From: an uncultured Chloroflexia bacterium
Lineage (GTDB): Bacteria; Chloroflexota; Anaerolineae; Anaerolineales; Anaerolineaceae
NCBI GenBank assembly: GCA_963704755.1
Contig: OY969938.1
Location: 3,510,001-3,542,000, forward strand
DNA: 32,000 bases
Direction of reading: 5' to 3'
Shown here piece by piece: positions 1-32,000 of the stretch. A program made the position numbers and the translations under genes. Each line of letters starts with the position of its first letter. Positions within the stretch are counted from its first letter, which is position 1. The notes below the pieces were generated by a model, which saw nothing but the letters and a program-made list of their open reading frames with translations, was not told the origin of the DNA and made no database searches.

Positions 1-119
1 GGCATCGCATGATGCGAGAACTGGCCTCGCACCACTACATCGTCACAACCGGAAAGAACTTGCCTGATTTGGAATGGGTTGCCCGGGTCTTCGGCCTGGA
101 TTGTCGCCAGATCCGCTGA
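1..119 (+). CDS. 3' end of an upstream gene of unknown product (partial at window edge)
   Basis: Frame 3 is open from base 3 to TGA at 117-119 (HRMMRELASHHYIVTTGKNLPDLEWVARVFGLDCRQIR*). It is followed by an AT-rich intergenic region. No motif recognised. Confidence 0.3.
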   Translation, partial: HRMMRELASHHYIVTTGKNLPDLEWVARVFGLDCRQIR

Positions 120-245
120 GCACAAGAAATCAGCTTCCTTTGATTTGCACTTAAAACCGAACCAGAAATTCTATGGCTAAAACAAGGAAGAAAGTCGTAA
201 AACTTATGACATATTTTTGCAAAAGTATGATAAATTTAAGCGTTA

Positions 246-273
246 GTTGCAAAATATATGGCGTAAGTATAAT
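246..273 (+). promoter_or_regulatory. Candidate sigma70-type promoter of the ROK/ABC operon
   Basis: GTTGCA (246-251), 16 nt spacer, TATAAT (268-273), in an AT-rich gap about 50 nt upstream of the ATG at 322. GGAG at 308-311 could serve as Shine-Dalgarno. Confidence 0.3.
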
Positions 274-321
274 TCGTTCGGGTTTATGTTGTTGATACTT
301 TTCAAATGGAGCTGAAGTAAT

Positions 322-1563
322 ATGCCAGACAATTTTGATGCCTTCCAACGTAAAGCAGAACCTCCCGAAAAATTTGCTCTTTCGAAAGAGGAGTGTTCGA
401 TATTGGACGGGTTGAGGCAGTACGGTACCTTGGAACGCGCTCAACTTGTTGATCGGCTAGGCTTTTCCAGGGCGAAAATTTCTCAGATCGTCAATGAATT
501 AATCGATAAGGGATTTATCGAGGATAAAGGCCTGGGTGAGTCCAGCGGTGGGAAAAGGCCAAAATTGCTGCGGATTAGTCCTACGGTCGGCTACCTTGCC
601 GGGGTGGACATTGGCGCAACCAGCATCGATGTGGCCCTGGCCGATTTCACGGCCCAGATTATCGGGCACGTGGCAGTCCCGGCGAATGTTCGCAACGGGC
701 CGGTGCCGGTCTTGTCCCAGGTCGCTGAACTGCTGATGGGCCTGGTCGAGGCGAACCATATTCCCGCTGACCAGGTGGTCAGTATGGCGATCGGCGTACC
801 CGGCCCGGTGGATAGTTCGACCGGCCTGTTGATCAGCCCCCCGCTGATGCCAGGCTGGGACTCCTTCCCGATCGCCGAGTTTTTTGCCGAAAAATTCTCT
901 TCTGCCAAGGTAATCGTGGACAACGATGCCAATCTGATGGCGCTGGGTGAGCTGTTTGCCGGGGTTGGCCAGGGTGTCGAAAACTTCATTTTCGTCAAGA
1001 TCGGCACCGGCATTGGGGCCGGCATTGTTTGCAAAGGGAAGCTTTACCGGGGTTCATCCGGCTGCGCCGGAGATGTGGGACACATTTGTGTCGATTGGAA
1101 CGGACCCAGGTGCCACTGTGGAAATGTGGGCTGTGTGGCCACGATGGCCGGTGGCACGGCGATCGCGGAGAAAGCTGTTGAAGCAGCGAAAAGCGGGAAC
1201 AGCCCCTTTTTGAATGCCCGCCTGGAGAAGAATGGCCGGTTGTCGGCTGAAGATGTGAGCGCAGCCATCGCCGAGGGTGACCTGACGGCTATGGAGATTA
1301 TCTGCGAGAGTGGCCGCCTGATCGGTTTGATGCTGGCCAGCGTAGTGAATTTCTTCAATCCAAAGTTGATCGTCATTGGCGGAGGAGTGACCAAGAGCGG
1401 AAATCATTTGTTGTCCAACATCCGCCAGACTGTGATTGGCCGCTCTTTGTCCCTTTCAACGCGCCACCTGCGTATCGAGTACTCGCGGCTGGGGGATAAA
1501 GCCGGCGTGACGGGTGCTATTGCTTTGGCTATCGAAAACCTTAATTGTGCCTTTTTGCCCTGA
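322..1563 (+). CDS. ROK-family transcriptional regulator (NagC/XylR-like)
   Basis: 413-aa ORF. N-terminal winged HTH (LSKEECSILDGLRQYGTLERAQLVDRLGFSRAKISQIVNELIDKGFI). ROK motifs DIGATS, GVPGPVD, DNDANLMALGE, GTGIGAGIV, and the zinc motif GHICVDWNGPRCHCGNVGCVATMAG. Confidence 0.9.
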   Translation: MPDNFDAFQRKAEPPEKFALSKEECSILDGLRQYGTLERAQLVDRLGFSRAKISQIVNELIDKGFIEDKGLGESSGGKRPKLLRISPTVGYLAGVDIGATSIDVALADFTAQIIGHVAVPANVRNGPVPVLSQVAELLMGLVEANHIPADQVVSMAIGVPGPVDSSTGLLISPPLMPGWDSFPIAEFFAEKFSSAKVIVDNDANLMALGELFAGVGQGVENFIFVKIGTGIGAGIVCKGKLYRGSSGCAGDVGHICVDWNGPRCHCGNVGCVATMAGGTAIAEKAVEAAKSGNSPFLNARLEKNGRLSAEDVSAAIAEGDLTAMEIICESGRLIGLMLASVVNFFNPKLIVIGGGVTKSGNHLLSNIRQTVIGRSLSLSTRHLRIEYSRLGDKAGVTGAIALAIENLNCAFLP

Positions 1564-1624
1564 TCGATCTGCCTGACGGTAAGTTACGAAAAAAAGGAAG
1601 TGAATCGTCGCCGAGGAATAACTA

Positions 1625-2605
1625 ATGATATCTGATGAACCAAAGAACTTCGCAAAACTCGACCTGTCGTCTGTGAAACGGGTGTTCCAACAGAACCAAG
1701 CCGTGATCGTTTGGACGGTTTTGATTGTGATGATTGGGATTGCAACCATCGCTTCACCGGCATTCCTAACTTCCAGGAATATGTTGAACATCTTACGCCA
1801 GGCAGCCGCGTTGGGAATTATCGCGATCGGCCAATCGTTCGCTTTATTAAGCCGCGGAGCGGACCTTTCACAGAGTGCCGTGATGACCTTGAGTGCCGTC
1901 GTCTCTTTCAAGATTTTGAACGGGCAGAATGAGCTGATCGTTCCGGTCATTCTGTGCTCGATGGCGCTGGGAGCCCTGGTGGGAATTTTCAATGGGGTCA
2001 TGGTCAGCAAGGTCAAAGTACCGCCCTTCCTGTTGACCCTCGGCACGCGGACGGCTGTGGTTGGGTTGGGATTGGTTTACACCCACGGTACACCCTCGGG
2101 TTTTAATACTCCGCTCTTCCGCCAGGTTTTAGGCCAGTTCACTTTCCTGGGTATTCCCGGACAGGTGTTCATCTGGGGCGGCCTGTTCATTATCTTTTGG
2201 GTGATTTTATCCAAGACCTCTTATGGGCGAAAACTGTATGCAACCGGTGGTAATCCGGAAGCGGCCAGGCAGTCAGGCGTAAAGATCAACCGGGTCATTG
2301 TTACGGCCTATATTATTTCCGGCGTACTGGCAGCTATAGGCGGCCTGGTTCTGGCGGCGCGTTCCGGTTATGCCGATAACTCCATCGGTGATGGTTATGA
2401 ATTGGATGCGGTTGCCGCTTCCGTGATTGGCGGCACGGCATTCTCGGGTGGGAAAGGCAGCCTGGTCGGTACGGTCGGCGGTGTGCTGCTCATGATCGTT
2501 CTGCAAAATATTCTCAATATCCTGGGATTAAGCCCAAGTGCTTATCTCGTTGTAAGTGGTCTGGTAGTTATCGCAGCAGTGACCATTTTGAAAAAATCTG
2601 ATTAA
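1625..2605 (+). CDS. Sugar ABC transporter permease (CUT2/RbsC-type), copy 1
   Basis: 326-aa multi-TM ORF. ATG is preceded by GAGGA 7 nt upstream. Motifs GGNPEAARQSGVKINR and AVAASVIGGTAFSGGKGSLVGTVGGVLLM are typical of ribose/xylose-type permeases. Confidence 0.85.
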   Translation: MISDEPKNFAKLDLSSVKRVFQQNQAVIVWTVLIVMIGIATIASPAFLTSRNMLNILRQAAALGIIAIGQSFALLSRGADLSQSAVMTLSAVVSFKILNGQNELIVPVILCSMALGALVGIFNGVMVSKVKVPPFLLTLGTRTAVVGLGLVYTHGTPSGFNTPLFRQVLGQFTFLGIPGQVFIWGGLFIIFWVILSKTSYGRKLYATGGNPEAARQSGVKINRVIVTAYIISGVLAAIGGLVLAARSGYADNSIGDGYELDAVAASVIGGTAFSGGKGSLVGTVGGVLLMIVLQNILNILGLSPSAYLVVSGLVVIAAVTILKKSD

Positions 2606-2673
2606 GAGATGAGCGATTTTCGAGAGGAGGTGGATATAGAGAAGAAGTGCGCGCCTTGTAATTGGGTAAGAGA

Positions 2674-3915
2674 ATGAAATCACCAAGCGAAAAGGAAAGG
2701 AATTTTGCAGATATGAAGCACACTGGATTAGTAAGGACTTTCATCGTTTTAGTGGTTCTCCTAATGGTGGTAGCAGCATGTTCCCCGGCAGCAACCCCTC
2801 AGCCGACGACCGCCCCGGTTGCTCCCGCTGATACAGAAGTCAGCACGGCCCCCGAAGCAACGACCGCTCCGGAAGTTGTGGCTGCCCCGACGACTGAAGA
2901 AGTCACCGGCGATACCACGGGATCTGAAATCGAAGTACCCGATATCTATCAATGGCCGGCCGACGAGGCTGTCGATTGGGTGGACACCACGCAATACAAA
3001 AAAGATCCCCCCTATACCATCGGCCTGAGCAACTGCTCGACCAACAACGCCTGGGCGTCTTTGTATATCGAAACCGCAAAATGGGAAGCTCAGAAGCATT
3101 CGGAAATCAAAGATTTGATCATCACCGATGCGAACAACGATCCTTCCAAACAGCTTTCCGATATCGAAGACCTGATTGCCCAGAATGTGGACGCGATCAT
3201 CGTGCGCCCGTGCACGGCCGATGCCGGTGTTCCGGCCATTAAATCAGCGATGCAATCCGGTATCCCGGTTTTCATTTCCAACCGCGGCACAAGCACCACC
3301 AGTTACGTGTCGGAACAAGCCACGAATATGAAAGATATTGGTAAAAACCAGGGGACTTGGCTTGCTGCACAACTGAACGATGCCGGGAATATCGTATCGA
3401 TTGAAGGCACCGCCGGCAGCGCTCCGCAGGCGGAACGCTATGAAGGCGCCATGGATGTCCTCAGCCAGTACCCGGACATCAAGGTGCTCGCCCGCCAATC
3501 CACCGATTGGAACCGGGCCCAGGCCAAGACCGCCATGGAAAACTTCATCCAGGCTTACCCGAACATCAATGGTGTATTGGCCCAGTCCGGCGCTATCTCG
3601 ATGGGTGTAGTCGAGGCGTTGGATGAGGCAGGGGAAGCCGCTTGCAGCATTCCCGTCACCGGCGACGATTATAACGGCTTCATGAAATGGGTGAAGACCA
3701 ACCAATGTGGCATGATCACCACCAACCCGACCTGGTGCAGTGGTGCTTCTATCATGGCCGCCCTGATGACCCTGAACGGCCAGCAGGTTCCCAAGAATTG
3801 GTACATCCCGACCGTAACGTATGATGCCAGCACGATCGATCAGGTTGTGGCGATGGACAAACCGGATGAATGGTATCCGAACATCCTGCCCTCTGATTGG
3901 GACATGAGCCAGTAG
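2674..3915 (+). CDS. Sugar ABC transporter substrate-binding lipoprotein (PBP type 1, RbsB-like) with Thr/Pro/Ala-rich linker
   Basis: The ORF is open from TTG 2662, with alternative ATGs at 2674 and 2713. Signal peptide plus lipobox (LLMVVAACS). About 60-aa T/P/A/E-rich linker. PBP1 fold motifs follow (YTIGLSNCSTNNAW, VDAIIVRP, GIPVFISNRG, NGVLAQSGAISMGVVEAL). Confidence 0.85.
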   Translation: MKSPSEKERNFADMKHTGLVRTFIVLVVLLMVVAACSPAATPQPTTAPVAPADTEVSTAPEATTAPEVVAAPTTEEVTGDTTGSEIEVPDIYQWPADEAVDWVDTTQYKKDPPYTIGLSNCSTNNAWASLYIETAKWEAQKHSEIKDLIITDANNDPSKQLSDIEDLIAQNVDAIIVRPCTADAGVPAIKSAMQSGIPVFISNRGTSTTSYVSEQATNMKDIGKNQGTWLAAQLNDAGNIVSIEGTAGSAPQAERYEGAMDVLSQYPDIKVLARQSTDWNRAQAKTAMENFIQAYPNINGVLAQSGAISMGVVEALDEAGEAACSIPVTGDDYNGFMKWVKTNQCGMITTNPTWCSGASIMAALMTLNGQQVPKNWYIPTVTYDASTIDQVVAMDKPDEWYPNILPSDWDMSQ

Positions 3916-3928
3916 TCATTATTGTTAT

Positions 3929-3969
3929 GGGGTCACGGGCAAGGTGCAGTCTATCCTTGCCTGTGACCC
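3929..3969 (+). promoter_or_regulatory. Intercistronic stem-loop after the binding-protein gene
   Basis: GGGTCACGGGCAAGG (3929-3943) pairs with CCTTGCCTGTGACCC (3955-3969): 15 bp with 1 mismatch and an 11-nt loop. There is no strong T-tract. It lies in the 173-nt gap between the SBP gene and permease 2. Confidence 0.45.
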
Positions 3970-4088
3970 GCCCGAAATCTTCTTCATTTGGCTTGAGTGG
4001 TTACCAGGAATTTATTTCTACGGAATTTGGACGGCGAGCGTGCCTTCGAGTCGTCGGCATAGTAACAGCAGGAATAAGGTGAAGAAAT

Positions 4089-5021
4089 ATGAAGTATCTT
4101 GGTTTTCTAAAGAGACAAACGGTATGGCTGCTCTTGTTGGCGCTCGTTGCGATCGGAGGCGTGGCATCGCCTGATTTTCTGACGCCGGTGAATGTGATCA
4201 ACATTCTCAGGCAGGCCTGTGCCCTGGGTTTTGTCAGCATCGGCCAGACCTTTGCTGTGATTGCAAGTGCAGTTGACCTGTCCGTCGGTTCGATTATCAG
4301 TTTAATTCAATGTGTGGTGGCAAAGACTATGAACGGCGAGACAAGCGGTATTCTGCCGGCGTTAGGTCTTACCGTTTTGATTGTGGTTGCAATTGGTTTT
4401 TTGAATGGCTATTTCGTCGCCAAAAGAAAAGGCGATCCATTTATCGTTACCCTGGGTAGCATGACCGCCTTGCAAGGGGTTGTCCTTCTGTTCACCCACG
4501 AACAGCCAGTCGGTTCGGTACCCAACTCCTTCCGATTTGTGGCCGATGGCTACCTGGGTCCGATCCCGGTACCGGTGATCGTGATTGCTGTTTTATTTAT
4601 TGTTGCCCAAATTGTCTTACGCAAAACGCGATTTGGCCGCTATACGCTCTCTTCCGGCGGCAGTGAAGAAGTTTCACGACTGTCCGGTATCTCCGTGTCG
4701 CGGATCAAGATTATGACCTATATTCTCTCTGCCGCCGGCGCTGCGGCGACGGGTATTTTCCTGGCGGCGCGGATGAATATTGGTGAGCCTCTGGTAGGCA
4801 GCAGCTACAGCCTTGATTCTGTGGCAGCAGTGGTGATCGGTGGAACGTTTGTCACCGGCGGCGCCGGCAGTGTGATCGGAACCCTGGGCGGCGTGCTGCT
4901 CTACTCGGTTTTGAGCAACATGATGAACATCCTCAACATCGATACGTTTTACCAGACCGTAATCAAGGGCTTGATTATTATCGTAGCGATCAGCATCGGT
5001 CAGCTACGGCGCAGGAAATAG
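4089..5021 (+). CDS. Sugar ABC transporter permease (CUT2/RbsC-type), copy 2
   Basis: 310-aa multi-TM ORF, paralogous to 1625-2605 (GGSEEVSRLSGISVSR, VAAVVIGGTFVTGGAGSVIGTLGGVLL). Confidence 0.85.
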   Translation: MKYLGFLKRQTVWLLLLALVAIGGVASPDFLTPVNVINILRQACALGFVSIGQTFAVIASAVDLSVGSIISLIQCVVAKTMNGETSGILPALGLTVLIVVAIGFLNGYFVAKRKGDPFIVTLGSMTALQGVVLLFTHEQPVGSVPNSFRFVADGYLGPIPVPVIVIAVLFIVAQIVLRKTRFGRYTLSSGGSEEVSRLSGISVSRIKIMTYILSAAGAAATGIFLAARMNIGEPLVGSSYSLDSVAAVVIGGTFVTGGAGSVIGTLGGVLLYSVLSNMMNILNIDTFYQTVIKGLIIIVAISIGQLRRRK

Positions 5022-5134
5022 TATGACCGGGTTTTTATTTGCGCAGGAAATAAACCCTGGCAAGGTCGTTTTATTCAGTACGCACAGCTTTTTGGTTTCT
5101 TATTTTGCTGACTTGGGTTAGGAGAATACAGATT

Positions 5135-6666
<1,532 letters not shown>

Positions 6667-6667
<1 letters not shown>

Positions 6668-7521
6668 TGCAGAGTTTTAATTTCTATTCTCCATCCAACC
6701 TGAAAGAGCTGGTAGAGAAATTAGCCGGTGAAGAAAACGCCCGGGTAATCGCCGGCGGAACCGATATTTTGCCCCGCCTGCACCGCGGCATGCATGTAGC
6801 GGATGCCTTTATCGATATTTCTAAAATTTCAGAGTTGAAAACAGTCGCGGTTGATGGTTCTGAGGTTCGGGTCGGTGCGCTGGCGACTTATGCAGAAATT
6901 GCCAAATCGGCGGATTTACTCCGGACGGCTCCGTTGTTGTGCATGGCGGCCTCCCAGGTCGGCTCGTACCAGACGCGCCAGCGCGGGACGATTGGCGGCA
7001 GCCTGGGCAATGCTTCACCCGCGGGGGATATCATCCCGACGCTGCTGGTGATGGATGCTGAAGTGACCTTGATGGGGATCAACGGGACCCGCCGCCTGCC
7101 TCTTGGGCAGTATTTTGTGGGGCCAGGGCGGACGCGGATCGAAAAAGGCGAGTTCATCCATCACGTCAGTTTTTCGACCCTGCCGGATAATGCCGGGATC
7201 TTCTATTACAAACACGGCAAACGCAAGGCAATGGCCTGCTCCCTGGTAAACATCGCTGCGGCGGTGGTGAGCGATTCCAATTCGGTCATCCAGGATGTGC
7301 GCCTGGCCTTAGGATCGGTGGCGCCAACGGCCATCCGCTGTGCAAAAACCGAAGAACTGCTGCGCGGGAAAGTATTGACCGATCTGTTGATCGAGCGGGC
7401 TTCCGAAAGCGCCGGGTTGGAGAGCTCGCCAATTGATGATGTCCGCGCAACCGCCGACTATCGACGTCACCTGGTTCGCCAGTTGGTGCGGCGGGCTTTA
7501 TTGACTATTTCGAATCCATAG
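6667..7521 (+). CDS. FAD-binding medium subunit of a xanthine dehydrogenase/CO dehydrogenase-family molybdoenzyme (CoxM/XdhB-like)
   Basis: 284 aa. Motifs AGGTDILPRL and GTIGGSLGNASPAGD (FAD_binding_5), with a C-terminal DDVRATADYRRHL segment. The ATG overlaps the ATPase stop (TAATG at 6665-6669). Confidence 0.85.
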
Positions 7522-7535
7522 AGGCCTTGAGGGTA

Positions 7536-8024
7536 ATGATGAATGTAATCAGGGTTACGTTAGAAATTAATGGCACGGTCCAGACGATCGATACCCAACC
7601 AAACCGGACGTTGTTAGAGGTGTTGAGAGAAGACTTTAACCTGACCGGTGCAAAAGATGGCTGTCATGAAGGCGAGTGTGGCGCTTGTACGGTCCTGTTC
7701 GACGGCAAACCGGTTAATTCCTGCCTGACCATGATCGGCCAGGCGGACGGGCATTCCATATTGACGATCGAGGGGTTGGCCAACCACGGCGAATTGCATC
7801 CGGTCCAAAGGGCCTTTGTCGAGTCCGGAGCGGTTCAGTGTGGTTTCTGCACCCCAGGTGCGGTGCTCTCCTCGGTGGCGTTATTAGAACGGAACCCGGA
7901 TCCCAGCGAAGAAGAAATTCGGACGGCTCTCTCCGGAAACCTGTGCCGCTGTACGGGCTATACCAAGATCGTCGAAGCTGTCCAGGCCGTCCAGGCCGCG
8001 GTCAGGATGGTGCAGAATGGATAA
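7536..8024 (+). CDS. [2Fe-2S]-binding small subunit of the molybdoenzyme (CoxS-like)
   Basis: Cys clusters CHEGECGACTV...NSC and CGFCTPG...CRCTGY. The ORF is open from TTG 7527, with ATGs at 7536 and 7539. Confidence 0.9.
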   Translation: MMNVIRVTLEINGTVQTIDTQPNRTLLEVLREDFNLTGAKDGCHEGECGACTVLFDGKPVNSCLTMIGQADGHSILTIEGLANHGELHPVQRAFVESGAVQCGFCTPGAVLSSVALLERNPDPSEEEIRTALSGNLCRCTGYTKIVEAVQAVQAAVRMVQNG

Positions 8025-10260
8025 ATTAAAGGCTGTCTCCAAATCGGAATGCCGGGTGGATGGCTGGGATAAAGTCACCGGAAAAGCCCAGTATGGCGCC
8101 GATATCCATCTGCCCCACATGCTCCACATGGCCGTGCTGCGTTCTCCGCATCACCACGCCCGCATCAAGAGCATCGACAGCGGCCCGGCGCGCTCGGTCA
8201 ATGGCGTTTTTGCTATTGTTACCGGCTTCGATCTGCCCGGCGCGAAGAGTTTTGGCCCGGAAGTCGAAGACAAACCGGCCCTGGCGTTCGACGAAGTACG
8301 CCACATGGGAGACCATGTGGCCCTCGTGGTAGCCAAAACCAGGGCCATTGCCGTGGAAGCGGCCAATAAGATTGTGGTCGAATATGAAGTCCTGCCGGCG
8401 GTGTTCGATCCGGTGGAGGCTTTACAGGCCGGTGCTCCCCAGGTGCATTCAGCCGGGAACCTGTTGGCGGACCACGACTACTCGGTTGGGGATATCGAGA
8501 AGGGGTTTGCCGAAGCAGATGTAATCGTCGAGAGAACGTTCAACGTGCAGCGCATCTCTCCGGCTTACCTGGAACCGGAGATGGCCGTTGCAAGCTGGCA
8601 GGCTGACGACACGTTGAAAGTTTGGTCCTGTTCGCAGATGCCGTTCAGCGATCGCGCCGACATTGCCAAGATTTTGAAGATGCCGGAAGAAAAAATCCAC
8701 GTGGTTACCCCGGCGATTGGAGGATCATTCGGCGGAAAATCCGACTCGACCATGGCGATTCTGGCTGCTTTGGGCGCCTGGGCGGTCAAGGGCAATGTGT
8801 CGTTGGTCAATTCGCGCCAGGAATCGATGGTGGCCTATCCAAAGCGCCATCCGGGTGTAATTCATTATAAGATCGGCGCCAGACGGGATGGGATGCTGGT
8901 CGCGTTGAACGCTGACATGGTCTTTAATACCGGCGCGTATGCTTCGTTTGGGCCTTCTGTTGGAGCGATCAGCGCTGAAATGGCCACCGGGCCGTATCAC
9001 ATTCCAAACGTGCATTCCCGCTCCAGGGTGGTGTATACCAACACACCTATCAGCGGTTCGATCCGCGGCGTTTCCGGTCCGCAGACTTGTTTTGTGTTCG
9101 AGTTGGCCATGGATATGGTTGCCGATAAATTAAAGATGGACCCGATCGAGCTGCGCAAGAAAAATAGTTGGAAACTGGGTGGATCGACTTACCTCGGCCT
9201 GGAATTCAAGGATAGCCCATCTTTAAATATTTGCCTGGACCGGGCCAAAGACGCGCGCGAAGAGTTGCTGCGCAAGCCGGCCACACCCGGAAAACTATGC
9301 GGGGTAGGTGTCGCCAGCAGCCTGCTGAAAATGGGCATGGGACGCGGGGTGCCGGACGCTTCGACCAACCGGATCGAATGGCTGCCGGGTGGAAGGGTGC
9401 TGCTCTGGTTGGGATCGCCGGATATCGGCCAGGGTTTGAAGACCGTGGGAACTCAAATGGCCGCTGAACTGCTCGGCATCCCGGTCAGGGATATCGAGCT
9501 GGCCCAGTTGGATACTTCGGTCAGTCCGAATGGCGGTCCGACCAATACATCCAGGACGACTTTGATGATCGGTAATTCGCTGACAGGCGCCGCTGCCAAG
9601 GCGATCGCGGCCCTGTTGGACTTCGCGGCAAGCGAACTGGACCCGGACGCCAAGGACCTTTCCTATACGGAAGGCAACGTGCAGTTTACCTCCCCAAAAG
9701 GGTCGTTCAAACTGCCGTTGGCCTATTTTACCAATAAGGCTGCCGAGAAGGGCATCCGCCTGACGGGGGAAGCAACCTATGAATTCCCCAAGCGCCCGGA
9801 TGGCCCGGCCCAGTACCCCACCGGCTTGCCCCATGTCAAATTTTGTTTCGGCGCCCACGTGGCCCGGGTAGAGGTTGATCCTGCCTTGGGAACTGTCGAG
9901 GTGACCGACTATGTCGCCATTCACGATGTGGGCAAGGCGATTAACCCGATGAGCGTGGAAGGACAGATCGAAGGCGGGGTGATCATGGGACTGGGTTACG
10001 CCCTGATGGAAGAAATGAAATTGCGTCCCAATGGGGCCTGGATCGATAACCTTTCAGAATACATCATCCCCACGGCCCTGGATGCACCTCACATCACAGC
10101 GGTGATCGTGGAGCAGCCCGACCCGGATGGGCCTTTTGGCTCCAAAGGACTGGGCGAGCAGGTCACGGTGGCGGTGGCGCCGGCCATTGCCAATGCCGTG
10201 TTCAATGCGACCGGCCGGAGAATTACATCACTGCCCATTACACCGGAGGCCTTGATCTGA
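8017..10260 (+). CDS. Molybdopterin-binding large subunit of a xanthine dehydrogenase/aldehyde oxidase-family enzyme (CoxL/XdhA-like)
   Basis: 747 aa. N-terminal hammerhead domain (RVDGWDKVTGKAQYGADI, LRSPHHHARIKSID). C-terminal FGSKGLGEQ...APAIANAVFNATG loop typical of the family. The start overlaps the small-subunit stop (ATGGATAA). Confidence 0.9.
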   Translation: MDKLKAVSKSECRVDGWDKVTGKAQYGADIHLPHMLHMAVLRSPHHHARIKSIDSGPARSVNGVFAIVTGFDLPGAKSFGPEVEDKPALAFDEVRHMGDHVALVVAKTRAIAVEAANKIVVEYEVLPAVFDPVEALQAGAPQVHSAGNLLADHDYSVGDIEKGFAEADVIVERTFNVQRISPAYLEPEMAVASWQADDTLKVWSCSQMPFSDRADIAKILKMPEEKIHVVTPAIGGSFGGKSDSTMAILAALGAWAVKGNVSLVNSRQESMVAYPKRHPGVIHYKIGARRDGMLVALNADMVFNTGAYASFGPSVGAISAEMATGPYHIPNVHSRSRVVYTNTPISGSIRGVSGPQTCFVFELAMDMVADKLKMDPIELRKKNSWKLGGSTYLGLEFKDSPSLNICLDRAKDAREELLRKPATPGKLCGVGVASSLLKMGMGRGVPDASTNRIEWLPGGRVLLWLGSPDIGQGLKTVGTQMAAELLGIPVRDIELAQLDTSVSPNGGPTNTSRTTLMIGNSLTGAAAKAIAALLDFAASELDPDAKDLSYTEGNVQFTSPKGSFKLPLAYFTNKAAEKGIRLTGEATYEFPKRPDGPAQYPTGLPHVKFCFGAHVARVEVDPALGTVEVTDYVAIHDVGKAINPMSVEGQIEGGVIMGLGYALMEEMKLRPNGAWIDNLSEYIIPTALDAPHITAVIVEQPDPDGPFGSKGLGEQVTVAVAPAIANAVFNATGRRITSLPITPEALI

Positions 10261-10289
10261 AATATAGACTACAACCTGGCGAATAGGAC

Positions 10290-10529
10290 GTAGTGCAGGA
10301 GGCAATCATTGGGCTATTGCGGGCTTTTTCAACCCCGGAATGGCCGGCCGAGTTCCTCTTCCCGAATGGATGAACCTTAAAATATCGAATTGCTGCTCAA
10401 ACCAGTGCTGAAGGAACAGTTTGAGAGGTTTGCGGGCATGGATGGCCCGCAAACTTCTCGACTTTAGAGCACGCTTCTTCCCCTGCAACGGCCAGAGCAA
10501 TTATTAATAGCAAGTTTTGCCTGCACTAC
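10290..10529. repeat. About 240-bp element bounded by imperfect inverted repeats, with a central 15-bp hairpin
   Basis: GTAGTGCAGGagGCAA (10290-10305) matches the reverse complement of TTGCCTGCACTAC (10517-10529), and weaker pairing continues inward (..GCTATT / AATAGC..). Central palindrome: GAGAGGTTTGCGGGC (10423-10437) with GCCCGCAAACTTCTC (10445-10459). Confidence 0.3.
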
Positions 10530-10575
10530 CGCTTATAAGGCAGGCCTTTATTTATATTATTCCGAGCTCAAAGCT

Positions 10576-10695
10576 GTAAAAAGTAACTTCTCAACCTGAC
10601 TGGGAAGAGCCCGAATTTGAGGTGTCTGCGGAGTATCGCCCCCGCAAACACCCCAAATTCGGGAACTTATAAACAAGGTACTGAGTAGTTACAGT
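10576..10695. repeat. REP/MITE-like palindromic element, copy A
   Basis: Core 10610-10663: CCCGAATTTGAGGTGTCTGCGGAG...CCCCGCAAACACCCCAAATTCGGG. Outer inverted arms are GTAACTTCTCA (10583-10593) and CTGAGTAGTTAC (10681-10692). Confidence 0.6.
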
Positions 10696-10760
10696 GAAAT
10701 ATGGTTTGTCAAGGATTTTGAACGTTTCTTCTAAAAGACTTGCTCGCAAGGAGGCGCACA

Positions 10761-12860
10761 TTGTCGAAGGTATTCCGATTAATTGATAATTTACGGATGG
10801 GCCGCAAGATTGTCTTCAGTTTTGGCTTGATCACGGCAGCCCTGGTCGTTGTTTCCCTGGTCAGTATCCTCAGTATGCGCAATATGGTTGGTTTTATCTC
10901 GACCGCCTACAACGAAGATACGCTGTCGATTGAAGTTGTTGGCAATATCCAATCGCAATTGAACCAGCTATTTGGCGACGTTTACAGCTATTGGGTTTAT
11001 GCCGACTCGCGTGCAGATACCGGCCAAACGATCGACCAGGATATCGCGGCAATCAACCAGTATATGGCCGAATTCGAAGCCATCCATCATTCCGACAAAG
11101 AAGGGGCGGCTTTTACGGACCTGAGCAATGCCTGGGCGGATTTGCAAACCCAGACCCAAACGGTCATCTCCGATATCGATGATGCCAGGAGCATGGATGT
11201 CCGCATCAGTCTATCGCAAGGGGATGTCTATAAAGCCCGCCTGAAAGCGGATGCGGCCCTGACCAGCCTTTCACAGCTCAGCACGGCCAGCGCAGAGAAT
11301 CAATACCTGGATTCGACGAAAACGTTCCGCAGCACCAGCAATTTACTGATTGCGATTGCGGTGTTCGTGGTCATCCTTTCCGCAGGTATTGGCTTTGTAT
11401 TACACCTCAGCATTAACCGGCCGCTGGCCCTGATCTCACAAATCAGCGGCAAGCTGGCCACCGGCGACTTGAACCGGGATATGCCTGAAAAGGTGATCAG
11501 CGGCATTGGCGAGCGTAAAGACGAGCTCGGCGAGGCCGCACGTGGTTTGAATGGGGTGGTGGCGTACATGACCGGCATGGCAGAGATGGCTTCCCGCCTG
11601 GCCAATGGCGACCTGACTATGGACCCCCAGCCGTATTCAGATAAGGATGAGTTGGGAGTCGCGTTTGCCCGCATGGTCAATGACCTGCGCAAGTTGATCG
11701 GCACGGTTGCACTGGATTCGGTTGAAGTCGGCCAGGCGGCCAGGCAACTGGCCCAATCGTCCAACCAGACCGGGGTCGCTACTTCTCAGATCGCGACGAC
11801 CGTCCAGCAGGTAGCCCGCAGCGCTTCTTTGCAATCGGAAACGGTCAGCCAGACGTCGGTCTCGGTCGATAAATTGGGACAGGCGGTGAGTGCGGTCGCC
11901 GAAGGCGCCAGGGAACAGGCCGATGCGGTCGCCCAGGCGGTGACCATCACGAATGAGCTAAACGACTCGATCTTACAGGTCGTCAATAACGTCGAATACC
12001 AGGCCCAAAGCTCCAACAAGTCGGCCGAATTGATCCGTGAAGGGGCCAAGACCCTATCGGAGACAATCTTGCGGATGCAATCGATCGAGGCCCAGGTGGG
12101 TGTTTCGGTAAAGAAAGTCACCGAAATGACCCAGTGGGCGGACAGCGTGTATGTGATCCTGGATACGATCGAAGACATTGCCGGGCAAACCAATTTGCTG
12201 GCCTTGAACGCGGCCATCGAGGCAGCGCGGGCCGGAGATTATGGCAAGGGCTTTGCCGTCGTCGCCGACGAAGTACGCAAGTTGGCCGAGATGAGCGCGA
12301 AAGCAGCCAAAGAGATCAGCGGGCTGGTCAAATCGATCCAGGAAACTGCCGACCAGACCATGAAAGCCATGGACGCGAGCGCCCGCGAGGTCAGCCTGGG
12401 ATCGCAGTTGGCGGGTCGTTCCAACGAGGCCTTGACCGTGATTCAAAAGCAGGCCGAAGAAAACAAGAATTCTGGCGCAATCATCGCTGCCGCGGCCGAG
12501 AAAATGTCTCAGCTTTCCAAGAAGCTGGTCGATTTTATCGATACGGTAGGCAAGGTAGTGCAGGGTAATACTTCTTCGACGAAATTGATGGCCGGCATCT
12601 CCGGCGATGTCTTCCAGGCATTCGAAAACATTGCCAGTATCAGCGAAGAAAATTCGGCGACTGCCGAAGAAGTCACCGCCTCGACCGAGGAATTGACTGC
12701 CCAGGCCCAGGAAGTCAGTGCGATGGCATCGTCCCTACAGGCCATGGCCCAGGAGCTTGAATTGGTGATGGGTAATTTCACCATTCCGGAAAGCCAGGGA
12801 AAAACCGCCGAAGATATCAAAACAGAGCAGCTCACTCCAGAGCTTTCGCCAGAACCATGA
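10761..12860 (+). CDS. Methyl-accepting chemotaxis protein (4-helix-bundle sensor, HAMP, MCP signalling domain)
   Basis: The ORF is open from 10740. The best start is TTG 10761, with AAGGAGG (10748-10754) 6 nt upstream, giving the typical N-terminus [18 protein letters not shown]. Two TM segments. HAMP-like [22 protein letters not shown]. The invariant signalling hairpin [38 protein letters not shown] is present. Confidence 0.9.
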
Positions 12861-12869
12861 GCGGGTTTT

Positions 12870-12897
12870 CTGTGCCGGTGTAGCACGGCACAGTTTT
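12870..12897 (+). terminator. Rho-independent terminator of the MCP gene
   Basis: CTGTGCCG (12870-12877), 8-nt loop, CGGCACAG (12886-12893), then TTTT (12894-12897), 10 nt after the stop codon. Confidence 0.6.
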
Positions 12898-13149
12898 GGG
12901 ATAACCAGTTTCTTCCCCTCCCTACCCTACCTCCAAATTGCAATCCGGTTTGGGGGTAGGGCTTTTATTTATGGAGTTCCTTAAATTCGAGTAATTGTAG
13001 AGACGTGGCTTCCGTCAAGGCCTGCAACGAGGAGATCATCCTTTACCGCTTGGGCTAAATAGTTGCATTTCTTCACAATTTTGTAAAGCGCGGTGAGAGG
13101 GTGAAATAGCCTCATGGGACGTATAATTAAGGAATCATTAGCAAAAAAT

Positions 13150-13266
13150 TAGGTGACTGCTCAGCCAAACGGTAAGTACCCCGAATTTGAGGTGTATGCG
13201 AGGGCGAAGCCCTCGCATACACCTCAAATTCGGGAAATCTTTGATAGGAGCCTGAGTAGTTACAAA
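13150..13266. repeat. REP/MITE-like palindromic element, copy B (best-preserved copy)
   Basis: Perfect 26+3+26 nt palindrome at 13180-13234: CCCGAATTTGAGGTGTATGCGAGGGC GAA GCCCTCGCATACACCTCAAATTCGGG. Outer arms are GTGACTGCTCAG (13153-13164) and CTGAGTAGTTAC (13252-13263). Confidence 0.75.
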
Positions 13267-13351
13267 ATTAGAGCGTTTATAAAAAGGTTTTGGCAGGTTA
13301 TTTGCACCGTACCTGAGATGAAACCCGCGCTCATAACTTTATTCATTTTCG

Positions 13352-13464
13352 ATATCTACTCAGGCTTGTGTAAGAAGTTCCCGAATTCGAGGTGTTCACG
13401 GGGGCTTTATCCTCGCAAACACCCTGAATCCAGGGATCTTTCCCATCTGTTTGAGCAGTTATTT
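13352..13464. repeat. REP/MITE-like palindromic element, copy C (degenerate)
   Basis: Core 13380-13435: CCCGAATTCGAGGTGTTCACGGGGG...CCTCGCAAACACCCTGAATCCAGGG. Outer arms are TCTACTCAGG (13355-13364) and TGAGCAGTTA (13452-13461). Confidence 0.55.
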
Positions 13465-13519
13465 TGTTAATCGGGTATGGGCTGGAAGCAGCCGGGCGTG
13501 TGAATTTACAGGCTCTTAT

Positions 13520-15106
13520 ATGAATCAATACACCCTCTTTGTTCTCCTTTCGCCTTTTGGTTGCGCAATTGTCATCGTTTTTGCATTTTATGCCTGGCGG
13601 CATCGTGGTGCGCGTATCACCCGCCCGCTGGTATATATCCTTTCTTCTGTAGGCGCTTATCTGGTCTTTAATACCCTGGAATTGGTCGATCCTACGCCCC
13701 AAGGGACGCTGTTCTTTGCAGAGGTTTGCTACTTGTGCATCAGTGTCTTGACGATTAACTGGTTGGATTTTTCTCTGGTCCTTACGAACCGGGAATACAT
13801 GTTAAAAAAGAAATATGTGGCCTTGTTATGGATTATCCCGGTTGTTTCAGCCGGGTTGGTTTTCACCAATTCGTATCACCATTTGATTTGGGCGCAGTAC
13901 ACCTTTATGCCAGTATCGAATGGGTACCTGCACATGCAAGTCATTACTTACGGCGGCTGGTTCTGGGTTTTCTGGATATATGCCTATCTTTTGATTATCG
14001 TTGGTTCGGTCTTTATGTTGTGGAGCAGCCTGCCGCAGCGCAGGGGCTTGCGAGTGCCTTCGCTGTTGACGGCTATCGCTGCCCTGCTGCCCTTGATTAT
14101 TAACCTGGTTTATGTGCTGCACCTGTTCCCGGGCTTCTATAAAGATTATTCACCGTTAGCGTATGCGTCCAGCGGCATTCTACTGGCGATCAGCATTTTT
14201 CATTATCACCTGTTCGATTTAACACCATTTGCCCGGGCGGTGCTGATCGACAACATGAACGATGGCATGTTGACCCTGAATACTGCCAAAATGGTGGTCG
14301 ATTTCAACCCGGCCGCTCAGCGCATTTTCCAAAATGCCTCAGGCGCCTCACTGGAAATCGGTAAGGATTTCCCGCTGCTCAATCCCTTTTTGAATCAATT
14401 TGACACTGACCCCAGCCTGGACCTGCTGCAATCCGAGTTCAACCTGGTTAAAATTGAGGAAGAAAATTACTACGACCTGCAGATCCGCCGCCTGCGCGAT
14501 CAGTACAGCGGCGACATGGTTGGTTTTCTGGCGCTGATGCATTCGATCACCGAGCATAAACGCTTACTCCGGGCGGTGCAAAAGCTGGCCGAAGAGGATG
14601 CGCTGACCGGCGTGCTCAACCGCAATCGTTTCACCGAGCTGGCCCGCAATGAGATCGAAAATATGGAATCCAGCCCGATCAGCATCTCGATCCTGATGGT
14701 GGATATCGACCATTTCAAAGAAGTCAACGATTCGTTAGGGCATATCGCCGGGGACCAGGTATTGCAGGCGTTCGTGGACCGGCTGCGGGGTTGGCTGCGC
14801 GGAACCGACCTGATCGGGCGTATCGGCGGCGACGAGTTTGTTGTGCTGCTGGCGAATACGCCAATCGAGAATGCCGTCCAACTGGCCAAACGACTGTGTG
14901 GACTGGTCGCAGCGAAACCGATGGCCATCAAAGAAAATCAGATGATCCCGATCACGATCAGCATCGGGGTAGCCGAATACACCGGCAATTTTTCGGAATC
15001 ACTCGATCGGATTATTTCCTCGGCGGACCGGGCCCTTTATGAGGCAAAAGCGCAGGGTCGTAATCGCGTGTTTAGGTACGATTCCTCACTGGAAACGAAA
15101 TGGTGA
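13520..15106 (+). CDS. Diguanylate cyclase with N-terminal 7TM sensor (HisKA_7TM-like), PAS-like linker and GGDEF domain
   Basis: The ORF is open from 13451, but that stretch overlaps repeat copy C, so ATG 13520 (MNQYTLFVLL) is preferred. Several TM helices (AFYAWRHRG... signature). C-terminal GGDEF domain has an intact active site RIGGDEFVVLL and an RxxD I-site (RGTD) 5 residues upstream. Confidence 0.85.
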   Translation: MNQYTLFVLLSPFGCAIVIVFAFYAWRHRGARITRPLVYILSSVGAYLVFNTLELVDPTPQGTLFFAEVCYLCISVLTINWLDFSLVLTNREYMLKKKYVALLWIIPVVSAGLVFTNSYHHLIWAQYTFMPVSNGYLHMQVITYGGWFWVFWIYAYLLIIVGSVFMLWSSLPQRRGLRVPSLLTAIAALLPLIINLVYVLHLFPGFYKDYSPLAYASSGILLAISIFHYHLFDLTPFARAVLIDNMNDGMLTLNTAKMVVDFNPAAQRIFQNASGASLEIGKDFPLLNPFLNQFDTDPSLDLLQSEFNLVKIEEENYYDLQIRRLRDQYSGDMVGFLALMHSITEHKRLLRAVQKLAEEDALTGVLNRNRFTELARNEIENMESSPISISILMVDIDHFKEVNDSLGHIAGDQVLQAFVDRLRGWLRGTDLIGRIGGDEFVVLLANTPIENAVQLAKRLCGLVAAKPMAIKENQMIPITISIGVAEYTGNFSESLDRIISSADRALYEAKAQGRNRVFRYDSSLETKW

Positions 15107-15514
15107 ACCCCGGCCGCCGTACACAGGGAAACGGCTTATAATAGACAGTTAATCAAGGCAATTCTATGGACGCCATCGTTCATTTTTCACATCGTCATTA
15201 TCATTGACATCGGCATTAACAGCCCCAGACATTATCCCCCCTGCGTTTAAATAAATCTGTATCGAGGGTATTGGGCCCCGGCTTAAAACAGTGCGATTGT
15301 TCGCACTATTTTTGGTTGCCGGAGAAGCATACAGGCTTGCTTTTGCAAAAGCCGGCAATTTTGCACACCTGCAAACGATGCCGCGTCATCCCAAAGCCGT
15401 CCGGGGGAGTTCTCGTCGCGCTCAGCCAGATGCGCCTGGTGGAAAGCATCTTCAGCGCACCTCAGCGATCACGCGCCAACCATGGTTGTTCGTGCAAGAT
15501 TTGGCATTCAGGAT

Positions 15515-16582
15515 ATGAACATTGGCATTGTCTATAATTCTTTCGCGCACAAAGATCCGCTGCCGGAAGAAAAAGAAATGAGAGATACCGGGTTGTCGAT
15601 CGGAAAACACCTGGCCCGTTTTGGCCACCGGGTGCAATATTTCGATATGGACAGCCCGGAGAGTATTGAAGCCTTATGTGCCAGCAAAATCGAGGTGGCT
15701 TTCAACGCCTGCGAGCGCATTCACGATGATGCCCGCGGTGAGGTGTATACGGCGGCTCTGCTCGAATACCTGGGCATACCCCATACCCGCACCAGCTCGT
15801 GGCTGATTTCGCTGGGCATCAGCAAAGAACGGGTGAAGTCCATTCTGACCTATTATCACATCGCCACACCGCTCTATCAGGTGTTCCACACCTGTGATGA
15901 GGCGCTCGACCCCGGGCTGAGCTATCCCTTGTTCGTCAAGGGGCTCAGCAGCGAAAACAGCATCGGCATCGACGAGCATTCGCTGGTGCAGGACGAAGGG
16001 CAATTGCGGGCCAAAGTAGCCCAGATTATCACCCAACTTCAACAACCCGCCCTGGTCGAAGAATATATCGACGGGCGGGAGTTCAGTGTGGCCATCCTGC
16101 CGGGAGTCCCGGACCGGGTGCTGCCCATTTCGGAGATCGTTTTTCGCGACCTGCCCCCGGAATGCCGCTTTTTGGATTACAACGCCAAATGGTTCACCGA
16201 TACCGAGCGTTATCAGAAGACCATCCCGGTTTGCCCGGCCCATTTGAGCGAAGAAGAGCGCCGGGTCATCAGCGACACGGCTTTGGAATGTTTTCACATT
16301 CTTGAGCTCGATTCGTATGCGCGCATCGATATGCGCTACCGCGCCGGGGTTCCCTACGTGCTGGAGGTCAACCAGAACCCCAGCATCAGCGAGGAAGACA
16401 GCGGTTACGTGCGAACCTGTAAAGGATATGGCCTGGATTACGTGACCATGATCCATGTGCTGCTCAGGAATGCGATTGTGAGGAAGAATGAAAATTTGCC
16501 TGCTCGAACCGCCAGCCCGGAACCGGGCTACCGCGAATCACATACAAGAGATTTTCGCCGGCCTGAAACGGCTCGGTTATGA
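15515..16582 (+). CDS. D-alanine--D-alanine ligase-family ATP-grasp enzyme (substrate unknown)
   Basis: Collinear with Ddl: MNIGIVYNS, YPLFVKGLSSENSIGI (Lys loop), ALVEEYIDGREFSVAILPG, FLDYNAKW, ARIDMRY...YVLEVNQNPS (Mg-binding E.N). The ORF is open from ATG 15482. The tail after LLRNAI runs 95 nt into the next gene. Confidence 0.8.
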   Translation: MNIGIVYNSFAHKDPLPEEKEMRDTGLSIGKHLARFGHRVQYFDMDSPESIEALCASKIEVAFNACERIHDDARGEVYTAALLEYLGIPHTRTSSWLISLGISKERVKSILTYYHIATPLYQVFHTCDEALDPGLSYPLFVKGLSSENSIGIDEHSLVQDEGQLRAKVAQIITQLQQPALVEEYIDGREFSVAILPGVPDRVLPISEIVFRDLPPECRFLDYNAKWFTDTERYQKTIPVCPAHLSEEERRVISDTALECFHILELDSYARIDMRYRAGVPYVLEVNQNPSISEEDSGYVRTCKGYGLDYVTMIHVLLRNAIVRKNENLPARTASPEPGYRESHTRDFRRPETARL

Positions 16583-17267
16583 TGTGGTCGAACGGGAAGA
16601 CTCCCGTTCTCTTCTGGAAACCGTCTGGAAGGACGGGCCGGATGTGGTGTTTAACCTTTCCAGTATCTATACCTGGGAAAAGGCCAACCTGATCCCGGCC
16701 GTGCTGGAAATTGCCGGGGTGCGCTATACCGGCTCGGGCATCCTGGGCCTGTCCCTGGCGCGCAACTATACCCGCCTGCTGCCGTTATTGTTGAACTCCG
16801 GGGTACGGGTGCCGGCCTTCGCGATAGCCGGCGGAGGAGACCCGCGGCCGGAAGGCTTGCACTACCCGCTGACCTTCTGGCGGGATGGCGCCCAGGCCGG
16901 GATCAACCTGGCAGATGGCCAGGCGCTCGAGCGGTCGCTGGCCGGCCTGCCGGCCGGAGAAAAGGCCCTGCTGCTGGAAAATGTGGCGGGCAAACGCATG
17001 AGCCTGTTTTTTCTCGACCGGCTGCCCTTCCCGCGCGCCTGCGAGCCGGTCTATTTGAAGATTGCCCAGAAAATTTGCGCGGTCATGGAAGTACGCGGGA
17101 TGGTGCGCCTGGATTTCGTCAGCGCGGACGAACCCATCCTGACCTGGATCGATGTGACGCCCGACCCGCTGGATGAGACCTTCCTGCGGACGGCCGGCTC
17201 GGCCGGCTGGAGCGAGGACCGCCTGCTGCAATCCCTGGTCCAGCATTCGGGCAGGGACCATGAATAA
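16488..17267 (+). CDS. Short, apparently degenerate Ddl-like ATP-grasp paralogue
   Basis: 259 aa. It retains the Ddl N-domain motif GVRYTGSGILGLSLARNY. The Lys loop reads LTFWRDGAQAG (no Lys) and the E.N Mg site reads TWIDVTPDP. GAGGA lies 3 nt before the ATG. Confidence 0.6.
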   Translation: MKICLLEPPARNRATANHIQEIFAGLKRLGYDVVEREDSRSLLETVWKDGPDVVFNLSSIYTWEKANLIPAVLEIAGVRYTGSGILGLSLARNYTRLLPLLLNSGVRVPAFAIAGGGDPRPEGLHYPLTFWRDGAQAGINLADGQALERSLAGLPAGEKALLLENVAGKRMSLFFLDRLPFPRACEPVYLKIAQKICAVMEVRGMVRLDFVSADEPILTWIDVTPDPLDETFLRTAGSAGWSEDRLLQSLVQHSGRDHE

Positions 17268-17727
17268 GATCGAGACCGCTCTACAAATCCGTCCATTGAC
17301 CTGGGAAAGAGCCGACCTGGAGCGGCTGCTGGAAATCGAGCAGGCCAGCTTCAACCATTACGACGCTTATTCCCTGGAAGATTTCGAGCGCTGGTTTCAT
17401 TACAACCCGGACCTGTGCCTGGTTGCGGAGATGGACGGCCAGATTGGCGGCTATGTGATCTCGCGCATCCTGCCCAATTATGGCGACCTGGCTTCACTGG
17501 CCATCCACCCGGCCTACCGGCGAAAGGGCCTGGGCCAGTCCCTGCTACAGGCCACCTGCCAGCGCGTGCGCGAATATGGCCGGCACCGGATCAACCTGGA
17601 AGTCCGCCAGACCAACGCGGCCGGGATGGACTTCTGGCTGAGGATGGGTTTTGTTCCCTTTGGCATCTTCACCACCTTCTACGATGATGGAGAGGATGCC
17701 ATCCGGATGCGCCTGCTCTTAGATTAA
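17260..17727 (+). CDS. GNAT-family N-acetyltransferase (RimI-like)
   Basis: The ORF is open from 17173. ATG 17260 overlaps the previous stop (ATGAATAA). Acetyl-CoA motif LAIHPAYRRKGLGQSLL. RimI-like N-terminus IRPLTWERADLERLLEIEQASF. Confidence 0.85.
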   Translation: MNKIETALQIRPLTWERADLERLLEIEQASFNHYDAYSLEDFERWFHYNPDLCLVAEMDGQIGGYVISRILPNYGDLASLAIHPAYRRKGLGQSLLQATCQRVREYGRHRINLEVRQTNAAGMDFWLRMGFVPFGIFTTFYDDGEDAIRMRLLLD

Positions 17728-17734
17728 AGAATTA

Positions 17735-17785
17735 AAGGGGGGAATGTTTTTCGCGCGATTCTCACGCGAAAAACATTCCCCCCTT
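17735..17785. terminator. Strong bidirectional terminator hairpin between convergent gene arrays
   Basis: AAGGGGGGAATGTTTTTCGCG (17735-17755), 9-nt loop, CGCGAAAAACATTCCCCCCTT (17765-17785): a 21-bp perfect stem. Further AATT/AATT pairing lies outside it, and A/T runs sit on both sides. Confidence 0.7.
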
Positions 17786-17807
17786 AATTCACGATGTCAA
17801 GAAGTTA

Positions 17808-17860
17808 CCGAATTTGAGGTGTGTGCGAGGGCGAAGCCCTCGCACACACCTCAAATTCGG
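17808..17860. repeat. REP/MITE-like palindromic element, copy D
   Basis: CCGAATTTGAGGTGTGTGCGAGGGC GAA GCCCTCGCACACACCTCAAATTCGG is a perfect palindrome. The flanks CGATGTCAAGAAGTTA and GGTTCTGCCATCG are also partly complementary. Confidence 0.75.
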
Positions 17861-17888
17861 GGTTCTGCCATCGAAATTGCGGTAGCCC

Positions 17889-19550
17889 TCAATGCATGAA
17901 ATCAATTACGTTTTGGGTGAAGTCGCAGGCAGAGGGACAGGAGGTGTTCTCCTTGCAAAAGTTGGCGAAGTTGATGTCTTCACCGGCATCATCGATTTTT
18001 TGCAGGCCATCTTTAATACAGCCTGACCCTACGTGATAGTTTGCGATGGCCAGGTCCCACAGGTCTTCGTAGGAGGTCACTTGGCCGGGCTCTTTGCCGG
18101 TCTGGTCGCTGATCAACTGGCCCACCTGCACCGTTTCGGCCTTGAGCACCCGCGCGAGCAGGTCGATCTCCTGGTCGCTGCCGATGGAGCGCAAGACCAG
18201 CCCGCGTAAAACGGCGCGCTGGTCGCTGGTCAGGTTGTAGTAGCCGGCTGCACAGGCGTCATCGCCGTATTCGGGCCGGCAGACGGATAGGAAGCTGCTT
18301 ACATCGGTCACCAGTAACGCGTCCACCCCATTTTCCGAAACGCAGCCCAACCCGTATTCATACGGGATGCCGTTGTCGGACCAGAACTGGCTCTCCTGGG
18401 TGATAATTCCTTTGAGGATTTTGGCCGGGATGGATTGGTCCTGGGCGGCCTGGTAAATGGGCTGATCGTATTGATTTTGCCAGGCCTGGGCGGCGTTGTA
18501 GGCCAGTTCCTCGCCGCAGGTGCTGGCCATGCCGTCGCTCAACAGCCCCTGGGCACAGCCGCTGACACTCACCTTGCCGGAATTGATCAGTTTGCCGGAG
18601 AGATAAAAGAGATGATTGTGGGTAGCCAATTGGCCGGGCGAAGTCACCGGCAGGTAAAACAATTCATCGGGATCGTCCTGGGCCGGGAAAGCATCCCACT
18701 GCAAGGAAGCGAAATCCTGGACGTAGTCCGGCGAAAGAACCTCCAGCCGGTACTGGCCGTTATTGTCCTGCCGGTAAATGTTGCGCAGGTGCAGGGTTTT
18801 GGGCTCGGTCTCATCCCCGTAGCTCGAATCGGCCCAGTATTCCAACCAGATACCCTGGTCGCCGGTCAGGGGCAGGTAAAAATCGCAGCCGTTGGTCCGC
18901 GAGCAGACCGTATCGCGCTGGCCGTCCTGGATGTGGATTTCTTCGATGCGGAAACCATCCAGCGGCTCTTTGGCCGCGAAGTGCAGGATGGGCTTTTGAT
19001 CGCACCACTGCCCGATGGTGCAGTTGCTGACCGCGAAACTCACCTGCGCTGAGGGAAGGGGGACCATTTTGTTGTAAGAGAGGGTGGCTTTGCCCATATC
19101 GACCAGGAAAACGCCGTCGCACTTCGACGAGTCACCCTTGCTGAGCAGGTCGGCGCAGGGTGGCGTGGTGACCCACTTCTGGTAAAGGGATTCGCCGCAG
19201 TAGGCCGCGAAATCCTGCTCGCCGGGAGGGTTATCGCCATCCAGGTAGATGTCACACTGGACGGATTGGTCCTTCCAGGTCTTGACTTCCCACCGGTGGA
19301 CGCTACCGCTGCTCGGCACGCTGTTCCAGCGGCTGCCGGACATGGCCTGGCCGGTTCTAACCAGGCCGGCCGAACCGGCCAGAAAAAGCAAAAGCGCAAC
19401 AACCAGACAGCGCTTCTTGCAAAAAGTCGTTCGATCAATCCCCGGTCTTCTCCGGCCGGCCGGCCGGTTTGGCCCTGGCAGCAGAGATCCGCCGGGAGGG
19501 CTGGCGGGGATCAATCCCGGCGAATACTGGCTGCGTTGGAGGGGTGCCAT
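17889..19550 (-). CDS. Membrane-anchored, Cys-rich protein with C-terminal SLT-like lytic transglycosylase domain
   Basis: 553 aa. Pro/Arg-rich N-terminus, then a TM segment (CLVVALLLFLAGSAGLV). C-terminal region: LKGIITQESQFW...YGLGCVS...LWDLAIANYHVGSG. This matches the SLT pattern (x)QES(x)F...GLMQ...AYNAG, with the catalytic Glu in QES. Confidence 0.6.
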   Translation of the reverse strand: MAPLQRSQYSPGLIPASPPGGSLLPGPNRPAGRRRPGIDRTTFCKKRCLVVALLLFLAGSAGLVRTGQAMSGSRWNSVPSSGSVHRWEVKTWKDQSVQCDIYLDGDNPPGEQDFAAYCGESLYQKWVTTPPCADLLSKGDSSKCDGVFLVDMGKATLSYNKMVPLPSAQVSFAVSNCTIGQWCDQKPILHFAAKEPLDGFRIEEIHIQDGQRDTVCSRTNGCDFYLPLTGDQGIWLEYWADSSYGDETEPKTLHLRNIYRQDNNGQYRLEVLSPDYVQDFASLQWDAFPAQDDPDELFYLPVTSPGQLATHNHLFYLSGKLINSGKVSVSGCAQGLLSDGMASTCGEELAYNAAQAWQNQYDQPIYQAAQDQSIPAKILKGIITQESQFWSDNGIPYEYGLGCVSENGVDALLVTDVSSFLSVCRPEYGDDACAAGYYNLTSDQRAVLRGLVLRSIGSDQEIDLLARVLKAETVQVGQLISDQTGKEPGQVTSYEDLWDLAIANYHVGSGCIKDGLQKIDDAGEDINFANFCKENTSCPSACDFTQNVIDFMH

Positions 19551-19565
19551 GGCTTTCCGCGAGGG

Positions 19566-20867
19566 TCACTTGCTGTTGGAGCTCAAAGAAATGATCGGCG
19601 CCCTTTCGGCGACCGTGGACGGGAAGACAGTGACCAGGCTGCCATTAAAGACCTGCTGTAGATAGATATCGCCCTGGTTTTGCCCTTCGGCGGTGAAACC
19701 GATGGTACCCCAGGGAGGGGTATTTTCGTGATAGGCCTGCAACTGGCTGCGCAGAGTTTCGCGCTGCTTTTGCAGGTTTTGGGTGCTGAAATCCGGGTCA
19801 CTGGCCAGTTCAGTCGAGAGGATCGAAACCAGGATCTTCAGGCTCTTGTAAGCTTCGGCGCTGTAAAGGGAGGGCTGTGAGGCCGCCCCGTGGGTCTTTT
19901 GGGTAAAATCCTCGAAGTGCTGGACGAATTCAGCCCCCGCGCCGGTGTTGGCCTGGCTGATCCAGGGGGTGGCGATGATCAGGCTCTCGGCATCCGGGTT
20001 GATCGTGGCCGCGTCCTGCCACAAGAACGAACGGCTGGCAAACCCGCCGGCGCGGGCGACCGTCAGTGGGATGGTCACCTGGGCCGCTTTGAGCGCCTTG
20101 AGGATGACCTCGACTTGATCCGGCTGGTCGAAGGCCAGGTACAGCCCATCCGGCTGGATATTGGCGATCTGGTCGGCGATTTCCGAAAAATCGGTCTGGC
20201 TGGCGTCGTAAGTGAAATAGCCATCCATTACCAGGTTTTGGCCCTCGATGGCATTCACCGCGGCGACGGCTGCATCGTTGCCGAAAGTGGAATCTTCATA
20301 GAGCACGCTAACTCGTTTGCCTTCGCCCAACTGTTCCTTGATCATTGTGGCGATGGTTTGGGCGTAGGTATCCTCGTTGGGGCTCAGGCTGAAAGCCCAG
20401 TGGTTATCGGCCGGCAAGACGTGTGAGCCGCCTGCGCTGGGCAGGATCATGGGTGTGGTGAAGTAGTTGACCAGCGAAGCGGCGTGCATGCTGGCTGCTT
20501 CGCTGGTGCCGCCCAGGATAGCCAGGGCCTGGTCCGTCTCAACCAGGTCGCGCACCGTCTGCTGCACCTGGGAGGTGTCGCGTTCCTCGGTCTCGGAGCG
20601 GAAACTCAACTGCATGTTGCAGCCCTTCAGGCCTTCGTCGGCATTGGCCTCCTGGAGGGCCATGTCGTAACCGTCGCGCTGTTCCAGCGCGATTGGGTCG
20701 CTGTCGTCGCCGATCAAGACGCCAATGGTCAGGTTGGGACAGGTAAATTTGCTGGCCTGGGGCAGGAAGGGCAGGGCCGGCATACTACTGCATCCCGCGA
20801 CGAACAAGGCAAACGTCAAGAAAATGGTAAAAAGCCTGATAGTGCCTGATTTGGGATTCTTATCCAT
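19566..20867 (-). CDS. Orphan LivJ/LivK-type (Peripla_BP_6) substrate-binding lipoprotein
   Basis: The ORF is open from GTG 20912. ATG 20867 has AGGA 5 nt upstream and gives MDKNPKSGTIRLFTIFLTFALFVAGCSS (lipobox). Branched-chain amino-acid-binding-like core (LTIGVLIGDDSDP, ALAILGGTSEAAS, RVSVLYEDSTFGNDA). There is no ABC permease or ATPase nearby on this strand. Confidence 0.8.
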   Translation of the reverse strand: MDKNPKSGTIRLFTIFLTFALFVAGCSSMPALPFLPQASKFTCPNLTIGVLIGDDSDPIALEQRDGYDMALQEANADEGLKGCNMQLSFRSETEERDTSQVQQTVRDLVETDQALAILGGTSEAASMHAASLVNYFTTPMILPSAGGSHVLPADNHWAFSLSPNEDTYAQTIATMIKEQLGEGKRVSVLYEDSTFGNDAAVAAVNAIEGQNLVMDGYFTYDASQTDFSEIADQIANIQPDGLYLAFDQPDQVEVILKALKAAQVTIPLTVARAGGFASRSFLWQDAATINPDAESLIIATPWISQANTGAGAEFVQHFEDFTQKTHGAASQPSLYSAEAYKSLKILVSILSTELASDPDFSTQNLQKQRETLRSQLQAYHENTPPWGTIGFTAEGQNQGDIYLQQVFNGSLVTVFPSTVAERAPIISLSSNSK

Positions 20868-20896
20868 GAGCATCCTGGTGGAATTCAATTCGAAAG

Positions 20897-21463
20897 TTAG
20901 TTGTTTCTGCACACGTCATATTTTTGATCGCTGCCACCGTGATCGTCGTGTAAATAGGTATCGCCGGTATCCCAATTGAGCACCTGGAAATCATGAGTAG
21001 GAATCTGGTTGTACATCAGGCAAGTGCCGGAGGGACCTGGCAACACACATTTGGTACCGGATTTGTAAAGCTGCAAGCCGAATTTGACGCCATCGGCATC
21101 GTATGGACAGCCGGAATACCCCCCGGCGCTGCTGTGCGGGTCGATTTCGAAGGTGAATTTATCCGGGTTGCCGCCGTCCCAGTTCATGGCGGGGCTAAAA
21201 TCCGAATTCGAGGAATCGTAGGCGTAGGTATCATCCCAATCGTCATCCCCATCGTCGTTTTTCTCGCAACTCAACGTAAAAACGAAGTTGGACGGGACCA
21301 GCAGGTCGCTCGGGTCACCCGGCCCGGCCGCATAGCCGCTGACCTGGAATTTTTGTTGTTTGCCGTCACAGCCGAGGTTGGATACGGTAATGCCGTAAGC
21401 CGCATCGGATGGGCTTTCGATAATATTTTGGATGACGTTGATCGTGCCGCTGCTGGTGGACAT
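20897..21463 (-). CDS. Hypothetical acidic, Cys-containing protein (possibly the detached C-terminus of the giant protein)
   Basis: 188-aa ORF starting 13 nt after the giant gene stop. No signal peptide or TM. DDGDDDWDD acidic patch and 6 Cys. The same frame stays open 23 codons upstream of its ATG. Confidence 0.5.
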   Translation of the reverse strand: MSTSSGTINVIQNIIESPSDAAYGITVSNLGCDGKQQKFQVSGYAAGPGDPSDLLVPSNFVFTLSCEKNDDGDDDWDDTYAYDSSNSDFSPAMNWDGGNPDKFTFEIDPHSSAGGYSGCPYDADGVKFGLQLYKSGTKCVLPGPSGTCLMYNQIPTHDFQVLNWDTGDTYLHDDHGGSDQKYDVCRNN

Positions 21464-21476
21464 CGTCCCGCCGAAT

Positions 21477-24400
21477 TTATCCGGGTCGGAAGGCGTCAGG
21501 GTGATCGCGAATGTGGAAACGGTCGAAATCGGTCACTTTGGCTCCCGGGCAGCTAATTTTTCCTGCGCTGGAGCCATTGGTGATGGTGCAAGTGCTGCTG
21601 GCTGGGTCGACTGTAACAGTATCCCCATTGGCTTTCTTGGCGACAGTTAAGGCGCTCAAACCAAGACTGGTGTAATCGAAGACGGTAAAGTTGCTGATGT
21701 TGAAAGTTGTGGCCAGGTCGGTCTGCATGACATCGGCGGTTGAGGTCTCGATGGGGGTGTAGGCGTAAAGATATTGGTTATCGTCGGTGCAGCTTGGGCA
21801 GCCAACCGTCGCGGATACGCTCGAGCCCATTTGAATGTTGTAGTAAGACCGTAAGGTAAAAGCGGTCGTACCGGTATTGGCCACATTGTTGGCATCCCCG
21901 GCGTACAGCGGAACGATGCTCCATTTTTTGGCCGTGTTGGCGGCAACTGTGAAAGTGAACGTGGTCGCCGTCCCGTTGGTGGTCGGGCTGCCCGACTGTT
22001 GGCAGGATATTTCGCTGGTGGTGGCCGGGCACACTACCGTAGAGGTGTCGGAAGCCAGGGCCAGGGTAACCTTGTTGGGGCTGCCGGCCAGCGAGTAGCC
22101 GTTGTTCAGCGTGACTGAAAACTGCTTGGTCACGTCCTTGTTTTGGGAGGCGGCAAAATCCACCTGGGCAAGGCTGCCCCAGGTAGGAACGGCTTTCACC
22201 CTGAAGGCGGTCGAAGATATGTAACCGGAAGGGTTGAAATTGTCGCCGTCGCCGTCGTAGCGGACGCAGAAGCGCAGGTCTTTGCCGACGACGTGCGTGG
22301 TGGCGAAGGTGACCGATTGGGCATTGCCGACGGTGGGGGTATAGGTATTGAGGATGCCGCCGTCCATGCCGGTGGTGGCGATACAATTGCCGCTGCCCAG
22401 TTGGATGGTCACGGTACCGCTGGTGGGGTTGGCTCCGGTGCTGCCGCTGCGCGTGGCGGTAACGGTGATGGAATACTTCTCCCCTACCTGATACCCGTCC
22501 GTATCCGGCTGGACGGCGATCGAGGCGGTGGTACCGGCGGCCGTGACCTGGAAAGCTTTAGAAGCGGAATAGTTGGAGGCCGCGTAGGATTTGCCGTCGC
22601 CATCGTAACGATAGCACAGCACCAGGTTGTTGGAGCCGGTGACCTGGTCGTGGGTGAAGGTGATCGTTTGGGCCGTGCCCAGGTTGGCGCTGTAGGTGTT
22701 GAGCACACCGGTGGTCATGCCATCGCTGGTCGTGCATGGGCCGGTTCCTAGAATGGCCGTCACGGTACCCGAGGTGGGCAGCGTGCCGCCCGAAAGAGCC
22801 GGGTTGATGGTGAACGAGTAGGTGCCGCCGATGGGGTAGCTGTCGGATGGAGCAGCGGACAGGCTGACCGTGGGCTTGGCCTTGACCACCGTGACCGTAT
22901 AGGGCAACTGGGTGGCGTTGAGGAAGGCCCCCGAGGCAGGCGTATAGAAGAAGGTAAGCTGTTTGTCGCTGGGCAAGCTGTCGGGCGGGGTGGCTTTGGC
23001 CGTGCATTTCCAACTACTGCCGGACTGATAGCTGCATGAACAGGTGCCATCACTGCTGCCGGAGGGGAAACTACAGGCCAGTGAGCCGGCCGAAATGGCA
23101 TCCCCGGTATCCTGGCGGGTCAGATCCAGGTTAAAGGTTTGGTTAAAGCTGTAGGTGATCGAGGATGGCGGATAAGAAAGGTCCATCGCTACATTCGAAT
23201 CGACCGGCAGGTCGGAAAAGATCTGCGAGGTATCCTTGTGGATAATGTCGGTGGAGGCTACGCTGAATTTGGCGCTCAGCGACCAGTCGCCCGATTTCGG
23301 TAAAACCAGGTTGCAGGTTGCCCTGGCAGAGCGGCCGTCGCCGTTATCCGCCAGGGTGAGGTCGCTGCAGGCGACTGTGTCCCCATCGGTGTGGGTGGCC
23401 GTCAAAGTCACCTTGCCCTGGGGAACGTTGTAGATGCTGCTGGCATTTTCGTCCTGAACGGTGATGGTGTAGCTGAGCTGGCGATTGACCAGCCCCGGGA
23501 TAGGATCGCCGGTCACGGCGTCGATTGAAACTGGACTGGTGGTGTTATCAACCGGCAGGTTCAATTCGGAGGCGGTGTCGCTGTAGAAGCTGTCTCCCGA
23601 TAAAGTGATTTGCAGCTTCCAATTTCCGCCCACCTGGTCGATGGTCAGGTCGCTAAACTTGTACGCGCCGCTGTCGGCCGAGGTCAGCTTGTGGTAGCCG
23701 ATGACCGTATCGCTGCAAGGCGCATTGTAGATGGCGGTGGGATCACAAAGCCGGCGGACGCGCAGTTCACCGTCCGGCATACGGGCCACGTTGGTGCCCG
23801 ACACGGTCACGGTCAGGTTCACCTTCTGGTTGAAGCGGTAAACGGAGCTCAAGGGCAGCAGCGTGTTTTGCAGCGAAATGGTGTTGCCCAATACCACCAG
23901 CGCGGGTTTGTACGGCAGGGATTCGGCCTGGACGTAGTTGCTGTCGCCCTGGTAGGTAGCCGTGATGGTCTTGGTCCCGGGTGTCTCGAATAAAAGCCCA
24001 CAGGTGGTCTTAGGCAGCTCGATCACGCAGGTCGAAAAGCCATCGCTGACGATCACGTTCCCGGTGGGGGGCGGATCATCGGTTTCCGGCTTGGCCACAT
24101 TGACCGCGACGGTCACCGTGTCGCCCATCTCCAGCTTATCGGCCGGGTAGATGTTGGTGATGGTCAGGGTAGGCTTGATCAGGGCGGGGTTGACCGTGAT
24201 TTTCAGGTTGGAGCCGACGTTGGTACTGGTGGCGTTTTGGATCGCGGTGATTACGTATGTACCCGATTTGGCGACGCTGATGGTGCGGAATCCTTGCGCG
24301 GCCAGGCCATCGGCGATGACGTTGTCTTCGTTGGTGATTTTGATATCATCGACGATGCCGGAAACCGACCAGGACAGCTCCACATTACCCGAGCCGGTCA

Positions 24401-26408
24401 GGGTATCCGGGGCGGCGGTGAAGAAATTGATTTTGGGCGGGTCGGGTGGAGAAGCCGGCTCGAGCACGCCTACCGGCAGGATGCGGATTTCACTGGCGCC
24501 GCGGTTTTTGACCGAGAGGACGAACTCGGTGGATTCGGATGGGAAAAAGGTAAGCTGGCCCTCGTTGGGCAAGACCCCGTCGAAAGGCGAGATGGTCACC
24601 TCGCCGCCCTTGTCCATCCCGACCCCGCTCACTTTCCAGGAGACGGTCACCTGGTCACCGGTGTACACGGTGGTGTTATCGACCTCGAATTTGTCGATCA
24701 CGATAGTGGGGGTGCCGGCCTGGATAAAGATGCTCTTTACGGTGGATCCCAGGGCGTTGGTGCCCACCAGTGAAATGAGGGTGTCTTTTTCGATGGTGAT
24801 GCTGCGCTCGCCGTTGAAATCCTTCTTGTCGTCGAAGACCTCGGTCACCCCATTGATCGTCAGGGAGACCTCGGTGGCGTTATCTACCGACCAGCGCAGG
24901 GTGAGGGTATCGCCGACCAGGACGTTGTCGCTCTGGCTGACGTTGAAGGTCTTGATGACCGGCTCGTTGGGCACGGCCAGGATCGAAAAGGAGCGCACCA
25001 GCGGATCCAGCCCGAGCATATTCCACAGCCAGGTGGTGGCGTTGAAGACGTAGGAATTTACCGTGGCGGATGGGTAGACATCGAGGGTCCCCTGGGTGTC
25101 GATCGGGTTGGGATCATCGACGCCGGTGAGTTTCAGGTTGCGGGTGAAAAAAGCCGTCTTCCAGCGCAGGGTGGTCGATTCGTTTTCGCCGATGATGGTC
25201 CGGTCGGCCTGGAAGTAGTCGATGCGGGGGGTGAAGAGGATGAAAATGGCCGCGACGGTACAGACCAGGGTGATCAAAAGACCCAGCCAGCCGATCAGCG
25301 GCCGGCCGATGGCCGTGCCGATGGAAGAGAGCACCAGGGCATCGTTCTGCTGCTGGCTGACGGCTACCCGGTAGGGATACTGGCGCGAGTGCAGGCTGAC
25401 CAGGCTGCGCTTGTTAGGCGTGATGTGAATGGGCACTTCCTGCGTTTCGCCGGCCGGCAGCGGGAATTGCAGGCTGGCCACGTTCTTGACGCTCTCCGGG
25501 TCGAAGAGCTGGAAACGGCACTCGTTTTCCTCGTCCTGGGCGTTGAGGTTGAAATCGGCGCTGCTGTTGCCGCGGTTGATCAGCTTCATTTTTACTTCGC
25601 CGAAGCGCTGCCGCCAGGCGATGCTCTTGCGGCGCGGGGTCACTTCGTCGATGGAAAACTCGTAATAGGGGTTGATCTCCAGGTTGGCCGCCACCACAGT
25701 CTGTTTTCCGGGGTGGTTGAGCGAGGTCACCACAAAGCGCAGTGGGTAAGCGCCGGTGTGGCTGGAGGGTTTGCGTGGCGGGGTGATCGAAATTTTTACT
25801 TCGGCCTGGCCGCCTTCGAAAAGGTTGACGTTCAGCGGCGCGACGATGACCCAATCCTCGGGCACGCCTTCGACACGCACATTGAAGGTGGACACGATCG
25901 GGCTGCCGTTGGTTACTTTGAGGGAATAATAGGCAGTCTGTTCGACGTTGATGGGCGTGGGGGTGTCTTCCAGCAAGGCGGCCAGGATGACTTCGTTGGT
26001 CGGCGCGGCTGCTTCCGAGGCATCCACGTTGGAGACTTTTTCGGCCGGTTTCTGGTAGCCGGACACGCTGACCCCGGTTTGCAACTGCAGATCGGTGACC
26101 GACAGGTGCGGCGGGGTGCCGTCATCCGCGCCGGCCAGGCTCAGACGGTAATTGCCGACGTTGATTCCATCGCTTGCGGAAAGAAGGTACTCCTGGGAAC
26201 CGCGCAGCCGGACGCCATTGACCCATATCTCGGCATCCTGGCTTAAGGGCAGCAGGCGGTAAGGCACCTCGTGGTAATCCAGCATCATATGATAGGGTAA
26301 GATTTGCTCCCCACCCAGGATGATGTCGTTATCCGGGCTGCTGCCGATGTTGGTAAAACCCTTGGGGGATAAGGTTAAACTTTGATCCGGATTTTCAGAA
26401 ATTCCCAT
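21477..26408 (-). CDS. Giant single-pass membrane protein: N-terminal FHA-like domain, two beta-sandwich domains, TM helix, about 1250-aa extracytoplasmic array of Ig-like repeats
   Basis: 1643 aa. GGAAGGA lies 5 nt before the ATG. FHA-like region at aa 15-90 (IGSSPDNDIILGGEQILPYHMMLDY...IWVNGVRL). TM is LIGWLGLLITLVCTVAAIFILF (aa 371-392, nt 25233-25298). Four repeats carry an L(R/S)W signature. About eight Big_3_5-like repeats follow (ATYQGDSNYVQAES, YRYDGDGKSYAAS, VRYDGDGDNFNPS, LYAGDANNVANT). Confidence 0.85.
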   Translation of the reverse strand: MGISENPDQSLTLSPKGFTNIGSSPDNDIILGGEQILPYHMMLDYHEVPYRLLPLSQDAEIWVNGVRLRGSQEYLLSASDGINVGNYRLSLAGADDGTPPHLSVTDLQLQTGVSVSGYQKPAEKVSNVDASEAAAPTNEVILAALLEDTPTPINVEQTAYYSLKVTNGSPIVSTFNVRVEGVPEDWVIVAPLNVNLFEGGQAEVKISITPPRKPSSHTGAYPLRFVVTSLNHPGKQTVVAANLEINPYYEFSIDEVTPRRKSIAWRQRFGEVKMKLINRGNSSADFNLNAQDEENECRFQLFDPESVKNVASLQFPLPAGETQEVPIHITPNKRSLVSLHSRQYPYRVAVSQQQNDALVLSSIGTAIGRPLIGWLGLLITLVCTVAAIFILFTPRIDYFQADRTIIGENESTTLRWKTAFFTRNLKLTGVDDPNPIDTQGTLDVYPSATVNSYVFNATTWLWNMLGLDPLVRSFSILAVPNEPVIKTFNVSQSDNVLVGDTLTLRWSVDNATEVSLTINGVTEVFDDKKDFNGERSITIEKDTLISLVGTNALGSTVKSIFIQAGTPTIVIDKFEVDNTTVYTGDQVTVSWKVSGVGMDKGGEVTISPFDGVLPNEGQLTFFPSESTEFVLSVKNRGASEIRILPVGVLEPASPPDPPKINFFTAAPDTLTGSGNVELSWSVSGIVDDIKITNEDNVIADGLAAQGFRTISVAKSGTYVITAIQNATSTNVGSNLKITVNPALIKPTLTITNIYPADKLEMGDTVTVAVNVAKPETDDPPPTGNVIVSDGFSTCVIELPKTTCGLLFETPGTKTITATYQGDSNYVQAESLPYKPALVVLGNTISLQNTLLPLSSVYRFNQKVNLTVTVSGTNVARMPDGELRVRRLCDPTAIYNAPCSDTVIGYHKLTSADSGAYKFSDLTIDQVGGNWKLQITLSGDSFYSDTASELNLPVDNTTSPVSIDAVTGDPIPGLVNRQLSYTITVQDENASSIYNVPQGKVTLTATHTDGDTVACSDLTLADNGDGRSARATCNLVLPKSGDWSLSAKFSVASTDIIHKDTSQIFSDLPVDSNVAMDLSYPPSSITYSFNQTFNLDLTRQDTGDAISAGSLACSFPSGSSDGTCSCSYQSGSSWKCTAKATPPDSLPSDKQLTFFYTPASGAFLNATQLPYTVTVVKAKPTVSLSAAPSDSYPIGGTYSFTINPALSGGTLPTSGTVTAILGTGPCTTSDGMTTGVLNTYSANLGTAQTITFTHDQVTGSNNLVLCYRYDGDGKSYAASNYSASKAFQVTAAGTTASIAVQPDTDGYQVGEKYSITVTATRSGSTGANPTSGTVTIQLGSGNCIATTGMDGGILNTYTPTVGNAQSVTFATTHVVGKDLRFCVRYDGDGDNFNPSGYISSTAFRVKAVPTWGSLAQVDFAASQNKDVTKQFSVTLNNGYSLAGSPNKVTLALASDTSTVVCPATTSEISCQQSGSPTTNGTATTFTFTVAANTAKKWSIVPLYAGDANNVANTGTTAFTLRSYYNIQMGSSVSATVGCPSCTDDNQYLYAYTPIETSTADVMQTDLATTFNISNFTVFDYTSLGLSALTVAKKANGDTVTVDPASSTCTITNGSSAGKISCPGAKVTDFDRFHIRDHPDAFRPG

Positions 26409-26468
26409 ACGTTTCCTTCCACAGCGCTAACAGATCCATCTCAAAAAATGTGTACCAGGTCAGAAAAC

Positions 26469-26520
26469 CCGAAATAGATATGTTTGCGAGGACCTTGCTT
26501 CGTAAACATATCTATTTCGG
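26469..26520. repeat. Diverged REP-like hairpin in the gap upstream of the giant gene (possible attenuator/terminator on the minus strand)
   Basis: CCGAAATAGATATGTTTGCGAGG (26469-26491) pairs with CTTCGTAAACATATCTATTTCGG (26498-26520): 17 perfect bp plus 4 more with 2 transition mismatches. On the minus strand it is followed by GTTTTC. The arm is 20/26 identical to the REP core CCCGAATTTGAGGTGTATGCGAGGGC. Confidence 0.55.

Positions 26521-32000: not shown

Follow-up and report, generated by a model that had tools for sequence, protein, structure and literature searches.

A predicted bitopic FHA-Ig protein and its gene cassette, linked to contractile injection system genes in Anaerolineae

A gene encoding a 1643-aa protein with an FHA-like domain, a single transmembrane (TM) helix and a long array of Ig-like domains (hereafter the FHA-Ig protein) was found in a conserved four-gene cassette beside genes of a contractile injection system (CIS). 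This position makes the FHA-Ig protein a strong candidate, judged from sequence, for the missing link between CIS and the cell envelope. The cassette has the order FHA2 (a soluble FHA paralogue), X (a protein with two TM segments), the FHA-Ig protein and then, usually, a periplasmic-binding lipoprotein; it bears on the question of how CIS that possess neither tail fibres nor a T6SS membrane complex reach the membrane. No paper describing such a cassette was found in the open-access literature on CIS-FHA, Chloroflexi FHA and DUF4159 topics, and the cassette is previously undescribed in the open-access papers found.

All features in Table 1 refer to the window, that is, the whole stretch of 32,000 nucleotides that was analysed; homologous loci are designated by L numbers. 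The 1643-aa open reading frame of the preliminary description was recovered intact, with an ATG start, from the ORF list and its translation. Its location on the minus strand had been overlooked; a plus-strand reading of the same interval was rejected, its translation being full of stops.

Table 1. Features of the FHA-Ig gene and its neighbours in the window
Feature	Position	Strand	Evidence
FHA-Ig gene, encoding a predicted bitopic protein (stop codon included)	21477..26408	-	ORF list, Pfam, exhaustive phmmer family
Degenerate FHA domain, aa 9-106 (GR to GS, SxxH to PYH, Asn loop lost)	26091..26384	-	Pfam, PDB profile, AF2
Disordered linker, aa 107-140, length variable among homologues	25989..26090	-	AF2 pLDDT 45-69; gapped in family alignment
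Two β-sandwich domains, predicted cytoplasmic, aa 141-245 and 251-368, ASH/MSP/FnIII-like fold	25305..25988	-	AF2, Pfam, Foldseek
Single TM helix, aa 371-393	25230..25298	-	Hydropathy peak, AF2 helix 374-392
Four conserved membrane-proximal L(R/S)W Ig-like domains, aa 394-740	24189..25229	-	jackhmmer, AF2 pLDDT ~90-97
Six Big_3_5-like Ig domains with paired cysteines, aa 745-1400	22209..24176	-	jackhmmer, Pfam, self-BLAST, Cys positions
Variable C-terminal tip, aa 1401-1643, one marginal Ig-like match	21480..22208	-	jackhmmer E 0.32 and 9.5
Exported Cys-rich 553-aa protein, weak lytic-transglycosylase (SLT) signature	17889..19550	-	Orthologues L005, L006, L007, L014, L021, L022
Periplasmic-binding-protein lipoprotein, Peripla_BP_6, lipobox FVAGC	19566..20912	-	Pfam 2.9e-34
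p188, small Cys-containing protein	20897..21463	-	tblastn matches in L005 and L006 only
X, ~345 aa, conserved, N- and C-terminal TM segments	26597..27596	-	tblastn vs orthologues, frame translations
FHA2, soluble paralogue: FHA-like domain, β-sandwich, Pro/Glu-rich tail	27603..28721	-	hhalign; Yop-YscD_cpl/FHA matches
Cis13-like/DUF4159 protein, directly after Cis12	28682..29800	-	Pfam DUF4159 2.4e-10
Cis12 (Tail_P2_I) baseplate wedge protein	29781..31031	-	Pfam 7.7e-12; NCBIfam tail_TIGR02242 above cut-off
Cis11 (Baseplate_J) baseplate wedge protein, runs off window end	30752..32000	-	Pfam 1.1e-14

Protein family and domain architecture

The family was recovered by an exhaustive phmmer search, which was needed after word-indexed searches, and comprised, at E ≤ 1e-30, at least 232 cluster representatives, of which the top ~130 covered aa 15–700; total lengths ranged from 800 to 4100 aa. 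A word-indexed homologue search with aa 1–400 returned none, and five matches when a profile was used. Similarly, a scan of genome contigs with the single protein as query found no relatives, while a profile of 13 closer relatives produced 14 genome matches, every one of them a Chloroflexota MAG and most belonging to Anaerolineae.

An FHA fold had been read at aa 15–90, and this was corroborated by a Pfam match above cut-off (PF00498, aa 20–85, 33.3 bits; cut-off 20.7), by the family profile, whose PDB matches included the FHA domains from EmbR (5e-5) and GarA, and by an AF2 model in which the domain formed a β-sandwich with β-strands throughout (pLDDT 92–96). The Yop-YscD_cpl model scored slightly below its cut-off (31.5 vs 33.2 bits), and a PDB search with the single sequence gave nothing beyond chance matches to spike proteins (E ~0.1). 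Alignment to EmbR and GarA placed Ser23 where the phosphothreonine (pThr) pocket has Arg, and Pro38 where it has Ser, i.e., GS for GR and P-Y-H for S-x-x-H, exactly the degeneration that had been described beforehand. Among 121 family members, the Ser-equivalent position was occupied by P, L or A in 106 and by S in four (so that Ser was absent in 117, or 97%), while the Arg-equivalent position held R in 58 members, S in 37 and Q in 12; the His was retained in 103, and the β6-β7 loop showed no conserved Asn. The FHA-Ig protein therefore lacks the residues that mark a canonical pThr-binding FHA domain, namely Arg, Ser and Asn in the β3-β4, β4-β5 and β6-β7 loops respectively. A phosphorylation-controlled FHA switch was rejected because these pocket residues are gone and because the Hanks kinase motif (HRDxKxxN) occurred in none of 34 loci totalling 518 kb.

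Beyond the linker, the two β-sandwiches previously placed at aa ~150–345 were both reproduced by the AF2 model (pLDDT > 95; 90.8 for the whole model of aa 1–400), and Pfam FixG_C matched aa 161–237 (28.4 bits; cut-off 25.6). Foldseek was run with this 400-aa model, as the preliminary description had suggested; the resulting list was dominated by tandem Ig/ASH sandwiches (hydin and CEP192 ASH domains, RbmA, transglutaminase β-barrels) and allowed no ranking of FHA structures such as YscD and TagH. The TM helix, put at aa 371–392 by the first reading, coincided with the sole strong hydropathy peak of the protein (KD 2.64) and with a modelled helix. There was no N-terminal signal sequence. A single cysteine occurred within aa 1–370, as against 20 beyond the helix, mostly in close pairs, and the ectodomain was rich in Thr and Ser. 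FHA domains are cytoplasmic modules; since the FHA domain lies to the N-terminal side of the only TM helix, and the paired cysteines and Thr/Ser-rich Ig domains to its C-terminal side, the N-terminus is predicted to be cytoplasmic and the C-terminus outside. It was also considered whether the protein might be a tail fibre of a released particle, and this was rejected because of the TM helix and large cytoplasmic part.

Beyond the TM helix, jackhmmer identified exactly four L(R/S)W repeats (aa 394–466, 483–566, 570–650 and 658–740; each E ≤ 2.5e-12), in keeping with the original count, and their tryptophans (W416, W506, W591 and W680) were invariant in the family alignment. In an AF2 model of aa 393–900 (pLDDT 90.4) the repeats were separate β-sandwiches; the model was all-β, with helices limited to three of 4–5 residues, and its Foldseek matches were Ig/FnIII/macroglobulin arrays. 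Where "about eight" Big_3_5-like domains had been expected to follow, six were significant (aa 745–836, 843–952, 957–1063, 1070–1173, 1177–1286 and 1292–1400; E ≤ 2e-5), but a possible seventh copy at aa 1415–1518 was marginal and the final ~120 aa were without a domain match. The last two of the six are a tandem duplication (48% identity by self-BLAST). Pfam Big_3_5 (PF16640) itself fell just short of its cut-off (35.2 vs 35.5 bits, in two stretches).

Divergence has been faster in the C-terminal half of the protein (42% identity with L005 and 26% with L014) than in the N-terminal 700 aa (54% and 40%, respectively). Across the family, the N-terminal ~700 aa are conserved and the distal array varies, or is split off as separate giant proteins; in short-form members, the distal ectodomain is replaced by neighbouring genes for giant RCC1/FG-GAP/PKD proteins. 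Such variation and splitting suggest that the ectodomain faces a target and could determine specificity. The same variability, and the giant proteins encoded next door, would also accord with a surface fibre or adhesin beside the CIS, in which long Ig/PKD/FG-GAP filaments, with the FHA-Ig protein as their base in the membrane, would hold neighbours or prey without contacting the CIS directly. Grappling hooks act alongside the T6SS in Aureispira, and the Foldseek matches included fragments of the grappling-hook protein GhpA, though these were generic Ig matches. However, an adhesin of this kind leaves unexplained the conserved, folded cytoplasmic part of 370 aa, the soluble cytoplasmic paralogue FHA2 and the location directly after baseplate genes; it is considered decidedly unlikely.

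Cassette organisation and CIS linkage

The gene had been described as lying inside a CIS locus. Within the window, Pfam identified only Cis11 and Cis12 as CIS structural genes, and these are at the edge, the Cis11 reading frame being open to nt 31999 (its orthologue in L007 has 697 aa); however, orthologous loci carry the full upstream set of tube-LysM, VgrG, PAAR and gp25. No tail-fibre gene of conventional type was seen downstream of Cis12. The expected fibre position is occupied by the Cis13-like gene with its DUF4159 domain, which matched NCBIfam CIS13_fam over aa 21–119 with E 1.7e-12, a score far under the equivalog cut-off, and which was conserved in all type A loci (see below).

Two gene orders were observed. 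In type A loci (the window and 14 others: L005–L008, L010, L014, L019–L023, L025, L036 and L037), the order was tube-LysM, VgrG, PAAR, gp25, Cis11, Cis12, DUF4159 and then the cassette. In type B loci (L011, L015, L018 and L032), the cassette came first and was followed by a WHD+AAA ATPase, eCIS_core, Pvc16_N, sheath and tube genes. L030, L031 and L033 were grouped with type B, with the Cis15-like ATPase as the only CIS gene observed next to the cassette; no CIS structural gene occurred within the downstream flank read for L030 and L031, and the flank of L033 ended just past the ATPase. No CIS gene was seen in L001, where 3.5 kb of upstream sequence was covered.

According to the preliminary description, homologues located mostly outside CIS loci would point to a generic surface protein. 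The opposite was found: of the 21 homologous loci that were informative, 20 had a CIS gene adjoining the cassette (in three of these the Cis15-like ATPase was the sole CIS gene observed), two different gene orders were represented, and the association is not due to chance. This adjacency makes a scaffold or anchor coupling the CIS to the cell surface, as proposed at the outset, the best reading of the protein, with physical coupling to the baseplate as its presumptive part. Because the loci all belong to a single phylum, the synteny could in part be inherited rather than selected, and together with L001 this fits a generic envelope protein that adjoins CIS genes by shared ancestry alone and has no functional link to them. 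Against such an origin, the linkage persists down to 28–35% protein identity, and has withstood relocation of the cassette from a site 3' of the baseplate genes to one 5' of the ATPase/sheath operon, which leaves shared ancestry alone as a very improbable explanation.

The soluble FHA paralogue, the two-TM protein and the lipoprotein had not been noticed in the first reading of the sequence. FHA2 was upstream of the FHA-Ig gene in all loci with upstream sequence; its true start is probably Met45 (nt 28589). Comparison of the FHA2 family with the N-terminal family of the FHA-Ig protein (FHA plus first sandwich) by hhalign gave a probability of 99.2% (E 1.2e-19), by which FHA2 is identified as a paralogue of that part. 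FHA2 also has a conserved FW(D/E)E peptide at its C-terminus. X carried a fused VWA domain in L001 and L037. In the window, X is frameshifted, in the region 26900–26960, into ORFs of 239 and 107 aa, so that the cassette may be defective here, or the assembly in error. Orthologues of the lipoprotein were found downstream of the FHA-Ig gene in most loci. Wherever flanking sequence sufficed, FHA2 and X preceded the FHA-Ig gene and the lipoprotein came after it.

The conservation of this lipoprotein beside the FHA-Ig gene, and the presence of the WHD+AAA ATPase immediately downstream in type B loci even where no structural genes follow, could indicate an envelope sensor that governs the CIS but does not dock it. 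The lipoprotein or Ig stalk would sense an external cue, the bitopic FHA-Ig protein would relay it across the membrane, and FHA2 and X would pass it on to assembly or firing, for instance via the Cis15-like ATPase. FHA-based control has a precedent in the threonine-phosphorylation pathway of the T6SS, to which Fha1 and TagH belong. However, the loss of the pThr-binding Ser throughout most of the family and the lack of a kinase motif in the loci both run counter to a sensor, as does the want of any recognisable output domain; sensing alone is considered unlikely, although sensing and docking are compatible and not mutually exclusive.

Comparison with known systems

The closest functional precedent appears to be CisA of Streptomyces, not YscD, the resemblance being one of functional class that is drawn from the published description of CisA rather than from sequence. 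CisA (SCO4242) solved the membrane link for Streptomyces in 2025: in the cytoplasmic CIS of S. coelicolor it is bitopic with a cytoplasmic N-terminus, is needed for firing, has a predicted contact with Cis11 and carries an outer domain that resembles periplasmic substrate-binding proteins (PMC12237407). The FHA-Ig protein is predicted to have a similar bitopic N-in/C-out layout and is likewise encoded with a CIS without conventional fibres, the cassette being beside baseplate genes in type A loci; a periplasmic-binding-type fold belongs to both systems. In contrast, the cytoplasmic part of CisA is largely unstructured while that of the FHA-Ig protein is a folded FHA domain with two sandwiches, and the outer part of CisA is itself PBP-like while that of the FHA-Ig protein is a 1250-aa Ig array, the binding protein being a separate lipoprotein; FHA2 and X are without a described CisA counterpart. 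The mechanism may differ in Chloroflexota because close homologues of cisA are absent there, as Gaisin et al. reported for Roseiflexus in a 2026 study of CIS in this phylum (PMC12998442). The cassette, with its bitopic FHA-Ig protein, soluble paralogue, two-TM protein and binding lipoprotein, is a concrete and testable candidate in a sister lineage.

The layout had initially been assigned to the YscD/EscD/PrgH class of the T3SS. Both do have an N-terminal cytoplasmic FHA fold without pThr binding, a single TM helix and an extensive extracytoplasmic portion, and Yop-YscD_cpl, near its cut-off in the FHA-Ig protein, was matched by nine of 13 FHA2 orthologues (FHA by five of 13). However, the T3SS proteins have αββαβ ring-building motifs where the ectodomain here is all-β and Ig-like, and the FHA-Ig protein has two extra cytoplasmic sandwiches. 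Pfam scans of the window and homologous loci detected no T3SS gene families, the neighbours being CIS and cassette genes. Thus, the FHA domain and single helix of the proposed layout stand, but membership of the class was rejected for want of ring-building motifs and T3SS genes.

A resemblance to TagH had also been suggested. TagH is membrane-associated, and the FHA-Ig protein is similar to TagH/Fha1 in being an FHA protein encoded within a contractile-machine locus. It differs in that no kinase or phosphatase of PpkA/PppA type was seen and the pThr pocket is lost. TssJ, TssL and TssM were absent from the Pfam annotation of the window, L007, L015, L030–L033, L036 and L037, and no TagH-specific region was matched in the protein by Pfam or NCBIfam. 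TagH family membership was rejected, there being no T6SS context, membrane-complex genes or kinase motif, and the likeness goes no further than an FHA domain in a membrane protein.

EssC/YukB of type VIIb secretion is a membrane component in single-membrane bacteria, with non-canonical N-terminal FHA domains that serve for protein contacts. The FHA-Ig protein is comparable as a membrane component with a non-canonical N-terminal FHA domain, but EssC is an FtsK/SpoIIIE ATPase that has two TM helices and lacks an Ig ectodomain. If docking of the CIS is true, this would be the third machine to reuse a phospho-blind FHA domain as a membrane-side scaffold, after YscD/PrgH of the T3SS and EssC of the T7SS.

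Proposed function

The FHA-Ig protein is most likely a phospho-independent platform for docking or triggering the CIS at the membrane, in which it would resemble CisA of Streptomyces. In its specific form, i.e., as the membrane subunit of a dedicated CIS accessory cassette in Anaerolineae that docks the baseplate at the membrane, the proposal is given an even chance of being correct. The FHA domain without a pThr pocket and the two Ig-like sandwiches would offer a docking surface independent of phosphorylation and, with FHA2 and X, would recruit the baseplate (Cis11, Cis12 and the Cis13-like DUF4159 protein) to the cytoplasmic membrane or hold it there. The four membrane-proximal Ig domains would be the base of the outer part, bearing a fast-diverging stalk of six to eight more Ig domains, for which a fully extended length of roughly 40–50 nm is estimated. 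The stalk would cross the wall to the surface and, with the lipoprotein, meet an external ligand, surface or cell. In this way the cassette would set where, and possibly when, the CIS fires.

Several observations weigh against docking: the ATPase stands alone in L030, L031 and L033, L001 has no CIS gene, the loci belong to a single phylum and X is frameshifted. Furthermore, in the related Chloroflexota Roseiflexus, CIS particles float free in the cytoplasm, unanchored (PMC12998442).

In type A loci, the final gene of the block encodes the SLT-like protein of 553 aa. Weak SLT matches were given by three of seven sequences, the best (E 0.001) being below cut-off, and a profile search of the PDB produced no match, so the transglycosylase assignment stays weak. 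A more elaborate, tentative possibility is that the cassette and the SLT-like protein, joined in some lineages by the giant PKD/FG-GAP/RCC1 fibres, are the envelope complex of an unrecognised, cell-anchored CIS of Anaerolineae. The FHA/Ig cytoplasmic units would dock the baseplate, the Ig stalk or fibres would capture a target cell, and the transglycosylase would open the wall, after which the CIS would fire outwards upon contact. If true, such a complex would correspond in function to the T6SS membrane complex but be made of unrelated parts, in a phylum usually considered single-membraned.

The remaining gene of the block, p188, gave no match in Pfam or NCBIfam and was conserved in the closest relatives (L005 and L006) only.

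Domain layout of the FHA-Ig membrane protein

The interval 21477-26408 was a single intact ORF of 1643 codons on the minus strand, according to the ORF list and translation, while the plus-strand translation contained stops throughout. The layout proposed in the preliminary description, i.e., an FHA domain, two sandwiches, a TM helix and series of L(R/S)W and Ig repeats, proved real in every element by Pfam, hydropathy, AlphaFold2 and profile searches. Pfam matched FHA at aa 20-85 (33.3 bits, curated cut-off 20.7), placing the protein within the FHA superfamily, and the Ig-like FixG_C model scored above cut-off at aa 161-237. The related T3SS model Yop-YscD_cpl scored slightly below its cut-off (31.5 against 33.2 bits), and Big_3_5 reached 35.2 bits against 35.5. 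AlphaFold2 modelling of aa 1-400 from 47 family sequences (mean pLDDT 90.8) gave a β-sandwich (aa 9-106), a disordered linker (aa 107-140), two more β-sandwiches (aa 141-245 and 251-368) and a helix (aa 374-392); the sole hydropathy peak was at aa 371-393. In a second model, aa 393-900 were all-β and formed a series of separate sandwiches (pLDDT 90.4). Of about eight distal Ig domains counted beforehand, six were verified by iterated family profile searches (see table); one extra copy was marginal and the tip had no assigned domain. The final two of the six were a recent tandem duplication (aa 1206-1298 and 1323-1414, 48% identical).

The protein had no N-terminal signal sequence, one cysteine in aa 1-370 against 20 past the TM helix, mostly in close pairs, and a Thr/Ser-rich C-terminal part. 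With the FHA domain on the N-terminal side, these features fit a predicted N-in/C-out topology.

In the PDB, the family profile picked out EmbR (E = 5e-5) and GarA through their FHA domains. Alignments with both bore out the degeneracy first read from the sequence, where G-R of the β3-β4 loop was replaced by G-S, and S-x-x-H of the β4-β5 loop by P-Y-H, and it extended across 121 family members. The Ser position was Pro, Leu or Ala in 106 of these and Ser in only 4; at the Arg position, 58 members had Arg, 37 Ser and 12 Gln; 103 retained the His, while no conserved Asn was seen in the β6-β7 loop. A scan of 518 kb from 34 loci gave no Hanks-kinase catalytic-loop motif. The protein fell outside the canonical phosphothreonine-binding FHA class; the domain keeps the fold but is very unlikely to read phosphothreonine.

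Features of the FHA-Ig protein, its cassette and homologous loci
Feature	Sequence	Position	Strand	Remarks
Cis11 (Baseplate_J)	window	30752-32000	-	runs off window end, frame open at edge
DUF4159 protein, after Cis12	window	28682-29800	-	kept in all type A loci
FHA2, 372 aa	window	27603-28721	-	no Pfam match of its own
X, ~345 aa	window	26597-27596	-	TM segment at both ends; split in window
Duplicated Ig pair	window	22209-22880	-	aa 1177-1400
Exported 553-aa protein	window	17889-19550	-	many invariant Cys and Trp, 'QESQFW' segment
Four L(R/S)W domains	FHA-Ig protein	aa 394-466, 483-566, 570-650, 658-740		each E≤2.5e-12, iterated family profile searches
Six Big_3_5-like domains	FHA-Ig protein	within aa 745-1400		each E≤2e-5, iterated family profile searches
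X behind VWA + Big_7	L001; L037	1331-3502; 7562-9949		fusion
Methyltransferase (MethyTransf_Reg + WHD_PKMT)	L036; L037	6455-8044; 3939-5549		between DUF4159 gene and FHA2
Giant proteins after short-form homologue	L037; L036; L034; L035	12936-21983; 13091-21619; 3720-9479; 3686-11254
TIR_2 + WD40 protein, 965 aa	L015	2124-5021		upstream of type B cassette

Family and variable ectodomain

A word-indexed search missed the family, and an exhaustive search with aa 1-700 was used. It recovered 3330 proteins at E≤1e-3; at the stricter E≤1e-30 there were 232 cluster representatives. The ~130 top-scoring matches aligned from aa 15 to ~700, while full lengths ranged from ~800 to 4100 aa; the conserved unit therefore ran from the FHA domain through two sandwiches and the TM helix to the four Ig domains next to the membrane, the rest being variable. 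Identity to the L005 homologue was 42% in the C-terminal half against 54% in the N-terminal 700 aa, and to the L014 homologue 26% against 40%. In a short-form subfamily (~1000 aa), separate giant proteins were encoded after the homologue, either of at least 1920, 2523 and 2843 aa, or with RCC1/FG-GAP/PKD domains (1439 and 1567 aa); in these loci the variable ectodomain seems to have become an independent gene. Short-form loci L036 and L037 also carried a methyltransferase gene within the cluster.

All 14 matches in the species-representative genome collection were Chloroflexota MAGs, mostly named Anaerolinea, Anaerolineaceae, Anaerolineales or Ornatilinea, and one named match in the protein collection came from a Thermoflexales bacterium MAG. 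The family is confined to one phylum, and the evidence is comparative throughout. Members were annotated 'hypothetical protein', 'FHA domain-containing protein' or 'VCBS repeat-containing protein', and no NCBIfam model covered them.

The cassette and its linkage to CIS genes

The minus strand of the window read, in order, Cis11, Cis12 (Tail_P2_I), the DUF4159 protein, FHA2, X, the FHA-Ig protein, a 188-aa protein, a Peripla_BP_6 lipoprotein and the exported, Cys-rich 553-aa protein; to the left lay unrelated plus-strand housekeeping genes. Since the Cis11 frame was open at the window edge and its orthologue has ~700 aa, the remaining CIS operon lies outside the window. Across 37 homologous loci (given L numbers here), FHA2, X and the FHA-Ig protein formed a constant core, in most cases followed by a periplasmic-binding-type lipoprotein.

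FHA2, a second degenerate FHA protein, was a clear paralogue of the FHA domain and first sandwich of the FHA-Ig protein (profile-profile comparison, 99.2%, E = 1.2e-19). Of 13 orthologues, 9 matched Yop-YscD_cpl and 5 matched FHA; the orthologues carried a disordered, Pro/Glu-rich tail that varied from 50 to 400 aa and, at the C-terminus, a short conserved motif, V-x-V-[KR]…[DE]-F-W-[DE]-E. The true start of FHA2 probably lies 44 codons downstream of the annotated ATG. X, a single ORF of ~345 aa in relatives, was divided here between a 239-aa ORF and a 107-aa ORF that overlaps it in a different frame; the cause is either a genuine frameshift, which would make X a pseudogene, or a misassembly near 26900-26960. 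The 553-aa protein had no PDB sequence match; its orthologues gave weak, sub-threshold SLT lytic-transglycosylase matches in 3 of 7 cases, and such an activity would, tentatively, fit wall remodelling.

Two gene orders were observed. Type A loci (the window, L005-L008, L010, L014, L019-L023, L025, L036 and L037) read tube-LysM, VgrG, PAAR, gp25, Cis11, Cis12, DUF4159 protein, an optional methyltransferase, the cassette and an optional SLT-like protein. No conventional tail-fibre gene was seen downstream of Cis12. The first ~100 residues of the DUF4159 protein matched NCBIfam CIS13 with E = 1.7e-12, falling far short of the equivalog cut-off, and its DUF4159 domain was C-terminal; the protein is possibly a Cis13 variant lacking a fibre. 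Type B operons began with the cassette, followed by a WHD+AAA CDC48-like ATPase and an eCIS_core protein, continuing in L032 with Pvc16_N, sheath, two tube proteins and DUF6760. In L030, L031 and L033 the ATPase was the sole CIS gene seen; unrelated genes followed it in L030 and L031, and the L033 flank stops just past it. No CIS gene was seen in L001, where the contig reaches only 3.5 kb upstream. The TIR_2 + WD40 protein of L015 is defence-like and probably unrelated.

At least one CIS gene adjoined the cassette in 20 of 21 loci with usable flanks, and CIS structural or eCIS-specific genes did so in 17. Homologues were therefore not mostly outside CIS loci, the outcome that would have refuted the reading in the preliminary description. 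The linkage holds at 28-35% identity and through a rearrangement, which favours function over inertia.

Predicted role and comparison with known systems

That the FHA-Ig protein is a dedicated CIS accessory membrane protein is probable; the docking and stalk mechanism, in the form proposed here, we consider the most likely one, at about even odds. The phospho-blind FHA and Ig sandwiches of this protein and FHA2 would provide protein-protein docking surfaces and so draw the CIS baseplate up to the membrane. On the outer side, a variable stalk reaching the cell surface would stand on the four conserved Ig domains, and the lipoprotein or the stalk tip would supply the external input. A rival reading would make the protein a pure sensor; another, an adhesin or fibre system co-operating with the CIS, for which Foldseek matches of the ectodomain include GhpA-like Ig but are generic; a third would be chance adjacency. 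The sequence is compatible with a machine that then fires outwards, as a T6SS does, and with one that fires inwards, as in the cell death of Streptomyces.

The protein is predicted to work like a membrane scaffold of YscD/PrgH or CisA type, lying outside the first family and probably outside the second. Membership of the YscD/EscD/PrgH class, whose layout had been noted beforehand, was rejected, as the modelled ectodomain (aa 393-900) was all-β with no periplasmic ring-building motifs and there was no T3SS context; the likeness to TagH noted there went no further than an FHA domain in a membrane protein, neither the kinase pathway nor the T6SS membrane complex of TagH/Fha1 being found in the loci annotated. 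In the literature searched, no paper linked FHA proteins, DUF4159 or the cassette to contractile injection systems outside T6SS, and the cassette would be a CIS membrane accessory made from a different set of parts.

In Streptomyces, cisA occupies the gene position after Cis12; its product, a bitopic, N-in membrane protein, is required for the CIS to contract and function, has Cis11 as a predicted contact, and carries an outer domain resembling periplasmic substrate-binding proteins (PMC12237407). Roseiflexus has no close cisA homologues, so the mechanism may differ there, and only unanchored CIS particles were seen in it (2026 Chloroflexota CIS study, PMC12998442). Set beside the published description of CisA, the cassette is plausibly a much enlarged counterpart in Anaerolineae: both have bitopic and PBP-type parts, but the cassette carries these as two genes, to which it joins a soluble FHA paralogue and a protein with two TM segments.
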